From IMG/VR virus record IMGVR_UViG_3300044274_000334: 64,000 nucleotides of DNA. One strand, given 5' to 3'. The position numbers were made by a program, and so were the translations under genes. Within the stretch, counting starts at the first letter, position 1, and every line of letters starts with the position of its first letter. This DNA comes from a virus. Positions 1 to 64,000 of the stretch are shown in pieces. The notes below the pieces were generated by a model. The model was not told the origin of the DNA, did not search any database, and was given only the letters and a program-made list of their open reading frames with translations.

Positions 1-207
1 TAGTTTTTCAATCAATATATTCGTTATTTCAGAATAAGAGAGCTTCGATGCAAAATAATCAGCGGCATCTTCAATATACTCAAAATCCATCCGCGAAGCT
101 TCTTCGATATCCCGTTGGGAAAAAAGACATTGAGCTATTGAATGTATTTTTGGATACCATGTATCGATTTTATCGAAGTCAAGAATAGGCAAAGAAATTC
201 CTTTCAT
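1..207 (-). CDS. Hypothetical protein, N-terminal part (runs off left edge)
   Basis: Manual translation from ATG 207: MKGISLPILDFDKIDTWYPKIHSIAQ... open to position 1. Confidence 0.5.
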   Translation of the reverse strand, partial: MKGISLPILDFDKIDTWYPKIHSIAQCLFSQRDIEEASRMDFEYIEDAADYFASKLSYSEITNILIEKL

Positions 208-242
208 CTGAATTTAAGTACAAAAAATATGTTTGTTTCTCT

Positions 243-761
243 TTAAGTCGCATTTGCAATGTCAGCGTCTATTAAATTGAGTTCCGACTCCCACCATTCA
301 ATGGCTTCGGTCAGAACATCACGAGCATCATTACCTTCGAAATACCCTTCAACCATCGGTCTGTAGATATTTTCATCCAAGGACAGGACCTCGCGAAGGG
401 GAACTGCGTCTCCGCCATTGACAGGTTTGGCGATTGCCTCAATTGCAATATAAACCTCCCCTAGCGGGTGAACTTCGCTGCGATATTCCTTAAGCAGATT
501 ATTGCGTTCCTTCTCTATGAATTCATGAAAAATGATGTGTTCTTCCCGATTGGTCTGCCAGCGAGAATAAGCTTGGCGAATTACGTCAGAAGCAACTTTA
601 TTTTGCTTCGCGTCAACTTTGTGAAGAACATGACCTACTGCCCTAATGAGTGCTACCGCCGCAGCCCAATGTACGCGCCATTTGTCGTCATCAACATCTT
701 CTTCCAGCAACATCAGTGCAACGCGGCAGTCATCTAGTACTGTTCTCGCTTGGTAGGTCAT
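243..761 (-). CDS. Hypothetical protein, 172 aa
   Basis: Clean, protein-like helical ORF; divergent from the helicase. Confidence 0.75.
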   Translation of the reverse strand: MTYQARTVLDDCRVALMLLEEDVDDDKWRVHWAAAVALIRAVGHVLHKVDAKQNKVASDVIRQAYSRWQTNREEHIIFHEFIEKERNNLLKEYRSEVHPLGEVYIAIEAIAKPVNGGDAVPLREVLSLDENIYRPMVEGYFEGNDARDVLTEAIEWWESELNLIDADIANAT

Positions 762-1041
762 GTCTTCTTCCTACCTTTTCGAACGCATTGGATTTGAGCA
801 GATGTAGCTAGCTCTCTTTGCGAGCGTTTCGGTTGTAGGCTTCGTAAAATCCGGCAATACCATTAATTCTAAAATACTTTTCCTATCAATGTGTTGTATA
901 ATAACATACCTCAATTTAAAGTATAAACAACCAAATCGTGTGCCGGTTTGTTTTTGGGTCCGAGGAATGAGTGAACCCGTCCTCATCCGCACTGGCCAGC
1001 GACACGGAGAGCTTTGAAATTGCAGATTGATGATGTGAGAT

Positions 1042-4000
1042 ATGACCAAACGCGTTTTTGTAAAAAAGGGAATTGCTGAGCTTGAGAAGCTCTTTGATCA
1101 GCAGAAAAATGACAGCCGATTTTTGGACGATTTGGTTGGTGAACTGGAATTTCGAAAGACGCAACGCGCGTTGAAATTGAAGCAGACCGCAATACGGCGG
1201 AGGCGTTCTTTGGAAGGCGGAACCATTGAACCGGAAGCGGAGCCTCGTCTACCTATCGATGAGCCGAAGCCGAATAAACAATTCACCGCTGCGGCTAAGC
1301 CGATACCATCACCGTCGAAAGTAATTTCTTCAAAGCCAGCGCCAATTCCGGTAGAGCGAGCAGCACCCGCTCCGACCGAAATCACCAACGATACTGCCCA
1401 GATTTTGCGAGCTTGGACAGCGATGGAGGTTTTGTCTCCCGCCAGTTTTGATAAGCCGGAAAAGCTTGTGGGGGGAAGCAAGTGGGACGTTGCATGGCTC
1501 GAAAACGGTCTGCCTTGGGAAACAGGGCAGAATATCGGTAAGAAGAATTACCGCCTTTATTACCAGATCATCCTCGGCACAATTGACCTCGAAAGCGCAG
1601 TCAGTTCGTTGCTGTCCGTCTATACGGATTCTCGTATCGAGCGACCACCCGCCAAGGGAGAGGCGGTCCTTGCTTCCGTCATAGTCGATAAGGATGGACG
1701 CCCGGTAGATGAGGACGGACTTGCCCTTTCGAGTTTTGGGTGGGGAGTTCCCATCGCGCTTTCAGGGAACCTCAATGGGCTTGGCGCCTGGACCAGCGCG
1801 GAAAACAGCCTTTTGGAACAACTGAATGATCTTTTGGTTGTCGAAGACGAAGATGGCAATGTCCTCCCACTCAATATCGAGAACATCGAAGAGGCGTATG
1901 AGTGGTTGTTGGAGGCAACAGGTCTCGATAGACGACTAACCAAATCACCGACATTCGCAATCCGGCAATTTCAGTACTATACGAATTCGGAAGCACCGGA
2001 GTCGGTGCTCCTAAACTCATTCTTTCTTGGTGATTTGGCGCTGGCTACAGGTCTCGCGCGACAAGACAAGCTTACGTCCAACTTGTCTCTCTATCTCGGA
2101 GAATCGAGACCGAAGGAACGCCGCAACCTCTTAAGTGAAACGGATGCAATTCAATTCGCTCTTGAACCGAAAAAGTTTCCCAAAGGCGCATGGCCGGGCG
2201 ATGGGCGACACCCTTTGGTTACCTTGCAACAATGTGCGGTCAACCTTGCCTCTCATGACCTTCAGCAACAAGGTATTCTTGCGGTAAACGGTCCGCCGGG
2301 CACCGGGAAAACCACGTTATTGCGAGATGTGATCGCCTCCATCGTGACGGACCGGGCGCGGGTTATGACGTCCTATCGCGATCCCGAAACAGCCTTCACG
2401 CACTCGGGACAGAAGCTGAAAAAAGGTCAAGCGTTCGTCCATCTCTATCGGTTGGACGATAAACTGCGCGGCTCCGAAATTGTCGTTGCCTCGTCCAACA
2501 ACAAGGCTGTCGAGAATGTTAGCGCCGAATTGCCTGGCATTGACGCTGTGGCAAAAGATGCTGATGACCTTCGCTATTTCAAAACGGTTTCAGATCAGCT
2601 TTTGCAGAAGGAAAGCTGGGGCGCCATCGCAGCGGTGTTGGGAAATGCGGGTAACCGCGCGCAGTTCCGGAAAATGTTTTGGTGGGATGAAGATCATGGA
2701 CTTCATACCTACCTCAAGCATGCTTCGGGGAGCGGAAAACTCGTCTCCGAAGGACAAGGCGAAGACAGAACGCAAAGACCTCCTATTATTGTCGCTCGGG
2801 AAGATGCGCCTGAAGATCACGACCAGGCCCTCCGGCGGTGGCGAAAAGCCGTGGCGAAGTTCAAAGAACTCGACAAAGCGGTCGAACAGGAGATTGCGGA
2901 GTATCAAGCCGCACACGAATTAGCGGCGGATATTGTACGTGAAAAGGCTGTGGTCGAACTGCTCCTTGAGGAGATTGAAAACAAAGCAGAAGAACGAGAA
3001 ACAGCATCCACGAGCCTTAAACAAGCCAAGGATATCTGTATTCGTTGCCAGTCCGAAGTCGAGGCAGCACGCGCGATGTTGGCTGAAAGGCTTGCGGTAA
3101 AACCTGGTTTCTTCAAAAGGTTGTTTGATCGCGCCAATTACAGAATTTGGCGCGCGACGTATGATGAAGCCGGCGATCAGTTTGAGCTGGCCACAAGCAA
3201 TAACAGTCAGGCGATAAACCAACACCGCGAGGCAGAAGCTGCCCTTGCCGCCATTCAGGAATTCATAAGGAGCGGCGAAAATACCATTGCCGACAAACGG
3301 CGGTACATTGATCAAAGAACAAATGAGTATCGTCGGCTGATCAATGAGCTTGGCGGTACTCCCATCGATGATGATTTTTTCGATCAGTCTTCGAGAGAGC
3401 GACAAACGGCTACGCCTTGGTTCAGCGAGAAGCTATCACGGCTGCGTCAGGACCTCTTCCAACAAGCAATGGCTCTTCACAAGGCGTTTGTTGACGCCGC
3501 CGCGAAGCCGATCAGGCATAATCTGAATATCCTGCTCGACGGGTTCGGCACGAAATCTTTGGGTTCTGCCGAGAAGGACGCGCTAATCCCGCATATGTGG
3601 TCAACGCTTTTTCTGGTGGTTCCGGCTGTTTCGACAACTTTCGCATCCGTCTCGCGCATGTTTGGGCGGCTACATCCGAATGAGCTGGGCTGGCTTCTGA
3701 TTGACGAAGCAGGACAAGCGCTGCCGCAAGCGGCTGTCGGCGCAATCATGCGAACCAAACGCGCTATCGTCGTTGGTGATCCAATCCAGATCGAGCCCGT
3801 TGTGGTGTTGCCGGAGTCGTTGACCGAAGCGATCTGTAAGCAGTTTGGGATTGACCCGTTAATCTACAATGCACCGCAAGCGTCCACACAAACGATGGCT
3901 GACAGCGCGACCTCATATTTTGCGACCTTCGAGGCGCAGTTCGGTACACGCGAAGTTGGTGTTCCGCTTCTGGTTCATCGACGCTGCGCCGACCCGATGT

Positions 4001-4539
4001 TCAGTATTTCAAACCATATCGCCTATGAAGACCAGATGGTGCAGGCGAAAGCTGAAAAACAGTCGAATATCAGGACAGTCCTGGGTTCACCGCGATGGAT
4101 TGATATTCGCGGAGACGCACAAGAAAAATGGTGCCCGCAAGAGGGGCAGGAAGTGCTGAAACTGCTTCAGGCGATGAGGCAGGATCGATGCGCGGCGGAG
4201 ATATACATCGTGACACCTTTTGTCGTTGTGCAGAATCGTATGCGTGAATTGCTCCGCCGTGAACGCATTTTGGAAGGCTGGGTGGATGAACCCAACCGCT
4301 GGATCAATGAGCGGATTGGAACTGTTCACACGGTACAGGGTCGTGAAGCCGAAGGAGTGATTATGATCCTCGGCGCACCGCGTGCCGATCAACGAGGCGC
4401 GCGAGGGTGGGCGGGCGGTCGCCCCAACCTTCTGAATGTGGCGGTGACACGCGCCAAGGAGACGCTCTACGTTGTTGGCAATCGCGAGCTATGGCGGGAA
4501 GCGGGACACTTCAAGACGCTTGATGCGTACTTGAATTAG
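1042..4539 (+). CDS. Superfamily 1 (UPF1/DNA2-like, AAA_11/AAA_12) helicase
   Basis: Walker A GPPGTGKTT, SSNNKAVEN, motif II IDEAGQ, VGDPIQIEP, HRRC, GTVHTVQGRE, motif VI NVAVTRAK; long coiled-coil insert. Confidence 0.92.
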   Translation: MTKRVFVKKGIAELEKLFDQQKNDSRFLDDLVGELEFRKTQRALKLKQTAIRRRRSLEGGTIEPEAEPRLPIDEPKPNKQFTAAAKPIPSPSKVISSKPAPIPVERAAPAPTEITNDTAQILRAWTAMEVLSPASFDKPEKLVGGSKWDVAWLENGLPWETGQNIGKKNYRLYYQIILGTIDLESAVSSLLSVYTDSRIERPPAKGEAVLASVIVDKDGRPVDEDGLALSSFGWGVPIALSGNLNGLGAWTSAENSLLEQLNDLLVVEDEDGNVLPLNIENIEEAYEWLLEATGLDRRLTKSPTFAIRQFQYYTNSEAPESVLLNSFFLGDLALATGLARQDKLTSNLSLYLGESRPKERRNLLSETDAIQFALEPKKFPKGAWPGDGRHPLVTLQQCAVNLASHDLQQQGILAVNGPPGTGKTTLLRDVIASIVTDRARVMTSYRDPETAFTHSGQKLKKGQAFVHLYRLDDKLRGSEIVVASSNNKAVENVSAELPGIDAVAKDADDLRYFKTVSDQLLQKESWGAIAAVLGNAGNRAQFRKMFWWDEDHGLHTYLKHASGSGKLVSEGQGEDRTQRPPIIVAREDAPEDHDQALRRWRKAVAKFKELDKAVEQEIAEYQAAHELAADIVREKAVVELLLEEIENKAEERETASTSLKQAKDICIRCQSEVEAARAMLAERLAVKPGFFKRLFDRANYRIWRATYDEAGDQFELATSNNSQAINQHREAEAALAAIQEFIRSGENTIADKRRYIDQRTNEYRRLINELGGTPIDDDFFDQSSRERQTATPWFSEKLSRLRQDLFQQAMALHKAFVDAAAKPIRHNLNILLDGFGTKSLGSAEKDALIPHMWSTLFLVVPAVSTTFASVSRMFGRLHPNELGWLLIDEAGQALPQAAVGAIMRTKRAIVVGDPIQIEPVVVLPESLTEAICKQFGIDPLIYNAPQASTQTMADSATSYFATFEAQFGTREVGVPLLVHRRCADPMFSISNHIAYEDQMVQAKAEKQSNIRTVLGSPRWIDIRGDAQEKWCPQEGQEVLKLLQAMRQDRCAAEIYIVTPFVVVQNRMRELLRRERILEGWVDEPNRWINERIGTVHTVQGREAEGVIMILGAPRADQRGARGWAGGRPNLLNVAVTRAKETLYVVGNRELWREAGHFKTLDAYLN

Positions 4540-4726
4540 CCGCTTTAACAAGGAGCGATCAAACGGTGATCCGTTTGAATGGAAGTAGTAGGCTCGATGC
4601 CGCCCCATCACCAATTATCAGGGTGATCCAACGTCCCTTCGTTGGTCAGGATGAAACGCCGAACCGTTTCGCTGGTGCTGACAGGCTCAATGCCTGATCA
4701 GCGCCATTAGCCGGAGGGGATGCAAC

Positions 4727-4784
4727 GGGGAGCGCGCAGCGGGCTCCCCTTGCCAAGATGTGCTGTGCAACAGCACACATCTTG
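4727..4784. other. Paired inverted repeats around CTTGCCA; candidate oriT
   Basis: GGGGAGC/GCTCCCC (4727-4749) and CAAGATGTG/CACATCTTG (4754-4784) with inner TGTGCTGT/ACAGCACA. Confidence 0.35.
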
Positions 4785-4802
4785 CATCATCACTTAATGC
4801 TT

Positions 4803-5762
4803 TCAGATGTCCGAATGGACCTCATCTTGGGTAGTAGTGCGGATGTGACGGAACTGCGTGTCTGATACGACTGCGACACCCTCCAGGGGCACTTTATGGT
4901 CTTTCCAAATCAGCTCTAGCAGATCCTCAGCGCTGCAATCTGGATAGAGAAGTGGTCTCTCGCAATCCAACTGAGGGCACATGAGAATGCCTTTATTGGC
5001 ATAAGGGAAATGAATCGCCACACCATGGCGCTTTGTGGAAAGCGAACGGAAATAGCTAACACCGTAAGCGCCATAAGTCGCACTTCCCAAAGGCAGTGCC
5101 GTCTTTACATTTGCTTCGATGTGAAAGATTTGGCTGCCCGTATCCCACTCACTCTTAACTTCATAGACGAAAACGCTATCGGCACCGCCGCCAATAAGGC
5201 CGGTATCAGCAAAATGATGCTCTAGATATAACTCAATGTGGAAGTGGCCGACCTCAGACAATTGTTCGTCATCTATCACAGCTCGAAAGGCTTCACGCAT
5301 ACGCTCATTCACCGGCCGCGTGCTCTCCAAGCTATGAAACGCCGCTTGATACGCGGCGAAGGCTGGCTGGCTGCCAATCCATGCCGAAGTCGCGTCGTGA
5401 GTTACATTCCCATCTTTAATGACTGTAATGCGGGGGCTACGAGCAATAACTTCGCATAGAATGAATTCACATTCTTGAGCAGAATCCCTATGAACTTGTT
5501 CCAGTTCTTCAACCAGCCGTGGAGTATTCCAGGACTTAAGTTCTTCAGAAAAAAAACGCTTCAGAAATTCCGTTGCAAAACCTGAGTTTCCTGCAAACGA
5601 GAGGCATATATGAGGATGAAGAATAACAGTTTTCAGCAGGCCAGATAGCGGCGCATTCTGACGTAAATTACGTTCTGAGACAGTTCCAAATGTATCAATC
5701 ACTTTGGAATCTGAATGAACATACAATTCATCGCTCTCTTTACGGCACACAACTAAAGTCAT
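4803..5762 (-). CDS. Proteasome-beta/HslV-like Ntn-hydrolase with extra C-terminal domain
   Basis: After Met removal: T1, D17, K19, K43..G57 (same 14-residue spacing as K33..G47), and WIGS resembling the AIGSG motif. Confidence 0.65.
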   Translation of the reverse strand: MTLVVCRKESDELYVHSDSKVIDTFGTVSERNLRQNAPLSGLLKTVILHPHICLSFAGNSGFATEFLKRFFSEELKSWNTPRLVEELEQVHRDSAQECEFILCEVIARSPRITVIKDGNVTHDATSAWIGSQPAFAAYQAAFHSLESTRPVNERMREAFRAVIDDEQLSEVGHFHIELYLEHHFADTGLIGGGADSVFVYEVKSEWDTGSQIFHIEANVKTALPLGSATYGAYGVSYFRSLSTKRHGVAIHFPYANKGILMCPQLDCERPLLYPDCSAEDLLELIWKDHKVPLEGVAVVSDTQFRHIRTTTQDEVHSDI

Positions 5763-5823
5763 TATTTTAATCCGTATTCAGAGAAAGGTCTGTGTTAAAC
5801 TGGAACTTTCGGCCAGAAGCCAA

Positions 5824-6258
5824 TTACACGAGACGGGGGGCCGGTGCCTTTTGTTTTTCCAGACGTGTTTTAATGGCGGTCAAATAGTGCGCATGGAGAC
5901 CGTCTTTGGCTTCTATTCCGCGTATCAACTGATGATACTGCCTTGATAGAACTAAAAGTATCGCCTCAGCAGCCTCATGTTTTCGAGATTTTGCAAAGCG
6001 ACAAAATTCAACCATATCCTCTAATGGACATCGACCGTCAGCATTTGAGCTCAACAGATCAAATCCTGCGTCCATTAGAGCGATGATTGCATGTGGAGCC
6101 TGCCCTTTTCGGAACATATTGACCGCGACACACCCTAAGTCCTGCTCTTTCTCGCCCAACTCACCGTTGTAGTCTAAAAGCGCATACGCAACAGCTTGTC
6201 TATCATTCAACTCAATCGCGTCTTTAACCTCCAAATATAAACTCTCTCTGCTTTTCAC
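5824..6258 (-). CDS. Hypothetical protein, possible ankyrin-like repeat
   Basis: AIIALMDAGFDLLSSNADGRCPLEDMV resembles one ankyrin unit; GTG start with AAGGA. Confidence 0.55.
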   Translation of the reverse strand: MKSRESLYLEVKDAIELNDRQAVAYALLDYNGELGEKEQDLGCVAVNMFRKGQAPHAIIALMDAGFDLLSSNADGRCPLEDMVEFCRFAKSRKHEAAEAILLVLSRQYHQLIRGIEAKDGLHAHYLTAIKTRLEKQKAPAPRLV

Positions 6259-6502
6259 TTAAATCCTTTTTATTAATAATATAATTTTCACTGTGAAGTA
6301 TTTTCTCTAAAATATCTTGGTCTATATCATAAAATTGTATAATTTCACAAGTTTTCATAACTTGGTGTGATCGAACCCAGTGAAAACTGTAACCAAAATG
6401 AGGAACGACATCCACCTTATGGGCGTCGAATCGAAAACTGGTTATTGCCTAACAGAAGGGCTAAATTTGCGTTGGAACGAATTGGCACTGTAGGAATAGC
6501 TG

Positions 6503-7417
6503 ATGGCATCAGGCCGCAAAACTTCGAGTAACGATGCAGAGAAAGCTCTGCTTGAAGCACTAATCGATGAGTTATCGGACAAGCAACTTTCTTCGCGCGA
6601 TCTGGACGACGTTATTAATCAGCATCTTCTTGGAGCGCCCCCAGAGCCTGAACACACCTCCCCCGACCAGGAAAATCAAGAGCAAGATAAACGCCCTTTG
6701 ATAGAGGACATGATCGCTCGTAGGCGACCAAAGCTCATTAAATCGCCGTCAGGAAGGGTTATTAAAAACCCCGATATTAGTGCGTCTTCAAAAATGCGAG
6801 ACGCTACGCGAACGATCAATCCTTTGAAGCTCAAGGCAAAGGTGTTGGCGCTAGCGACTGCAGAGCTTTCCAAAATTAAATTAACAAAACTGTTGCAAGA
6901 AATCGGAGAAATATTAGAAGATAAAGACTTGGGAAGGAAATTAGACGCATTAACAAAACAACATATAAGAGAACAGATATCTGAACTGTTCTCTACAGCG
7001 TCTAAATCTATATTCACATCAGAAGCTGAGTTCCATGACTTCGTTCGGGAAATCGCTAGCGAATTCCTCGCACCAGTGGATGGAGCTGAATTGCCTACTG
7101 AAGCGCCCGCGTTATGGGCCGACCGAACCACAGGTCGAGAGGTGACACCCGTAGATTTCATCAAGCAATATTACGGCGAGTTTGTCGCTACCGATCTCCC
7201 CCAGCAACATCGACTGCCCCGCCCGCTCCTGCGCGAACTAGATATGCCGCTCTACAACGCTTACGCCGCCTGGATAAAAAGACATCCAGAGGATGATTTG
7301 CACCTCCCTACCCGCTCTCAACTAGTCGATCTAGAGCTGTCAAATCTAGATGAGGCTACCCTCAGACGGGCAGGCCGTCTTAAGTCGACCGCATATCGGC
7401 GGAAAAACGATTTGTAA
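6503..7417 (+). CDS. Hypothetical protein, 304 aa
   Basis: Long ORF with TAGGA upstream; no family recognised. Confidence 0.75.
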   Translation: MASGRKTSSNDAEKALLEALIDELSDKQLSSRDLDDVINQHLLGAPPEPEHTSPDQENQEQDKRPLIEDMIARRRPKLIKSPSGRVIKNPDISASSKMRDATRTINPLKLKAKVLALATAELSKIKLTKLLQEIGEILEDKDLGRKLDALTKQHIREQISELFSTASKSIFTSEAEFHDFVREIASEFLAPVDGAELPTEAPALWADRTTGREVTPVDFIKQYYGEFVATDLPQQHRLPRPLLRELDMPLYNAYAAWIKRHPEDDLHLPTRSQLVDLELSNLDEATLRRAGRLKSTAYRRKNDL

Positions 7418-7434
7418 ATTTTAAGTCCAAAACG

Positions 7435-7463
7435 TTGACAAATAATGTCTCGTTCACTATGTT
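7435..7463 (+). promoter_or_regulatory. Sigma70-type promoter
   Basis: TTGACA-17 bp-TATGTT; TTGACAA...TTGTCAA inverted repeat spans it. Confidence 0.6.
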
Positions 7464-7499
7464 TATCTTGTCAAACGGATGAACAGAGAGGACTAGTTC

Positions 7500-7628
7500 A
7501 TGACTTTGAGCACAGAGCAGCAGAACCGTATCGCCGAGATCGCACGCAAAGGCGGCACTGTCCCGACGAATGGGTTGCCGTGGCAAACCAAAGAAAAGAT
7601 CGACGCTATCGTGAACAAAAATAAGTAG
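7500..7628 (+). CDS. Small 42-aa protein, below the ORF-track cutoff
   Basis: MTLSTEQQNRIAEIARKGGTVPTNGLPWQTKEKIDAIVNKNK; GAGAGGA RBS; own promoter and terminator. Confidence 0.6.
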   Translation: MTLSTEQQNRIAEIARKGGTVPTNGLPWQTKEKIDAIVNKNK

Positions 7629-7656
7629 TCGCGAACACACGAGCAAGAACCTCGGG

Positions 7657-7684
7657 CCCGGCGACTGCGGTTGCCGGGTTTTTC
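7657..7684 (+). terminator. Intrinsic terminator
   Basis: CCCGGCGAC-TGCG-GTTGCCGGG then TTTTT. Confidence 0.75.
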
Positions 7685-7754
7685 GTTTTCTAGTCAGTAA
7701 AACGAAAGAATATTACGTCGTTTTTACTTGGAGCAATAGGACTTTTATCCTATT

Positions 7755-8114
7755 ATGTTCTCTAATTGTTCTTTCAAAATGAAAGAGACGAAAAGGAGAA
7801 AACCAAGCGAGAAAAGGCTCAGGAGGGCCGAGGAGAAAAAGACATTGACCGGCACGCCACACGACTATGAAATCGACAAGGAAGGCATGCCCACCTTGTC
7901 TATCGATTGGGAGCTCTATGCAGAACTCCTCAGCGAATCCGACCTTGCGGACGAAGAGAAGCGCGAATTCATCGAGACCTTGTGGTCGCTGATAGTGAGC
8001 TTCGTTGACCTGGGCTTTGGGATCAGCTCGGAAAGCCGGATCACTAACTTATTGCCCGATGGCTTGCCTGAACAAATAGAAGCTCACATGAGAGACGAAA
8101 GGAGGTCACCATGA
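7755..8114 (+). CDS. Small conserved-looking protein coupled to the serine recombinase
   Basis: IDWELY...EFIETLWSLIVSFVDLGFG; stop overlaps recombinase start (ATGA). Confidence 0.7.
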   Translation: MFSNCSFKMKETKRRKPSEKRLRRAEEKKTLTGTPHDYEIDKEGMPTLSIDWELYAELLSESDLADEEKREFIETLWSLIVSFVDLGFGISSESRITNLLPDGLPEQIEAHMRDERRSP

Positions 8115-9667
8115 ACCAGCACTCCCCTATTCCCAACCAGACAGCCACACGCGCTGTGATCTACTGTCGGGTATCGGGAAGCAAGCAAGTGCGTGAGGGC
8201 GATGGCCTCGCCTCTCAAGAACGTCGCTGCCGAGAATATGCGGCCCACCACAAATATGATGTGGTTGAGGTCTTCCATGACGATATCTCTGGCAAGAGCC
8301 TAGAGCGCCCAGCCATGACGGCTATGCTTGCCTACTTGCGAAAGCACAAGAGCCAGCGACAGCACGTGGTTGTCATCGATGACATAAGCCGATTTGCGCG
8401 TGGATTGTAGGCACACCTTGAACTCCGCGCCCTACTCGCTCAGGCGGGCGGCAAGCTTGAAAGCCCTTCAATCGAATTCGGGGAAGACTCAGACTCCCTT
8501 CTCATTGAGCACCTGCTCGCCAGCGTGGCGCAGCACCAACGCGAGAAGAACGGCGAGCAGACCGTCAACCGCATGCGGGCACGCATGATGAACGGCTATT
8601 GGGTATTTCAGGCTCCTGTCGGTTTTAGGTATGAACGCTCTGGGCAGCACGGCAAGGTTCTCGTCCGTAACGAACCTGTTTCGAGTATCTTGACTGAAGC
8701 ACTAGAAGCCTATGCATCTGGCCGCTTCGACAGTCAGGCGGAAATCCGACACTTCCTCGAAGGACATCCTCTCTACCCAAAAAACAAAAAGGGGCAGGTC
8801 GTCCAACAGCGTGTGACTGACATTCTCGACCAGCCACTTTATGCGGGACATATTACCCACGAAAACTGGAACCTGAATCTTGTCAGAGGAAAGCACGAGG
8901 GGCTGGTTTCACTTGAGACATGGTTCAAGATTCAAGAACGCCGTAACGGGGCTTTAAAGGCCCCTACACGCAGAGACATCAGCGCAGACTTCCCTCTACG
9001 CGGTTTCGTCCTTTGCGCCGACTGTGGCAAGCCCTACACAGCCTGCTGGTCGCATGGAATGACGAAGCAGTATCCCTATTATCTGTGCGACACAAAAGAC
9101 TGCCTGAGCTATCGCAAATCGATCAAACGCGCTGCCCTCGAAGGCGCATTTGAAGAGATTGTGCAAAACCTCCAGCCAGGAGAGAAACTCTTCGATCTGG
9201 TTCGCGCGATGTTCACCGACGCGTGGAAGCAAAGACAAGCTCAAGCAAGCTCGCTTACGGACGGCTTGAAACGGGAACTCACGAAGCTGGAAAATCAGAT
9301 TGATGGCTTTCTGAATCGTATCGTCGATGCGTCGAGCCCATCAGTCATCACTGCCTATGAAAAGAAGATCGAATCTTTGGAAACGCAGAAGCTTTTGATC
9401 GAAGATAAGCTGCAAAATGGATCACAGCCTCTCTACACCTTCGAAGAGCTTATCGAACTCACCTGCGATTTTCTGGCAAGTCCTTGGAATCTATGGCGTT
9501 CTGGCCAACTGCACCTGCGTAGACTGGTGCTAAAACTGGCCTTTGCCGAACGCATGACCTACTGCCGTGAAAACGGCTATCGAACTGCAAAATTATCTTT
9601 GCCGTTCAAAGTGTTAGATCAGATTCAAAACCATCCAGAAGGGATGGTGCGGTCGAGAAACACCTGA
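8111..9667 (+). pseudogene. Large serine recombinase interrupted by in-frame TAG at 8408-8410
   Basis: YCRVS catalytic motif, DDISRFAR, recombinase domain, CxxC...C zinc ribbon, coiled coil; same frame continues after TAG (AHLELR...). Confidence 0.9.
9645..9659 (-). other. Candidate att core matching a tRNA-Leu 3' end (TTCTCGACCGCACCA)
   Basis: Reverse complement ends in ACCA and matches my recollection of alphaproteobacterial tRNA-Leu(GAG); lies between the two recombinase genes. Confidence 0.6.
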
Positions 9668-9789
9668 CAACGTTTACCAGACTGTTCAGAGCCTAACGCC
9701 AGATGATGATACATACTTGAAAAGATTGACTTTCATCCTCTCTCGTTTATCAGAGCCTTTCAGGACTCAACATAGCAGCACACCCTCGC

Positions 9790-9825
9790 CTGTGGGGTTA
9801 GCTGTGGGGTTGGCTGTGGGGTCAG
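9790..9825 (+). repeat. 3 x 12-bp tandem repeat CTGTGGGGT(T/C)(A/G)G; likely integrase arm-type sites
   Basis: ctgtggggttag ctgtggggttgg ctgtggggtcag immediately upstream of int. Confidence 0.7.
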
Positions 9826-9837
9826 GAGAGAACCGGG

Positions 9838-11028
9838 ATGAAAAACAAACTTACGGCTACCGCGATCAAGAACTCCAAAGAGAGCAGGCTCTACGACGGC
9901 GGCGGCCTGATGATGATCAAAAAGGGTGTGACCGGGACGTGGTACTTTCGGTACAGCCACCTTGGCAAACGCCGGGACATGGGCCTTGGTACCTGGCCCG
10001 ACATCTCACTCGCTACCGCTCGCGAGGCTCGTGACAAATGGGCGGCAGTTCTCGCCGAAGGCATCGACCCTATCTCGAAGCGAGAAGAAGACCGGCTTGC
10101 AGAAATCGCGGAACGCGACAAAGAGGATCCGACGTTTGCTGAAATGGTGGACGTTGTGTTCGAGCAGATTAAGGGACGCCTTCGTGGCGGCGGTGTCCGT
10201 GGACGATGGCGGAGCCCTCTCGATATCCATGTCATCCCGAAGATCGGCCGCAAGCGCATGTCCCAGATAACCCAGATGGATATCAGGGACGCTATCAAAC
10301 CAATCTGGCGCAAAAAACACCCAACGGCTGAAAAGGCTATCCAACGTACCCGCATCGTATTCAATGAAAGCCGATACGCCGGGATCAGTTGCGACCCGTT
10401 CACGGTAGATGCAGCAGAGCGATTGCTTGGCGCCCACAACCACGAGGTCACGCACATCGAAGCAACCGACTGGCGCGATGTGCCGGCGCTTTGGAACAAG
10501 CTTGACCCCTCCACTGCCGCTGGCCGGTGCCTTCAATGGATGCTCCTGACGTTGGTGCGCTTCGATGGCTGCAGAATGGCACGAACCACCGAGGTGAAAG
10601 ACGGGATATGGATCGTCCCTAAGGAGCGGGTGAAGGGTCGCGAGGGCAAGGTTCGAGACTTCCACGTGCCTTTGCCTGAAGCAGCTCTCGAGATCGTGAG
10701 GGAGGCGGAAGAACAAGGCCGTGAGCTGATGTTCCCAGGACGACGAGGAAAGCCCATCACCTCTCGCGGCATCGAGGTCTATCTCGACCGTGTCGATGAG
10801 CCTGGTCGGCCGCACGGGTTTCGCACCGCATTTCGCACGTGGGTACAGGACAATGACGTGTGCTCATTCGAAGTGGCCGAAACGATCCTCAACCACAAAA
10901 TCGGATCCACGGTTGAGAGATCCTATGCCAGATCCGACCTGCTCGATCGCCGTGCGCCCGTGATGGAAGCCTGGGCGAACTATGTTTTGCAGGGAAATGG
11001 AAACGTCGTTTCGCTTCGCCGAGCATAG
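9838..11028 (+). CDS. int: Tyrosine integrase, P4-like
   Basis: N-terminal arm-binding domain (LYDGGGL...W.FRY), LVR, HGFR, LNH, catalytic Y in RSYARSD. Confidence 0.95.
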   Translation: MKNKLTATAIKNSKESRLYDGGGLMMIKKGVTGTWYFRYSHLGKRRDMGLGTWPDISLATAREARDKWAAVLAEGIDPISKREEDRLAEIAERDKEDPTFAEMVDVVFEQIKGRLRGGGVRGRWRSPLDIHVIPKIGRKRMSQITQMDIRDAIKPIWRKKHPTAEKAIQRTRIVFNESRYAGISCDPFTVDAAERLLGAHNHEVTHIEATDWRDVPALWNKLDPSTAAGRCLQWMLLTLVRFDGCRMARTTEVKDGIWIVPKERVKGREGKVRDFHVPLPEAALEIVREAEEQGRELMFPGRRGKPITSRGIEVYLDRVDEPGRPHGFRTAFRTWVQDNDVCSFEVAETILNHKIGSTVERSYARSDLLDRRAPVMEAWANYVLQGNGNVVSLRRA

Positions 11029-11207
11029 GATACAACACGATACTCAGCACTTACAGATGAATAATTTAATTATTCAGCAGAGAGGCTCGAATTACTAACG
11101 TAATGTTCAGTTAGAACACTGATTATTCCTGCAGATTGCGTGCCCTTGTCTTTATAGACATGAGCATTCATGATCGCCTCAAATTTACTTACTCGGAGGT
11201 TGGGTTG

Positions 11208-12971
11208 ATGTCGTTGACTCCGCGCGGCATGAGCGTTCAGGAAGCATATCGTCTTTATTCTGACGAAAAACTCACAGTGAATCGCCGTTATCAAAGAAAG
11301 TTGGTTTGGTCGGAAGCTGAAAAGCGACATCTGGTGGACTCAGTGGAAAAAGAGCTACCAGTCCCGCTGTTTATGTTTGCTAAAAGCAATAAAGATCCTG
11401 AAAAACTCGAAATAATCGATGGGATGCAAAGACTAAATGCAATTTTCTCATTTATCGAACATCAGTTCCTTGACGAGTCTGGTAAGTGCTTTGACGTTAG
11501 CCAATTCGCTCGAGCAACGCTCGTTAGAGATGCTGGTGTTTTTCAGGAGTATCCGGCAGAGATAGACCGGCTCCCCCCCGAAGAATGCGCAAAATTCCTA
11601 GAGTACCAATTGGCTGTAACGATAGACAGCGAAGGTAATGAAGATCGAATAAACGAAGTATTCGGCCGGATTAACAGTGGGGGACGCCGACTCAGCCCCC
11701 AAGAACAACGCCAAGCAGGCTTGGTATCAGATTTTTCCGAGTTCGTTAGAGAACTCGCTCTGGAGTTACGAGGAGACTCCTCTCCCAATGTTTTGCTTCT
11801 CAATAAAATGCCAGAAGTGAGCTTTAACACTCCAAAGGAACGACAGAGATACGGCATCGACGCCTCTGATGTATTTTGGTGTAAGCATGGGGTTATCACT
11901 GCAAATGATTTGGCACGTAGCCTGGATGAGCAAATAGTCTCTGATTTTGCAATTTCCCTGTTAAACGGCGAGCCGGTGAACGCGAGCCGAGAAGTGTTTG
12001 ACACATATTTCGACCCGAAATCTGAAGAATTTTCTGAGATCCATGCTGTACTAAATGCTTACGGTCCGGGGCGGCTCAAAGCTGAATTTTTGGCGACTAT
12101 AGGCGCAATACGGTCCGTTTTTGAGACAGGCGAATTTCTCTCTTTTCGAAATTGCGTGCACGAACAACCACGCAATCCAGCAAGAACGACTTTCTATGCC
12201 GTATTTATGTCTTTCCATGAGCTGATGTTCAAAAGCGGGATGTTTCCCGACGATTTTGGTGCAATTCGTAATGCCTTATCAGATGTCCAGAAGGACATGA
12301 TACGATCGGCGCATCACACGACGACAGCCGATCGCCAGCGTAATATCGCTGTGATCACAGGACTTATTCAAAAGTTCTTCGTGAAGAAGGATGTGGCAGC
12401 ATTCGGATCAGCGCACGCACTTGTAGTTGATCTAGAAAATTCTTTACGCCGTGCTCGATACGAAGCCAGTAGATACGAGTTCAAGTTGGGGGTGTGCGAC
12501 CTCAGTTCCACGCCGGCCTTAGCTCAGGGAATGTATGCCAAGCTGGCCCGAACCGCATGCGCAATTGCCAACACCAATCCGGGTAGCGATGGATATATAT
12601 ATCTTGGCGTTGCCGACAAACAAAGCGCAACTATCAGAGTTCAGGAGCTCTTCGGCACCGAGCCGATAAATATCGGCAATGTATATTTTGTCGGTCTCTC
12701 CCACGACTTAGCAATAATGGAGATGGACCTGGAAAATTACATTAAGAGACTGATTGCCGAAATCTCTAAACTTGACGTGTCAGAACCTCTGAGAACGCAG
12801 ATTGCAACCACAATTGACCATGCTGAATATCAAGGGCGACCATTTGTGAGGATAAGAGTCCCGGCCCAAGGTGAACTCTCCAGCTTTGAAGGTGCTTACC
12901 CTGTGAGGAAAAATTCTGAAACAGTGGATATGGGACCAACAGAGGCAGTGGCACAATCGAAGTTGTTCTGA
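11208..12971 (+). CDS. DUF262 (GmrSD/ParB-like) - Schlafen/AlbA_2 fusion
   Basis: RYQRKLVW, IIDGMQRL, FGRINSGG; C-terminal E-x4-E-x-K (EASRYEFK), IAN...GYIYLGVAD; GGAGG before ATG 11208. Confidence 0.85.
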   Translation: MSLTPRGMSVQEAYRLYSDEKLTVNRRYQRKLVWSEAEKRHLVDSVEKELPVPLFMFAKSNKDPEKLEIIDGMQRLNAIFSFIEHQFLDESGKCFDVSQFARATLVRDAGVFQEYPAEIDRLPPEECAKFLEYQLAVTIDSEGNEDRINEVFGRINSGGRRLSPQEQRQAGLVSDFSEFVRELALELRGDSSPNVLLLNKMPEVSFNTPKERQRYGIDASDVFWCKHGVITANDLARSLDEQIVSDFAISLLNGEPVNASREVFDTYFDPKSEEFSEIHAVLNAYGPGRLKAEFLATIGAIRSVFETGEFLSFRNCVHEQPRNPARTTFYAVFMSFHELMFKSGMFPDDFGAIRNALSDVQKDMIRSAHHTTTADRQRNIAVITGLIQKFFVKKDVAAFGSAHALVVDLENSLRRARYEASRYEFKLGVCDLSSTPALAQGMYAKLARTACAIANTNPGSDGYIYLGVADKQSATIRVQELFGTEPINIGNVYFVGLSHDLAIMEMDLENYIKRLIAEISKLDVSEPLRTQIATTIDHAEYQGRPFVRIRVPAQGELSSFEGAYPVRKNSETVDMGPTEAVAQSKLF

Positions 12972-13113
12972 TGAGAACCGCCACGACTCGCTCGATGGTT
13001 CGCAATGTGCTTACTTTCGTTGCCAACAATATTTAATCGCTAAAATTATCTTGCTCTCTGTCAACCACCGGTAGTTTCTAGCACAGCCCTTCGTTCATAC
13101 GTATGGGCGCACT

Positions 13114-13887
13114 ATGGACAGCGAAGAGATACGTCGGGCGTTGCGCGCCTTCACGTCCCAACGCGGGATTACTATCGCGGACTGGTCCCGTCGGGCACGG
13201 ATTAGTCCGAGTGCTGTCTATGCATTCCTCAACGGCGAGACCGAAGACATCGGATCTCGCCGGCTTATCGCGCTGGCAAATGCCGAGGACGTTTCCCTGG
13301 ACGACTTGCTGGGCCGCTCTATGTTCGATTTCGCCCTAGCAAAGAAGGCGATGATAGAGCTGGCTGAGAAGCACGGCGGGCGCCTTAGGATGGAAGACGT
13401 CGCAACCGCGACCAACATTCCTGTCCGGTCGCTTATGACACGGTGGTCTTCGGTCAACGAGATGATCATCGACGCCTACATCAGCGTGAACCTTGATCGA
13501 TCTGCGGAGAACATCGGGCGCGCATCCGGCACCAAAGTTCTCAACCGCCTCGAGACTTCCATCCACACGTCCTTCGATTGGTATTCAAAACGGCGTGAAT
13601 TTTACACCGCCTACCAGGCTGCGATCCTTACCGCTTCGGACGCCAGAAAACGCGATGATGCAATGATGGAAGCAGAGATCGCCTCGCAAGTTAAGCGAGA
13701 GGTTTTGGACGCCGCAGATGATCTGCTTATTCTCGATGACGGGGAAAAGTACCGGCTTGCGGTCGTTTTGGTGTCGTTGTTTCACAATGTCGTCAAATTG
13801 CACGGCCAGGGATCGGTGCGCGGTATGACGAGAGTTTTCATGGCCTTAGCCAGAACGACGCTCTCAGGGCGAATTTCAATAACCTAG
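13114..13887 (+). CDS. Xre HTH fused to TetR-like regulator
   Basis: IADWSRRARISPSAVYAFLNGE (Xre), then LRMEDVATATNIPVRSLMTRW (TetR-like HTH) and helical C-terminus. Confidence 0.75.
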   Translation: MDSEEIRRALRAFTSQRGITIADWSRRARISPSAVYAFLNGETEDIGSRRLIALANAEDVSLDDLLGRSMFDFALAKKAMIELAEKHGGRLRMEDVATATNIPVRSLMTRWSSVNEMIIDAYISVNLDRSAENIGRASGTKVLNRLETSIHTSFDWYSKRREFYTAYQAAILTASDARKRDDAMMEAEIASQVKREVLDAADDLLILDDGEKYRLAVVLVSLFHNVVKLHGQGSVRGMTRVFMALARTTLSGRISIT

Positions 13888-13984
13888 AGCCACAACCGAT
13901 TTATTCCAGATTACTGGAATGCAACCTTATTGCGATACACCACAACCTAGTTAAATCTCCGCCCTACCAACGTGGAGTAGGTTA

Positions 13985-14635
13985 ATGAGTACCCTTGGTG
14001 GAATGCATACGGTTGAAAACATTAAAGAGTCGTTAGCGGGAGAAGACGACATCATCATCCTGAAACGCTCCCACTTTCTGAATATCCTGGCACGAGCTGG
14101 CGTCGACGCGGACGACTTGCTCGAGCACCCGCCCTGCACAGAACGGGGCCTGACTGTCACGCAACGCCCTACAGCGAAAGACGTGAGTGAAGCATGGGCA
14201 GAGACTTACTCCGGTGTGGAATGGGAGAATACCGACAAGGAGGCAATCGGCCTCATCCTGAAGAACCTACCGGACTTTGCTCCGAGAAAGGCAGTCGACA
14301 CGATCATCGGCAACAAGTCTTGGACTGAGTTCAGGTGCGACCTCTGCAATGAGGACAGTGATGAACTCGCCGAGATCAAATGCAACGGCAACGTCTTGCA
14401 GATCTGCCGGTGCTGCATGAAGGACGCGATCGGACAGTTCAAAACATCGGCGAAAGACGATCGCCCGATCAGACTGCCCGTCGGATCCTCGCTGGTAAGA
14501 TCAAACCAAGACAGTTTCGTCCGGGTCTACCAGAAAGCCGAGAATGGCAATGCCTTCGAGACGGCCAACGGAAGCGGTGATGGTACCAGGTCGTCTCTCG
14601 TGTTGATCGACACGATGCGAAGAAACTGCGGATAG
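13985..14635 (+). CDS. Hypothetical phage protein with Cys pairs
   Basis: CDLC and ICRCC motifs; GGAG upstream. Confidence 0.65.
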   Translation: MSTLGGMHTVENIKESLAGEDDIIILKRSHFLNILARAGVDADDLLEHPPCTERGLTVTQRPTAKDVSEAWAETYSGVEWENTDKEAIGLILKNLPDFAPRKAVDTIIGNKSWTEFRCDLCNEDSDELAEIKCNGNVLQICRCCMKDAIGQFKTSAKDDRPIRLPVGSSLVRSNQDSFVRVYQKAENGNAFETANGSGDGTRSSLVLIDTMRRNCG

Positions 14636-14646
14636 ATCCAGAAACG

Positions 14647-14678
14647 AAAAAAGACCCCGCAGCCGAAGCCGCGGGGTC
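14647..14678 (-). terminator. Terminator at the end of the late operon
   Basis: GACCCCGC/GCGGGGTC stem with A-run on the left, between convergent genes. Confidence 0.75.
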
Positions 14679-14696
14679 AAACTCAAGATCATAGTT

Positions 14697-15170
14697 TTAA
14701 GGTGCCACGTTGAACCGTGTGCAGACAGGGCCGAATGATCGTTGCCTGTCGTCGTCGTTCCTCAAGAGATAGCTGGCGCAAAGCTCGTAACGACCTGGCT
14801 GCAAGTCACAACCATCGTCGTCACCAACAAAGTCGTCGAGTGTCATGACGATCGTTCCGCTCGTGTACGTCTTGTAGTGGGCATATTCGCTACCGCTGCA
14901 ACGGATCCCCTTCGGCTCTCCGATCTTGAAGACCCGGGCCGACCAGACACCCCGAACACTTCGGTTGATTTGGCGCTTGTACCTGACGTTCCAGCCGCCC
15001 TCCTGATCCTTGAAGACGTCAATCGAGACGTCGAACCATGGCTGAGGCGTTGTCACATCATCGAACAGCTCGACCGCTGGCTTATGTACCAGGAAGGCAA
15101 GGAACGCCAGTAAGACCACCCAGCCGAATGAACGGTCTCCAATCTCCAACGAACGGAACATGCGCATCAC
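14697..15170 (-). CDS. Membrane-anchored periplasmic phage protein
   Basis: One N-terminal TM segment, four Cys; coupled to the upstream holin-like gene. Confidence 0.7.
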   Translation of the reverse strand: MMRMFRSLEIGDRSFGWVVLLAFLAFLVHKPAVELFDDVTTPQPWFDVSIDVFKDQEGGWNVRYKRQINRSVRGVWSARVFKIGEPKGIRCSGSEYAHYKTYTSGTIVMTLDDFVGDDDGCDLQPGRYELCASYLLRNDDDRQRSFGPVCTRFNVAP

Positions 15171-15460
15171 TTCACCCCGCGAAAGGATTTGATCAGATCG
15201 ACGATCACACGGGCATGGAGGTTGGCCAGGAACCGAGTGATCGCGTACCCAGACATAGACATCAAACCCGCAACCCCATTCCGATAGGTGGTGGGATCCA
15301 GATCCATCCAGTCGATGAGGATGTCGGTCAGGAAGATTGAACAGAACAGGCCCGCCGCTACCCGTGCAGCAGCAAGCCCAAACGAATGCTTGTCAGAGCA
15401 AAGGACCGAGACGACAAGGCCCCCGCCCGTCGCAGCGATGAACCATAGCTGGTCTTTCAT
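15167..15460 (-). CDS. Holin-like membrane protein
   Basis: 97 aa, 2-3 hydrophobic segments, basic C-terminus, in the lysis cassette. Confidence 0.55.
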   Translation of the reverse strand: MKDQLWFIAATGGGLVVSVLCSDKHSFGLAAARVAAGLFCSIFLTDILIDWMDLDPTTYRNGVAGLMSMSGYAITRFLANLHARVIVDLIKSFRGVK

Positions 15461-15487
15461 GATGGCCTCGTCGTTTTTGGTTTTGGT

Positions 15488-15793
15488 TTAGGGCCCGTCG
15501 TCTTCCGCGTAGCCATCTTTGATCTGGTCGTACCAACCGGAACATCGAACTATCCGAGAGTTGGCACGGCCGAGTGCGTTGTCGGTCCGGATCAACGCAA
15601 CATCGAGCGGCTCGCCAGGCCGCACACCTGAGCGCTCAGTGCGCCGGCAATCTTCCGGATAGGCCGGAAGCTCCTTAGTCGCCTCGACCTCCCCTGCCTG
15701 CTCGGCAGCGGCACGAAGGCGGTCATCAACGGTTTCGCAGGCGCTCAATAAGATCAGGCTGCACAACGCAATCTGCACCGACGGTCGAAGCAT
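15488..15793 (-). CDS. o-spanin (Rz1-like lipoprotein)
   Basis: MLRPSVQIALCSLILLSAC lipobox; overlaps the i-spanin 3' end. Confidence 0.8.
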   Translation of the reverse strand: MLRPSVQIALCSLILLSACETVDDRLRAAAEQAGEVEATKELPAYPEDCRRTERSGVRPGEPLDVALIRTDNALGRANSRIVRCSGWYDQIKDGYAEDDGP

Positions 15794-16091
15794 ATTTTTC
15801 CAGCTCCTTTGTTGCGGCCTCTGCGTCGGCATTGGCCTGTTCGATGAGGGTTCGGAACTGCCGGCTCGCCCGCTCCGCAACCATCTTTCGCCGCTTCAGC
15901 TCTTCCATCTGCACCCGCGCCGATGTCAGCTCCACTTTCGCGACGTATTCCACGACCGCCCGACGGACGGCGCTCGACTTATCGACCTTGTGCCAAATGA
16001 AAAGGCCGCCTAGGACGGCGGCCACAGAGATGATGGCAACAACGGTTCGGCTCTTCAGAGCCAGCTCGACAAGAGTCAGCATGAAATCCAC
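15726..16091 (-). CDS. i-spanin (Rz-like)
   Basis: N-terminal TM segment followed by coiled coil; position after endolysin. Confidence 0.75.
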   Translation of the reverse strand: MDFMLTLVELALKSRTVVAIISVAAVLGGLFIWHKVDKSSAVRRAVVEYVAKVELTSARVQMEELKRRKMVAERASRQFRTLIEQANADAEAATKELEKYASTVGADCVVQPDLIERLRNR

Positions 16092-16372
16092 TCTCCGTTC
16101 CGAAGCCAGCCGTGCCAGTGACCTACGTGATTAACCGACGGTTCCAGGCTCGGCTTGTCCAGGCTCCCGTTCCATTTCCACGAAGGACCGCCACGCGGCT
16201 TGAACCCATCACCGACGGTGAGCGGCCCTTGATGCCCGCAGCCGCACGGACAGCGGCACCAAAAGGACTGCTCACCATCGCTGTCTGGGTCACAGACAAA
16301 AAAACTTCCGGGGACGTTCTGTGCCCGGAAGTCTTCCTTCGTCATACAAAGTGCCGCGACGCCGGGTTTCAT
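16076..16372 (-). CDS. DUF6527-like Cys/His-rich protein
   Basis: CPCGCG...WKWNGSLDKPSLEPSV..HWHGWLRNGEW; ATG overlaps endolysin stop. Confidence 0.7.
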   Translation of the reverse strand: MKPGVAALCMTKEDFRAQNVPGSFFVCDPDSDGEQSFWCRCPCGCGHQGPLTVGDGFKPRGGPSWKWNGSLDKPSLEPSVNHVGHWHGWLRNGEWISC

Positions 16373-16875
16373 TTCAGACCCGTCATGCAAAGCTCGTATT
16401 CGCCAATACGGTTGCGGTCTCCATTCTCGCGGCGCAGAACAAGACCACGGATGGTTTTGCCACCAGCCTTGTTGAACCATGTGAGCGCTTCGCAGGCGTC
16501 CGCATACTGCTTCGCCTTGGCACGACGAGCTGCAGTCGATCGGCAGATCGCTCCGGTACCGACGTTGTAAGCCGCGTCGAGCATCGCCGCCTGAAGGCTC
16601 AGAGGAAGCTGGTCGTAACCGGCAACGCATTTCTGAAGCGGTCGCCGGTAGTCCTTCTCGAGCGTGCGGTAGAGCATTTCCCTGCACTGCTCATCGGTGT
16701 AGTAGTCGCCCTTCCGGACGCCCTTCGTCTCGCCGGTGCAGACAGTCCAGACTTTTCCAAGCCGGTCCCAATACGCCCGGTTCTCCGTTCCTTCCCACGG
16801 TGCGGTCAGGTAGGTGGCGGTCAGCGCCACAAGGCCAAGGCCCGACGCCAGTGCGGCTTTCGCTCGCTTACTCAT
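16369..16875 (-). CDS. Endolysin, GH24 lysozyme, probable SAR type
   Basis: Ala/Gly-rich N-terminal anchor, EG-x7-D...WTVCTG, AYNVG, GLVLRR. Confidence 0.92.
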   Translation of the reverse strand: MSKRAKAALASGLGLVALTATYLTAPWEGTENRAYWDRLGKVWTVCTGETKGVRKGDYYTDEQCREMLYRTLEKDYRRPLQKCVAGYDQLPLSLQAAMLDAAYNVGTGAICRSTAARRAKAKQYADACEALTWFNKAGGKTIRGLVLRRENGDRNRIGEYELCMTGLK

Positions 16876-17080
16876 CTTCGAGATCCTTCTGTGCTGTGAG
16901 GCGGGCGACAAACGCGCCCGCAGTGACGGCGACAGACAGCAGCGCGAAGCGCCCTGGTGCTATGAAGTCGCCGAAGTAGGGCAAGGCCACCTCGACCCCG
17001 GAAAGCAGACCCGCGAGGATGATCAGGCGAATGCTCCATGCCCGCGTCACGACGTCTTTCCAATTGCGAATGGGTTTCAT
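16868..17080 (-). CDS. Holin/pinholin-like, 2 TM
   Basis: MKPIRNWKDVVTRAWSIRLIIL...; directly upstream of the endolysin. Confidence 0.7.
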   Translation of the reverse strand: MKPIRNWKDVVTRAWSIRLIILAGLLSGVEVALPYFGDFIAPGRFALLSVAVTAGAFVARLTAQKDLEDE

Positions 17081-17102
17081 CACGGCCTCCGTGCCTGATG
17101 CC

Positions 17103-17145
17103 AAAAAGAAACCCGCCTGCAGGGGAGGAAGCTCCTGCAGGCGGG
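17103..17145 (-). terminator. Terminator between tail and lysis genes
   Basis: CCCGCCTGCAGG/CCTGCAGGCGGG 12-bp stem with A-rich run on the left. Confidence 0.7.
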
Positions 17146-17186
17146 CCTGTGTGGGGTAGATCCTGGGAGTGACCTACCTCACGAGG

Positions 17187-17435
17187 TCATTCCCAGAGGG
17201 AAATCGGTTGCGCCGTTTCGATCACCGCGGACTCTTCTGGCATCCGGATCAGCGTGCCGGCCGTCAGGATGGGGCCTTTCGCGGCCAAGCCAGGATTGAG
17301 TTCGAGGATGCGTTCGGTGTTACGTCCGTGCTCGCCGTAGAAAGCGTTGGCGACCGCGTCGACCATGTCACCATCGGCACAAACGTAAACCGGCTTGCCG
17401 TCCGGGCCAGTCGTCATCCGAGAGAGGAAGCTCAT
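17187..17435 (-). CDS. Tail protein X (P2 gpX-like)
   Basis: GDMVDAVANAFYG...NPGLAAKGPILTAGTLIRMP. Confidence 0.88.
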   Translation of the reverse strand: MSFLSRMTTGPDGKPVYVCADGDMVDAVANAFYGEHGRNTERILELNPGLAAKGPILTAGTLIRMPEESAVIETAQPISLWE

Positions 17436-18424
17436 TCAGTGGGTACCTCGCACTGTAGCTCGGTGGTGTAAGGTGATGTGGCCGAGAAGTTATGGACCAC
17501 GCTTGTGGCCCGCCATTTGCCATCGACACCCGGCCTGACGCCACTCACGGTAACCACAGACTCTGCAAGAGCGTACGGATCACCATCGATCGTGAATGTG
17601 GCCGTCGCCTGGGCGCGAACCAGATCGTCGGCCTTGGCTTTCGCCGCCTTCTTGGCCTCCTCCTCGTCCGCGAACGGGGACCGAAGCGTGTACTTTGGTC
17701 CCTCCATGCCGGTGTCCCAGATGATCGGTACACGCTCATTTTTTTTGCGATCGTAGTAGCTGGCCTCGACCTGCTTGTAGCGGCTCGAGTCTTTGTGGCT
17801 CGTGCTGTACGAAATCAGGTTGAGCCCCGGCGCCACGGCAATGCCGCCAAGCTCCTTCCCGCTGGAAGACTTGCCCTTGCCTGACGGCACGACAACCAAC
17901 CGCCCGGACTTCACAGAGACACTTGCACCGATTTTCTCTGCGATCCGCGACAGGAACTCCAAGCCGTTCTCTTCGGCCTGAAATTCCCCAGGTGACACCA
18001 AGCTCTTCAGGTCAGAGAACATGGACAGAGAGAGCTTCAGATCCTTGGCGACTTCCTCGAAGATCTTCCCGTAGTTGGAATGAGTTTTCTTCGGAAAGCC
18101 CTTAGGCTTCCGCTCCTTCGCGTTACCCTTGGCGTCAACGGATTGGGCGCTGATGGAGATCCTTTGAGGCCACCCCTCGTACTCGACATTGTCGACCACG
18201 AACTCGCCGAAGTCGCGCTGCTTGTCCTGATATCCGCCTTTCGCCCGTATCTTTGCCCCTGTCCTCGGGCTTTGGATCTGCCCGTCCTTGTCATCAAGAG
18301 TGAGCTGCAGAGTGTCCGATTTCAGGCCGATACCATCGGTGACCACCATGTCGAGGAGACGGCTTGCAACCTTCGACGTGATGTCCTGGCCGTTGACCTC
18401 GATGGAGAAGACGACGACGGGCAT
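17432..18424 (-). CDS. Baseplate hub / late control D (P2 gpD-like)
   Basis: SDTLQLTLDD, FLSRIAEKIGA, FTIDGDP; synteny U-X-D. Confidence 0.88.
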   Translation of the reverse strand: MPVVVFSIEVNGQDITSKVASRLLDMVVTDGIGLKSDTLQLTLDDKDGQIQSPRTGAKIRAKGGYQDKQRDFGEFVVDNVEYEGWPQRISISAQSVDAKGNAKERKPKGFPKKTHSNYGKIFEEVAKDLKLSLSMFSDLKSLVSPGEFQAEENGLEFLSRIAEKIGASVSVKSGRLVVVPSGKGKSSSGKELGGIAVAPGLNLISYSTSHKDSSRYKQVEASYYDRKKNERVPIIWDTGMEGPKYTLRSPFADEEEAKKAAKAKADDLVRAQATATFTIDGDPYALAESVVTVSGVRPGVDGKWRATSVVHNFSATSPYTTELQCEVPTE

Positions 18425-18876
18425 TAGAACAAGCTCCCTATCCCGGCGATCGCCCTGTTAGCGATGCCTCGAGCAGTCGCCCCGATCCCGCCTTCTTGTG
18501 TCATCTCGAGCTTAACCGTCACCGTTTGGGGGCGGCCGACCGCGTCAAACATCGTCTGATCTTCCGAGACTGACTTTGCGATCCACAAGCCGAACACGTT
18601 CGGGATGATGCCGTTGATGTGAACCAACGGAAACGGCACCAATGACGATGCCGCCGCCCTCACCCCGGCAAGTTGCGCAAGTCCACCGCCATTGAGGTGC
18701 ATCGGGTGAAAGGTTGAGGACAGTGTTACGGTTTCGTTGGTGGGCCCCAGCCGGTGCAGCGGCGGCGTTGCACCGATCACAGGCTGGGCTTCAATGCGCG
18801 GAGAAATGGACCGGCTCAACGCCTCGACCGAATAGGTCGGGACCGTAAACATGAATGGTCCCCATGCCATCAGCAT
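18424..18876 (-). CDS. Tail protein U (P2 gpU-like)
   Basis: MLMAWGPFMF...GPTNETVTL; follows the tape measure gene. Confidence 0.85.
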   Translation of the reverse strand: MLMAWGPFMFTVPTYSVEALSRSISPRIEAQPVIGATPPLHRLGPTNETVTLSSTFHPMHLNGGGLAQLAGVRAAASSLVPFPLVHINGIIPNVFGLWIAKSVSEDQTMFDAVGRPQTVTVKLEMTQEGGIGATARGIANRAIAGIGSLF

Positions 18877-21359
18877 CAGTAGTCTCCATAGTTTTTCGTT
18901 CCTGAGAAGGCCGTCTGAGAGGACCTGCCGAGTTGCCCCTTCAGGTACTCAGCCATCCTCTTCACAGCTTCGTCGCCGGATCCTTCGACGTTGAAGACGT
19001 TGTTGAAGCTGACGGAGTTTCCTCCGCTGTTGATGACATTCTGGGTTTTCTCAGGAATGCCTGACGCGGGGACGCCCGCACCTAGCGAAATGGGTGAATG
19101 ACCTGGACCGCCTGTTCCACCGGTACCGCCGATGTTGAACACACTGGAAAGGTCGATGCTGCCAACCGCGCCGAGGATCCGACCCGGAATACCCCGTAGC
19201 CATGCAATGAACTCGTCGAACTTCGCCACTGCGCCATCCCAGATGGATTGCACCATCGAGACACCCGCATTGTAGAAGTCGACAGCAATGCCGCTGAGGC
19301 CTTTCCAGATCGCAGCCCCTGCCTGACCGAACTTGGTGACGACTTCGGAGTTCATGATGCCGTCCCACGCATCCTTCAGGAGGCCGGGGATCGCTTTGAA
19401 CTTGTCAGCGAGCCACTGGTCCGAGGACCCGTCGGTGAGCCATTGAAAACCCGACCTGATGTCAGCCTCGACACCATTCCGCCACGCGATGATCTTGTTC
19501 CAAGCGGCCTCGAAGCGTGTCCAGCTGGTCTCGACGGAGACGATCGTCTCCTCCAAACCGTTGGCCACCCACTCACCCCAGGAATAACCGTCACGTGCCT
19601 TGCCGGCCTCACCCATCTTTGTCACTTCGCCGAGTTCAGAGAACTTAGCGATCACCTGGTCGATCAGAGACTGCGTCCTTGGACCCAAGTTCTCGCTCAC
19701 GCCCTGCCCGAACCCTTTCAGGAACGTCAAGATTGGTTGGAAGTTCACGACTGCGAGGTACCCAAGGCCCGCAACCACCGCCCCAAGGGGTGTGAGCAGA
19801 AAGGCCAGAGTCGAACCGAGAGCTGCCATGATTGACGTCAGTCCAGCTACGGCCAGTCCGAGGGGGACAGCGGCAACCAGGCCCATCGCGGCGTACGTGC
19901 CGAACTCAAGGAGCTTCGGATTGGCCTCGCCGATACGGTCGATCAGTTCCACGGCCTTTGTCAGCGCCGTGGTGATCGTGTCGAGAACACCAGATTGAGC
20001 GATCGTCACGTAGAGACGGGTGATGGCGGAATTGAACCGCTGGACCGACCCCACGAAGCCTTCCATGCGCTCTGCGCTCAAGGCTTGTGAGAACCCTTTG
20101 GCCTTTTCGGTGATCTGCTCGATGAAAGCTGACACATCTTCATTGAAGAGTGTCTTGCCACGAGCGCCCTGACGAACGTCGAAGATGCGGAAGAACGCGG
20201 CGGCCGGGATATTGGCCTTCTGCATGTCCGCAATCAGCCGCTCGATGTCCAACGACTCGGCATTGGCAAAGAGCTGGTCCGTCAGCATCTCAGCAATCAG
20301 GTTTCGGTCGACCGCCGATCCTCCGACCTGAGCGGCCACGAGGTCTGTGATCCTCTGAACCTTCTCGGCCAGCCCTATGTCATCCGCCAACGCCTTGGCG
20401 ATGGCCTCGTCGCCACCCTGGAAGTTGATGCCGCCAAGGGACAGAGACGTTTTGATGTCTTCGACCGAGATTGGATCGCTCTCTGCCAGATAGTCCTCGA
20501 GATTGATGCCAACCTTGGCGAGTTCAGCGACACCGGCTTTCGTCGGCCGCACCAACCGCACCAGCATCGACCGGAGAGCCACCCCCGCTTCCGATCCTTT
20601 GATGCCGCTGCGGGCCATCACGGCAAACATGCCTGCCAGCTGCTCGATATTGATGCCGAGAGCCGACGCGATCGGTGCCGCGTACTTAAATGCCTCGGTC
20701 ATTTCGTGCATGTTGGAGTTTGTGATGTTCGCCGCGTAGGCCAGCGTGTCGGCAACCCTTCGCGCAGACTCGGCGGCCTGCTCGTAGGTGGCCATCGGCA
20801 GCCGCATCGCCGTCATGATGTTGGTCATGCGGTCAGCAGCTTCTTCCGTGCCGTAGTTGCCGGCAATCGCGTACTCCACAGCGGTCGGGAGGATCCCCTC
20901 GACCTGCTCGTGGTTCATGCCAGCCTGAACCAGCTGGTTATATGCCTTTGCGATCTGAAGCGCCGTTCTGGGCAGCTCCTTGTCGATCGTGGCGATGAGG
21001 TCGCGAACGCTTTTGCGGAATTGGTCTTTTCCCAACTCCGAACCGTCCTGCAACATCATCACCAGGTCTTTGCCGAAACGACGACCGACGATCTCGTTGA
21101 GGGTGTCCTCGAGATCGTAGACCTTCTTGCCGGCATCACCGAGCATCAAGCCGAGCCCGCCAGCCAAGGCAGTTGTATCGGTAGCGGCGCGGCGAACATT
21201 TCGAGACATCGTCGAAAAGTTCTTCGCGGCAACTCCCGAGATACGCCCGAAGACGCTGAGGGTCTTGTTGACCTTCTCGATGGAGTTGATGAGGATCTTC
21301 GCGTCTTTCGAAAACGCATCCTTCAACCGAACGACAAGACGGACTTCTTTATTTGCCAT
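18876..21359 (-). CDS. Tape measure protein
   Basis: 827 aa helical, TP901-like core (AFKYAAPIASALG...GIKGSEAGVALR). Confidence 0.92.
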   Translation of the reverse strand: MANKEVRLVVRLKDAFSKDAKILINSIEKVNKTLSVFGRISGVAAKNFSTMSRNVRRAATDTTALAGGLGLMLGDAGKKVYDLEDTLNEIVGRRFGKDLVMMLQDGSELGKDQFRKSVRDLIATIDKELPRTALQIAKAYNQLVQAGMNHEQVEGILPTAVEYAIAGNYGTEEAADRMTNIMTAMRLPMATYEQAAESARRVADTLAYAANITNSNMHEMTEAFKYAAPIASALGINIEQLAGMFAVMARSGIKGSEAGVALRSMLVRLVRPTKAGVAELAKVGINLEDYLAESDPISVEDIKTSLSLGGINFQGGDEAIAKALADDIGLAEKVQRITDLVAAQVGGSAVDRNLIAEMLTDQLFANAESLDIERLIADMQKANIPAAAFFRIFDVRQGARGKTLFNEDVSAFIEQITEKAKGFSQALSAERMEGFVGSVQRFNSAITRLYVTIAQSGVLDTITTALTKAVELIDRIGEANPKLLEFGTYAAMGLVAAVPLGLAVAGLTSIMAALGSTLAFLLTPLGAVVAGLGYLAVVNFQPILTFLKGFGQGVSENLGPRTQSLIDQVIAKFSELGEVTKMGEAGKARDGYSWGEWVANGLEETIVSVETSWTRFEAAWNKIIAWRNGVEADIRSGFQWLTDGSSDQWLADKFKAIPGLLKDAWDGIMNSEVVTKFGQAGAAIWKGLSGIAVDFYNAGVSMVQSIWDGAVAKFDEFIAWLRGIPGRILGAVGSIDLSSVFNIGGTGGTGGPGHSPISLGAGVPASGIPEKTQNVINSGGNSVSFNNVFNVEGSGDEAVKRMAEYLKGQLGRSSQTAFSGTKNYGDY

Positions 21360-21609
21360 GGAACAGCCCCGCGATCGCTTGTGCCGTATTGGCGGCTCTT
21401 ACGTTTTGATTGACACGGAACATTTCCTGAGCCTGCGGGAACCAGGTCCACACAAGCTCGTGGAATGTCATGTCTCGGAATTCTGAGAGGGGCCATCCGA
21501 GGACGGAGGAGACGAAGGCGACGTATCCTGGCCAGTCTGACCAGCTTGTTCGTCCTGCTCCGTCTCCTCCTCCGTTACCTCCACGGAGAAGAACTCGCGG
21601 GGCAAAAAA
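21349..21609 (-). CDS. -1 frameshift extension of the chaperone (gpE'-like)
   Basis: T TTT TTG at 21609-21603; -1 frame encodes VLGWPLSEFRDMTFHELVWTW and ends at the TMP start. Confidence 0.85.
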   Translation of the reverse strand, partial: FFAPRVLLRGGNGGGDGAGRTSWSDWPGYVAFVSSVLGWPLSEFRDMTFHELVWTWFPQAQEMFRVNQNVRAANTAQAIAGLFHGK

Positions 21610-21962
21610 TCGGGGAGCACCTTCATAACCTCGATCGAGTCTGTCGGACCAAGGCGAGAAACGACGGCGTACGGCGTGTCTGTAATCACGGCCATGCAAA
21701 CAAGTCCCTCAGACCCGCCCGCCTTGACGCCCTTCTCGATCTTCGCGAAGTCCGCACCGCGCATCGGCCGGAGGGTGAGTTCGCGGTACTCTTTGCCTTT
21801 GAACTTCATGGGCCGCTCGAGAGGGATCGTCACCGGGTCGGGAACCTCGGTGAGAAATTCAACCTCGTCGTCGGGGACATCCAGAAAAAACTCTCGCTCG
21901 CTCTGCTTCTTCTGAATTTTGCGGATCTCGTCTTCGGTCAACGCCTTGACAGCCGTGCTCAT
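21468..21962 (-). CDS. Tail assembly chaperone (gpE-like)
   Basis: Between tube and TMP; ELTLRPMRGAD; RBS before ATG 21962. Confidence 0.85.
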   Translation of the reverse strand: MSTAVKALTEDEIRKIQKKQSEREFFLDVPDDEVEFLTEVPDPVTIPLERPMKFKGKEYRELTLRPMRGADFAKIEKGVKAGGSEGLVCMAVITDTPYAVVSRLGPTDSIEVMKVLPDFLPREFFSVEVTEEETEQDEQAGQTGQDTSPSSPPSSDGPSQNSET

Positions 21963-21984
21963 GATCTTCCTCGCTTCTTGAAAC

Positions 21985-22010
21985 AAAAAAGGCGGGTCAA
22001 TGGACCCGCC
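21985..22010 (-). terminator. Terminator after the tail tube gene
   Basis: GGCGGGTC-AATG-GACCCGCC with A6 on the left. Confidence 0.75.
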
Positions 22011-22020
22011 TGCTTGGCCG

Positions 22021-22530
22021 TTAATATCCCAGGGCCGTGTTGACGTCGTTCAGTTGATCGACGCCATTGACGATCCGCTTCGGCGGAAACACCTGCAGCT
22101 CATGAACGACCAAAGAGTCGACCTCGTACCGCATGTAGCGGATACCGTTGACCATGAACTCGAGGCCCACCTTCTCACCGCGCTGCCAACGATCTCTTGA
22201 GCTTGCGTTGACAGCACCTTCGATAGTGCAGATGTGAGTGGCGATGCCTCCTTCCTGCTCGCGCAACACGGCACCGCGGAACGTGAGACGGTTCACGACG
22301 CCGGGGCCCTGAGCCATCTTCCCCATGATCGCCGGATTGAGGCCCGACATCTTCACGGTACACTCGAGTGCCTCGATGGCGGACATTGGCAAATTCATCG
22401 CCATGTCGGTCGCGCCGCCTCGGTATTCCTGGGTCATCGGCTTCGGCAGAGGAAGATCTACTTCCTCTGTGTCAGCCCCAAAGTCCACGCCGTCGAGGTA
22501 CATCGTGAACCCCTGCAACATATGACGCAT
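22021..22530 (-). CDS. Tail tube (P2 FII-like)
   Basis: EYRGGATD, LTFRG, YEVD..ELQV...IVNGVDQL. Confidence 0.9.
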   Translation of the reverse strand: MRHMLQGFTMYLDGVDFGADTEEVDLPLPKPMTQEYRGGATDMAMNLPMSAIEALECTVKMSGLNPAIMGKMAQGPGVVNRLTFRGAVLREQEGGIATHICTIEGAVNASSRDRWQRGEKVGLEFMVNGIRYMRYEVDSLVVHELQVFPPKRIVNGVDQLNDVNTALGY

Positions 22531-22559
22531 TTTAGCTTCTCCAATTCAGCGAGTGATGG

Positions 22560-24026
22560 TTAGACGTTCGCCGCAGCCGAGCCGGCCATGCGGGCGATTT
22601 CACGAGCCGCCGTCTGAGAAAGGTCCTCGTAGTAACCGGTGTTCCGGTTAAACATGAACGTGATGTGCTCGATCGGTGCCGGGCCTTCAGCGTCATAGCT
22701 CACGTAAAGATGGCCGCTCGCCCAGGTCTCCTTGGTGTTCAAGGTCGGATCCAGCCAGACCCGGCCGCCCAGGGTTGCCCCCAGCGCCTCCCAACGCCGA
22801 AGCGCGGCGTTCACGGTTTCAGCGATGTCGAGGAGAACCTGCAGGCCGAACGGCTTGTCGATGAACGGTTCACAGGCTCGCTCGATGGAGGAGATGATCG
22901 TGTCGTGAGACCGACGCACCGACATGAACTTCCGAAGAGAGTCGGCAGAAGTCACGCGGTTGCCCCACAGTTTGAACCCGCCAGACGGTGACCGAACTAC
23001 GCAGGAGACCTCGTTCTTGTTGAGGTACTGCGACTCGGCGGACGGATCATTAATGGAGTGGTCGACAGAACGGGACGTTCCAACGATCCCCTGGATGACG
23101 TGGTTCGAAGGCGAAACCCAGAAGCCCTCTTCGTAGTCCACCCGGGCGGTCAGTCCCGCCACCATCGGAGATGCCGGGGTGTTCACAACGCCGCCATCGC
23201 GGAACACCTTGACCATCGGCTCGATGATCATGAGGCGGTCAGTGTCGTAATCCTTCCGGTCATTCACCGCGTCCGTAGACGAGGTCGCTACGCCGTCTTT
23301 GAGAACCACAGCCCGGAAGAAAGGCGCCAGCTTTAGAAGCTCGATCGTCGCCGGGTTCGCCACGCTGCCCAACGTTGCCGTCGCAGTCGCATCTTCCGTG
23401 GCGCCGCCACCGCTGATGGTTACAGTCGGTGCGACCGTGTAGCCATAGCCAGCACTGTCGAGAACAATTTCGGTCACGGTCCCATCGACGGAGTTGATGA
23501 CCGCCGTTGCCGTTGCGCCAGCGCCATCGCCCGTGATGGTCACGGTCGGTACCGAAGTGTAGCCCACGCCACCAGTATCCACGGAAATAGCGGACACTCC
23601 GTCCACCGGGCGGGCCGACGTGAAGCCGGGAGCGATGAGGATCTTCGGTGTCAGGCCGAGGTCGTTCGGTGCGTTTCGGAACGCATGCACGCCGGTCCGC
23701 GCCGTAACATCGCCGATGATGTTTGCCAACGTCGCGTTGGCGTCAGCGCCCTCGTTCACGCGAATGACAACGATCGTCTGCGAAACCCGGCCGGCCTGCG
23801 AGAAGATGTCGTCGATCGCGTCAGGAAGCGTGCCTGTTTCGCCCAGGCCCTGAACGGCTCCGTTGATGCCGAAGATGGCAACCGGCTTATTCAGCGGCCA
23901 GTCAGCGGCGATGGCATCCGGGGCGGTGCCGATCAGACCAATGATGCCCGTGTCGACAGTCTCGACCGGGCGAGGCCCATTGTTTTTTTCGATGGTCTCA
24001 AGACCATGAAGATAGATGTCAGTCAT
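22560..24026 (-). CDS. Tail sheath (P2 FI-like)
   Basis: YLHGLETIE, PKILIAPGF, WVSPSN, LWGNR; internal repeated beta-rich insert. Confidence 0.92.
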   Translation of the reverse strand: MTDIYLHGLETIEKNNGPRPVETVDTGIIGLIGTAPDAIAADWPLNKPVAIFGINGAVQGLGETGTLPDAIDDIFSQAGRVSQTIVVIRVNEGADANATLANIIGDVTARTGVHAFRNAPNDLGLTPKILIAPGFTSARPVDGVSAISVDTGGVGYTSVPTVTITGDGAGATATAVINSVDGTVTEIVLDSAGYGYTVAPTVTISGGGATEDATATATLGSVANPATIELLKLAPFFRAVVLKDGVATSSTDAVNDRKDYDTDRLMIIEPMVKVFRDGGVVNTPASPMVAGLTARVDYEEGFWVSPSNHVIQGIVGTSRSVDHSINDPSAESQYLNKNEVSCVVRSPSGGFKLWGNRVTSADSLRKFMSVRRSHDTIISSIERACEPFIDKPFGLQVLLDIAETVNAALRRWEALGATLGGRVWLDPTLNTKETWASGHLYVSYDAEGPAPIEHITFMFNRNTGYYEDLSQTAAREIARMAGSAAANV

Positions 24027-24049
24027 CAGTTTCTCCTGAAGGTAGGCAC

Positions 24050-24071
24050 AAAAAAACCGCCATCAGGCGGT
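24050..24071 (-). terminator. Terminator upstream of the sheath gene
   Basis: ACCGCC-ATCA-GGCGGT with A-run on the left. Confidence 0.7.
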
Positions 24072-24098
24072 GTCAGGGTCGTTTTGTTTGGCGAGCCG

Positions 24099-24653
24099 TC
24101 AGCGCATCAAGGCCATAAAAAGGATGAGCGCCCACCAAAGCAGGCCGATGAGGAGTTCGGAGAGCGTATTGCCCCACGTTGTCCGGTACCGAAGCATGTA
24201 GGCCCCGACACCGAGCAAGCCGAAGGGGGCCGCGGCCGCGCAGATCCATGGCGAAGCGCCCTCGAGATACTGCCAAGCCGCCAACGAAGGGACGACGAAT
24301 GCCCCCAGCCTCAAGAACATGGCGATATGATCGGAGCCGAAAGCGATGAACTCAACCACTTTGACGAACAAGTCGTCGTTGCGCGGGTCGTCCGCCTGCA
24401 TGGCGTCTTCATGCCCGAGGTCAAACCAGAGGCCCCAACCCGGAGCTCCCCAGATTAGGAAGCCGAGCGCAACTACTGCGCCAAGCAGAGGATCCAGCAC
24501 GGTAGCCGTCAACGCACCGAAGATGGCCGACACGTAGTAAAGAGCACGTCCAGGGAGACGGTCAGTAAAGCTCGACATCCCACCACCACGTATGCGGTTG
24601 AACACCATGAAGACCGGCAGAGTCGGCAGCCAGGCGAAAAGCGTTTCCAACAT
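24099..24653 (-). CDS. Multi-pass membrane protein
   Basis: About 5 hydrophobic segments. Confidence 0.75.
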   Translation of the reverse strand: MLETLFAWLPTLPVFMVFNRIRGGGMSSFTDRLPGRALYYVSAIFGALTATVLDPLLGAVVALGFLIWGAPGWGLWFDLGHEDAMQADDPRNDDLFVKVVEFIAFGSDHIAMFLRLGAFVVPSLAAWQYLEGASPWICAAAAPFGLLGVGAYMLRYRTTWGNTLSELLIGLLWWALILFMALMR

Positions 24654-24662
24654 TCATTCACC

Positions 24663-25307
24663 TCAGATTGTTTGGTAGTACGTCCAAAGGCTGTCGATCT
24701 GCTCCGGCGTCAGACCGAGAGCCGCACTGATCTGGACCATCAGGGGATGCAAGCGCTCGTATTCGTTGGCTGTTCGCCAATCGATACTGGCCCGCTTTCG
24801 CTCCTCCTCATCCGGCATGGCGGCTATAAGAGCCTCAACGTCGGCCTCGTCCAGGCTGACATTAAGGAGGCCGTGCCGGAGCTGCCTAGCTGTAACGGTT
24901 CCCATCATCGCCCGCTGCTCTTCCGCAGTGGGTGGCACGAACTGTGGGACTTCGTTGTCTGCCTCAAGCCATTGCTGGACGGCCATGCGCACGCGGTTCT
25001 CATTCGAGAGGTCCTGCGGCGGGTTGAAAACAGGCTTTTCCTCCAATGTCGCGGAACCCGCCAAGTATGCCGTTTCCCACGCGCTCAGGGCTTCATCGTA
25101 GGCAGCTTGAGCCTGTGCCAACAGATCTTCTCGCCACGCTACCTGCTGGGCGGAGGGAGGGTTGATGCCATATTCGATGTCTTCTTCACTCCCCTCCGGC
25201 CAACGAACTCGAAGACGCGCTACAACAGAAAGATTCTGGGCATCCGCTATCGTGTGATCCGTGCCGGCATGAGCGAGAAGGCCGTAGACTTCAAGTATTT
25301 CCATCAC
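24663..25307 (-). CDS. Tail fibre assembly-like protein
   Basis: Coupled to the fibre gene; C-terminal VTARQLR...HPL...LGLTPEQIDSLW. Confidence 0.6.
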   Translation of the reverse strand: MMEILEVYGLLAHAGTDHTIADAQNLSVVARLRVRWPEGSEEDIEYGINPPSAQQVAWREDLLAQAQAAYDEALSAWETAYLAGSATLEEKPVFNPPQDLSNENRVRMAVQQWLEADNEVPQFVPPTAEEQRAMMGTVTARQLRHGLLNVSLDEADVEALIAAMPDEEERKRASIDWRTANEYERLHPLMVQISAALGLTPEQIDSLWTYYQTI

Positions 25308-26368
25308 GCGACCCTCTGATACATCTGACCGTTACCACCTGTCCCACGGCCCCGATGGCGCCAAGTGCCGGATAGGGCCGTATTGCCTGTGTGAGTGACG
25401 GTGTAGTCAAAAGTGTTTCCGCCATCGACACGTCGAACCGTGTACGAACCGTTCCGTTTGTAGGTCGTTTGGCCATCGGTGGTCAGGACGCAATGCCCGA
25501 TCGGGAAGTTGGTTTCTGAGTGAGAGGAACCGTCATAGACGAGCGCTAGCTTGTGGAAGCCGCCGTCGTTCTCTTCCCCCACTAGGGCATTCACGCTGTC
25601 ATCCCAACCAAAGAGGCGGTCAACCCCGCCGCTGTTGGCGTCCTTAAAGACCACCCAAGCATCGCCGGAATTGTCCATGTTCAGGTACAGGTACCCGTTC
25701 GCGTACAAGTGGCCGGTTAGCGCTAGGTTCCCCGCAATCGTCCCGCCAGCGTCGGATCGAAGAAACTGGTCACTACTCAAACCGCCAAGCAACTCGCTGT
25801 TCGACGCAGTGTCATTGGTTCCGAGCTTCCCCTGTAGCTCCGACTCGAGACCGACAATCTGATCAACAGTATGAGTGTGATCTGCTGCGGCTTTTGTAGC
25901 GAGCAAAGCATCGAGCCCGTTGATCTGCGCAGTAGTGTGCGTGTGAGAAGTAGGCGCCTTCCCTGCGATTGCCGCATCGAGGCTGCCGAATTTATCTTCG
26001 ACGCTACCGCCGCCGTGGGAAACGTTTGCTGCGGACAGCACCGCTGCCTGCCAATCCCCAGCCACATTAAGCAGCACCATCCCAGACTGCCCAGATGCCG
26101 CGTTGACGTCACTCAGGTCATTGAGGGAAAGGTTGCCGACAGACTGAATGTCTGTGTTGATCTGGTCGAGTTCAGCCCGGAGACCGTCAATATCGGCAAC
26201 CTGGTGATTGTGGGCAGATGCCGCTTTGCCAGCGACATCTGTGATTACCTGGCCAAGATTGGCGTCGACCAGGATTAGAGCATCCCTGAGCCTGACGAAC
26301 TCGGCGTTCGTCAGGTTTTCTTCATCAGGGATCGGGAGGTTCAGTAGTTCCGAACGCCTATCAGCCAT
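25304..26368 (-). CDS. Tail fibre protein
   Basis: Three H-x-H-x3-(D/Q)I-x-GL repeats. Confidence 0.8.
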   Translation of the reverse strand: MADRRSELLNLPIPDEENLTNAEFVRLRDALILVDANLGQVITDVAGKAASAHNHQVADIDGLRAELDQINTDIQSVGNLSLNDLSDVNAASGQSGMVLLNVAGDWQAAVLSAANVSHGGGSVEDKFGSLDAAIAGKAPTSHTHTTAQINGLDALLATKAAADHTHTVDQIVGLESELQGKLGTNDTASNSELLGGLSSDQFLRSDAGGTIAGNLALTGHLYANGYLYLNMDNSGDAWVVFKDANSGGVDRLFGWDDSVNALVGEENDGGFHKLALVYDGSSHSETNFPIGHCVLTTDGQTTYKRNGSYTVRRVDGGNTFDYTVTHTGNTALSGTWRHRGRGTGGNGQMYQRVA

Positions 26369-26377
26369 TCTTACCTC

Positions 26378-29300
26378 TTAGACGCCGAAGGCCCGAAGCT
26401 CCGCAATGGACGGCCTGGACCCGGCGCTTCCGTTCAGTACAATCCGCACTCGTCCACCGTTTGGAGCGTCGTGAGGGGTGATCTTGTAGATCGGCTCTTG
26501 CCAGCCATCTCCGAGATCTCTGGTCGTTGTCACAGAGAGCGGCTGCCAGTTGTCATCCGCCTTATCCATGTCGACAGTGAGTGAGGAACCAGCAGGTAGC
26601 TTCTGTGCGAAGACCACCTGAGCTTCGGTCTGCCCATCGATCGGGAAAACCCTGGAGATGTACTGACCTTGATCTCGGATCTTCCCGACAATCAGCGTCG
26701 TCCCTGGCCAAACAATCGGGCTCTCCGTCTCCGTCCCCGAGATGACCGCCCTTATGGTGATCTCCTCATCGAGGATTTCGTTGAACTCGATGGTCTGGCC
26801 TTCGGCCAACGGAATGACCTGACCGGTAGCGCGGACAAGTTCATATCGAGAGTTCGTGTTCTGGCTCGGCCGTTCGACTGAACCGCGCAGCACCATGTCG
26901 GTGAATTGCGGAAGAGTACCCTTCCAGATCTCTTCGACCTTCGTCAGCGGATCGAACCGCGCCCCAATCATCCGGAACTTGATGTCGTCGAACTGATGCG
27001 CGTTCCACGTCAGGCGGTTGGATGAAGAGAACATCACACCGATGGCGTAAGCCGGCTGAGAGATCAGCTGACCGGTCTCAGGATCGACGTCGCCTTGCCG
27101 AGCAATCATGACCGCGTGGTCAGGATCGTCCGTCATGATGACGAAGCAGAACTCCACAGCCGGTTGGAGATAGATCGGGAAGGCGAACCTTGCCTCGATC
27201 AAGTCGCCGACCTGCTTACCCGCCATGGAAACGAACACCTCGGCCAACACTTGGTTGGTCGGGTAGCCGTTTAGTGTGGTGCACAGCTGGACGCGAACGC
27301 CCTTGTTGTCATCACCAACGGCACCAACCCAGAAGTCGAAGCCAGCAACGTGCCGTCCCTCGGTCAAGCTGAACGTCTGAGCCAAAGGATCGACCGCATC
27401 CCGGCCTCTGCCTTCACCAGCGCCACCAGAGTTACGAACCACGTTCGTCACGTTCGTAATGTTCGTGATGTTGTTGATGATAGGCGGGGGCGCCGCACGA
27501 GTTACCAGCGTCACGCGCTGCATGACTTCGGTCTCGATTGTGCCTTCACCCACGAACAGAGCTTCCGCGAACGACCCGGCCAGACCATCAGCCCGCACCA
27601 AACGCGCCCCTGTCGGAACCAGGGCAGGAATGGTGAAAGTCCCAGAGATTTTCCCATCGAGGTCCGCCACCGGGGCAGGATCCGGAAGGATGTCCACCCC
27701 GTCGAAGGTCATTGACTCGAGCGTCTCATTGGCAGCAAAGCCGTCGATTGAGAACTCGATGTCAATTTCTCTGAGGACTTTCGCCTCGGTGACCTCTTCC
27801 GACACCTCCTGAGTGAACGTGGTCGTCCCAGGAGGTGTCCCTGGGGCCGCCGTCAGTTCGGTGGTGATGCCGTCGATGAAGTTGGTCACGTTCTCCGTCC
27901 AGAAGTCGGTCGGAGGCTCGAGGACCAGCTCTGCCGGCATAGTGGTCGCGTTGGCGTACGGGTTGATCTTCATCGGCCTGGACGAGAGAGGCTGTGACAA
28001 GATCACCTCCTCAACGTAGTCCAACATCGCGCTGACGCTTGACCGCCGAATACCAACCTGGTCAACGGCAAGCTGCAGAACGCCACGGTTGATGGCAGCG
28101 GTCTGCGGCTCGCCCTCGTCCCGGTAGAACGAGCTGACGAAGAGGTCAGTGAAGATCCCCTCTCGCGAAACGGCAGCTCTCGATTGGACATCGCGTTGCT
28201 GTTCAGACCGATCGAACTGCCGCACCACCTTTTCCAGCAAGCTGAAAAGACGCAGCTGCTGGTCATACGTGTAGTTGCGAGTTCCGTTGTTCGTGACCAC
28301 CGGAAGATTGATCCAGTCGTTTCGAACTTCTGCCAGCTTGAGGATGCCAGATGGCGGTTTCGCCGGGAGGGCTCCTCGTCTCGCCGAAATGCCTTTGACG
28401 TAGACCGCGCCGCCGCTCTGCTCCAAACCAATAAGATCGATCCGGGGCAGCTTCGAGGTATATGACAAGGTGAGCGTTCTGCCCGCCACCCCGCCACCAA
28501 CCTTGACAGTTGTTGGGGTGACCTCGATCGGTGTCACCGCATCGAAATACAGATAGCGCACCGAGTAAGTCGAGGCCTGCGCGGGCTCGTCACCAGCGTT
28601 GGCCCAAGAGATGCTATCTCCGGACAGGCCGTATGCGCCAGGATCAAAAGTCGTTCCTCCCTGAGTGACCTCGAGGATTTCAACAATTGAGGACTGGCCA
28701 AGAACATCAGACCCGCCAGGGGTTGCACCGCGCACCACGCTTTCCGTGATTTCCTTCGTCACGATCGCGCTCGTTACGGACGCGATAGGCGCACGATTGA
28801 CGCTGACGATCGCAGTACCGTCACCGCTATCGACATAGGTGTGCGGCTCGGCGTCAATCGTTTCCAGATCCGGCTCTTCCGGTACCGGCAGGCGAATGGC
28901 GGCCTCACGGATGCGCTTCCAGCCGCTGATGTTGGCTGTTCCAGCGCTTACGGAGAACACCTGATCCGCACCGAGCTTGCCCAGCGCCACAACCCGACAA
29001 CCTTCGACGATGTAGTGACCGTTACTGTCGAAGTCGTAGGACGACAGTTGGCGCAGCACGCCGGTGAGCGCGGGAGGGGGATCCTGGTTGAGGATCGTTC
29101 CATTGCGCATCAGGTACACTTGGACGAAGCGGCCCGTGATGGTGTCTGTAGAAAGACCCCAGGTAAGTTTCTGGATTTCACGTCCAGCACCAGGCTCGTT
29201 GTAAGAGGCAGTCCCCTCATCTATGCCGAGGAGAGTGGCGTCATCCTCGTGGTCGATAAAAGTGCGCTCGAGGAACACACCGATTGCGATATCACCCGAC

Positions 29301-29617
29301 GTCGGAACGTTGGGGATGTCCTTCGCGGGGACTGGCAGCAAAAGACCGCCAACGTAGACCGTTCCTTCGGCCAGGCGGACGGTCGCCGTTGTATCGGGAT
29401 CATCCACTTCCACAACGGCATCGCCACCGCTCTGCCGGTCACCCTCAGCGGCAACCATGCCGCCGACGGCCGCAATCTGATGGCGAAGGAGAGTCTGCAG
29501 TTCATTGAACTCGGATGGCTGCAGATAGCGCCCCCCGATGAAGACCAGCCCTGCTCTGTCGAGAGCTGTCGGGCCGCGGTCCTTTGCGCCCGGGAAGCCG
29601 GAAACATGATCAAACAT
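26378..29617 (-). CDS. Large baseplate/tail structural protein (DUF4815-like)
   Basis: YLQPSEFNELQ, PGAGR, DPLAQTFSL; TAATG overlap with gpI gives start 29617. Confidence 0.75.
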   Translation of the reverse strand: MFDHVSGFPGAKDRGPTALDRAGLVFIGGRYLQPSEFNELQTLLRHQIAAVGGMVAAEGDRQSGGDAVVEVDDPDTTATVRLAEGTVYVGGLLLPVPAKDIPNVPTSGDIAIGVFLERTFIDHEDDATLLGIDEGTASYNEPGAGREIQKLTWGLSTDTITGRFVQVYLMRNGTILNQDPPPALTGVLRQLSSYDFDSNGHYIVEGCRVVALGKLGADQVFSVSAGTANISGWKRIREAAIRLPVPEEPDLETIDAEPHTYVDSGDGTAIVSVNRAPIASVTSAIVTKEITESVVRGATPGGSDVLGQSSIVEILEVTQGGTTFDPGAYGLSGDSISWANAGDEPAQASTYSVRYLYFDAVTPIEVTPTTVKVGGGVAGRTLTLSYTSKLPRIDLIGLEQSGGAVYVKGISARRGALPAKPPSGILKLAEVRNDWINLPVVTNNGTRNYTYDQQLRLFSLLEKVVRQFDRSEQQRDVQSRAAVSREGIFTDLFVSSFYRDEGEPQTAAINRGVLQLAVDQVGIRRSSVSAMLDYVEEVILSQPLSSRPMKINPYANATTMPAELVLEPPTDFWTENVTNFIDGITTELTAAPGTPPGTTTFTQEVSEEVTEAKVLREIDIEFSIDGFAANETLESMTFDGVDILPDPAPVADLDGKISGTFTIPALVPTGARLVRADGLAGSFAEALFVGEGTIETEVMQRVTLVTRAAPPPIINNITNITNVTNVVRNSGGAGEGRGRDAVDPLAQTFSLTEGRHVAGFDFWVGAVGDDNKGVRVQLCTTLNGYPTNQVLAEVFVSMAGKQVGDLIEARFAFPIYLQPAVEFCFVIMTDDPDHAVMIARQGDVDPETGQLISQPAYAIGVMFSSSNRLTWNAHQFDDIKFRMIGARFDPLTKVEEIWKGTLPQFTDMVLRGSVERPSQNTNSRYELVRATGQVIPLAEGQTIEFNEILDEEITIRAVISGTETESPIVWPGTTLIVGKIRDQGQYISRVFPIDGQTEAQVVFAQKLPAGSSLTVDMDKADDNWQPLSVTTTRDLGDGWQEPIYKITPHDAPNGGRVRIVLNGSAGSRPSIAELRAFGV

Positions 29618-30711
29618 TATGCTAACTCCAAGAGCATTTGGACCTTGTCGCGGACGGTTTGACCGAACTCGATAGGAAGGGGCGTGGGAGCAATTTCGAC
29701 ACCGCCTGCAACGTCGGTTCGCCATAGGCGTCCCGGCGCTTCGGAGACGGTGCCGTTTGCAACAAGCGCCACTGACGCTGCGACGGAGCCGTTGCCGTCC
29801 CCGAAACCAGTGTGCGCGTAGGCGTAGATGTGGGTCGGGCTAACCCGATTGATCGCGTAGCGGGCGCCGTTGATCACGATTGGTCCCGACGCTTTCGCCG
29901 CGATCGGCAGCGATCGAGCCAACCTGAAACCGATCGTGTCTCCGACTGCGTCGTCGAAGCGCATCCAAACCGGAAACGGTAGGAATGCATCAGCAATGGT
30001 GGATCTACGCGACTGTTCGGCAGGATCCGCCCACAGGAACTCGTCATCCGCCCAAATCGTGTCGTTCAGAGCCCAATAGTTCGAGGCAACGGGTTCGATC
30101 CAAATCCCGAGGGCCGTCAGCTCGCTTTCAGTGAATGCGGCGCTAACGTCGTGGGTCCGACCGAAGGACCATTTCACATCCGACCCAGCGATCCGGACGC
30201 CGCTGTCATCACCCCAAATGCAATTGCCATGTGTGGTGTAGCCGCCTTCAGCTGCTGGAAAGTCGTGGCCGAAAAAGACCCTGCGCAGCTTCGACCGGAC
30301 CGGGCTCGAGAGAGTGACGATGCCGTCAATGTTGACGAGGTCACCCTCATTATCCCGCAGCCTCCCGAGATGCAGCTGGAAGTCCGCCCAAGCGAGCCGT
30401 CTGGCTGGCGGGTTTATGATCTGTGCCGTGTAGCCAATGAAGCCGAGACCGTCATGGATCGCCTTGTGTGTGCCGCGGTACCGCTCCCACTGCCGGCCCT
30501 GATCAATCAGGTCGTAAAGGTTTGGCAGATACCTGCTTAGCGGCTCGAGGCCGTACTCGTAGATGAGAAACGGCAACAGGCCCGATGGCCGCGTGACAAG
30601 TTTGAGCCTTCTGATTTCGGGGATCGATGACGCTACCCGGGCCTCTGGCGCAACAGACTCGTCAATGGCAATTTCAAAAGTCGTTGCGCTCTGAGGTTGG
30701 ATATGCGTCAT
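29617..30711 (-). CDS. Tail protein I (P2 gpI-like)
   Basis: LPFLIYEYGL, RGTHKAI; follows J. Confidence 0.8.
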   Translation of the reverse strand: MTHIQPQSATTFEIAIDESVAPEARVASSIPEIRRLKLVTRPSGLLPFLIYEYGLEPLSRYLPNLYDLIDQGRQWERYRGTHKAIHDGLGFIGYTAQIINPPARRLAWADFQLHLGRLRDNEGDLVNIDGIVTLSSPVRSKLRRVFFGHDFPAAEGGYTTHGNCIWGDDSGVRIAGSDVKWSFGRTHDVSAAFTESELTALGIWIEPVASNYWALNDTIWADDEFLWADPAEQSRRSTIADAFLPFPVWMRFDDAVGDTIGFRLARSLPIAAKASGPIVINGARYAINRVSPTHIYAYAHTGFGDGNGSVAASVALVANGTVSEAPGRLWRTDVAGGVEIAPTPLPIEFGQTVRDKVQMLLELA

Positions 30712-31595
30712 CTGCCGCGTCCCCTGATTTCAACCGTTACGGTTCCAATCGCAATAGCTTCGTTGTCCGTCGCCTCCACGTCGTTCGCGGGGAGTACGAC
30801 GTCTGCATCTGTCACGCCGGTGAGCAGCGAAGCTTTCACAAGGAACGCTTGGGTGAGATCCAGGCCAAGGAGGTCCTGCCCTACCCATGTGTTGCGGATG
30901 TTGAGAGAAACTTTGTCCGCGACCGTCTCGAGTGCTTGGTCCGAGATCCGGATCGAGACCTTCACGTCAACGGTTTTCCGGACTGCCGAGACCACGTTGA
31001 AGTTGTCGCTGACAACGCGCACATGATCTTGCTCGAGGGCGCTCTTCACGGTGGCCAACAGACCTGCGGTGGCATCGCCGTTCCCAATGGCCGACAGGAC
31101 AGCAACGTTGACCGTGGGGTCCCTGCCCTCTCTCCACACTGCGACATCGCGGACGTCCAGGCTGGCACCCATTGCGACCGCAATGTACCTCTCCCGAGGG
31201 CCGCCAGCCGAACGCCCAAACGATGCGAGCTGGTACCGTTCTTTCAGTCGTTCATCGCTCTCGCCATCCATGCGCGTGACATCAAGCCAAGCTACAAGGT
31301 GGTCGAGGTCGGAGCCGTCTGAGAAAGCCAAGAGATTGGCTCGAGCCGCTTCGTTTATCCGGCCGCGCAAGAGCATTTCTCTGTACGAGAATGCCTGAAA
31401 CAGGGCGTTGAAGGGTTCGCTTTCAAGTCCGGCCGTTGTGATCTCTGGCAATGTAGGATCCTCCGCCCGCTTCGCGTTCCAGTAAGTCAGGAATGAAGTG
31501 GTCAGCTCGTTGAAGATCGTTTCAAAGCTGAGTTCCTGAACAACCTTCGGCGCCGGCAGAGAGGCCAGATCAATTACGGATGTCGCGCTCGTCAT
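30708..31595 (-). CDS. Baseplate J
   Basis: IDLASLPAPKVVQELSFE, LLAFSDGSDLDHL, GESDERLKER. Confidence 0.92.
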   Translation of the reverse strand: MTSATSVIDLASLPAPKVVQELSFETIFNELTTSFLTYWNAKRAEDPTLPEITTAGLESEPFNALFQAFSYREMLLRGRINEAARANLLAFSDGSDLDHLVAWLDVTRMDGESDERLKERYQLASFGRSAGGPRERYIAVAMGASLDVRDVAVWREGRDPTVNVAVLSAIGNGDATAGLLATVKSALEQDHVRVVSDNFNVVSAVRKTVDVKVSIRISDQALETVADKVSLNIRNTWVGQDLLGLDLTQAFLVKASLLTGVTDADVVLPANDVEATDNEAIAIGTVTVEIRGRGR

Positions 31596-31607
31596 GTCTT
31601 CCCCGCA

Positions 31608-32012
31608 CTAGGCGTCGGAAAGATCGGACGCCATGAATGAAACAGATTTTTCGACCGGGCGGCTGAAGTCGCCCAGGTGACCATTTTCGAAGTAGACGCC
31701 GCTGAGATTGAACTGCAGCTCCCCGGGGGTAGCCGCGTTCACGTTCGCTCTAAGGAGAACGAAACCAGGCTCGCCGTACTGGCGGCCTTCTACGATTCGC
31801 GGCTCAAGTGCCTGAGCTATCGCGACGTAGATCCGGATGACGTTTTCGGAAGTCTGAGGAATGTCGATCAGTCTCGGCAGTTCGCTTCCGAACTTGCGGC
31901 GCTGCACCCTTGATCCAAATTCTGTCGAGAGAATTTTTCGGATGCTTTGCTTGCAATGGTCCCACCCAAAGAGGAGACCACCGGTGTTTGCGTCGAAACC
32001 GACCCGCGCCAT
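31608..32012 (-). CDS. Baseplate W / gp25-like
   Basis: HCKQSIRKILST..GSRVQRRKFGSELPRLID. Confidence 0.9.
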   Translation of the reverse strand: MARVGFDANTGGLLFGWDHCKQSIRKILSTEFGSRVQRRKFGSELPRLIDIPQTSENVIRIYVAIAQALEPRIVEGRQYGEPGFVLLRANVNAATPGELQFNLSGVYFENGHLGDFSRPVEKSVSFMASDLSDA

Positions 32013-32215
32013 CAGTCAGCCTTCACCTGGGAGGTGGACCGAGAGCGACGCTTCTTCGGCCGTGCTGTGCGCTCAGCCTTCGGAGGCTCCGAGGAGATGA
32101 GGTTTGCCATCTCAAGGTATTTGGCCTGCTTGGCAGAATATTCGCCCACCGGTTCACCAGCGAGGCGGTAAGTGCCGTCGATGACCCCTTCCTGCACTGC
32201 ATAGTAGGTTTTCAA
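32012..32215 (-). CDS. Small basic hypothetical protein
   Basis: AAGGAGG then TTG at 32215; between V and W. Confidence 0.6.
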   Translation of the reverse strand: MKTYYAVQEGVIDGTYRLAGEPVGEYSAKQAKYLEMANLISSEPPKAERTARPKKRRSRSTSQVKAD

Positions 32216-32225
32216 ACTCGCCTCC

Positions 32226-32792
32226 TTAGACTGGTGTTTCGGTGACATCGCCGCCTTTGACGATGCCTCCGTGCCTGTGGGTGTCATCGATCACCGTGCC
32301 GTTGTGTTTCACGTAGCCGTCGGAGAAATCGACGTTGCCTTTGATGATGACGTTTCCCTCGATCTCGACGTTCGCCTTGATGCGGTACGTTTCTGTTTCG
32401 AGGGAGTGGCTGTCGGCTCGGGTCTCAAGCTTGGTCCCGCCGATCGTTCGCGAAGACATCTCGCCTTCCTGGTGGGGCTGCGGCGCCTCGTCCGTGTACC
32501 CCCCTGGCAGGATGAAGCCCTTTGCAGGGTCTCCGTTGGGAGAGAAAAACATCACGCGCTGCCCAACCGACAGAGGATCCCAATCGACAATTGAGCCCGC
32601 GTATTGAAGCCACGGCACCAGGTCTGTCTCGACGCCATGCGCATCCACTCGTGCGGTACCGGTCTCTACATCGACCTCAATGACCTTGGCTTCGCGGATC
32701 ATGTTGTTCATCCGGCTGCCCTGGCGTTCGACGACTTGCTCGAGGAATGTCAGCCGATCGACAAGGATCCGGAGCGTCTGTTCAAAGCTCAT
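32226..32792 (-). CDS. Baseplate V / spike
   Basis: VPWLQYAG..WDPLSVGQRV, C-terminal HRHGG. Confidence 0.9.
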   Translation of the reverse strand: MSFEQTLRILVDRLTFLEQVVERQGSRMNNMIREAKVIEVDVETGTARVDAHGVETDLVPWLQYAGSIVDWDPLSVGQRVMFFSPNGDPAKGFILPGGYTDEAPQPHQEGEMSSRTIGGTKLETRADSHSLETETYRIKANVEIEGNVIIKGNVDFSDGYVKHNGTVIDDTHRHGGIVKGGDVTETPV

Positions 32793-33553
32793 CCGTTCAG
32801 CCCCGAGAAGTTGTAGGTGATCGGAGTGCTCATCGTGACCGAGTTCAGCGGCTTGCCTAAGCTTTCGCCAACTTCTCGGCTCCAACCAAAAGTTCTCATC
32901 AGACGAGTTGCGTCGTCATCTGAAGCGCCGAGCCTCATGAACTCGCGGATTTCGGGCACCCGGTCGGCATAGTCGCCGCCGTTCTCAAGCCTCGCCAGGA
33001 ACGTCTCGAGCACTGGCGGGATAACGCCCGACTGGTTCTCACGAGGCGCTTTCATCTCAAGCGTGATCTGACGAGCTGCCAACCTGTTTCCGCCTTCCAC
33101 GGAAGCGCCGCGGCGGCTGATGACATTTTCATAGGACGGGCAAAGGAAGTTGAATGCATCCGAAGCCTCGTTGCCGTCGGACAGGGCGCGGAAAACCTGC
33201 GCCTCGAGGTAATCGAGCGAAAGTTCAATCTCGCTATCAGTGACCGGGCATTCGACCGTGTAGCTTTCCGGTTCGCCGGCCCCGTCCATCTTCGTGGCCA
33301 TGATGACCAGAAGTTCAATCGTGATATTCAGGAACCTGTCCCGGTGCACAACCTGCCCCTTCGACCAATGGTCCTTGTCGTAATCGGTGTAGATCACGCA
33401 GCAAGGAAACACCCGGTCGAGCTTCATATCCTCGACAGGCTCGATCTTGCTGTCGAAGATATTGCCCCCGGCCAGGGTCGGCCATGGCGCGGTGTAGAAA
33501 TTGTTGATCGCAGATACCGCCGCCATGCGAGCGATAGATCGGTACATGCTCAT
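32789..33553 (-). CDS. Putative tail terminator/completion protein
   Basis: Position between head closure and baseplate V. Confidence 0.5.
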   Translation of the reverse strand: MSMYRSIARMAAVSAINNFYTAPWPTLAGGNIFDSKIEPVEDMKLDRVFPCCVIYTDYDKDHWSKGQVVHRDRFLNITIELLVIMATKMDGAGEPESYTVECPVTDSEIELSLDYLEAQVFRALSDGNEASDAFNFLCPSYENVISRRGASVEGGNRLAARQITLEMKAPRENQSGVIPPVLETFLARLENGGDYADRVPEIREFMRLGASDDDATRLMRTFGWSREVGESLGKPLNSVTMSTPITYNFSGLNG

Positions 33554-33972
33554 CCCTGCGGCCCCCTATGAACAAGCTCAAGAACGACGCGGGACATGCC
33601 GTCGCGCTGTGAACTCATCACATCGAACTCTGGCAGTTCCGGCCGTTCTGGAAATTTGACTATGTCGCCTTGCTTCGGTTCTTCAACGCCGATCGGGAAA
33701 TACACCCGGTCAACGGAGAGCTGAGGGTCGCGACCAGTTTGAAGTGCCCGCAGATCGTTGGCCTCTCGATACGATCTGCGAACACCCAGCTGAACGCCGC
33801 TCTCGACAGAGATGTAGTCAAGGATGCCCTTGCCAGTGATGGTGGTGCGAGAGGTGTCAACCGTCGGTCTCCCGTTCGGTGAAGACACCATGGGGACCAG
33901 CGTGAAAGGAATAGCGTTCACCCGGTCGACACTTCTGCTGACCATCCTGTCCAGCCTGTCGAAGATAGCCAT
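33550..33972 (-). CDS. Putative head-closure protein
   Basis: Position; beta-rich, PKQGDIV motif. Confidence 0.55.
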   Translation of the reverse strand: MAIFDRLDRMVSRSVDRVNAIPFTLVPMVSSPNGRPTVDTSRTTITGKGILDYISVESGVQLGVRRSYREANDLRALQTGRDPQLSVDRVYFPIGVEEPKQGDIVKFPERPELPEFDVMSSQRDGMSRVVLELVHRGPQG

Positions 33973-33981
33973 TGGTCAGCC

Positions 33982-34197
33982 TTACTTGTTGTCGGTTCCC
34001 GCCTTCGTCGAGGAGGTCCGAGTCGTTCCCTGCTTCTTCAGAGCAGCCTCGATTTCTTTTTCGGTGAGCTGCCCCTCGGCAATGAGGCCCGCGTCTTTGC
34101 GTTCCTTGGCGTCGTCAGCCGACATGCGAATGAACTCGCCCTGGTTCCGGTGCCGACCCTTGATGAAGGTCCGGTGCAATACCGTGTAATCTTTCAT
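33982..34197 (-). CDS. Small hypothetical protein (capsid-associated position)
   Basis: GGAGG RBS, 71 aa. Confidence 0.65.
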   Translation of the reverse strand: MKDYTVLHRTFIKGRHRNQGEFIRMSADDAKERKDAGLIAEGQLTEKEIEAALKKQGTTRTSSTKAGTDNK

Positions 34198-34251
34198 GCC
34201 ACCCTCCTAGAGTGGGCGGCGGCCTAAGCCGCCGTGGGTTGGTGGGGCAGC

Positions 34252-34581
34252 TTAGAAGCTGTCGTTGAACCGAACGCGACCAGTTCCGGAAGGGTTCTCG
34301 GCGACGGCGGCAGCGATGCCAACCTTGGTATTGCCGGTGCCGTCGCTGGTCAGCAAACCGCCAGCGGTGACGAAGATCTCATCACCGACTGCCCATGCCT
34401 CGGCAACGACCTTTCCGGACTCGTAGACGCCACCGATAGCGACTTCGTACTCCTCGTCTTCGACTGCGGAGGTCGCGGCCACACCGACGAGCTTGCCTTT
34501 AACAACGATGTCGCCGCTCGTAACGCCCGACGCGCCTGCGACCAGCGTCAGGACTTTTCCAGGCTGAATGAAATTGCGCAT
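34252..34581 (-). CDS. DUF2190 capsid cement-like protein
   Basis: MRNFIQPGKVL...SGDIVV..VGVA...GVYE. Confidence 0.85.
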   Translation of the reverse strand: MRNFIQPGKVLTLVAGASGVTSGDIVVKGKLVGVAATSAVEDEEYEVAIGGVYESGKVVAEAWAVGDEIFVTAGGLLTSDGTGNTKVGIAAAVAENPSGTGRVRFNDSF

Positions 34582-34656
34582 TGGTTTCTCCAATGAAGTT
34601 GAAACGGAAACGCCGGTGACGTGATGCACCGGCGCTTTATTGGTTGCGTCGAGCGA

Positions 34657-36861
34657 TTAGACGCCCGGGTTCTTGTAGCCGAACCGGAAGTCGGTCAGGC
34701 CGGCACCGAAGTCGTGAGCGATCTTGTACTCGATGCCATCGACGTCGAAGCCGATGCGCTCTTCGTAGCGCGGCTGCTCATGACCGGCGAGGTAGGCGTA
34801 CTGCAAGCCGCGCCCGTTGGTCTGCTGGTTGCCAGCGAACAGGAAGAACGCCTTGGTGTTGATGTCATCGAGACGGGGCTCGTAGACCGGCGTCAGTGCA
34901 CGGGTGGTGTTGGCAATCGTTGCCGCTGCAGTGTTCGGCGTGAACACCGCACCGGTCTGCCGCTCGGCTTCAATGGACAACGCGGTGCCCGTGTAGAGGA
35001 AGTTCGGCGAGAGCTTGATCTGCTCGCCATCCAGGTTCTTCAGCTGACGGAAGGCCAGGACACCTTTCTCGAGGTTGGCCTGGTCAAGAGCGGTGCCAGG
35101 AGATGCAAGGTTGCCACGGCTGCCATGGAACAGAGCGGTACCGTCCTTGAGCTTCGCATTCTTGATGACGACACCCCAGACGATATCACCTTCAAGCTTG
35201 CCGATCTTACCGCCCCAATCCTTGATCAGACGAGTGAACGCGCCGAGCTGATCGTTGATGATCATACGGCGGGTCAGGCCAAGGATCTTGCCGTAGGACT
35301 CGATCCTGAAGCCTTCAGAGCTTTCCTTCACGGTGCCCCGCTTGAACTCGCCATGCTCGTTCACTTTTTCCAGATCAGGCGCACTGCCCATTTCCAGCGC
35401 AGTCACTTCACGGAAATCGGTAACGATGTTCCGGTGGGCGATCGCTTCAAAAGTGTTGGCGTACTCGTCATAGCCAGCCATCAAGGTCTGACGGGTGATG
35501 TCGCCAAGGATGATCGGGAAGTCGCTCGTCGAGTGAAGAGCGCGCTGAACGATTTCCTGAGCGGAGCCGCGAGTGTCGCCGCCATTCATGCGGATCAGTT
35601 CGCGGGCAATGTCCATGGCAGACATACCGCGCCATTCGTTCGCACCTTCCATGAGGTCCGCCACGACATTGTGACGGTGAAGAATGGCGTTCGCGACCTG
35701 AGACCGCGTGGTCTCCTGTGAGTCACGCATGCCACGGGTTTCGACAACCGGGAAGCTGCCGGTCCGCTGCTGGTGATCGACAAGGTGGTCGAGCAGAGCA
35801 CTGCGGAACTGTTCCAGGCTCGAGCCATTCTCGAGAGCCGTCCGGACGAAACCTTCGTCTGCGTTCACACCGGCAGTACGAGCCGCATTCAGAATTTCAT
35901 TCTGACGGGTACGGTCGGCACGGACAGCATCCTGAGCGATACGCTGTGCATCGCCTTCAGACAAAGTCGGAGCCTGGCTGACCTGTCCGGTCTGCCCCTG
36001 GGGAGCATCGGAACGGGTCTGGGTACCTGCTGCAGCGGTACGGGCCGCTTCCTGCTCGGCAGCTGCCTGAGCAGCGGCTTCCGCGTCAGACGCAGCACGG
36101 TCTTCGGCGTCATAGGCGGCGAGAAGACGTGCACGCAGGGCGTCGTCGCTCTCGTCAGCGTTACGGGTGATGCCCGCACCAATGGCAAGAGCGTCCAGCT
36201 GATCGCCCTTATACTTCTTCGCTGCTTCGCGCTTGTTCATGGGGTTCTCCAAAGTAGTTGCCGGATCATTTTCGGCAGTTGATTGGCGCTGTGTCGTCAC
36301 AGCACACACAAAGGTTTCCTCGTCCTTGGAAGAACGAGAGTGAGCGCCCGCATCCGCAGGTACCAAGACGACCGAAAGCTCCATAGGTTCCCAATCGATC
36401 GCCCGAAAAACGGGCAGGCTACCTTCAGAGCTTTCAGTCTTTTCGTAGGAGTGGATCCGATAGCCGACGGAGATCTGAATAGAATGACCGTCGAGGAGAT
36501 CCCGAAAGATGGCTTCACCCGCTTCATTGCGAGAGAACTTCACCACTGCGTAGGCAACACCGCCTTCAATCCGGACAGTTCCGGGGACGACCGTGCCAAG
36601 GCGCGACTTCATCGACCAGACGTCATGTGAGTCGAGCAGTGACATGCCGGCCGCAAACCGGTCCAAACGGATTGCCGAGGGCTCCATGGAAAGTTCTTCC
36701 ATGTAGTAGCCTTCGTCCCACGAGTAGCGCTTCACAGCGGCACCGGTGGACCAGATCACTTCGACAGTCCGATCACTTTCGTTCACGGTGTCGGAGCGAA
36801 TTTCAACGGTGCCGAAAAGCTTCGGCACCCTCATCTTTTCTGCCGCGACTGCGTCAGGCAT
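34657..36861 (-). CDS. Prohead protease - major capsid protein fusion
   Basis: N-terminal protease (LLDSH, ISVGY, WEPMELSVV..PAD) then capsid (STSDFPIIL, DFGAG..DFR). Confidence 0.9.
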   Translation of the reverse strand: MPDAVAAEKMRVPKLFGTVEIRSDTVNESDRTVEVIWSTGAAVKRYSWDEGYYMEELSMEPSAIRLDRFAAGMSLLDSHDVWSMKSRLGTVVPGTVRIEGGVAYAVVKFSRNEAGEAIFRDLLDGHSIQISVGYRIHSYEKTESSEGSLPVFRAIDWEPMELSVVLVPADAGAHSRSSKDEETFVCAVTTQRQSTAENDPATTLENPMNKREAAKKYKGDQLDALAIGAGITRNADESDDALRARLLAAYDAEDRAASDAEAAAQAAAEQEAARTAAAGTQTRSDAPQGQTGQVSQAPTLSEGDAQRIAQDAVRADRTRQNEILNAARTAGVNADEGFVRTALENGSSLEQFRSALLDHLVDHQQRTGSFPVVETRGMRDSQETTRSQVANAILHRHNVVADLMEGANEWRGMSAMDIARELIRMNGGDTRGSAQEIVQRALHSTSDFPIILGDITRQTLMAGYDEYANTFEAIAHRNIVTDFREVTALEMGSAPDLEKVNEHGEFKRGTVKESSEGFRIESYGKILGLTRRMIINDQLGAFTRLIKDWGGKIGKLEGDIVWGVVIKNAKLKDGTALFHGSRGNLASPGTALDQANLEKGVLAFRQLKNLDGEQIKLSPNFLYTGTALSIEAERQTGAVFTPNTAAATIANTTRALTPVYEPRLDDINTKAFFLFAGNQQTNGRGLQYAYLAGHEQPRYEERIGFDVDGIEYKIAHDFGAGLTDFRFGYKNPGV

Positions 36862-38377
36862 TATCGTTGTCTCCTGGCGGGTTTTGGGTCTGGTGAGCCT
36901 GACCGACCGACGAGACCTTTCGCGGATCGCTGTCGAAGATCATGCCGCTCTTGGTTTTGTCGACTTTCGAGAACCATTCATCGATCTCCGAAAGGACAGT
37001 CGACGGGTTCCGGCCGGTCTTCGCGATGATTTCCTGAGGCGAGCGCTTGCCCATGCGGATGTCTGCGAGGTCTGCCTTCGCTTCATCCAACCTGTCGATG
37101 CTCTCGAACTCAGGCGCTTGCCATTCAACGCCAACCTTGACGTTCATTGGGATACGGCCAGCGACCTTGGCAGCTTCAACGAACCAGTCCCACTGCCGCT
37201 GAAGAGATTGGAAGATCAGGATTTGCCACTGCACGGTTTCAACGAACCGCTTGTAGTCCTGAAGGCCCAGCTTGCCGGAAGCGAAATTGGCCTGGCTGAA
37301 GTCACCGGTCATAAGCTCGTACGGCAGACGGCCACCGGCAGCGATCGTCCGGTACCGGGTGCGGAGATACGCCTCAATGCCGGCTGATGCTGCCGGGGTG
37401 TTGAAGCGGATGTCCTTGCCGCCATAGGCGACAGCGAACATGCCAGGCTCCATTCGTTCGAGTGCGTTTCCGTACACGTCCCTGAGCGGTGGCTCGTGAC
37501 CGTCCCTGTCTTCTTCGAGCCCCACGTTCGGATCGTCTTCCTCATCACCAGGAATGACGACGCCAACGAGGCAGGCCTCGGTTTTCTTTCGGATGTTTTC
37601 CGACACTTCGTAATCGCGAACGTCCCGAAGCTCGGTCATGACCGGAGCAAGCCAAGGGGCGCCACGGGACTGGTTGGTCAGGGGTTCAAAGAGATGAACC
37701 ACTTCATTCGCCGGAACGAACGACGATGTCAGGCCGCTCTTCAGTCTAAGCAACGTGGAAAGCGGGTTCTGATTGAACAGCCAGTACCCACGGCGACGAC
37801 CAATTTTGTCGTACTCGACGCCGTTGACGATGATGTTTTTGCCCGCCTCGCCGTTCTTGTTCCAATCGCAAAACTCGGAGTCGAGAATTTCAAGCTGAAG
37901 AGGAACCGGAAGTTGGTCACTGGCTCTGCGCCAGCGACGGCGAACGAAAGCTTCACCGTCCATCACCATCATCCGAGCGGACAGAAGCGACAGGCCGTAG
38001 AAGTCGTATCGGCCTTGCACTTCACAAACCTTCGACCATTCGTCAAACAGGTCGTTGATCGACTCGTTCAACTTGTCGTCGCCAGTCTTGGCCCGAGGGA
38101 CAATGCCAGGGCCTACAAAATAGCTGGCATGGGTGTTGATGATCTTTCGGGCCAAGGGGTTGTTGCGATCGAGATCCCGAGACCGCGACCGAAGCACGGT
38201 ACCCGACCTCGCAATCTCAGCGTCCGAGGTCGAGTTCCCGGTGTACCAGTGGGCACCATTCCGCCCCTGTGCCGCACCTTCGTAGCCGCGCTTTTTGGGC
38301 TGCTCGAACTCGCTAGGGCTCTGTCCGGATCCCAATGTGAAAAGGCGCTTCAGTAGAGCGCCAACTTTGCTCGCCAT
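36854..38377 (-). CDS. Portal protein, lambda family
   Basis: LRSRSRDLDRNN, DGEAF, QSRGAPW, NFASGK. Confidence 0.92.
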   Translation of the reverse strand: MASKVGALLKRLFTLGSGQSPSEFEQPKKRGYEGAAQGRNGAHWYTGNSTSDAEIARSGTVLRSRSRDLDRNNPLARKIINTHASYFVGPGIVPRAKTGDDKLNESINDLFDEWSKVCEVQGRYDFYGLSLLSARMMVMDGEAFVRRRWRRASDQLPVPLQLEILDSEFCDWNKNGEAGKNIIVNGVEYDKIGRRRGYWLFNQNPLSTLLRLKSGLTSSFVPANEVVHLFEPLTNQSRGAPWLAPVMTELRDVRDYEVSENIRKKTEACLVGVVIPGDEEDDPNVGLEEDRDGHEPPLRDVYGNALERMEPGMFAVAYGGKDIRFNTPAASAGIEAYLRTRYRTIAAGGRLPYELMTGDFSQANFASGKLGLQDYKRFVETVQWQILIFQSLQRQWDWFVEAAKVAGRIPMNVKVGVEWQAPEFESIDRLDEAKADLADIRMGKRSPQEIIAKTGRNPSTVLSEIDEWFSKVDKTKSGMIFDSDPRKVSSVGQAHQTQNPPGDNDNA

Positions 38378-38604
38378 CAGCGCCCCCTTGAGAAGGTTGT
38401 GAGGATGACGTGCTTGCGCTTCGGTTTCCCACCAAGCTCGCCTTCGATGTCCTTCACGATTTTCCGCATCTCTTCCAGGCTGCGGTAGGTGACCTCCCTT
38501 TCACGGAACCGGATCTTCAGCGCACCCGAGAAGATTGCTTCCTTCAGTTCTCTGAGAAGGGCCCGCTTCTCTTCAACAGTGAGCCCGTCGTCGATGGTGG
38601 ACAT
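38377..38604 (-). CDS. Head-tail joining protein (lambda gpW-like)
   Basis: LKEAIFSGALKIRFREREVTYRSLEEM. Confidence 0.85.
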   Translation of the reverse strand: MSTIDDGLTVEEKRALLRELKEAIFSGALKIRFREREVTYRSLEEMRKIVKDIEGELGGKPKRKHVILTTFSRGR

Positions 38605-40661
38605 CACCAGATACTCCCTGATCCCGACCAATGACCGCCCGGTCGCCTAGCCTTTGGCTGCTGCGTCGGAGGATCTGGTTCTGGTTTTTGTGGACTTGGT
38701 GGCGCGCTCGACGTCGCCTGGCGCCGCTTCGGAGGACCGTCGCGGAGTTTGGAGAGGTTGAGCATCGCCGCAGCGGCGGCCTGCATGGCTTCCACATCGA
38801 GGAAGTGGTTGTCCTTGTGAACGCGCACCCATTTCGTCTTGCCGCCCGGTGCCCGGATGCGACTTTCAGAAACGATCTGCCGGCAGTAATCTTCGCCGAC
38901 ATCGCTAGGCAGAAACCAAGCACCGCTTGCTTCCCGATCCCAACGAACCTTCTGCAGTACCCATGACTTGAAATAGTCCGTGTCGAGACGGACCAGTTCC
39001 AAACCGCGTTTGATGACCTTGCCATCGATGTTGATGTCGATGTTGCTGGTCATGATCGGCTTCCTCATCGCAGACGAGGAACCCTTTGTTGCGCGGGCGA
39101 TGTTTTTGAAGCGCCGTGCGAAGGCATAGACCCGGTGCTCAGGCACGAGGTCCTTCTTGCCAGGACGAAAACCAGAGTCGATGAGGCCGAGACGGATTGG
39201 AATGCCGTCGTAAGTGTCGGTCAGGATTTCGCCAAGCGTATCCCAGACCTCCATGTCTTCGGTTGGACCGAAGATTTCTTCTGCCTCAACGAGCCAAGAG
39301 GTTGCTCCTGCCCCCCAGCCTCGAATGCTGTAGATGAGCCGGTCTCTCTGAACGTCACACGCCAACGTCAGAACCCTAGCGCCGTCCGGCACTTCGCCCA
39401 TGCTGTAGGTCTTGAGCGCGCACTTCTGGACTTCTGTCCATTCGGGCGCCTCGCCGCCTGCCGGTGACCACAGCTCTCCAAAGCCCTGGTTCTTCACCGA
39501 TTGAACGGCACCTGGATCACCTGATCGAACGGCTTCGACGTACCTTGCGGCTCGATCGCCCCAAGACACGAACGGAGAGGCCAGACCCGAGACCCAATAG
39601 GACAGCGTCCAGCTTTCAGGTGGCAATCCACCGACGACACCGTCGGTTCCAACATGCTGGCCGGGAGCAACGTAGACGCCACGCTCGTTCATCCAAGTTT
39701 TCGTCGCACCGTCCTCGCCTTCCTCTATGACGCCCCCGCATCGAGGACAGACAAGGTGGGCGGTCCGCTTCGCAAGCGCGGCGGTCGACGGTAGCTCCCG
39801 GCCAGTGCTCGACACGGGTTTGTCCCATGCCAAACAGGTGAAGCGGGGAATGAAGTATTCCTCGCAATGCGGGCACGGCCATGCCCAATGGTACCTGGTG
39901 CCTGACAGCCAAAGCCGCCAGACGGTTGACTTGATCTCTTCCGGATCCGCGTCGGCCCAGAACTCAAGCCCCGACTCTTCGTCGATCTCCACTTCCGTTG
40001 CCCCCTCGCTCGGCGTCGAAGTCACGGCGTGGACGAAGTCCGCATAGGTGTCGCCGCGGGCATCGATCAACCCGACCGGGTTACCCTGACCACGAAGGTT
40101 CGAAACCATCTCGTCGACCTCATCTGTCAGTGCGAGGCCGAACGGATCCGATTTCATCGCCGTGGAGGACCCTCCATGGGCAAGACGAACCGGAACGCCG
40201 TTGATGAATTTTCGGGTCTTCGTCATCTTGCTGTCGGGGGCCAGCCGGTCACGAAGGCAGGTTGAAGTCATCAGGTCCTCGAGCCTTGGCTCGAACTGCT
40301 CCTGAAGGAACTGCTTGCTCGGACCCACGTAGATGATTGGCACCGGAGACGTGTCCAGGCGCTCACCCATCAGATCCATAAAGCTTTCAGTCTTTCCGCT
40401 CTGCGCGGAGACCACCATCACGACGCGCTTATGTGTGCGGCCATGGACCGCAAGAACGAAAGGCGACATGTAGGGGGTTAGGTGGGGATTTCTCGGACCT
40501 GGTCGTCCGGAACTTGCTGGATAGGTTCGGTTGTTCCGAGCCCATTCAATCGGCGTCGTCCTTGGCCTCGGCTTCAGAAGCTTTGCCACTCGACGCAAAA
40601 GCAGATGCCGTTTCTTCGAAACGATCGAAGAGGCGCTGCTTGCCCTCATCAATGATTGCAT
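38604..40661 (-). CDS. Terminase large subunit (lambda gpA-like); start uncertain
   Basis: SAQSGKTE, DEVDE, STP, CPHC, LACDVQ, IDSG, NHFLD. Confidence 0.93.
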   Translation of the reverse strand: MQSLMRASSASSIVSKKRHLLLRRVAKLLKPRPRTTPIEWARNNRTYPASSGRPGPRNPHLTPYMSPFVLAVHGRTHKRVVMVVSAQSGKTESFMDLMGERLDTSPVPIIYVGPSKQFLQEQFEPRLEDLMTSTCLRDRLAPDSKMTKTRKFINGVPVRLAHGGSSTAMKSDPFGLALTDEVDEMVSNLRGQGNPVGLIDARGDTYADFVHAVTSTPSEGATEVEIDEESGLEFWADADPEEIKSTVWRLWLSGTRYHWAWPCPHCEEYFIPRFTCLAWDKPVSSTGRELPSTAALAKRTAHLVCPRCGGVIEEGEDGATKTWMNERGVYVAPGQHVGTDGVVGGLPPESWTLSYWVSGLASPFVSWGDRAARYVEAVRSGDPGAVQSVKNQGFGELWSPAGGEAPEWTEVQKCALKTYSMGEVPDGARVLTLACDVQRDRLIYSIRGWGAGATSWLVEAEEIFGPTEDMEVWDTLGEILTDTYDGIPIRLGLIDSGFRPGKKDLVPEHRVYAFARRFKNIARATKGSSSAMRKPIMTSNIDINIDGKVIKRGLELVRLDTDYFKSWVLQKVRWDREASGAWFLPSDVGEDYCRQIVSESRIRAPGGKTKWVRVHKDNHFLDVEAMQAAAAAMLNLSKLRDGPPKRRQATSSAPPSPQKPEPDPPTQQPKARRPGGHWSGSGSIW

Positions 40662-41076
40662 CTATCCGCTGCCTCTCTCGAACAACTCCCGTGATCTCGG
40701 CCGGCAGCCCGGACAAATATGATGCGAACTGACCGGTGATCTCCTCGATCACAGCCAATGCCTCATCCATTGAGATCAATTCGCGGTCCTTCTTCGCCAT
40801 GTTGAGCTGGATCTCGCGGGCTTTCAGCTCGCGTAGGTCATCCAAACTGGACGAAGCGGCTTGGCGGGTAGCGCCGTCTTTGACGTGCGCGATGTAGGCC
40901 TGAGTGACTTCCATCGGGTCATAGGCACCGGTGGCCACCTTCGGCAGAACTCCGTCTTTCACCAGCTTATGGAACCACACAGATTTCAGACCCAGGAACG
41001 TGTGCATTCCTTTGGCCGTGAGGAGCACCGGGTCTAAGGAGTTTTGCCGGATCGCCTTCGGGGGCGGCTTCTTCAT
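40546..41076 (-). CDS. Terminase small subunit (Nu1-like)
   Basis: N-terminal winged HTH (WFHKLVKDG), coiled coil, position. Confidence 0.8.
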   Translation of the reverse strand: MKKPPPKAIRQNSLDPVLLTAKGMHTFLGLKSVWFHKLVKDGVLPKVATGAYDPMEVTQAYIAHVKDGATRQAASSSLDDLRELKAREIQLNMAKKDRELISMDEALAVIEEITGQFASYLSGLPAEITGVVRERQRIDAIIDEGKQRLFDRFEETASAFASSGKASEAEAKDDAD

Positions 41077-41775
41077 TCAGTACCTCATGATTTTTTCCAG
41101 GCGTTTGGTCACCTGGATCTCAAGCTCACGGGGGGCGTAAGTCTGAAATGTCTGAAGGGAGTCGCCCTGAGGGATTTCATCTCTCAGCGCGGGACCGTAG
41201 AGCGAACGGATCTTGCCGTACCGCTTGCCGGTGCTCATGAAGCGCCCGCTGCCGTCACGCGGCTGACCAACTTTCCGACCGAACGTCCACAATGCCCGAG
41301 GCGCAGTGCTGCTCGTACCAGCGCTCGCTGGACGAAAGGCCTTGAACTTGCCGTTGGTCTCAAACGACCGCTTGAAGACGCGGGGAACATTCCAGACGCC
41401 AGATCTGACCGTGCCAGTTTCAAGCGCTGATCGGCTGGCGTTCATCCGCTTGAAGGCATCTCCACCAGACTTGACCGATCGAAGTCCCTTGTACTCTTCG
41501 ATTGGAGCACCACGACGAACCGAGAAGATCTCGTAAGAAAGGCTCGCTTCGCGTGGGACGCCTCTGGTGTGAGCAACGACGCTCTTCTGATACCGGCCAC
41601 TTTTCAGGCCCATCTGCAGATAGACAGCTTTCTGGACCCGGGTCTTGGTCTTTCGCCCGGTGTCGATGACGCCGCGATGCAGCTCCTTGCGGAACTTCGG
41701 CGACACCATCACGCGGATGGACCGGCCGACACTGATCATCACCTCGTGGTTCTCAACCCGTGTCGATACCGCCAT
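41077..41775 (-). CDS. Basic phage protein, possibly lambda gpZ-like
   Basis: Very basic; GRKTKTRVQKAV, LYGPAL. Confidence 0.5.
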   Translation of the reverse strand: MAVSTRVENHEVMISVGRSIRVMVSPKFRKELHRGVIDTGRKTKTRVQKAVYLQMGLKSGRYQKSVVAHTRGVPREASLSYEIFSVRRGAPIEEYKGLRSVKSGGDAFKRMNASRSALETGTVRSGVWNVPRVFKRSFETNGKFKAFRPASAGTSSTAPRALWTFGRKVGQPRDGSGRFMSTGKRYGKIRSLYGPALRDEIPQGDSLQTFQTYAPRELEIQVTKRLEKIMRY

Positions 41776-41802
41776 CTCAAACTCCTAAGCGCTAGTGGTG
41801 GA

Positions 41803-42231
41803 TCACCTGAACCCGCGACGCCTCTTGGGTTTTTGGATCACCGTCAGCTGAGCTTCTTCAGCCTCGTCCGGTTCTTCTGGAGGCGGCTCGGTGAGCGCTG
41901 GCTCCTCGCTGACAGGCTCTTCAGGCTTGGGAACATCGACCGCTTTTGGAACCGGCTTCGACCTTTCGGCCTCTCGTGCCGTGGCAAGCGGGCCGGTCAA
42001 CGCGAAGATCGACTGGTTCAGCGAGACGAAGCCTCGATCGAATGCAGCAGCGGCTGCGCGTAAGTGCTCGGGGCTTGTTCCCTGGTACCGAAGAACGACG
42101 TTCGTCAATTCTCTCAGGGCAGCTTCAACGGACCGAGATTTACTTGCGAGAATGCCGATGTCATCGATCAGCTTTTCGCTGTCTGGACGCGCTGTCTGCG
42201 GTGAAGTGTTTTGCGGGTTTTCAGATGCCAT
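41803..42231 (-). CDS. Hypothetical protein
   Basis: GAGGAAG RBS; Pro/Glu-rich tail. Confidence 0.7.
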   Translation of the reverse strand: MASENPQNTSPQTARPDSEKLIDDIGILASKSRSVEAALRELTNVVLRYQGTSPEHLRAAAAAFDRGFVSLNQSIFALTGPLATAREAERSKPVPKAVDVPKPEEPVSEEPALTEPPPEEPDEAEEAQLTVIQKPKRRRGFR

Positions 42232-42274
42232 TTCTTCCTCTCTGGCATAGGGGGGGCGTGACGGGTTGGGAGCC

Positions 42275-42523
42275 TTAGTCAGGATCTCCTTCGAGGCGAA
42301 CGCGGCCAGGCTTAAACACGGAGCGGTTCACGGCCATGAAGCCCTTCTCAAGCTCGGTTCGACCGATGGACAACCAACGAGGATCGACAGTCGGATCATC
42401 GGCCAGACCGTCGAGAAGCCGCAGAACCTCTTCCTCTTTGACTTTCATCTGATTGACCTTGGCAACCTTCTCGTCTGACTGGCTGCGGTACCCAGCGACC
42501 GGCAATCCCAAATGCTGTGTCAT
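42275..42523 (-). CDS. acb2: Acb2-like cyclic-oligonucleotide sponge (anti-CBASS)
   Basis: GYR, N-x2-K, RWLSIGRT, GFMAVNRSVFKP; strong RBS. Confidence 0.8.
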   Translation of the reverse strand: MTQHLGLPVAGYRSQSDEKVAKVNQMKVKEEEVLRLLDGLADDPTVDPRWLSIGRTELEKGFMAVNRSVFKPGRVRLEGDPD

Positions 42524-42647
42524 GGAACAGCTTCCTCTCCTGCTCGAAATTCGCCCGTCGTTTTGGAATGATTTTCCATTCCGACTGGCGGGTTGACCGG
42601 CTCATTCGGGCCGGAACTTAGAAACTGGTTTCAGTTCGGCTTCACAC

Positions 42648-42726
42648 GAGAAATTAATTTCTCAAAACCGCTCAAATAATGCGCTGCCACGGCACCCGCG
42701 GCCTGGGGGGTGGGCCGGAAGGACCC
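42648..42726 (-). other. cos-like packaging site with adjacent perfect 16-bp palindrome
   Basis: Minus strand GGGTCCTTCCGG (lambda cosQ is GGGTCCT), then GC-rich run; GAGAAATTAATTTCTC at 42648-42663. Confidence 0.5.
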
Positions 42727-42777
42727 AAAGGTCCGGGTGACCAATACAGGGAGGGGCACCAGCACCGCACCAGATGA

Positions 42778-42872
42778 CCAAAGACAAGGCCATGGATAGC
42801 GCAAGACGATCACAAGCAATTCGCCAGTATTTCAAATAAGAATACTGTTTTTGCTTTCGTCTTTTGTTTTGG
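42778..42872. repeat. Long interrupted inverted repeat (four nested helices)
   Basis: CCAAAGACAA/TTGTTTTGG, AAGACGA/TCGTCTT, AAGCAA/TTGCTT, CAGTATT/AATACTG. Confidence 0.75.
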
Positions 42873-42900
42873 ATCTAGTTAAGCTGCGCCATGGGTGCCG

Positions 42901-43480
42901 CCGTCATGGGCAGGCGGGCGCATTGCCGGGGATGACCGGGCAAGAGGCAGGGGCAGGCAGGACCACGGCACGGCGGCAGGCTTGCAGCGAAGGCCAGCAA
43001 GGCGGCAGGCATGACAGCGGGGACGGATGACAGGGGCAACGGGTGCTTTCCCTTCCTGCCCCTTCCCTGCCCCGCCTCCGGCGCTGGCGTCCCTTCCCTC
43101 GCTCCTGCCTTTTCCGTCTTGCCCCCTGCCGGGGATTGAACCGGGTGCGGTTCCTGCCCTGTTCGGTGCGGTCCTTCCCCGGCTGGTCTGCCGGTGCCGT
43201 TCGGCTGGCGCGCTTCCATGCCTGCCGGTGCGGGCTGGCGCGCGGCTCTAACCGGTGCGGGATATATGGGGCGGGGTTACCTGGACGAATTGCGCCACGA
43301 TTGCGCGGCAGTGACCGGGCAAGAAAAAACCCGGCTCTTTCGAAACCGGGCAGGCTGCACTTTCGAGGGGAGGTCAGGCGCTGAACGCAAATCGCCCTTA
43401 TGGGAACTATGCATGACTCGGCCTTATCAGGAAGGCAAGAGGCGGCACGGCAGGCAATCCAATACGCAGGCAATCAATAC
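42901..43480. repeat. Polarised GGCA/TGCC motif array
   Basis: Hand count: 10 GGCA (42901-43040), 10 TGCC (43041-43230), 8 GGCA (43300-43475). Confidence 0.8.
43324..43350 (-). terminator. Leftward terminator upstream of cos
   Basis: Minus strand CCCGGTTTC-GAAA-GAGCCGGG-TTTTTT. Confidence 0.6.
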
Positions 43481-43493
43481 ACAACGTGTTTTT

Positions 43494-43673
43494 TCGATAA
43501 AAAATAGTATCGACCACCGCTTAACGTATTGTTTTTGCACATTCTTTTCTGACAAATCAGGCTGAAAAAACTTAAAAAAATCGACAACTCGTCAGAAAAT
43601 AAATCTAACGAAAACAACCACTTATAATTTTTTTGAACTTTTTTTTGCCGGATCAATTCAAGACGTATAGAAA
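43494..43673. promoter_or_regulatory. AT-rich divergent control region
   Basis: TCGAT-N10-ATCGA; TTTTCTGAC/GTCAGAAAA inverted pair; candidate rightward TTGCCG-N17-TAGAAA. Confidence 0.55.
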
Positions 43674-43674
43674 C

Positions 43675-44321
43675 ATACACATCGAAGCTGAAAACATTCA
43701 CTTCGAAGCGGTTTCTAACCGGGTTCTTTCTCAATCAGTCCTTTCTGAATGCCTCGGGTCACTTTCGGCGGCTTTCCTGTTACCTGATACGATTCGTTTC
43801 GTATTGGCCTTGGAATGCTCCTGATACATCCAATGAGGGCAAACATTTGGCTAGGGCGCAATATGGCGACGCAATCGGGCTGTGAGGTTCGGTTACGCTG
43901 GTTTGACAGGCTGGCGATTAGGCGAAGGGTTTAGACAGGCATAACCATAAAGACCTGTATCGGTGAAGGTTCCGGCTGAAAATCACCTAGGGCACGTTCC
44001 TAGGAAGGATTAGGCAAAAAGGCTGAAACGGATGACAAGTAGAAACAACCTTGCAACCTGTCCAAAGGGTAAAAAGACAAGGGTTTCTGAGAAGTTTCGG
44101 AGATATTGACGACAGGCAAATGCCTGTTAGGTGGCGGAAAGATAGCTGGCGACGCAGGAGGGAACCTAACGGGGACTGACTTGCTGGTCTTAAATCCACA
44201 ACCGCGACAGGCAAGAGATTGAAACGGAATTTTCGCTATTCCGTTGAACCTAACAAAGCGATTGCAAAAGAGATTTTACGACATGGAACGGTGCGGTCAC
44301 TGACCGCGCCGTTTTGCTTTT
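43675..44321 (+). ncRNA. Candidate ~650-nt structured leader or non-coding RNA
   Basis: No credible ORF; many short stems, some with G-U pairs; repeated motifs; ends in a terminator. Confidence 0.4.
44287..44321 (+). terminator. Intrinsic terminator ending the leader
   Basis: AACGGTGCGGTC-ACT-GACCGCGCCGTT then TTGCTTTT. Confidence 0.7.
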
Positions 44322-44381
44322 GGCCTTCCCTTGCCTGCCCCCTTGGCTGGCAACGGCGGATCAAAAGCGAAAGGAAAAATC

Positions 44382-44549
44382 ATGGTTGCATATCTGCACG
44401 GATCAAAAGCCAAGGGCTGGACGCTGACAATTTGCAAACAGCCTTGCGCCGGACCGGAGTTTAACAACTCTGAGAAAATCACGGTTTCCGGCAAGCGTGA
44501 AGCAAACAAAATCTGCAAAGAACGCGGCATAAAGCCTTGGAATTGGTGA
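44382..44549 (+). CDS. First early gene, 55-aa basic protein
   Basis: AAAGGA RBS; VSGKREANKICKERGIKPWNW. Confidence 0.7.
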   Translation: MVAYLHGSKAKGWTLTICKQPCAGPEFNNSEKITVSGKREANKICKERGIKPWNW

Positions 44550-44641
44550 AGTTTTTCAGCCTATGGGCAAGCAATGCCTTGCCCATATACGGGAAAACAG
44601 CCCGACAACTTAAACCCAGAAAGACCGAAGGGAATATGATC

Positions 44642-45274
44642 ATGGCAAAGTTTGAAATTCTGAACGCAAAAGCTCTTTCCGCTGCTCTGAAAACCCGTGG
44701 CAAGGCCATTGCAACGTTCAAAGAACGCGAGCACCAGCTTGCCGTCTCCTGTATCAATCACGCTGCAGAAAACGGCCGTGCTGACCACCTGAATACCCTC
44801 CTCGAAATGACCCCGGGCAACTATCGCCTCGGCCTGATCAATTGGGCTTGCGAGTTCGGGAACGTGTCCTACGACTCGAAGGAACGGACCTTCAAAATCG
44901 CAAAGAAGAAAGAGGCCAAAATCGCGGCAAGCATGGATATTGCCCCGGCAGACTTCCAGAAGGCGAAGAACAGCAAGCCGAAGGCCGCGTTTAATCAGGT
45001 CACCTATCTGGAAAACGCGCTCAAGAAACTGACCGAAGAAGAAGGCGTTTCCCCTGCCGTCCTGCGCGGCATGAAAGACCTCCTGCGCCTCGCTCAGCAA
45101 GAGGCAGAAGGCGTTGCGCCGAAAAAGGCCAATGCGCCGAAGCACAAGGGCGGCAAGGTGCTGGAAACCGTCCCGGCAAAGGTCAAGGGCAAGGCTGTTG
45201 CAATCAAGGCGAAGGCCAAGCCGGAAACCGCCCCTGTCGTGGAAGCACCGGCAGAAGTGGCGCAGGCCGCCTAA
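44642..45274 (+). CDS. Early protein with Lys/Ala-rich tail
   Basis: LAVSCINHAAENG...LINWACEFG; RBS GAAGGGA. Confidence 0.8.
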   Translation: MAKFEILNAKALSAALKTRGKAIATFKEREHQLAVSCINHAAENGRADHLNTLLEMTPGNYRLGLINWACEFGNVSYDSKERTFKIAKKKEAKIAASMDIAPADFQKAKNSKPKAAFNQVTYLENALKKLTEEEGVSPAVLRGMKDLLRLAQQEAEGVAPKKANAPKHKGGKVLETVPAKVKGKAVAIKAKAKPETAPVVEAPAEVAQAA

Positions 45275-45293
45275 TCCATTCCCCTGACCTGAT

Positions 45294-45322
45294 AGGGCGT
45301 CGGTTTTCCGGCGCCCTTTCCT
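45294..45322 (+). terminator. Hairpin / weak terminator
   Basis: AGGGCGTCGG-TTTT-CCGGCGCCCT, short U-tract. Confidence 0.5.
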
Positions 45323-45433
45323 TGCCCCTCTGCGAGCGCCTGCGGGCGTTCCCACGGCGGCAAGCCTGACGCGCTTAACAGCTCGGTCCAGGTAGCGCCT
45401 GACACCCCCAAATTTTCAAAATCGGAGAAAGTC

Positions 45434-45769
45434 ATGACTCGGAGTCTGTCCGCAATCTGGCTGGCTGCGGCTATCGCCGTGCCGTCTGCCGCCTCGGCTA
45501 TGGAACCGGGCACCTACGCCCTCGCCGCGTTCGCTGAGGACACGTATTTCGCAATCACTGACCTGACGCTGCCCTTCTCGCAGGACGTCATCCAAGCCGA
45601 CCTGCCGAAGGCCGCCTGCGTCCGGATCTCTCGCCTCCTGAACGCACATGGCGGCCTGACTGCCTGCGTCCCCGTTCCCGACACGCCCGAGTGCGCAATC
45701 GCGCACAAAAATCCGACCGACGAAAACATCGTCGCGTGTTTCGGCCCTGCCTTCCCCCTTCACGACTGA
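45434..45769 (+). CDS. Secreted hypothetical protein
   Basis: Signal peptide (AIWLAAAIAVPSAASA), four Cys. Confidence 0.7.
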   Translation: MTRSLSAIWLAAAIAVPSAASAMEPGTYALAAFAEDTYFAITDLTLPFSQDVIQADLPKAACVRISRLLNAHGGLTACVPVPDTPECAIAHKNPTDENIVACFGPAFPLHD

Positions 45770-45805
45770 CAATGCCCGACCGTAGGCCTCGAAAGGATCA
45801 ATGCC

Positions 45806-45988
45806 GTGACCCGCCTGCATTCCACGCCCCCAAATGATACGCCCGCCCCTCTGCACCACCCGCATTACGAGACTGCCAAGGCTCGGCAGTATCGCGCCTT
45901 TCAGGAGGAGGTCCGGGCGGATATCGCCCGCTCTGACGCTCAGCGCGCCCGCCTGACCCGCGCTCGCGTTCTTGAGGCGTATGCATGA
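45806..45988 (+). CDS. Hypothetical protein
   Basis: AAGGA RBS; coupled to next gene. Confidence 0.55.
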   Translation: MTRLHSTPPNDTPAPLHHPHYETAKARQYRAFQEEVRADIARSDAQRARLTRARVLEAYA

Positions 45989-46287
45989 CCGACTTCCCCG
46001 TGCCAACGCCTGACGCCCCCGCTGACGCCGTCGCGGACTGGATCAAGAAGGCGGACGCCATAGCTGACCAGCATTTGAACGCGGCCTGTACGTCGCACCG
46101 CACCCACTCCCAAAAGCTCTTCCGGCTCGCCGCTGAGACCTATGAGGCCATCGCCAGCTACCTGGAAGGCCGCGCCCTCTTTCCCGAGAAAGCCCACCAG
46201 TCCCGCGTCCTCGCCTTCGCCTGCCGGCAGGGAGAGTCTTCCGGCTTTCTGGACCTGAACGCCCGCCCCTTTGAAACCCGCCATTGA
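45985..46287 (+). CDS. Hypothetical protein
   Basis: ATGA coupling. Confidence 0.7.
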   Translation: MTDFPVPTPDAPADAVADWIKKADAIADQHLNAACTSHRTHSQKLFRLAAETYEAIASYLEGRALFPEKAHQSRVLAFACRQGESSGFLDLNARPFETRH

Positions 46288-46305
46288 CCTTTGGAGACTG
46301 CAGAA

Positions 46306-46698
46306 ATGACCACGATTTTCGCAAAAATGCTGATCGCCGCAGAAGGCTTTTTGACTGCCTACCGGTCGGACCTGACCGAGCACGACGCCGCCTGCTGCGC
46401 GAAACTGAAGGCGGGTGACGCGGGCGTCTGGATCTGCCGCCCGTCGGGCACCAGCATGATCACCTTCCCGACCCCTTTCGCCGAAGCCGAGATCAATCAG
46501 CTTGCCGCCTTTCAATCCAACATGATCCACGTCCATGCCATTCACCCCGGCGCGCACTGGTACACGTTCACGGTCACGCAGGATGGCGGCATAGGCCACC
46601 TGACGCCTGTTTCCGCGACCGGGGCCATGCTGTTCACGGCAAAGCGTATCGAAGAGGTCAATCGCCGCCCGATCGCACCCGTAAGGCTGGCCGCGTGA
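46306..46698 (+). CDS. Hypothetical protein
   Basis: GGAGA RBS; YRSDLTEHD...WICRPSGT. Confidence 0.7.
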   Translation: MTTIFAKMLIAAEGFLTAYRSDLTEHDAACCAKLKAGDAGVWICRPSGTSMITFPTPFAEAEINQLAAFQSNMIHVHAIHPGAHWYTFTVTQDGGIGHLTPVSATGAMLFTAKRIEEVNRRPIAPVRLAA

Positions 46699-46796
46699 AC
46701 TCGCGCCTCAATCTCCACCGCATTGGCGATTGGCTGGCCCTGCTCGGGCTGGCCGTCTTCGCCTTCTGCCTGCCCGCGCTGTTCTTCCTCGCATGA
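46695..46796 (+). CDS. 33-aa single-TM peptide, not in the ORF track
   Basis: MNSRLNLHRIGDWLALLGLAVFAFCLPALFFLA; GTGA and ATGA overlaps on either side. Confidence 0.6.
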   Translation: MNSRLNLHRIGDWLALLGLAVFAFCLPALFFLA

Positions 46797-47002
46797 AGCA
46801 CTTCAGCGAGCGGCCTTGTGCGGCCGACGGCTTGACCTCCTATCGGTACGATGGGCGGTACGGGCCAATCATGATTGGTGCAAGTGACCATGCCGACGCC
46901 TTGGAACAGGCGCGGCAATCCACTGTGCACGTCGTCCCCCAAAAACTGAAAATCTGGGACGGCAACTGCTACGTCCCCGCTTTCAAACGGCTCCCGGCCT
47001 GA
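46793..47002 (+). CDS. Hypothetical protein
   Basis: GLTSYRYDGRYGPIMIGA; ATGA coupling. Confidence 0.7.
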   Translation: MKHFSERPCAADGLTSYRYDGRYGPIMIGASDHADALEQARQSTVHVVPQKLKIWDGNCYVPAFKRLPA

Positions 47003-47017
47003 CCCAAAAACAGGAAA

Positions 47018-47263
47018 ATGACAATGGCAAACGCCTTTGATACGCTCTCCTATGCCCGCGACCTCGAAAAGTCGGGCATACCCCGCGAACAGGCAGCTGC
47101 ACATGCGGATGCTGCCAGGACATACGTGATGGCGGACCTCGTGACGAAAGAAGACCTCAGGCTCGCTCTTGAGAGCCACGAAAACAAGATGACCATGCGG
47201 ATCGGCTCGATGCTGGCCGCCGTGGTCGGCTTCTACGTTCTGTTGGAGAAGCTCTGGACCTAA
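47018..47263 (+). CDS. DUF1640/CCDC90-like protein
   Basis: AFDTLSYARDLEKSGIPREQA, LVTKEDL, C-terminal TM. Confidence 0.8.
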   Translation: MTMANAFDTLSYARDLEKSGIPREQAAAHADAARTYVMADLVTKEDLRLALESHENKMTMRIGSMLAAVVGFYVLLEKLWT

Positions 47264-47293
47264 ACCACTCCAACCACTCCATCTGAATGCATG

Positions 47294-47320
47294 GCGCGCT
47301 CCACCGAGCGCGCTTTTTTT
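47294..47320 (+). terminator. Intrinsic terminator
   Basis: GCGCGCTC-CACC-GAGCGCGC-T7. Confidence 0.85.
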
Positions 47321-47339
47321 ATGCCAAGGGATCAATCGC

Positions 47340-47657
47340 ATGACAGACCCGATCGCAATTCGTGACCGTTTGCAGGGCTTCTACACCGAGCAGGACGGCG
47401 GTCCGTTCTATATGTGCACGCCACGTCACACGCGCCTTGCCGAAGGCTTCTACAAATCTCTGAACGCCCTCAAGGCTGCGCAGTGGTTAGCGGGAATGCC
47501 TATGCCCAGCGGCTGGAACGTGACCCGGATGAATGACCTGTTTGCCGAGGTCGATTGTGGTCAAGAAACTCTCGCCACCATCTGGATCCGCGAAGCGCTG
47601 GCCTTCTTTCCCGACTGCCTCTCCCGGCTTCCTGTCCCCTCTGATCACACGGACTGA
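47340..47657 (+). CDS. Hypothetical protein
   Basis: RBS directly after the terminator. Confidence 0.65.
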   Translation: MTDPIAIRDRLQGFYTEQDGGPFYMCTPRHTRLAEGFYKSLNALKAAQWLAGMPMPSGWNVTRMNDLFAEVDCGQETLATIWIREALAFFPDCLSRLPVPSDHTD

Positions 47658-47661
47658 CAAC

Positions 47662-48396
47662 ATGAACGCTCCCGCACTTGCGACGCCGCTCCCGTGCGGC
47701 GAATTTACGTTTGACCAGCTGCCTGATAGCGCAAAGGAACATGCGCTCGACAACTGGCGGCACGATGGCCCGCATGACGAATGGTACGATCACACGATCG
47801 AGGATTTCGTGCGCATCGGTGAGATGATCGGCATATCCTTCAAGACCCGGCCGACCCGGCTTTATTCCGGATCAATCGTCCAAGAACCGAATGTCTTTTT
47901 CACCCTCGCATATTGCCAGGGAGACGGCGCATGCTTCGAGGGAGACTGGACGCCACCTGCCGCCCCGTTCGCCGCGCTGTCGAGCGTCATTGAGTACGCA
48001 CCGACGGACAATCGCCTTCACGAAATCGTCTTCAGCATCATGAAGGTTGCCGAAGAACTCGGTCCGAACAGCAATGAAAACGGGCACGTATCCGTCAACG
48101 TCTCCCACCGCGGCGCCTATTACCATGAGCGCAGCTGCCTTTTCGAGAGCCATGATACCAGGTTGGCGACCGCATACGACGACTGGAACGAGCTTCAGCA
48201 AATGGTCTGGGACCGCCTCGCTGAGAAGCGGGGTTTCTTCAAGGTCGAAGACACGATCAAAGAGCCGATGATCAATCTCATGAAGTGGCTCTATGACCAA
48301 CTGCGTGACGAGCACCAGTACCTGACCAGTGACGAGGTGGGGCGCGAAGAACTGGCCGAAAAAGTATTCGACTTCGAAGGAAACGAGCTGACATGA
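47662..48396 (+). CDS. Hypothetical protein of a family common in mobile elements
   Basis: EWYDHTIEDF...CQGDGACFEG...DQLRDEHQYLTSDE. Confidence 0.7.
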   Translation: MNAPALATPLPCGEFTFDQLPDSAKEHALDNWRHDGPHDEWYDHTIEDFVRIGEMIGISFKTRPTRLYSGSIVQEPNVFFTLAYCQGDGACFEGDWTPPAAPFAALSSVIEYAPTDNRLHEIVFSIMKVAEELGPNSNENGHVSVNVSHRGAYYHERSCLFESHDTRLATAYDDWNELQQMVWDRLAEKRGFFKVEDTIKEPMINLMKWLYDQLRDEHQYLTSDEVGREELAEKVFDFEGNELT

Positions 48397-48839
48397 GAAA
48401 ATCCCCCACGCAGCTGACACTGTCCGTCGTAGACCGGTTGACCGGCGCTCTGCCGGAGCGCGTCAGATACCGTTACCGCACCCGGCTCTGGCGCTGGCGA
48501 CAGGTCGTGAAACGGATGCGCATTGGCCTGAAGTACGCCGCAGGCACACTCACCGAACCGGAGGCTCGCGATCTCCTTTGGGAGGCGGAGCAGATTGCTG
48601 GCATCCAATCCCTCGAGTCCTACGGCATCGAGAGCTTCACAACTGAAGTGCTGGAACGGTTCGGCATAGACCTGGACGAGGCACCCGAATACCGCAAGCT
48701 CGCAAAAGAGGCGATCGCCCGCATGGGGGGGCGCTTCGAGAGCGCAGGTCACCAGCGCGATGTCGCGGCTGAGTTCTCCATGGAGTTCTTCATCAAATAC
48801 TGCAACGACGACGGATTAGCCCTCAAGGAGGACGCATGA
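48393..48839 (+). CDS. Hypothetical protein
   Basis: ATGA coupling. Confidence 0.7.
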   Translation: MRKSPTQLTLSVVDRLTGALPERVRYRYRTRLWRWRQVVKRMRIGLKYAAGTLTEPEARDLLWEAEQIAGIQSLESYGIESFTTEVLERFGIDLDEAPEYRKLAKEAIARMGGRFESAGHQRDVAAEFSMEFFIKYCNDDGLALKEDA

Positions 48840-49084
48840 CACCAAACATCACGAACGCCGACCGCGCCGAGGTCGCCTTGGCTGCCGTTCACGCCTTTCA
48901 AGAGACCGATTACCCGGAGGGAATTCTGGAACAGGACATCCGGGACCTGATCACCAACCTTTGCCACCTCTACCGGCGCGAATGCCTCGACGATGAAACG
49001 AACCCGGTGAGTAGCATCGAGGAGATGCTGGAACGGTGCGCCTCGATGCACGACGCGGAAGTCATCGAGGACGATGAGGAGTAG
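48836..49084 (+). CDS. Acidic small hypothetical protein
   Basis: AAGGAGG RBS; NADRA...DLITNLCHL. Confidence 0.75.
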   Translation: MTPNITNADRAEVALAAVHAFQETDYPEGILEQDIRDLITNLCHLYRRECLDDETNPVSSIEEMLERCASMHDAEVIEDDEE

Positions 49085-49110
49085 CAGTACCCGCCAACCA
49101 ACCTTCATCT

Positions 49111-49134
49111 ACCCGCCATTGAGCGGGTTTTTTT
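49111..49134 (+). terminator. Intrinsic terminator
   Basis: ACCCGC-CATTGA-GCGGGT-T6. Confidence 0.85.
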
Positions 49135-49153
49135 GTGCCTGAAAGGACCTGCC

Positions 49154-50056
49154 ATGAACATGATGAATACGCCTTCTGCCTCTGCCACTCTTGCCACCCG
49201 CGCCATGCTGGTGTCGCTGTCCATTTCGCAATGGTCCGGGCGCCGCCTCGACCGTGAGGTCACCGATGAGGTGAACAGCTCTCACAATGCCGCAAACGAT
49301 GCCGGCCGGTACAACAAGCTCTTGCTGCCGAAGGAGGCGTTGAAGGACATCGTCTCGATTGTCAGCGAAACCCGCACAGGTTTCACCGAGCGGACGTTGC
49401 CGTGGATGGATGGCGGTACCCGCATCATGGCGGCCGACGCCTACATGGCCCATTCATCCTGGCTCAACAAACAGCAGGCGAAATTCAACGCTGCGGTTGA
49501 CGACTTCCTCCTCTCCTACCCTGCCCACGTGAACGCCGCCCGTGCTCGCCTCAGCGGCATGTTCAAGGACGAAGATTACCCGGACGTCTCCGAACTTCGC
49601 GCCAAGTTCGGGATCGAGATCAAGATCCTGCCGGTACCGACGTCTGAAGACTTCCGGGTCGATATCTCGGACGCCCAAGCAATCTTCCTTCGCAACGAGA
49701 TCGAGCGGAACGTCACCGAAGCCACCCGGCTTGCTGTTCGGGACGTCTATGGACGGATTGCCGAGGCGACCAAGCGCATGGCTGAGAAGCTCAAGGCCTA
49801 CAAGCCGGCAACTGGTACCGGCAACCGAGCAGAGGGTGTCTTCCGCGACTCTCTCGTTGAGAACATCCGCGACCTGATTGGTCTACTGCCGGGTCTCAAC
49901 ATCACCGGGGATCCGGAACTCGCGAAGATGGCAGATGCGCTGAAACCGCTGGCCGTTCACGATGCCTCGACGCTCCGTGAAGACGCCATCCTGCGAACCA
50001 GCGTGGCTGAAGAGGCCGCTGCAATCTTCGCCAACGTCTCGGACTACATGTCGTGA
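49154..50056 (+). CDS. Helical protein, possibly DUF3150-like
   Basis: MLVSLSISQWSG, TLPW, FRDSLVENI, LNITGDP. Confidence 0.6.
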   Translation: MNMMNTPSASATLATRAMLVSLSISQWSGRRLDREVTDEVNSSHNAANDAGRYNKLLLPKEALKDIVSIVSETRTGFTERTLPWMDGGTRIMAADAYMAHSSWLNKQQAKFNAAVDDFLLSYPAHVNAARARLSGMFKDEDYPDVSELRAKFGIEIKILPVPTSEDFRVDISDAQAIFLRNEIERNVTEATRLAVRDVYGRIAEATKRMAEKLKAYKPATGTGNRAEGVFRDSLVENIRDLIGLLPGLNITGDPELAKMADALKPLAVHDASTLREDAILRTSVAEEAAAIFANVSDYMS

Positions 50057-50412
50057 GACTGGTCGAACCGGCGACGGTGCAGCATATGCGCCGTCTCCTT
50101 ATCCGCATGCAGTCCGAAGTCTTGGAGCACTGCGGTGGGGCCATCTCCGACACGCTTCGGACGACCATCAATGAAACCGATGCGCTGATCTGGAAAACGA
50201 TCAACGCCAACAAGGCTGACATCATGGACGGTGAAGACATCTGTGCCTGCCAGAACTGTGATTGGCGAGGCACGATCGCCCAATGCGATCCTATACAGGA
50301 CATTTTCCAGCGTGTTGCCCCAGGCGAAACCATGCCTGCCGGCGAATGCCCCGATTGTGGGGCTCTCACACAAGTTTGCCGGCAGGAAATGAAGGAGGCG
50401 GCCAATGGGTGA
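50053..50412 (+). CDS. Zn-ribbon hypothetical protein
   Basis: CQNC...CPDCG. Confidence 0.7.
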   Translation: MRLVEPATVQHMRRLLIRMQSEVLEHCGGAISDTLRTTINETDALIWKTINANKADIMDGEDICACQNCDWRGTIAQCDPIQDIFQRVAPGETMPAGECPDCGALTQVCRQEMKEAANG

Positions 50413-50929
50413 CCGTTGCTGGGTCAACGCCCGGATCGGAGGGCACATTGCAAGCAGAGAAGCATTCGACCGACTTCTGGGGCAGATCAACGACGACGGT
50501 GGCGAGCCGATGCACAGCGAAAATATGCGTACCGAGTTCCTGAGTGCTATCGATCACCCAACTAATCTCGAGTTCAGCTTTTTTGGCGTCAACGACGGTG
50601 CGTTGCGTTGCCTGGAAGATCTTTGTTCGGAACTTGATCTTTATTATCAAGCGGACAATGGCGAAGGAGAACATTACACCGCGGCCTGCAAGGCAATTGT
50701 TCCCAAAAACTCAAGCTGCAAGTACGCCGGTCACAGGTTCCACTACCCGGCTTCCGAAGCTGAACCCATGCTCTCAGCCGCTGCCATCAGACGCCACCTC
50801 GACGCCGGGACCTTGACCGAAGAATTGCGGAGGATGGATATCGCAGGCGGCAGCGAGTTGCCTCCAATTTCCGCTGCAGTCGAGGTCGTCGCATACCTCC
50901 GGATCAATCCAAAGGCGGAAGCAGCATGA
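50405..50929 (+). CDS. Hypothetical protein
   Basis: AAGGAGG RBS. Confidence 0.7.
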   Translation: MGDRCWVNARIGGHIASREAFDRLLGQINDDGGEPMHSENMRTEFLSAIDHPTNLEFSFFGVNDGALRCLEDLCSELDLYYQADNGEGEHYTAACKAIVPKNSSCKYAGHRFHYPASEAEPMLSAAAIRRHLDAGTLTEELRRMDIAGGSELPPISAAVEVVAYLRINPKAEAA

Positions 50930-51138
50930 GCAATCTGCGCGTTGTCACCGTCCACATGGAGGAGACGGTCTACTACAGGTTCGATGTCGAAATTCCGGCC
51001 GACACCGAACTGACAGAGGAGACCGTCGCTGCCGAAGCCGAAGCGCACTTTTGCGCGAACGGTCCCCAGGATGGCTGGTTCATAGGCTGCGACGAACGCA
51101 AGGTGACCAGCTTTACCGAAGCTGATCAGAGATCCTGA
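50926..51138 (+). CDS. Small acidic hypothetical protein
   Basis: ATGA coupling. Confidence 0.7.
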   Translation: MSNLRVVTVHMEETVYYRFDVEIPADTELTEETVAAEAEAHFCANGPQDGWFIGCDERKVTSFTEADQRS

Positions 51139-51165
51139 CCAGAACACCGATATCTCTCCAAACTC

Positions 51166-51188
51166 AGCCGCCTCTGTGCGGCTTTTTT
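51166..51188 (+). terminator. Intrinsic terminator
   Basis: AGCCGC-CTCTGT-GCGGCT-TTTTT. Confidence 0.8.
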
Positions 51189-51209
51189 CTTGTCTGAAAG
51201 GATGATCAC

Positions 51210-52196
51210 ATGAACCTCAACGAAGCCTCCGAAACCCTTGAGATCCTGCTCGACGCCGACACACCCGCCATGCTCTGGGGCGCAGTCGGCATCGGCAAGT
51301 CATCGATCGTGAAACAGGTCGCAAAAAAGCGCGAGCAGAAGGTCATCGACTTCCGTGCTTCCACCCGTGACCCGGTCGCCCTCATGGGCCTGCCTGATAT
51401 CACCGGTGACACCTCTCGCTGGAAGGTGCCGGATGAATTTCCCAAGGTCGAACGCGATGGAGCCGAGGGCATTCTTCTCCTTGATGAGATCAACGCCGCT
51501 GCACCGTCGATGCAGGCAGCCTGCTTCGGTTTCGTTCTTGACCGGCAGGTTGGCGAGTACAAGTTGCCGGAAGGTTGGCGGATCGTAGCCGCTGGCAACC
51601 GGCAGTCTGACCGGGCGGCAGCTCAACGTATGCCGTCCGCTCTCGCCAACCGCTTCGCGCACATCGATGTCGAGCCCGACGTCAAGACGACCACTGACCA
51701 CTTCAACGAGATCGACCTGTCACCAGTCGTTACTGCATTTCTGCGGTTCCGGCCCGAGCTGCTGCACAAGCCTGGCAATGGTGATGCTCGGTCGTTCCCG
51801 ACACCCAGATCGTGGGAACAGGCGGCGAAGTTCATCGACGCTCCGGAAAAGCTTCGGTTCGGGCTCCTCGCCGGCAACGTCGGCGAGGCAGCTGCAGGAG
51901 AGCTGGAAGGCTTCATCCGCACCTACCGCAATCTACCGTCGATCGAACTGGTGCTCGCTAATCCCAACAGTGCGCCCGTGCCTGAGAAACCGGACGCACG
52001 GTTCGCTATCTCTTCCGCTCTCGCTCGGAGGGTAACTGAAACCACGATCGCCAATGCCTGCGCTTACATGAAACGGCTCCCACGGGAGTTCACTATCAGT
52101 TTCATGGTCGATGCCGTTCGACGGCGTTCCGGTCTGTCACACACGGACGCATTTGTGCAGTGGTCCACTGAGAACCAGGACGTTGTGTTCGGATGA
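51210..52196 (+). CDS. MoxR-type AAA+ ATPase
   Basis: Walker A GAVGIGKS, Walker B LLLDE, IVAAGN, ANRFAH, PTPRSWE. Confidence 0.9.
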   Translation: MNLNEASETLEILLDADTPAMLWGAVGIGKSSIVKQVAKKREQKVIDFRASTRDPVALMGLPDITGDTSRWKVPDEFPKVERDGAEGILLLDEINAAAPSMQAACFGFVLDRQVGEYKLPEGWRIVAAGNRQSDRAAAQRMPSALANRFAHIDVEPDVKTTTDHFNEIDLSPVVTAFLRFRPELLHKPGNGDARSFPTPRSWEQAAKFIDAPEKLRFGLLAGNVGEAAAGELEGFIRTYRNLPSIELVLANPNSAPVPEKPDARFAISSALARRVTETTIANACAYMKRLPREFTISFMVDAVRRRSGLSHTDAFVQWSTENQDVVFG

Positions 52197-52531
52197 GCGA
52201 GCTGATCTGCGGTCCAATCCAATTCGATTGGCGGTCCGATACTATCGAGAGGAGCGACCGGTTCACTTGGTCCTTCATCGGGTTCACCGAAGACACGGTG
52301 AGGCGTCGCCGCCTCACCTTCAACACCAAGACCCGGAAGTTCTCTTCCTCAATTCAAACCAAACGAGACCGGGAGTTGGCGCCAGATAACCAGCGCCACC
52401 TCAGGACAATCTACTTACCTTCCTGTGTCCGGCTGAAGGATCTTCCCGGCGCAACACCCACGGAACGGCTTCGCTCCATGCTCAGCGAGAAGGAGGTCGC
52501 CCATGCCCTGTCCCGATCAATCAACCGATAG
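52193..52531 (+). CDS. Hypothetical protein
   Basis: ATGA coupling. Confidence 0.65.
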   Translation: MSELICGPIQFDWRSDTIERSDRFTWSFIGFTEDTVRRRRLTFNTKTRKFSSSIQTKRDRELAPDNQRHLRTIYLPSCVRLKDLPGATPTERLRSMLSEKEVAHALSRSINR

Positions 52532-52546
52532 ACTGCAGGAGGCCAG

Positions 52547-52897
52547 ATGGTTGCTCTTCGTTATGTTTGGGGCCCATTCAAGAAGGAGCGCTTCGACAAA
52601 CGAGGCGAAATGAGCTGGCATTTCAATGCCATTCGCGTCGATCACACCACGGCGCACTACAAGCTCACCTATCACGCGGCCCTTAGAGCGTTCAAAGCCT
52701 CAAACGTCCCGCTCTCAAAGTCCACGAAGGCTCACATTGAACACCCTGACATGTTCATCGGTTCGGATCGTTCGAAAGATCCTCCGGTGAAGGAAGGGAA
52801 GCTCAACAAGATCCTGCGTGACTTGCTCACTCAGGCGGATCTCGCGGAATGCACTGCAATGTCCATCCTCCACGCCAAGAATATGGGCATCGGGTGA
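52547..52897 (+). CDS. Hypothetical protein
   Basis: GGAGG RBS. Confidence 0.7.
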   Translation: MVALRYVWGPFKKERFDKRGEMSWHFNAIRVDHTTAHYKLTYHAALRAFKASNVPLSKSTKAHIEHPDMFIGSDRSKDPPVKEGKLNKILRDLLTQADLAECTAMSILHAKNMGIG

Positions 52898-53807
52898 TGA
52901 AGCATGTGCAAACACAGCTCGCTCAAGATGTGTTCGAACTCAGAGTGGTGATTTTCAATGTCTGCGAGTAGATACGCAGTTCAACGTCTTGAACTTGATT
53001 CAGCTTTCTAACGGAAAGGTCACCAGTTTGCGCTGGAACAAACAAAATATCAGGCCAGGGCTGATCGCCCTGGGTGATAGTCACGCTCTTTACAATTTCG
53101 CGGGTGTTGCTGACGCCAAGATATTTTGGCTCGGCCCTGTCACCATGCACCGAGCAGCACGGGACGGTATCCGCGTTCTAATCCCGAAAAACTGCAGGCC
53201 GAACAAAGGTGACTTCTTCGTACTGTCTTTTGGTGAGATTGATTGTCGGGCGCACGTTAAAAGGCAGTCTGTCTTAAAGGAAACGGACACGATTGAAGAA
53301 GTTGACAACCTTTGTGCCCGCTTCGAAGCGGCGTTGACAGAATTCAAGGCAACGTGCCGAGCGAACATATGCTTGATGTCTGTCGGTCCGTATAACCCGG
53401 AGTTCCTTGACTGCTCGGCCTATGACAGCCCCGAGGAATGTAGGCAGGACGCTAAGGCGATCCGCGACCGCATCAATCAACGGCTGTCGCAAATGGGGTA
53501 CCCATTCATTGATTACCGGGATGCGTTCTCAAACGCAGATGGGTCCATCAAGTCGGACATGTCGGATGGAAATGTTCATATCGATCACCGGCTCTCTGAA
53601 CCAATTTTGACCGCCTTGAACCTGGTAACCGGCGTTTCCTACGCCAGCAGGATACCGCCTTGGCCGTATCCCCGTTCGCTGAACGAGCCGCCTTATGTCC
53701 ACCCATTGAAGCTATTGCAGAAGCGCCTACTGCACTTCACGCGCCCGTTCCGTCGGAGATTGGGGAAGTTAGTCCCCGGTCGCAAAACGGATCGAAAGCA
53801 TCCGTAA
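52818..53807 (+). CDS. SGNH/GDSL-type hydrolase; true start probably near 52990
   Basis: ALGDSH, FGEIDCR, SDGNVH. Confidence 0.7.
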   Translation: MTCSLRRISRNALQCPSSTPRIWASGDEACANTARSRCVRTQSGDFQCLRVDTQFNVLNLIQLSNGKVTSLRWNKQNIRPGLIALGDSHALYNFAGVADAKIFWLGPVTMHRAARDGIRVLIPKNCRPNKGDFFVLSFGEIDCRAHVKRQSVLKETDTIEEVDNLCARFEAALTEFKATCRANICLMSVGPYNPEFLDCSAYDSPEECRQDAKAIRDRINQRLSQMGYPFIDYRDAFSNADGSIKSDMSDGNVHIDHRLSEPILTALNLVTGVSYASRIPPWPYPRSLNEPPYVHPLKLLQKRLLHFTRPFRRRLGKLVPGRKTDRKHP

Positions 53808-53820
53808 ATGAGGAGAAGCG

Positions 53821-54114
53821 ATGATCAAACTAAAGATCTACGCCCGCTCCAAATGCCTCAGAGAACAGAGCGGTGACCTTCTCTGGCTCTTCGACGTTTG
53901 TCAGGAAGGCTGGGACCCGCAGCGGTACCAGCTGAAGTTCAAGGCGGCCAGACGGGTGTTTCAAGCAACGCCCGTCAACATGAAAGTTCCCCTCCGGATC
54001 GACAAATCGAAAGCCATCGACGTCTCGGGGAAGTCGTTCCGCGAGATTTTCAAATCTCGACTGACACAAGAGGAGATTGCTCGCTGTACCCGAGCAGCAA
54101 TCGAAAGGAGATAA
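53821..54114 (+). CDS. Hypothetical protein
   Basis: GAGGAG RBS. Confidence 0.7.
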   Translation: MIKLKIYARSKCLREQSGDLLWLFDVCQEGWDPQRYQLKFKAARRVFQATPVNMKVPLRIDKSKAIDVSGKSFREIFKSRLTQEEIARCTRAAIERR

Positions 54115-54115
54115 C

Positions 54116-55297
54116 GTGACCCCAGCAGACAAGATCCTGGCTGCCCGCACTGCATTGCTATGGGACCATCCGTTCTTTGGCGCTCTCGCCATAGGGCTGC
54201 AGACGGTCAACGCCACCAGCGATCCATCGATCACCACAATGGCAACGGACGGAACGCACTTGTTCTACGACGACAAGTTCGTGGCCGGCCTAAGCAAAGA
54301 GGAGTTGATGTTCGTCCTTGCCCACGAGGTATTGCACAACGCCTTTGAGCATCACATTCGGCGACAGGATCGCGCGCCTGGCAAGTTCAACAAAGCCTGC
54401 GACTACGCGATCAACGGCGAGCTGGTCGCGACCGGCGTTGGGAAGATGCCTGTCCTCGGTCTGATCGACCCGCACTTCACCGGGTTGGGGGCCGAACAGA
54501 TTTACAACATGCTTCCTGACGACGACGGGGGCGGCTCAAGCAATGGAGACGGAAGCGGTTCTGGATCAGGCAGCTCAGCCGACCCGGGCGGATGTGGTGG
54601 CGTTCTTGACGCTGCTCCCAGCCATGACACCGCCGCCTTGTCTAAGGCCCGCGCTGAAATGCAGACGAAGGTGCGCATGGCTGCCAATCTTGCGAAGGCT
54701 GCGAACCAAGGCACCCTTCCCGCTGCGGTGCAAAGAATCGTCGACAGCCTTCTGAAGCCGAAGGTCGATTGGAGAGCTGTCCTCCGACGTTTCGTCGATG
54801 AGTCTGTGACCCGCGACTTTTCGTGGGCTCGCCCGAACCGACGTCTTCTGCCCCATGGCTTCATCACGCCGGGAACAATTTCCGACGGCGTCCCTCACGT
54901 TTCCATCTGCGTCGACACCTCCGGGTCGATCGACGATGAAATCCTGGGCGCATTTGCAGCTGAAGTCCGCGGTGCCCTGGACGAGGGTGCGGTCGACGCT
55001 ATCACCGTCGTCTACTGCGACGCAGCGGTCGGGAATGTCGACAACTTCGAACGCGGTGACGAGCTTGCCTTGCACCCCACCGGTGGCGGCGGGACAAGGT
55101 TCAGCCCCGCTCTCCGGTACGTTCGGGAGAAGCGGTCCGATACCAAGGCAATCATCTATCTCACCGACCTGCACTGTAGCGACTTCGGCCAGGACCCAAG
55201 CATCCCGGTTCTTTGGGGCGTCTACGGTCGCGACAAGGACTTCGATAGCCTTGCCACTCCCTTCGGTGAGTTGATCCAGATCCAAGAAAATCTGTGA
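54116..55297 (+). CDS. DUF2201-type metallopeptidase-like plus vWA domain protein
   Basis: MATDG, AHEVLH (HExxH), Gly/Ser linker, VDTSGS MIDAS, GGGGT, YLTD; GTG start after AAGGAG. Confidence 0.88.
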   Translation: MTPADKILAARTALLWDHPFFGALAIGLQTVNATSDPSITTMATDGTHLFYDDKFVAGLSKEELMFVLAHEVLHNAFEHHIRRQDRAPGKFNKACDYAINGELVATGVGKMPVLGLIDPHFTGLGAEQIYNMLPDDDGGGSSNGDGSGSGSGSSADPGGCGGVLDAAPSHDTAALSKARAEMQTKVRMAANLAKAANQGTLPAAVQRIVDSLLKPKVDWRAVLRRFVDESVTRDFSWARPNRRLLPHGFITPGTISDGVPHVSICVDTSGSIDDEILGAFAAEVRGALDEGAVDAITVVYCDAAVGNVDNFERGDELALHPTGGGGTRFSPALRYVREKRSDTKAIIYLTDLHCSDFGQDPSIPVLWGVYGRDKDFDSLATPFGELIQIQENL

Positions 55298-55304
55298 GGT
55301 TCCC

Positions 55305-55781
55305 ATGCCCATCTATTTCGTAAATGCAGGTACCGTGAGTGGTTCGTGCGACTTCAGCATGTTTGTCGAAGCTGGCGAGCCGATCGAGGTTCCCGAGATT
55401 TACAAACGAGACGTGTCCTCCTGCTTCAACGTTCCTGTAGAGGAGCTTGAAATCAAGGACATCTTTGAAATCCCCCAACCGAACGGACGGAATAGGGTGC
55501 TCCCTTGGAGCGACACCGAAGGCGTTTGGTCGGTGGTGCATTGGGCAATCGAACCGGTCAGCAACTACACCGTCATCGGCCGAGCCCATGGCGACGACGA
55601 GGCGACGACGATCGTCTTCAACGACTGCACCCGATCGGAAGCGTTGAAAAAATTCGCCGAGGACCTTCGCCCTAATCCGGACCACCTCGCTATCCTTCGG
55701 GAGAACGCAGATACCCCCGATTGGGATGGCGTCTACATCGACGCCGTCATCAACTCCTCAGCCCCTATGACCCTAGCCTGA
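55305..55781 (+). CDS. Hypothetical protein
   Basis: GAGGT RBS. Confidence 0.7.
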   Translation: MPIYFVNAGTVSGSCDFSMFVEAGEPIEVPEIYKRDVSSCFNVPVEELEIKDIFEIPQPNGRNRVLPWSDTEGVWSVVHWAIEPVSNYTVIGRAHGDDEATTIVFNDCTRSEALKKFAEDLRPNPDHLAILRENADTPDWDGVYIDAVINSSAPMTLA

Positions 55782-55805
55782 CACCACCATCCTAAACGCA
55801 GACGC

Positions 55806-55830
55806 GCCGGCAACTAAGCCGGCTTTTTTT
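55806..55830 (+). terminator. Intrinsic terminator
   Basis: GCCGGC-AACTAA-GCCGGC-T7. Confidence 0.85.
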
Positions 55831-55842
55831 ATGGAGAAACCA

Positions 55843-56712
55843 ATGAACAAAGTGCACCCGGTTGAGGACTGGCAATCAGAGGTCGTCAATGGTGAAACAC
55901 GGTTGGGATATGCCGATTGGGTCCAGTTGCAGGACGATACCACGAGATCTGCTGTGAGGTTTGACCTAAGGGGTGCGGTCGACATCATCGACTCTGCCGC
56001 CGTGTCCTTGATCGGCGACAGCGGCGACGTCCCTTCCGAACTCCCAGGTTTCGCGGCAGCAAAAGCACTCCTCCAAGAAGAGATCTCTGTCCTGGCCGGT
56101 GAAAGCCGGCCGGAAAAGGATCCGACGTTCACCTACCTGCAGATGGAGGCGGCCTTGTGCGTCTGGGAATGGATGCTGGAAAACAGGCATGACATCAGCA
56201 AACAGGACGTCTTGCAGCGTTTGGAAAGCTCCAATGCACACGACATCATCAATTTGAACGCGACCTGGGACGGCAACGGCAGCCCTACGATGCGGGATCT
56301 AGCACGCCACGCCGGCGACATCGTCCTTGCGGTTCATGATCGCATGATCGCTGAACACTTCGATTGGGAGGCTCCTTACGATTGGGAGTTTGTCCCTGCG
56401 GTTCTACGGCACATCGATTGGGACAACCTGAACTCTCGGCACAGCTACGGTGGCAAGGAAGACGATGTCCACGATATCGAGGCGATCTGGGAGCACATCA
56501 AGTCGCATGAAGCCGATAACCTCAGCGAGTTCGACCCGAAGCAGCGATGGATCTCCGAAGCTTTAGCCTACGCTCATCGAAAGTACAGCTGCAGAGACAT
56601 CGTCGAAGGTCACCCTGAGATGGCAGACCAATCGTACCTGGATGGTGAGAGCCCTCGTCAGTACGTCGATGATTTCGCTCGAAAGTATGATGTGGACTGC
56701 CCGGACCAGTAG
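55843..56712 (+). CDS. Acidic hypothetical protein
   Basis: GGAGA RBS after the terminator. Confidence 0.75.
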   Translation: MNKVHPVEDWQSEVVNGETRLGYADWVQLQDDTTRSAVRFDLRGAVDIIDSAAVSLIGDSGDVPSELPGFAAAKALLQEEISVLAGESRPEKDPTFTYLQMEAALCVWEWMLENRHDISKQDVLQRLESSNAHDIINLNATWDGNGSPTMRDLARHAGDIVLAVHDRMIAEHFDWEAPYDWEFVPAVLRHIDWDNLNSRHSYGGKEDDVHDIEAIWEHIKSHEADNLSEFDPKQRWISEALAYAHRKYSCRDIVEGHPEMADQSYLDGESPRQYVDDFARKYDVDCPDQ

Positions 56713-56714
56713 CC

Positions 56715-57098
56715 ATGGAGACAGGCAGAAGCATCGGTGATGCAATATTGGAGCGTGTCTACGCGGAACTGCATGACCCCTACCATGTAGATGTGGCCAG
56801 CCTGATCGCAACTTTCGAGGAATACCGACCCAGGATCGACACCCGTGAAGACCTCGTACAGCTCGAGGAAGACATCGATGACCTAACCAGTGCATATCAG
56901 ACTTGGTCGAAAGGTCGCATCTATCCGGTCATCGTTGATTACGAGGCGGTGCCGGTCACCTTTACGGCAGCAACCGTGAGAGTGAAACACGGTGTGCCTG
57001 AAGCAGAATACTCGAATTGCGCTCTGCTGCCTTCGCACGGCCTCCGATACACAATCCCGAAAGTCAGAAACAAAACGACGAACCTTGAGGAGCACTAA
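56715..57098 (+). CDS. Hypothetical protein
   Basis: In the operon context. Confidence 0.6.
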   Translation: METGRSIGDAILERVYAELHDPYHVDVASLIATFEEYRPRIDTREDLVQLEEDIDDLTSAYQTWSKGRIYPVIVDYEAVPVTFTAATVRVKHGVPEAEYSNCALLPSHGLRYTIPKVRNKTTNLEEH

Positions 57099-57328
57099 AT
57101 CTGTATTGCCTGATCACCGAGGACGACGGGATCGCCACGCTCTACGAGCTGACACCACCCGAACGCTTGACGGTCATCGCTCAATCTGTGCTTCAGCCGC
57201 CCGGTTCTGAGATGACACACAAGCTCGTCGACCACTCCACCGCAATGCGGCATGTCCGAGACGGCGGACGATTTGTAACCGAACGGCCTGCCAACCTCGG
57301 TGCGCTGGCCGTTGTCACCCCTCTTTAT

Positions 57329-57352
57329 GACCCGCCTTTGAGCGGGTCTTTT
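57329..57352 (+). terminator. Intrinsic terminator
   Basis: GACCCGC-CTTTGA-GCGGGTC-TTTT. Confidence 0.75.
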
Positions 57353-57370
57353 CATATGGAGACACCTTCA

Positions 57371-58531
57371 ATGAACGCACCTGTCACCATCGAAAGTCAC
57401 CTCGTCCGCGTCGAAGCTGCGGATCTCTTGTCGCGGATGACCGCGGCACTTCGGACAGTAGAGACGAAAAGTCCTGTCCCTATTCTCACCACCGCTCTGA
57501 TGCGCGTGGACAAGGGCAGCTTAGAAATTGTCACAACCGACCTGGACCAGATCTACAAGGCGCGGATTGATGCTGAGGCATCGAGCAAGTTCGAGTTCAC
57601 CGTCCACATTGATCGTCTGCTGAGGATCCTCCGCAAGTGCGACAAAGGCTCCCTGATTGATATCGAACTCGGTGAAAACGGAAACGTGCGCGTACAGTCG
57701 GGAACCTTACGCATGAACTTTGGCGGGCAGCTTCCCGCCACGGACTTCCCAACTACTGACGACATCGGCGGCGATGCAAGGCTCGGCCCCACGCAGTTCA
57801 TGGTACCCGTCCCTGACCTGCAGCGCATTCTCAAGAAGACGAGTTCGTGCGTCAGCAAAGAAGAAACCCGGTACTACCTGAATGGGGTTTTCATCCATGT
57901 GCCGGAAGGACAGACAGCCATCGCGTTCGTCGCGACCGACGGTCACCGTCTCTGCCGTGTCAATCTTCCGTTGGAGGGCGAACTCGATGAGGCTCGTGCT
58001 GAAGGATACATCGTTCCCCGGAAAGCGATCGCTGAACTTCTCAACCTGCTGAAGAAGCGGCCGGATACCGATGCGGTGCACGTCAGGCTCTCGAACTCTG
58101 GTGCCGCGTTCTTCTTCAGTGATGGACAGGAGCTTGTCACCAAGCTCGTCGACGGCACCTTTCCTGACTACACCCGCGTACTTGCACCGGTCACCTACGA
58201 AGGACCGACAGCGGATCCGACAGATGTTTCCCGGGCAATACGCTTGGTCTCACTGATCGCAGACAAGAAGGGACACAAGGTCAGCCTTGAGGCCAATGAT
58301 GACGGTGTGAACGTGTTGTGCGCCTCCGGTACAGACACTGCGGTGCAGCCGGTCTCCGCATCCGGGGGCGTCGGGAAGGAGTATTGCTTCAACGGCGACT
58401 ACATGACGTCGATCCTGCAGAACATCGAAGGTCAGGTGACGCTCGATGCCCCGAACTTGACCAGCCCCATCGCAATCACGGACAGCGAAGATGAAGACGC
58501 GCTGTTCGTCTTGATGCCGGTTAAGAAGTAG
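57371..58531 (+). CDS. dnaN: Phage-encoded DNA polymerase III beta sliding clamp homolog
   Basis: PVPILT, TTDLD, ETRYYLNGV, VATDGHRL, LVDGTFPDY, FNGDY, LMPV. Confidence 0.92.
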   Translation: MNAPVTIESHLVRVEAADLLSRMTAALRTVETKSPVPILTTALMRVDKGSLEIVTTDLDQIYKARIDAEASSKFEFTVHIDRLLRILRKCDKGSLIDIELGENGNVRVQSGTLRMNFGGQLPATDFPTTDDIGGDARLGPTQFMVPVPDLQRILKKTSSCVSKEETRYYLNGVFIHVPEGQTAIAFVATDGHRLCRVNLPLEGELDEARAEGYIVPRKAIAELLNLLKKRPDTDAVHVRLSNSGAAFFFSDGQELVTKLVDGTFPDYTRVLAPVTYEGPTADPTDVSRAIRLVSLIADKKGHKVSLEANDDGVNVLCASGTDTAVQPVSASGGVGKEYCFNGDYMTSILQNIEGQVTLDAPNLTSPIAITDSEDEDALFVLMPVKK

Positions 58532-58534
58532 GGA

Positions 58535-58903
58535 CTACCCCTTCTTCTTAACCAGGTCCGCAATGTCCTGGCCGTACGGACCATAGTCTTTGTAGATGTC
58601 AGAGCAGAAGGCGGAACGGTCTCCCTGAGCCTTCGCATCCCACTCATCCATGATGCTGAAATACTTCTCACGGACCGGCGACTCGTTCGGGTCGACGCCC
58701 GTCTTCAGCTCGACGACATCCCAAACCAGATCCAACGTGTTGAACTGCGGGACGACTTCGGCCTTGCAGTATTCGCTCGAGAGCGTCACCCGGGCGAGAG
58801 CGCTGAGGATTTGATCCTCTTCAAATTTCACAATCGATGTCGCTGACGCTTGTCCCGCAACGAATGCGGACGCGAAGAGCACGGCGAAAGCAAACTTCTT
58901 CAT
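58535..58903 (-). CDS. Secreted protein inverted within the early operon
   Basis: MKKFAFAVLFASAFVAGQASA signal peptide, two Cys, GAGGGA RBS. Confidence 0.75.
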   Translation of the reverse strand: MKKFAFAVLFASAFVAGQASATSIVKFEEDQILSALARVTLSSEYCKAEVVPQFNTLDLVWDVVELKTGVDPNESPVREKYFSIMDEWDAKAQGDRSAFCSDIYKDYGPYGQDIADLVKKKG

Positions 58904-58976
58904 CAAAAATCCCTCACTCAACATGGTTCATGTCTGTCCGACAGGTGCCGTGTTGTCAACCAACAGGTGTGCAATC

Positions 58977-60782
58977 ATGAATGCTATCGTCCCTCGCAAG
59001 ACAGTAGAAATGGTGGTCGCTGCTCGTGATCAGGCCATCCAGCTCTACGAGGCTGCCTTTGAACGGGTTGCGGAGGCCGATGAGGCTCTGAAGCAAGCCC
59101 GCCTTATGTGGAAGGAGGCGGCGCCCTCCTTCGAGGGGCGCTACTACGATGCCGGCGAAGAAACCAAGGCCTTCTTCAAAGTTGTCGCGATGCCAGATCG
59201 CGATCAGTACCTCGCGACAGCGCGCCGCTTGATCGACGTCACGGTCTGGCAACATGTCGTCGAGGTCAGCGGAATTGAGGACCTGATGGACAAGACGGAG
59301 AAAGACAAGCTCCGGACGCAAATGCAATACCGGTCCCCGCGGTTCAAGACCGCCAACAAGTTCCTCGAGGACCTGGAATGGTGCCTGAACTACACGAAGG
59401 AACACATTGACGGAGACGACCCCTACTACGGCGTGCGCTGCTTCACCAAACATGTCGCTGAGGTGAAGGAAGATCCCGAGACGGTTGAAGCGTTGGGCAA
59501 CGACGGGATCGAGAAGGCAAAGCAGATCGCCAACGACCTGGTCGCCGCTGCTTCCACGATAAATGGGCACAGCCACTTCGTTGAGAGCCTGACGGTCTCC
59601 GTCGAAGTACTCCACACCGCTCTGACCAATCCTCTCGGATTGCCGCCTGTCACCGTTGAAAACATCATGGCGACATTGAACGGGCTACTTGGCCAATCCA
59701 ACGAGATCTTCCTGCGCGGCGTAGCCACGTCCTTCGCGTCTCTGGACCGGCGCTTCCGTTCTCATGACGGTTTCAAGATCGGGTCCCGTGTCATCATCGA
59801 CCGCCTCTGCGACCATTACGGAACAATCAGCTACGGCAGGAGAGAGGACACCTTCGTGGACATCGAGCGCATCTTCAAGGTCCTCGATGGCGGAAAGCCT
59901 GGCGCGCTTTACGGGAGCATCCTCCATCAGATCCGGCAGGACCGTGGCTGGGGTGCATCCCAGACGGAACACGAGAGCGACTTTTTCAAGGTCAGGATAT
60001 TCAAGAACGGAAACGCACACTTGTGGTTCACCCGCAAGGACCTTGTCGAGAAGGTGAACAAGTGCCTGGCTGAGTATTACGGCGAGGTCGTCGGCGACGG
60101 GATGACGAAGGAGGAAGATCCCCTCAACAATCCGAAGACCACCCCTGCCCGCTACTACGGTTTCTTTCCGACCCCGGAAGACGCGGCTTCGACCACCATT
60201 GAGGAAGCACAGCTGGCTATCGCCAACGACGCTGCACCTTTGAGGATCCTCGAGCCGTCGGCCGGCACGGGCAACCTCGCACGACCGGCAGCAGCGGAGA
60301 GGATCCATCGGATCCCGCGGTTGGTCCCTATTGACAACGGTAGACAGCGGTACGATTACGACGAGGTGCCCTATCAACACATCGTTGACTGCATCGAGCT
60401 GCAACCTCACCTCGCCAACGCCCTCGAAGCAGACGACCGCTTCAACCGCGTTATGTGTGCCGACTTCCTGTCCGTAGCACCCGACCCGATCTACGACCGG
60501 GTCATAATGAACCCGCCTTTCGATCGAGAGCGCGACATCGACCACGTGGTGCACGCTCTCAAGTTTCTGAAACCCGACGGGCGTCTCGTGGCGATCATGT
60601 CTGCCGGTACCGAGTTCCGCGAAACCAAGAAAGCCCAGGCATTCAGAAAGCTCGTCATCGACACCCTCGGTGGCGCGTTCAAAGACCTGCCGGCAAATAG
60701 CTTCAGCTCCGTTGGAACCAACGTGAACACGGTCGTTCTGCGGGTGAACAACAACGGCAGCAAGGTCTCGAGATACTTCTGA
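58977..60782 (+). CDS. DUF4942 domain plus amino-methyltransferase
   Basis: HDGFKIGSRVI, FKNGNAHLWF, FFPTP, LEPSAGTGNL, NPPF. Confidence 0.85.
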   Translation: MNAIVPRKTVEMVVAARDQAIQLYEAAFERVAEADEALKQARLMWKEAAPSFEGRYYDAGEETKAFFKVVAMPDRDQYLATARRLIDVTVWQHVVEVSGIEDLMDKTEKDKLRTQMQYRSPRFKTANKFLEDLEWCLNYTKEHIDGDDPYYGVRCFTKHVAEVKEDPETVEALGNDGIEKAKQIANDLVAAASTINGHSHFVESLTVSVEVLHTALTNPLGLPPVTVENIMATLNGLLGQSNEIFLRGVATSFASLDRRFRSHDGFKIGSRVIIDRLCDHYGTISYGRREDTFVDIERIFKVLDGGKPGALYGSILHQIRQDRGWGASQTEHESDFFKVRIFKNGNAHLWFTRKDLVEKVNKCLAEYYGEVVGDGMTKEEDPLNNPKTTPARYYGFFPTPEDAASTTIEEAQLAIANDAAPLRILEPSAGTGNLARPAAAERIHRIPRLVPIDNGRQRYDYDEVPYQHIVDCIELQPHLANALEADDRFNRVMCADFLSVAPDPIYDRVIMNPPFDRERDIDHVVHALKFLKPDGRLVAIMSAGTEFRETKKAQAFRKLVIDTLGGAFKDLPANSFSSVGTNVNTVVLRVNNNGSKVSRYF

Positions 60783-60799
60783 CAGGAGAACCGATCGTC

Positions 60800-61015
60800 A
60801 TGTCTGACGCTTCTCAACCCGACATAGATCTTGATGCACCACCCGAGGTGCCCGTTCGAACGCTCCTGAAACAAGCGGAGGCCCACTTACACATGGTCGT
60901 GGCATACGGCCTGGACGCAATAACCGACAAGATAGACCGCGACCACATCAGGGATGCACACAATCTTCTGAAGACTTCGCTTGGCTACCGAAATGAAGGA
61001 CCTTCGCATGACTGA
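60800..61015 (+). CDS. Hypothetical protein
   Basis: AGGAG RBS. Confidence 0.7.
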   Translation: MSDASQPDIDLDAPPEVPVRTLLKQAEAHLHMVVAYGLDAITDKIDRDHIRDAHNLLKTSLGYRNEGPSHD

Positions 61016-61208
61016 GCACCCTCATGACAGACTGAACGCAGCTCCAATCGGTACTCGTGCGCCAGCGTTCACGGGAGGCTTCTGGATTAAGGTTGCCAGG
61101 ATCGACGGCTCGACCGGTTGGAAGTGGGGGGATTACGGAAGCACGTTTCCTCGCCCCGGAGGGGACTGGACCGGGAAGCTCATCCCCCCTTCAGAAAATG
61201 AAAAATAA
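61008..61208 (+). CDS. Hypothetical protein
   Basis: AAGGA RBS, overlaps previous stop. Confidence 0.6.
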   Translation: MTEHPHDRLNAAPIGTRAPAFTGGFWIKVARIDGSTGWKWGDYGSTFPRPGGDWTGKLIPPSENEK

Positions 61209-61224
61209 CTTGAGGTGCCTGGCA

Positions 61225-61719
61225 ATGTTTGCAGCCTATAGAACACGCAAGATCTTCCGGTCTGGTGGCCTCACCTACGAACAAGCGGAAGTTATTAGAA
61301 AGCGAAAGAGTATGGAGATGGTGAACTATCTTCGCGCTCGCCGATCGATCTCTCGCCCTGAGCCGAGCACGTTCAAGAACTACGCGTTGGAAAACAAGAG
61401 GTTCGCTAGACGAGAATTCCTGCGAACCAGACGACGTGAACGATACGAGTCGACAGAACTTCGCCAACAACTCGAGGCAGCAGAAGCAAACGTTGACAAC
61501 ATTCGGCGTCAAATCGCCTCCGCCTCGTGTCTTGCAGTCGGCCACGACTGGAAGCACATCGGCGGCTGCAACGCAGGCTGTCAGCTGGACAAAGATTGTT
61601 GCTGTTCGGTTCCGGTCCACCAGTGTACGAAATGCGGTGACTGTGACTACGGTGACACCCCGGAAGCAGACGAGAAACGGGCACACTGTAACAATGGTGA
61701 AAGCCCCGACGGCCTTTAA
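61225..61719 (+). CDS. Basic coiled-coil plus Cys-rich hypothetical protein
   Basis: CLAVGHDW...CCCSVPVHQCTKCGDCDYG. Confidence 0.65.
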   Translation: MFAAYRTRKIFRSGGLTYEQAEVIRKRKSMEMVNYLRARRSISRPEPSTFKNYALENKRFARREFLRTRRRERYESTELRQQLEAAEANVDNIRRQIASASCLAVGHDWKHIGGCNAGCQLDKDCCCSVPVHQCTKCGDCDYGDTPEADEKRAHCNNGESPDGL

Positions 61720-61743
61720 ACGAAACGAACCATTCATGGACAC

Positions 61744-61992
61744 ATGAAAGCGATATCGATCTCGACGCTGCAGGAAATCAAGGATCATGGGCACCAGTTG
61801 TCGATCTCGTGCAACCGCCCATGGTGCAACAACTACAGCTACCTTGACCTCGAGAAACTTATCGAAAAGTTCGGGCCCGACTACCATGCGACCGGCAACC
61901 CTGACTTTGTCCGTCGATACATCTGCTCAAGATGCGGCAGCAAGAACGTCCAGCTCACTGTCCATGCGCCATGGCAGCGAAAACTCGACTGA
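61744..61992 (+). CDS. Zn-finger hypothetical protein
   Basis: CNRPWC...CSRCGSK. Confidence 0.75.
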   Translation: MKAISISTLQEIKDHGHQLSISCNRPWCNNYSYLDLEKLIEKFGPDYHATGNPDFVRRYICSRCGSKNVQLTVHAPWQRKLD

Positions 61993-62018
61993 TACCTGAC
62001 CTCGGAGACAACTCCCAT

Positions 62019-62291
62019 ATGAACGAAACCAGACGACACAAGGCCCCAACCTTCCGGCTGTGGGCCCTGCGCATGGGGTTCGACGCCCCGACATTGAAAC
62101 GTGCCGGCGATCTGCTCGGCATGAAATCCCGGTTGGTAGCCTCTCGCTCGTTCAGTGGAGCGAGAGACGTGACCAAGACAGAGCTGCTCGCTATGTCCGC
62201 AGTGCGAGCGGGTCTGAAGCCTTGGAGCCTGGACTACGACGACGAGCTGCTGAAGGTTCGCGAGCAGGTTGCTCCATCCAACGGCGGCTGA
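62019..62291 (+). CDS. Small HTH-like protein
   Basis: FRLWALRMG..AGDLLG..ELLAMSAVRAGL; GGAGA RBS. Confidence 0.6.
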   Translation: MNETRRHKAPTFRLWALRMGFDAPTLKRAGDLLGMKSRLVASRSFSGARDVTKTELLAMSAVRAGLKPWSLDYDDELLKVREQVAPSNGG

Positions 62292-62943
62292 AATCCTCTT
62301 CCATGATGTAGCCGAGTTCAGCCGCAATCGCATCCAAGCCGAATCGTAGAGCGAGGAGAGTTTCTTCTCGCTTCGATTTGCGATCCTTGTCCTCGATGTC
62401 GAACCATTCGTCCTTGCAGACAACCGCTTCAACAAAACCGAACACCCATGATGCCGGCATGGCCGTGCGAACACGCCCGATGATCTTGATGCAGTCGAGC
62501 TGAAAGCTCCTGATATCTGCAGGTCCGAAGCCGCCGCCCCCGGTCCCTTCCCAAGACGGTGACTTGAGCGCCTTGACCTGGGCGCCGTCGATCAAGTCGC
62601 GAAACCTGATGGCTGTGTGGTAGCGAGCACCCGCTGCCCCTTCCTCATCGCCCTCACCTTCGAGTTCGCCGCGGGAAACCAGGTACTCGAGCGGGCTCGA
62701 AGTCACGTTCAGAACCAGTGCACCGCCGTCGTTGAGCAGGAACGATCGGCCCAATCCAAACGTCGGGCTTGAGCCGTCCGCCTCGACGAACGAGCGCTCA
62801 ATCGCGGCGTACATCTTAGTCCTGAGGATTTCACGATCAGGTTCTCGGCCATAGAAAGCGATTAAAGGCAGAGAGCTGATGCTCTCCACCTTCCTCTTTC
62901 GTACCTGCGCGAGGCGCTGCTTGAGACTTTTTCCTGTCGACAA
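62191..62943 (-). CDS. DUF6456/GafZ-like putative late transcription regulator
   Basis: NVTSSPLEYLVSRG, RFRDLIDGA...SPSW, VEAVVC, LRFGLDAIAAELGY. Confidence 0.5.
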   Translation of the reverse strand: MSTGKSLKQRLAQVRKRKVESISSLPLIAFYGREPDREILRTKMYAAIERSFVEADGSSPTFGLGRSFLLNDGGALVLNVTSSPLEYLVSRGELEGEGDEEGAAGARYHTAIRFRDLIDGAQVKALKSPSWEGTGGGGFGPADIRSFQLDCIKIIGRVRTAMPASWVFGFVEAVVCKDEWFDIEDKDRKSKREETLLALRFGLDAIAAELGYIMEEDFSRRWMEQPAREPSAARRRSPGSKASDPLALRT

Positions 62944-62945
62944 TT

Positions 62946-63251
62946 CTACCCCCTTTTCTGCGCCTTCCTGAGCGGTACGATTGTGGTGGGGACGTTGACC
63001 AATCGCCCCCCATCTATCGGCTTCCCATCTTCCCCGGTCCGCATCGAGAGCAGATCATTCAACGCCGCCTGCCGCTCTGCGTCCGACATCGCCGATCTAT
63101 TTGGGTAGGGAGAGCGGTTTACCAGACCGGCGACCTGCTTTCGCCTGATCCCCAGAGAGACTGCGATGCTCTTCTCTGAGAAGCCGACGACCCACATCAC
63201 CCAAGCGATGTACCTTTCCGCCTCGGTGTATGTTTTGTTTCGCACCGCCAC
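62946..63251 (-). CDS. Small HTH protein
   Basis: GFSEKSIAVSLGIRRKQVAGLV. Confidence 0.65.
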   Translation of the reverse strand: MAVRNKTYTEAERYIAWVMWVVGFSEKSIAVSLGIRRKQVAGLVNRSPYPNRSAMSDAERQAALNDLLSMRTGEDGKPIDGGRLVNVPTTIVPLRKAQKRG

Positions 63252-63522
63252 TTGTCTCGTCCTTCTTTTTGAAAAGTTCTTCGGCCTGTTTCCTGGCTGT
63301 TCCGACTACCTCACCGTCTCTGACAAGGTGTCCGTTGATGTAGCTGAGCAGATGTCGCGTTGCCGTCTGGAACGCGGTGAACTCGCTGTCGAACAGGACC
63401 GGCTTCCCTCGCTTGCCGAGGATCGGCTTGAGGCCGCCGTCTCTGTCGAGTCTCAGGTAACCGATGTATCCTCCGACGACCGGGAGCACCTGAATGTCGT
63501 ATTTGTTCAGATCCATGGTCAC
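63097..63522 (-). CDS. Hypothetical protein (3' end overlaps the HTH gene)
   Basis: Coupled to the DnaB stop. Confidence 0.55.
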   Translation of the reverse strand: MTMDLNKYDIQVLPVVGGYIGYLRLDRDGGLKPILGKRGKPVLFDSEFTAFQTATRHLLSYINGHLVRDGEVVGTARKQAEELFKKKDETSGGAKQNIHRGGKVHRLGDVGRRLLREEHRSLSGDQAKAGRRSGKPLSLPK

Positions 63523-64000
63523 ACCGGCAGCATTTGTTGATCGGCTTCAGTGGGGAGGTCATTCACACGGGTGTTTGCCCCGTCCCAATTGAAGATTCTG
63601 AAGTCTCTGGGATCACCAAAGCGGTCTTTGAGTTTGTAAATTTCGATTGTGCCTTTGGCTTCTCGTACCTTGTCTTCCCATTCTACTTTCGGCTTTGCAT
63701 TCCGGGTCACTGGCGGATTTCGTACTAGCCAGGCGTGCCGGTTGAAGTTTGCCAACATCAGGTCAGCGTGCTCTTCCAGCGAGCCACCGAAGAAGTCTTC
63801 CATCTCAGGCTCTGGGCTCTCTTCACGTTGCCTGCCAGCTTTCGTGAGCTGACAAAGCACAATGAATACGGCATCAAGAGACTTGGCTAATTCTTTGAGA
63901 TCTCTCGCATTTTCGTAGGCCGCTTTCACGGGATCCATGTACCCCTTCTCGTTTCGACCGAGAAGTTTCAGATGGTCGACAATGAACAGCTTGGTGCCGT
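63519..64000 (-). CDS. dnaB: DnaB-like replicative helicase, C-terminal part (runs off right edge)
   Basis: LFIVDHLKLL, LKELAKSL, LCQLTK, GSLEEHAD, KDRFG. Confidence 0.88.
   Translation of the reverse strand, partial: GTKLFIVDHLKLLGRNEKGYMDPVKAAYENARDLKELAKSLDAVFIVLCQLTKAGRQREESPEPEMEDFFGGSLEEHADLMLANFNRHAWLVRNPPVTRNAKPKVEWEDKVREAKGTIEIYKLKDRFGDPRDFRIFNWDGANTRVNDLPTEADQQMLPV

Follow-up and report, generated by a model that had tools for sequence, protein, structure and literature searches.

The window analyzed here, a stretch of 64,000 nucleotides from a viral record (IMGVR_UViG_3300044274_000334), carries on its minus strand (4803..5762, read 5762 -> 4803) an ORF of 319 aa, P0001, which probably encodes an unannotated, active relative of the cutting subunit of the proteasome, with an extra domain attached. 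The explanation that we consider best overall, and hold with moderate confidence, is that P0001 is a propeptide-less, two-domain Ntn hydrolase of the proteasome-beta type, carried as mobile cargo, that would act as a selective, ATPase-independent threonine peptidase. Residues 1–207 (5142..5762, minus strand) are predicted to form a complete proteasome-beta-type fold, and residues 208–319 (4806..5141, minus strand) constitute a conserved alpha/beta domain of unrecognized fold.

The Met-Thr start of P0001 is forced, since an in-frame TGA lies 18 nt upstream of the ATG and no earlier start codon is available. In addition to Thr2, the putative nucleophile once Met is gone, the N-domain harbors Asp18, Lys20, Lys44, Gly58, and the triplet W128-I129-G130. 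An earlier note on this DNA, numbering from the residue after Met, had listed T1, D17, K19, K43, and G57; all of these are present in the translated ORF, with a K43-G57 spacing of 14 residues. None of the annotation resources that we searched recognizes the protein: P0001 matched no Pfam family at E ≤ 10, PF00227 included, and had no match in NCBIfam, PHROGs, or PADLOC, whose library (v2.0.0) dates from 2023 and covers the defense systems described up to then. Searching the PDB by sequence, either with P0001 itself or with a 27-sequence profile, likewise gave no match. PF00227 is found on 14% of the members of one related ESM Atlas cluster, and the named relatives (accessions were obtained for ten) are all called “hypothetical protein,” one of them being a Methanococcoides record.

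A word-based search retrieved 41 relatives of P0001, and a profile search of 1.84 billion representatives retrieved 1,498 at E ≤ 1e-3, with 387 of them at E ≤ 1e-30. Look-alikes in the ESM Atlas belong to unnamed clusters in Bacteroidota, Bacillota, and Pseudomonadota. Nearly all relatives from the profile search are ~280–320 aa long and align from their own residue 1, indicating that the family has no propeptide. Of 177 diverse relatives, 121 begin with MT and 42 with MS, together 163 of the 177. Such an alternation of Thr and Ser right after Met is what is predicted for an N-terminal nucleophile that lacks a propeptide, and the specificity of methionine aminopeptidase leads one to expect that Met is removed ahead of Thr or Ser. 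In the same set, Lys44 and Gly130 are invariant (177/177 each), and Asp18 (176/177), Gly58 (172/177), and Trp128 (171/177) are nearly so; D18, K44, G58, and W128-I129-G130 are invariant or nearly invariant whether 27, 87, or 177 relatives are considered. Judged by sequence, the conservation of the catalytic motif is thus beyond chance, and the proposed T1/D17/K43 set holds across homologues. Moreover, since these residues are conserved almost totally among relatives that are only ~25% identical, the pattern indicates selection on catalysis.

The surroundings of the predicted active site differ from those of proteasomes. The earlier note had equated a WIGS stretch with the GSG loop; the W-I-G part is indeed conserved, whereas the next position holds Asp in most members of the wider family and is therefore not a conserved counterpart of proteasome Ser129. 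The position of Ser129 itself is occupied by Ile or Leu in the family, and counterparts of proteasome Asp166 and Ser169 were not located in P0001. The Asp after W-I-G, together with the Ile/Leu at the Ser129 position, points to a secondary catalytic shell unlike that of proteasomes.

An AlphaFold2 model of P0001, built on 27 homologues, reached a mean pLDDT of 87 and a pTM of 0.85. When this model was compared with the PDB by Foldseek, the top 50 matches were 20S proteasome subunits only, the best being the Thermoplasma beta subunit (1pma, E 2.7e-7). VIA-align superposed the model on the Thermoplasma acidophilum beta subunit with a Z score of 16.9 and an rmsd of 3.4 over 173 aligned residues, pairing model residues 2..207 with chain residues 1..198; residue 2 of the model thereby falls on residue 1 of the chain, placing Thr2 on the catalytic Thr1 (1pma/6bdf). 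The Ntn alpha-beta-beta-alpha sandwich that had been proposed from the letters alone is thus borne out by the predicted structure. The comparison with Anbu gave a Z score of 16.4, and BPH (5OVS) was absent among the structural matches listed for the model. Both helix pairs are predicted, namely H1 (60–72) with H2 (80–93), followed by 132–144 with 151–164, and a low-confidence insert of 10–17 residues lies between Asp18 and Lys44. A profile of 87 family sequences searched against the PDB gave weak matches only, to proteasome alpha-7 chains (E ~0.2), with the alignment falling exactly on the K33...AG(G47) stretch, and hhalign against single HslV and Anbu sequences returned probabilities of ~1%, with alignments that are sensible, not significant. 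The proposed kinship of P0001 with the proteasome rests on the structure prediction, on motif conservation, and on these weak profile matches (E ~0.2).

We compared P0001 with the known relatives of the proteasome. Like 20S beta subunits (archaeal PsmB, MEROPS T1, PF00227), P0001 is predicted to have the full alpha-beta-beta-alpha Ntn fold (Z 16.9) and has equivalents of Thr1, Asp17, Lys33, and Gly47, with an identical Lys-to-Gly spacing. Unlike them, it has no propeptide, no alpha-subunit partner, and no sequence match to PF00227; it carries the 10–17 residue insert before the catalytic Lys, Ile/Leu in place of Ser129, and the extra domain of 112 aa; and its gene is rare and mobile, whereas 20S beta subunits are core machinery.

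HslV (ClpQ) and Anbu are, as P0001 is predicted to be, bacterial threonine peptidases of the proteasome fold encoded by a single gene. HslV is a single-domain protein of ~175–185 aa with the AAA+ gene hslU adjacent; Anbu is encoded in an operon with transglutaminase-like, alpha-E, and ATP-grasp genes; and BPH has a single-domain subunit with a long acidic pore loop, assembled into a tetradecameric double ring. P0001 is ~110 aa longer than HslV and Anbu and has negligible sequence similarity to the two such proteins of G001, the nearest of the compared genomes of the genus. Assignment to HslV was rejected, as P0001 has 319 aa and a second domain, and its neighbors are an SF1 helicase gene and an ankyrin-like ORF, with no hslU. 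Assignment to Anbu was rejected as well, with no transglutaminase-like/alpha-E/ATP-grasp operon among the neighbors here or elsewhere. No HslU, transglutaminase, or ATP-grasp gene lies beside the hydrolase gene in the window, and the genes of the Anbu operon are also missing from the other annotated loci, in agreement with the earlier placement of this context outside HslV and Anbu loci. G001 encodes a separate HslV of 186 aa (L049). It also has an Anbu-like gene (243 aa, Met-Thr start), located directly after a transglutaminase-like ORF (L050, 585-2223) and ~76 kb from the copy of the prophage in that genome. As G001 already possesses both HslV and an Anbu-like gene, the hydrolase is an addition and not a replacement.

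A closer resemblance in general terms is found among the orphan proteasome homologues, of which 22 families were catalogued by Fuchs, Alva and Lupas in 2021 (PMC8665760); this catalogue is the nearest account in print. These are propeptide-less, have no AAA+ partner and an uninformative genomic context, and conserve Thr/Ser1-Asp-Lys-Gly (PMC8665760). Several of them, namely RPC, DAH, and GPH/“DGH,” have C-terminal domains that match no structure (PMC8665760). P0001 fits this general description, being bacterial and propeptide-less, with no ATPase partner and with an unmatched C-terminal domain. RPC is restricted to Proteobacteria, lacks helix H2, and has a C-terminal extension (PMC8665760); the latter is the only feature in common with the P0001 family, which has H2 in the model and is common in Bacteroidota, and RPC was accordingly rejected. 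GPH is found in Proteobacteria and Euryarchaeota only, and DAH mainly in Actinobacteria (PMC8665760). None of the accessions of the ten relatives matched the 22 representatives given in the catalogue (PMC8665760). Compared by description, the P0001 family may coincide with one of the catalogued, uncharacterized families. “Uncharacterised Ntn-peptidase family,” the wording of the earlier note, is a fair one, although such homologues and their C-terminal domains have been on record since 2021 (PMC8665760).

The extra C-terminal sequence amounts to ~112 aa (208–319), given the boundary that VIA-align sets at residue 207, and not to the “about 130 aa” first estimated. This region is conserved family-wide, with Gly226, Gly231, His251-Phe252, Gly258, Pro263, and Gly295 standing out. 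A model of this region by itself (pLDDT 78) shows about six strands in one sheet and a single helix. Foldseek with residues 208–319 found no match below E 0.2; the best match in a VIA-align comparison with a wide set of 48,161 chains was Med18/20, whose Z of 5.1 over 56 residues does not rise above background; and the search of the ESM Atlas with the C-terminal part returned nothing above 0.87. For lack of a convincing structural match, we call this region an unrecognized fold, as distinct from a new fold. C-terminal TPR repeats are present in 7 of the 10 longest relatives, and also at a Chitinophagaceae locus (L007).

We then considered where the gene lies. From position ~9644 rightward, the window is a prophage, 94–95% identical to G001, and the part to its left (1–9643) has no match in that genome. 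This left part carries the SF1 helicase, the hydrolase, a 144-aa ORF, a 304-aa ORF, and a split large serine recombinase; the hydrolase cassette thus sits in a serine-recombinase island that adjoins the prophage. The 144-aa ORF (5824..6258, minus strand), directly upstream of the hydrolase gene, is ankyrin-repeat-like, as phmmer matches it to designed ankyrin proteins (E 1.7e-5); no counterpart of this ORF was found beside the homologues in other loci. The extent of the cassette is given by G083, a genome of the same genus, in which window positions 4568–4787 are matched at 89%, followed by ~55 bp and then by 6415–6582 and 6830–9659. The island of G083 therefore lacks exactly 4788–6414, which defines the hydrolase gene and the 144-aa ORF, with the region upstream of the latter, as a two-gene unit of insertion or deletion of 1.6 kb (4788..6414). 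A search of the ends of this unit for terminal repeats and target-site duplications found nothing beyond short matches of the size expected by chance.

On its left, the breakpoint of the cassette abuts a conserved, hairpin-rich, noncoding element (4568..4800), which adjoins the hydrolase gene at its 3′ end and separates it from the helicase gene. This element recurs in at least nine genomes of the genus at 76–89% identity, sometimes far from any helicase homologue, and shows compensatory changes at 8 of 50 predicted pairs in four aligned sequences. It has no match in Rfam; a small RNA, a repeat, and a recombination site are all conceivable. The large serine recombinase of the island (8111..9667, plus strand) is split into a 99-aa ORF with the resolvase domain (8111–8410) and a 380-aa ORF with the recombinase and zinc-ribbon parts (8525–9667), while its homologue in G083 is one intact ORF of 582 aa. 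It thus appears that the island’s own recombinase is broken here.

Other genes on this side of the window were annotated as well. The SF1 helicase (1042–4539, plus strand; 1,165 aa) matches Mokosh MkoC over residues 389–1155 (E 2.7e-67); no match was obtained for its N terminus (390 aa), and the alignment stops short of the end of the MkoC profile. A copy of the helicase that is 91% identical is present on a different contig of G083, showing that the helicase moves independently of the hydrolase. The 304-aa ORF (6503–7417, plus strand) has a weak match to PtuB, the HNH partner of Septu (E 1e-4), and a counterpart of 310 aa in the G083 island. A GmrSD(DUF262)-Schlafen gene (11025–13032) lies next to the prophage integrase, ~5 kb from the hydrolase gene. 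It is the sole stretch at the left end of the prophage that is not common to G001, where ~3 kb of other DNA is found instead, which suggests an exchangeable cargo slot in the prophage.

To describe the distribution of the gene, ~28 loci were gathered from species genomes, metagenomes, and a survey of Flavobacterium. Carriers of the gene are few: none was found among 132 genomes of the host family, one among 401 of the class, and eight among 401 Flavobacterium genomes. A positive control recovered the gene in five out of five known carriers. With two sub-family alignments, no relatives turned up among 50,697 phage records and 72,556 plasmids or in IMG/VR; for IMG/VR, searched with narrow patterns, this is weak evidence of absence. 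In 19 of 22 loci, the gene is poorer in GC than the DNA that flanks it; the difference averages 7 points and amounts to 16 in Sagittula. Among the ~28 copies, about five independent lineages carry a broken gene, through a TAA stop (L002/L011, and L004), a frameshift (L013, and L045 from G816), or a stop together with a frameshift (L046, from G655). The stop common to L002 and L011 is real, since these loci are 99% identical and come from two independent assemblies. The in-frame TAA is found at codon 86 of well-conserved homologues (L002, 8256–8258; L011, 664–666; L004, 8256–8258), and the position of the L004 stop in the alignment differs from that of the L002/L011 stop.

Comparing all neighboring ORFs against each other by BLAST, in 24 and then in 26 loci, revealed no conserved partner gene, and neither did a direct comparison of the ORFs upstream and downstream of the homologues. 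In particular, no ATPase emerged from these neighbor comparisons as a fixed partner of the hydrolase gene, and neighbors are common to several loci only within near-identical islands (L002/L011 and L006/L046). Taken together, these results show that the gene moves horizontally as AT-rich cargo, is rare, and has no fixed partner.

Based on the analogy with proteasome beta subunits, we propose that Met1 is cut off by methionine aminopeptidase, which would expose Thr2; the hydroxyl of Thr2, aided by Asp18 and Lys44, would attack a peptide or amide bond, and the backbone of Gly58 would provide the oxyanion hole. The enzyme would most likely work with no dedicated ATPase, as a selective peptidase (or an amidase or transpeptidase), and the conserved C-terminal domain (208–319) may serve in the recognition of a target or partner. 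The TPR repeats of some relatives would add to such recognition, and at the present locus the ankyrin-like protein could possibly supply it in trans, a linkage that is seen at this one locus only.

A role in genetic conflict, for instance in anti-phage defense, is plausible if speculative. In its most specific form, P0001 would be the effector of a small anti-phage or conflict module, in which a phage cue switches the protease on via the C-terminal domain or repeat sensors, so that host or phage proteins are cut; we regard this as unlikely, though less so than the other alternatives. It agrees with the position of the hydrolase beside the Mokosh-type (MkoC-like) helicase and ~5 kb from the GmrSD-Schlafen gene at the prophage integrase, with a gene that is rare, unevenly distributed, rich in AT, and frequently disrupted, features that defense genes tend to have, and with the TPR fusions, which fit a sensor-effector design. 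Elsewhere, a homologue directly follows a PDC-M62 (Septu-like) ATPase/HNH set in L006 and L046, and a NERD nuclease adjoins another in L014; ArdC is a further neighbor of this mobile or defense type. However, defense genes are found near homologues in a minority of loci only, and most individually annotated loci carry housekeeping neighbors (purA, enolase, asd, a tRNA synthetase, an ABC exporter, and a cation-efflux protein), which together with the lack of a PADLOC match for P0001 argues against this explanation. In the two Flavobacterium genomes of L006 (2576–7672) and L046 (2481–7577), the set comprises a PDC-M62B/PtuB-like protein together with two PDC-M62A-like ATPases and immediately precedes the hydrolase homologue on its strand; these genomes represent two species, and in one of them the hydrolase is broken.

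The phrase “a defence or deconjugating enzyme” in the earlier note is therefore not established, with defense-type neighbors here and in a few other loci and housekeeping neighbors in most loci. No ubiquitin-like, E1, E2, or JAB gene was found in the individually annotated loci or among the 25 commonest of 105 matched Pfam families, and our full-text search of a library of papers found none that ties a proteasome-like, Ntn, or proteasome-homologue protein to phage defense. A broader version, by which the family would be a new class of conflict proteases, pairing a proteasome-type Thr/Ser protease, within a single polypeptide or across a two-gene cassette, with a recognition module (the C-domain, TPR, or ankyrin-like repeats) that senses the invader and unleashes proteolysis, is in our estimate less probable still.

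Lower again we place the possibility of a ring resembling that of HslV or BPH, in which P0001 would be a general, self-compartmentalized protease for unfolded or damaged proteins, with the C-domains on the outside. The complete predicted beta fold, including helices H1–H4, which make ring contacts in proteasomes, would allow such an assembly, and the added domain need not block it, given that C termini generally point away from the rings (PMC8665760). Against this, relatives of the host already have HslV and an Anbu-like gene, the hydrolase gene occurs far too seldom, and is disrupted too frequently, to have a housekeeping function, and a propeptide-less protease would be active from birth and would need another safeguard.

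Another alternative, which we consider improbable, is that P0001 is not a hydrolase and acts instead as a transpeptidase or ligase in the manner of connectase, the amino group of Thr/Ser1 being joined to a specific target in a stable amide intermediate. Connectase (MJ0548, an archaeal ligase) has the same overall design, being ~300 aa long and propeptide-less, with Thr or Ser at position 1, no ATPase, and a proteasome-like N-domain followed by a C-terminal domain; moreover, the insert just before the catalytic Lys of P0001 falls at the site of the connectase specificity element, and the nearest named ESM Atlas cluster for the C-terminal part is connectase, at a score (0.78) within the chance range. 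Unlike P0001, however, connectase lacks H1 and H2, both of which the P0001 model has (60–72 and 80–93), is confined to methanogens, and has its own Pfam models, PF09894 and PF25274, neither of which P0001 matches; it is also absent from the best structural matches listed for the full-length and C-domain models. P0001 was therefore not assigned to connectase. Finally, P0001 might be a scaffold that has lost its catalytic activity, or its gene might be decaying and devoid of function, as the five disrupted copies out of ~28 could indicate. This is very improbable, since the copy in the window is intact and the nucleophile, Asp, Lys, and oxyanion Gly are conserved almost throughout among relatives of ~25% identity.

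With the exception of connectase, an archaeal ligase, no function is known for the proteasome relatives of bacteria other than HslV. Connectase itself is now a biotechnology tool. The present analysis describes a large family, of ~1,500 sequence clusters, that is invisible to Pfam, NCBIfam, PADLOC, and PHROGs and is apparently catalytically intact, and which combines an appended domain of unrecognized fold with a probable independence from any ATPase gene. Moreover, the natural pair of islands with and without the hydrolase defines a compact, clonable cassette of 1.6 kb, which is open to experiment, as are the relatives fused to TPR repeats. Whether a new branch of proteasome biology would be opened depends on the protein proving to be a specific protease, a specific ligase, or an effector of immunity; otherwise, the family would be one more entry in the already long list of orphan homologues. 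If it is the protease of a conflict system, this would be the first biological role for the orphan proteasome homologues.

Follow-up and report, generated by a model that had tools for sequence, protein, structure and literature searches.

Known RNA antiterminators are 70–120 nt in length; HK022 put, at ~70 nt, consists of two stem-loops and lacks a boxA. In ribosomal RNA (rrn) operons boxA alone can form the antitermination complex, an assembly that blocks Rho and also hampers intrinsic termination; other long untranslated transcripts are also served by boxA (PMC13753749). The element described here, a predicted RNA of ~640 nt that heads the early operon in a Roseibium prophage, resembles the rrn boxB–boxA and lambda nut sites in two respects: a hairpin is followed by an unpaired block close to the rrn-leader element of the host, and the site is close to the 5′-end of a long transcript and is followed by terminators. 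It differs in that ~500 nt of conserved, pseudoknotted RNA follow the module, and in that no N-like protein gene stands between the site and the first terminator. To the rrn loci of its hosts the RNA family shows no similarity beyond a block of 13 nt. Like put, it follows closely on an early phage promoter, and it could conceivably act in cis with no phage protein; its length (~640 nt) sets it apart from put as that element is described.

Large, well-conserved bacterial and phage RNAs of unassigned function are rare, and to our knowledge each of those found so far (OLE, GOLLD, ROOL and HEARO) has opened new biology. Like GOLLD, ROOL and OLE, the RNA described here is longer than 500 nt and contains many covarying helices and a pseudoknot; in contrast to them, it is alphaproteobacterial, holds a fixed place at the head of an early operon and carries a boxA-type module, and their Rfam models give no homology to it. 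Like GOLLD and ROOL it is encoded in prophages (PMC12286853). A third comparison is with the P4 CI, P1 c4 and N15 CA systems, which are likewise leaders of an early or antirepressor operon ending at terminators. Those, however, are short processed antisense RNAs with conserved target pairing, and conserved pairing of that type was not seen among the members of this family.

The stretch of DNA analyzed (64 kb in its entirety, hereafter the window) carries a Roseibium sp. prophage, a copy of which, 97% identical, occupies a site in the chromosome of a Roseibium metagenome-assembled genome (MAG). We read it as a temperate, cos-type prophage of Roseibium in which the RNA unit heads the early arm. 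Its large terminase is closest to those of Microcystis phage Mae-JY30 (47%), Vibrio phage VP882 (41%) and Halomonas phage phiHAP-1 (36%). The RNA lies in a 1.16-kb gap without credible ORFs, flanked on one side by the late arm (− strand) and on the other by the early arm (+ strand); details are given in Table 1.

Table 1. Features of the RNA unit and of the neighboring prophage genes (positions in the window).
Feature	Position	Strand	Remark
Small terminase gene	40546-41076	−	late arm
232-aa protein gene	41077-41775	−	conserved; opens the packaging arm in each related phage
Acb2/Tad1-like gene (82-aa product)	42275-42523	−	late arm, upstream of the terminase genes
114-aa ORF	end at 43219	−	late arm
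Promoter-like region	43644-43678	+	−35-like hexamer ~43644-43650, −10-like hexamer ~43666-43671
Operator-like inverted repeat	43665-43678	+	4-nt arms 6 nt apart; overlaps the −10
Whole predicted RNA (~640 nt)	43680-44321	+	5′-end inferred from the conserved promoter, 3′-end from the terminator U-tract
5′-terminal hairpin	43682-43706	+	folded
boxB-like hairpin	43709-43721	+	directly 5′ of the boxA-like block
boxA-like unpaired block (13 nt)	43722-43734	+	11/13 against the rrn-leader element of the nearest host (L205, 1242-1254)
Long irregular rod	43738-43857	+	apical hairpin 43786-43805; single-sequence fold, z −1.4
Central domain	43863-43982	+	model R1: 65.2 bits, E 3.8e-14
Conserved block, central domain	43863-43874	+	
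Central hairpin with conserved loop	43896-43916	+	pairs 43896-43901/43911-43916
H-type pseudoknot stem 1	43928-43931/43943-43946	+	
H-type pseudoknot stem 2	43935-43939/43954-43958	+	
Conserved 18-nt block	43959-43976	+	
Variable insertion	43983-44107	+	includes hairpin 43986-44004; length and sequence differ by lineage; absent in L192
3′ domain	44108-44217	+	model R2: 72 bits, E 3.3e-18
3′-domain hairpin	44112-44127	+	arms 44112-44117/44122-44127; different sequences in relatives
16-nt block	44129-44144	+	invariant in five lineages
3′-domain hairpin	44154-44184	+	
Conserved block, 3′ domain	44199-44215	+	
Tail hairpin	44223-44245	+	lineage-specific
Intrinsic terminator	44287-44321	+	arms 44287-44299/44301-44313, then T-rich tract to 44321
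55-aa gene	44382-44549	+	first gene of the early arm
212-aa PHROG 1448 protein gene	44636-45274	+	downstream neighbor of the RNA
Strong intrinsic terminators inside the early operon	47293, 49111, 51166, 55806, 57329	+	at least five

The initial annotation described an ORF-free span running from a promoter to a terminator, and this description is borne out: 43680–44321 is non-coding, with a conserved promoter before it and a strong terminator at its end. The start had been set at 43675 and the length at ~650 nt; both shift slightly. In all relatives the upstream DNA has the same layout (a −35-like hexamer, 16–17 nt containing a short palindrome, and a −10-like hexamer) and the conserved 5′-end of the RNA lies 6–9 nt past the latter, which would place the start in the window near 43680 and give an RNA of ~640 nt. 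At the other end, the terminator hairpin (44287–44313) has a predicted ΔG of −17.9, and the 97% copy departs from it only at 44308, where A-U replaces G-U. A G+C-rich hairpin and a run of T precede the first early gene in every relative, in some instances as two or three in tandem; the stretch from the last conserved block to the terminator varies. The RNA strand is purine-rich in all members.

One side observation concerns the promoter. Relative to the 97% copy, substitutions cluster at 43560–43705, which takes in the AT-rich promoter/operator region and the 5′ hairpin: 24 of 144 nt differ there, and ~1.6% in the remainder of the RNA. The hot spot may mark a diverged immunity specificity or a recombination patch.

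Coding is, together with the DNA-level and immunity roles considered below, among the less likely roles for the region, and that one or more small proteins are encoded here is scarcely credible. Although ORFs of 40–130 codons can be drawn on both strands of the G+C-rich members, no ORF is common to the homologues, length, frame and strand all being variable, and the indels that separate members are not multiples of three. In the window there is no credible ORF in 43475–44381; inside the RNA none exceeds 42 aa (+ strand) or 75 aa (− strand).

Direct DNA searches with the window RNA returned only the 97% copy. A profile search of retrieved loci gave a weak collinear match in the genome of a second Roseibium species (G073), where the layout is that of a packaging arm, an AT-rich promoter-like stretch, ~600 nt without ORFs, a terminator and a PHROG 1448 homologue. 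A 15-nt block common to the window and G073 led to three further members in IMG/VR: the exact-pattern scan of IMG/VR with this core gave 106 matches, four of them real, while a second exact pattern found no further members there and an exact-pattern scan of metagenomes gave 12 matches, all by chance inside coding sequence. The first five members were all divergent from a packaging arm beginning with the 232-aa protein, and an alignment of this protein led to 21 IMG/VR loci; each of those with enough upstream DNA has the element on the opposite strand. The homologues number ~15 (the 97% copy, the second Roseibium species and 13 IMG/VR proviruses), a family of only about twelve distinct sequences.

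The place of the RNA is fixed. In related alphaproteobacterial prophages it separates the packaging arm from the early arm, and it reads away from a conserved gene order comprising the 232-aa protein, TerS, TerL and portal, upstream of which it lies. Since TerL is just 55–73% identical in amino-acid sequence among these loci, neutral non-coding DNA is expected to be unalignable; nevertheless, the loci share invariant blocks of 10–18 nt, between which stand hairpins of changing sequence. The homologues of the 232-aa protein are 44–56% identical to the window copy, with many residues invariant; the protein belongs to no Pfam family and has only a weak match to PHROG 27. It is the best marker of this phage group. 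The 55-aa first gene of the early arm was tried as a handle for the RNA and rejected: its relatives head similar divergent operons that lack the RNA.

The family is rare. Within the genus, 2 of 72 genomes carry the RNA; among other genomes of the family there were none in 60, and a DNA search of 132 family genomes returned G073 only. At the level of the order, model R1 run over 151 genomes found the 97% copy and nothing in the 150 others. GenBank phages gave no DNA match to either the window RNA or a typical member, nor did GenBank plasmids to a typical member. Across the whole window Rfam 15 gave no match at gathering scores, and at E up to 10 just three sub-threshold matches, the best with 25 bits against a cut-off of 57. 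A comparable RNA was not found described in open-access text. By these sequence comparisons the RNA is an undescribed family, and the novelty that the initial annotation had made dependent on an Rfam search stands: its proposal of an undescribed large non-coding RNA agrees with the lack of matches in Rfam and in GenBank phages and plasmids, and with the strong covariation within a syntenic family.

Single-sequence folding energies were not decisive (z −2.7, −2.3, −1.4 and −0.9, the first two being those of the whole RNA on the + and − strands against 20 shuffles). The energy is just modestly unusual, and so the verdict that the structure exceeds chance rests on comparative evidence. In eight members of the main clade RNAalifold predicts the 5′ rod as five stacked helices, with 92.1% of cells paired as opposed to 35–53% when the partners are slid; 29 of the 38 pairs have changed on both sides, and none of 500 shuffles reaches the observed values. 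The single-sequence fold of the 5′ part of the window presents, in order, two hairpins, an unpaired block and a rod of ~120 nt. The architecture of this rod is that of the covarying rod in the eight relatives, a likeness claimed at the level of architecture and not helix by helix.

The central domain was aligned across 13 sequences with a model that held the conserved-loop hairpin and one long-range stem only. Here 85.8% of cells are paired (34–39% when slid) and 10 of 16 pairs have changed on both sides. These figures include pseudoknot stem 1, which crosses the other stem; because it was absent from the alignment model, its pair count is unbiased. The window rows are one column off in the alignment (A6), and the central pair coordinates in Table 1 were therefore taken straight from the window sequence. 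Pairs of the 3′ domain were counted on a covariance-model alignment; a MAFFT alignment misplaced the hairpins. The proportion of paired cells in this domain is 81.2%, compared with 23–56% slid, and in one hairpin five of six pairs have changed on both sides; in the hairpin formed by the invariant 16-nt block the variation is limited to changes from G-U to G-C. Model R2 matches all members that possess the 3′ domain. Four loci (L183–L185 and L193) have the 5′ domain in common with the rest and 3′ halves that are different. Even the 97% copy is informative: its 5′-terminal hairpin differs at six positions, which comprise two compensatory pairs (43685/43703 and 43691/43698), a G-C to G-U change at 43704 and one change in a bulge.

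Compensatory changes are thus found in three regions, well above slid and shuffled controls, in line with the covariation among homologues that the initial annotation had asked for. The signal also has a strand: G-U pairs occupy 70 cells, and the early-operon strand is 86–92% paired as against 77–79% when read on the opposite strand. Many loops are GNRA or UUCG. The element is almost certainly a genuine structured RNA. These data bear directly on the possibility that conservation operates on DNA and involves no RNA, for instance through packaging signals, an origin or protein-binding iterons by cos. The region does adjoin the packaging arm, short repeats are present, and a separate 7-nt motif ~300–540 nt upstream is conserved and may act as DNA, but compensatory changes preserve pairing as the sequence changes, the strands are made unequal by the G-U pairs, GNRA and UUCG loops occur, and a promoter and a terminator flank the element on the same strand. 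Furthermore, the 7-nt motif, the likely DNA site, falls outside the RNA. We regard conservation at the DNA level as very improbable.

All the stems listed in the initial annotation are present, either exactly where it placed them or within ~3 nt, and the direct repeats it noted are real. Comparison with relatives divides these stems into two sets. Assigned a place in the family architecture are pseudoknot stem 2, the first hairpin of the 3′ domain, which recurs with different sequences, the terminator, present in every relative, and the apical hairpin that caps the long rod. Specific to this phage are the pairing 43962–43966/43983–43987, the hairpins of the insertion and of the tail, and both of the alternative partners of 44125–44131. 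The proposal of a switch in which one segment chooses between two partner copies is not supported: the partners lie in parts that are not conserved in relatives.

The same result weighs on a reading of the RNA as an immunity leader of the P4 CI, P1 c4 or N15 CA type, in which a processed piece would pair within the same transcript, cause premature termination and keep the early genes off in the lysogen. Such a role would suit the one to three terminators that stand between the leader and the first early gene in every member, the ability of a window segment to pair with two other sites, and the relationship of the terminase to those of the linear-plasmid prophages VP882 and phiHAP-1. The alternative pairing partners, however, are not conserved; what is conserved consists of structured domains and unpaired blocks, with no short antisense/target pair. 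Rfam matches at E up to 10 include no antisense-immunity RNA family of the P1 c4 kind, and the operator-like palindrome on the promoter suggests repression by a protein instead. An immunity leader is accordingly improbable.

Of particular interest is the 5′-end of the RNA, where the 13-nt boxA-like block is the most conserved unpaired block of the 5′ part. A hairpin ends 1–2 nt before it in 15 of 15 members, with stems that differ by lineage and loops that are often GNRA, and the order of hairpin and block is the rrn order of boxB and boxA. In the nearest host the corresponding element occurs in all three rrn leaders, where it follows a promoter-like site and precedes the 16S rRNA gene by ~245 nt; in a second Roseibium host the element at this position differs by two letters. 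We infer that the Roseibium element is boxA from where it lies in the leader and from how closely it follows the published gammaproteobacterial consensus (PMC5725501).

Across 17 sequences the 13-nt block of the phage RNA agrees with the Roseibium rrn element at 10–12 of 13 positions; the block of the G073 prophage agrees with the variant of its own host at 11 of 13. The window taken singly is not significant: its match to the host 14-mer is 11/14, and seven such matches occur in 64 kb. Because this match is weak alone, the case for boxA rests on position-specific conservation across the family. The 5′ module is probably a Nus-loading site.

Downstream of the RNA, a PHROG 1448 gene was present in all 16 of the loci searched. 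Eleven aligned proteins (including homologues from L183–L197) consist of an N-terminal helical domain of ~150 aa and a Lys/Ala/Pro-rich tail, and their invariant last residues, Ala-Ala, are like a degradation signal of the ClpXP type. The 212-aa window protein gave no sequence match in Pfam or PDB. Its predicted structure (pLDDT 77) matches only uncharacterised phage proteins, from T7-like and other podoviruses, and nothing solved. As a query the protein found only itself in a set of 5.8 billion proteins and only the 97% copy among genome contigs; among genomes of the order it was found in 2 of 401. Between the last terminator and the PHROG 1448 start codon most members have a conserved stretch of ~50 nt with a small hairpin, recorded in L185, L191, L192, L193 and L197; this part of the 5′ UTR may be a second regulatory element.

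The early operon is 18 kb long and co-directional (+ strand). A simple promoter scan of its strand found one promoter-like site only, although downstream genes may have promoters of their own that such a scan missed. The five terminators listed within it (47293–57348, + strand) have G+C-rich stems of 6–9 bp followed by 4–7 T, and each stands shortly before the next gene.

We consider the RNA to be a Nus-factor-loading early transcript whose likeliest role, held tentatively, is as a cis-acting aid to read-through into the 18-kb operon. A sigma-70-type promoter bearing an operator-like palindrome would start the RNA near 43680; it would fold in order as terminal hairpin, boxB-like hairpin with boxA-like block, ~120-nt rod, central domain, insert and 3′ domain, and would end at the strong intrinsic terminator. 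The boxB–boxA-like module would load NusB/S10 and other Nus factors on polymerase, as in rRNA operons and at lambda nut sites. Synthesis of the long untranslated RNA would then resist Rho, and Nus loading together with the folded RNA body, tethered to polymerase, would let a fraction of complexes pass the RNA's own and later terminators into the early operon. The support for antitermination is circumstantial: a boxA-type block and hairpin at the 5′-end, and at least five terminators in the operon. A stronger version, an RNA-only processive antiterminator that exploits the rRNA machinery of the host, we think rather unlikely: in it the boxA-type module would load Nus factors, the 500-nt pseudoknotted body, tethered to polymerase, would replace a protein of lambda N type, and the genome end that enters first would drive the 18-kb operon through six or more intrinsic terminators with no phage protein. 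Complexes of the rrn type act mainly on Rho and less on intrinsic terminators. In addition, since known RNA antiterminators are so much shorter, ~500 nt of conserved structure are unaccounted for by a role in cis.

Nearly as likely as the cis-acting leader is another reading: a free-standing, trans-acting ornate RNA of the GOLLD, ROOL or OLE kind, the first product of the genome end that enters first, released at its terminator. The boxA-type module would then serve only to get a long, structured, untranslated RNA made and folded, as for rRNA, and the body would do something else, such as scaffolding, host-factor sequestration or counter-defence. The RNA is a discrete, prophage-borne unit that has a promoter to itself and a terminator both strong and conserved. 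It is built of several domains and includes a pseudoknot, numerous GNRA loops and long unpaired blocks that are invariant; its variable tail sits between the last conserved block and the terminator. The rrn complex, moreover, is said in a review to act also as an RNA-folding chaperone. Against a role in trans, the RNA has no homology to any ornate RNA in Rfam, and a cis leader would be expected to occupy just such an unchanging position, heading the early operon with terminators after it. The strong terminator that directly follows the RNA has been preserved and even improved, which suits a discrete released product and a gated leader equally well.

Either way, the family adds a class of large RNA from alphaproteobacterial temperate phages. 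Unlike the earlier large RNAs, it offers a way into mechanism, through its constant position ahead of the early genes and a 5′ module like that of rRNA antitermination. If cis-acting, no known RNA antiterminator would approach it in size, and the phage would run its early program on host Nus factors alone; if trans-acting, it would mean that phages use rRNA-style transcription for an ornate RNA of their own. Both outcomes are directly testable, Roseibium being a culturable marine genus.

Three further observations concern the late side of the gap. The first is the Acb2/Tad1-like gene, whose 82-aa product matches the Pfam Acb2/Tad1 hairpin domain with E 1.1e-17; this is the family of cyclic-nucleotide sponges to which anti-CBASS and anti-Thoeris proteins belong. 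The second is the 7-nt motif mentioned above (43414–43420 in the window). Of 16 related loci, 14 contain it, each in a single exact copy that lies 300–540 nt upstream of the boxA-like block, with no other copy in slices of 1.3–2.1 kb. It falls in a G+C-rich repeat region that the initial annotation took for cos, a position that makes it a candidate DNA site for packaging or late-operon control. The third is on the minus strand, where a terminator of good quality (43329–43351) precedes the first late-arm ORF and a promoter-like site (43528–43555) lies ~200 nt before the terminator. Together they look like a short terminated late-operon leader, the type of target used by Q- or GafZ-type antiterminators.
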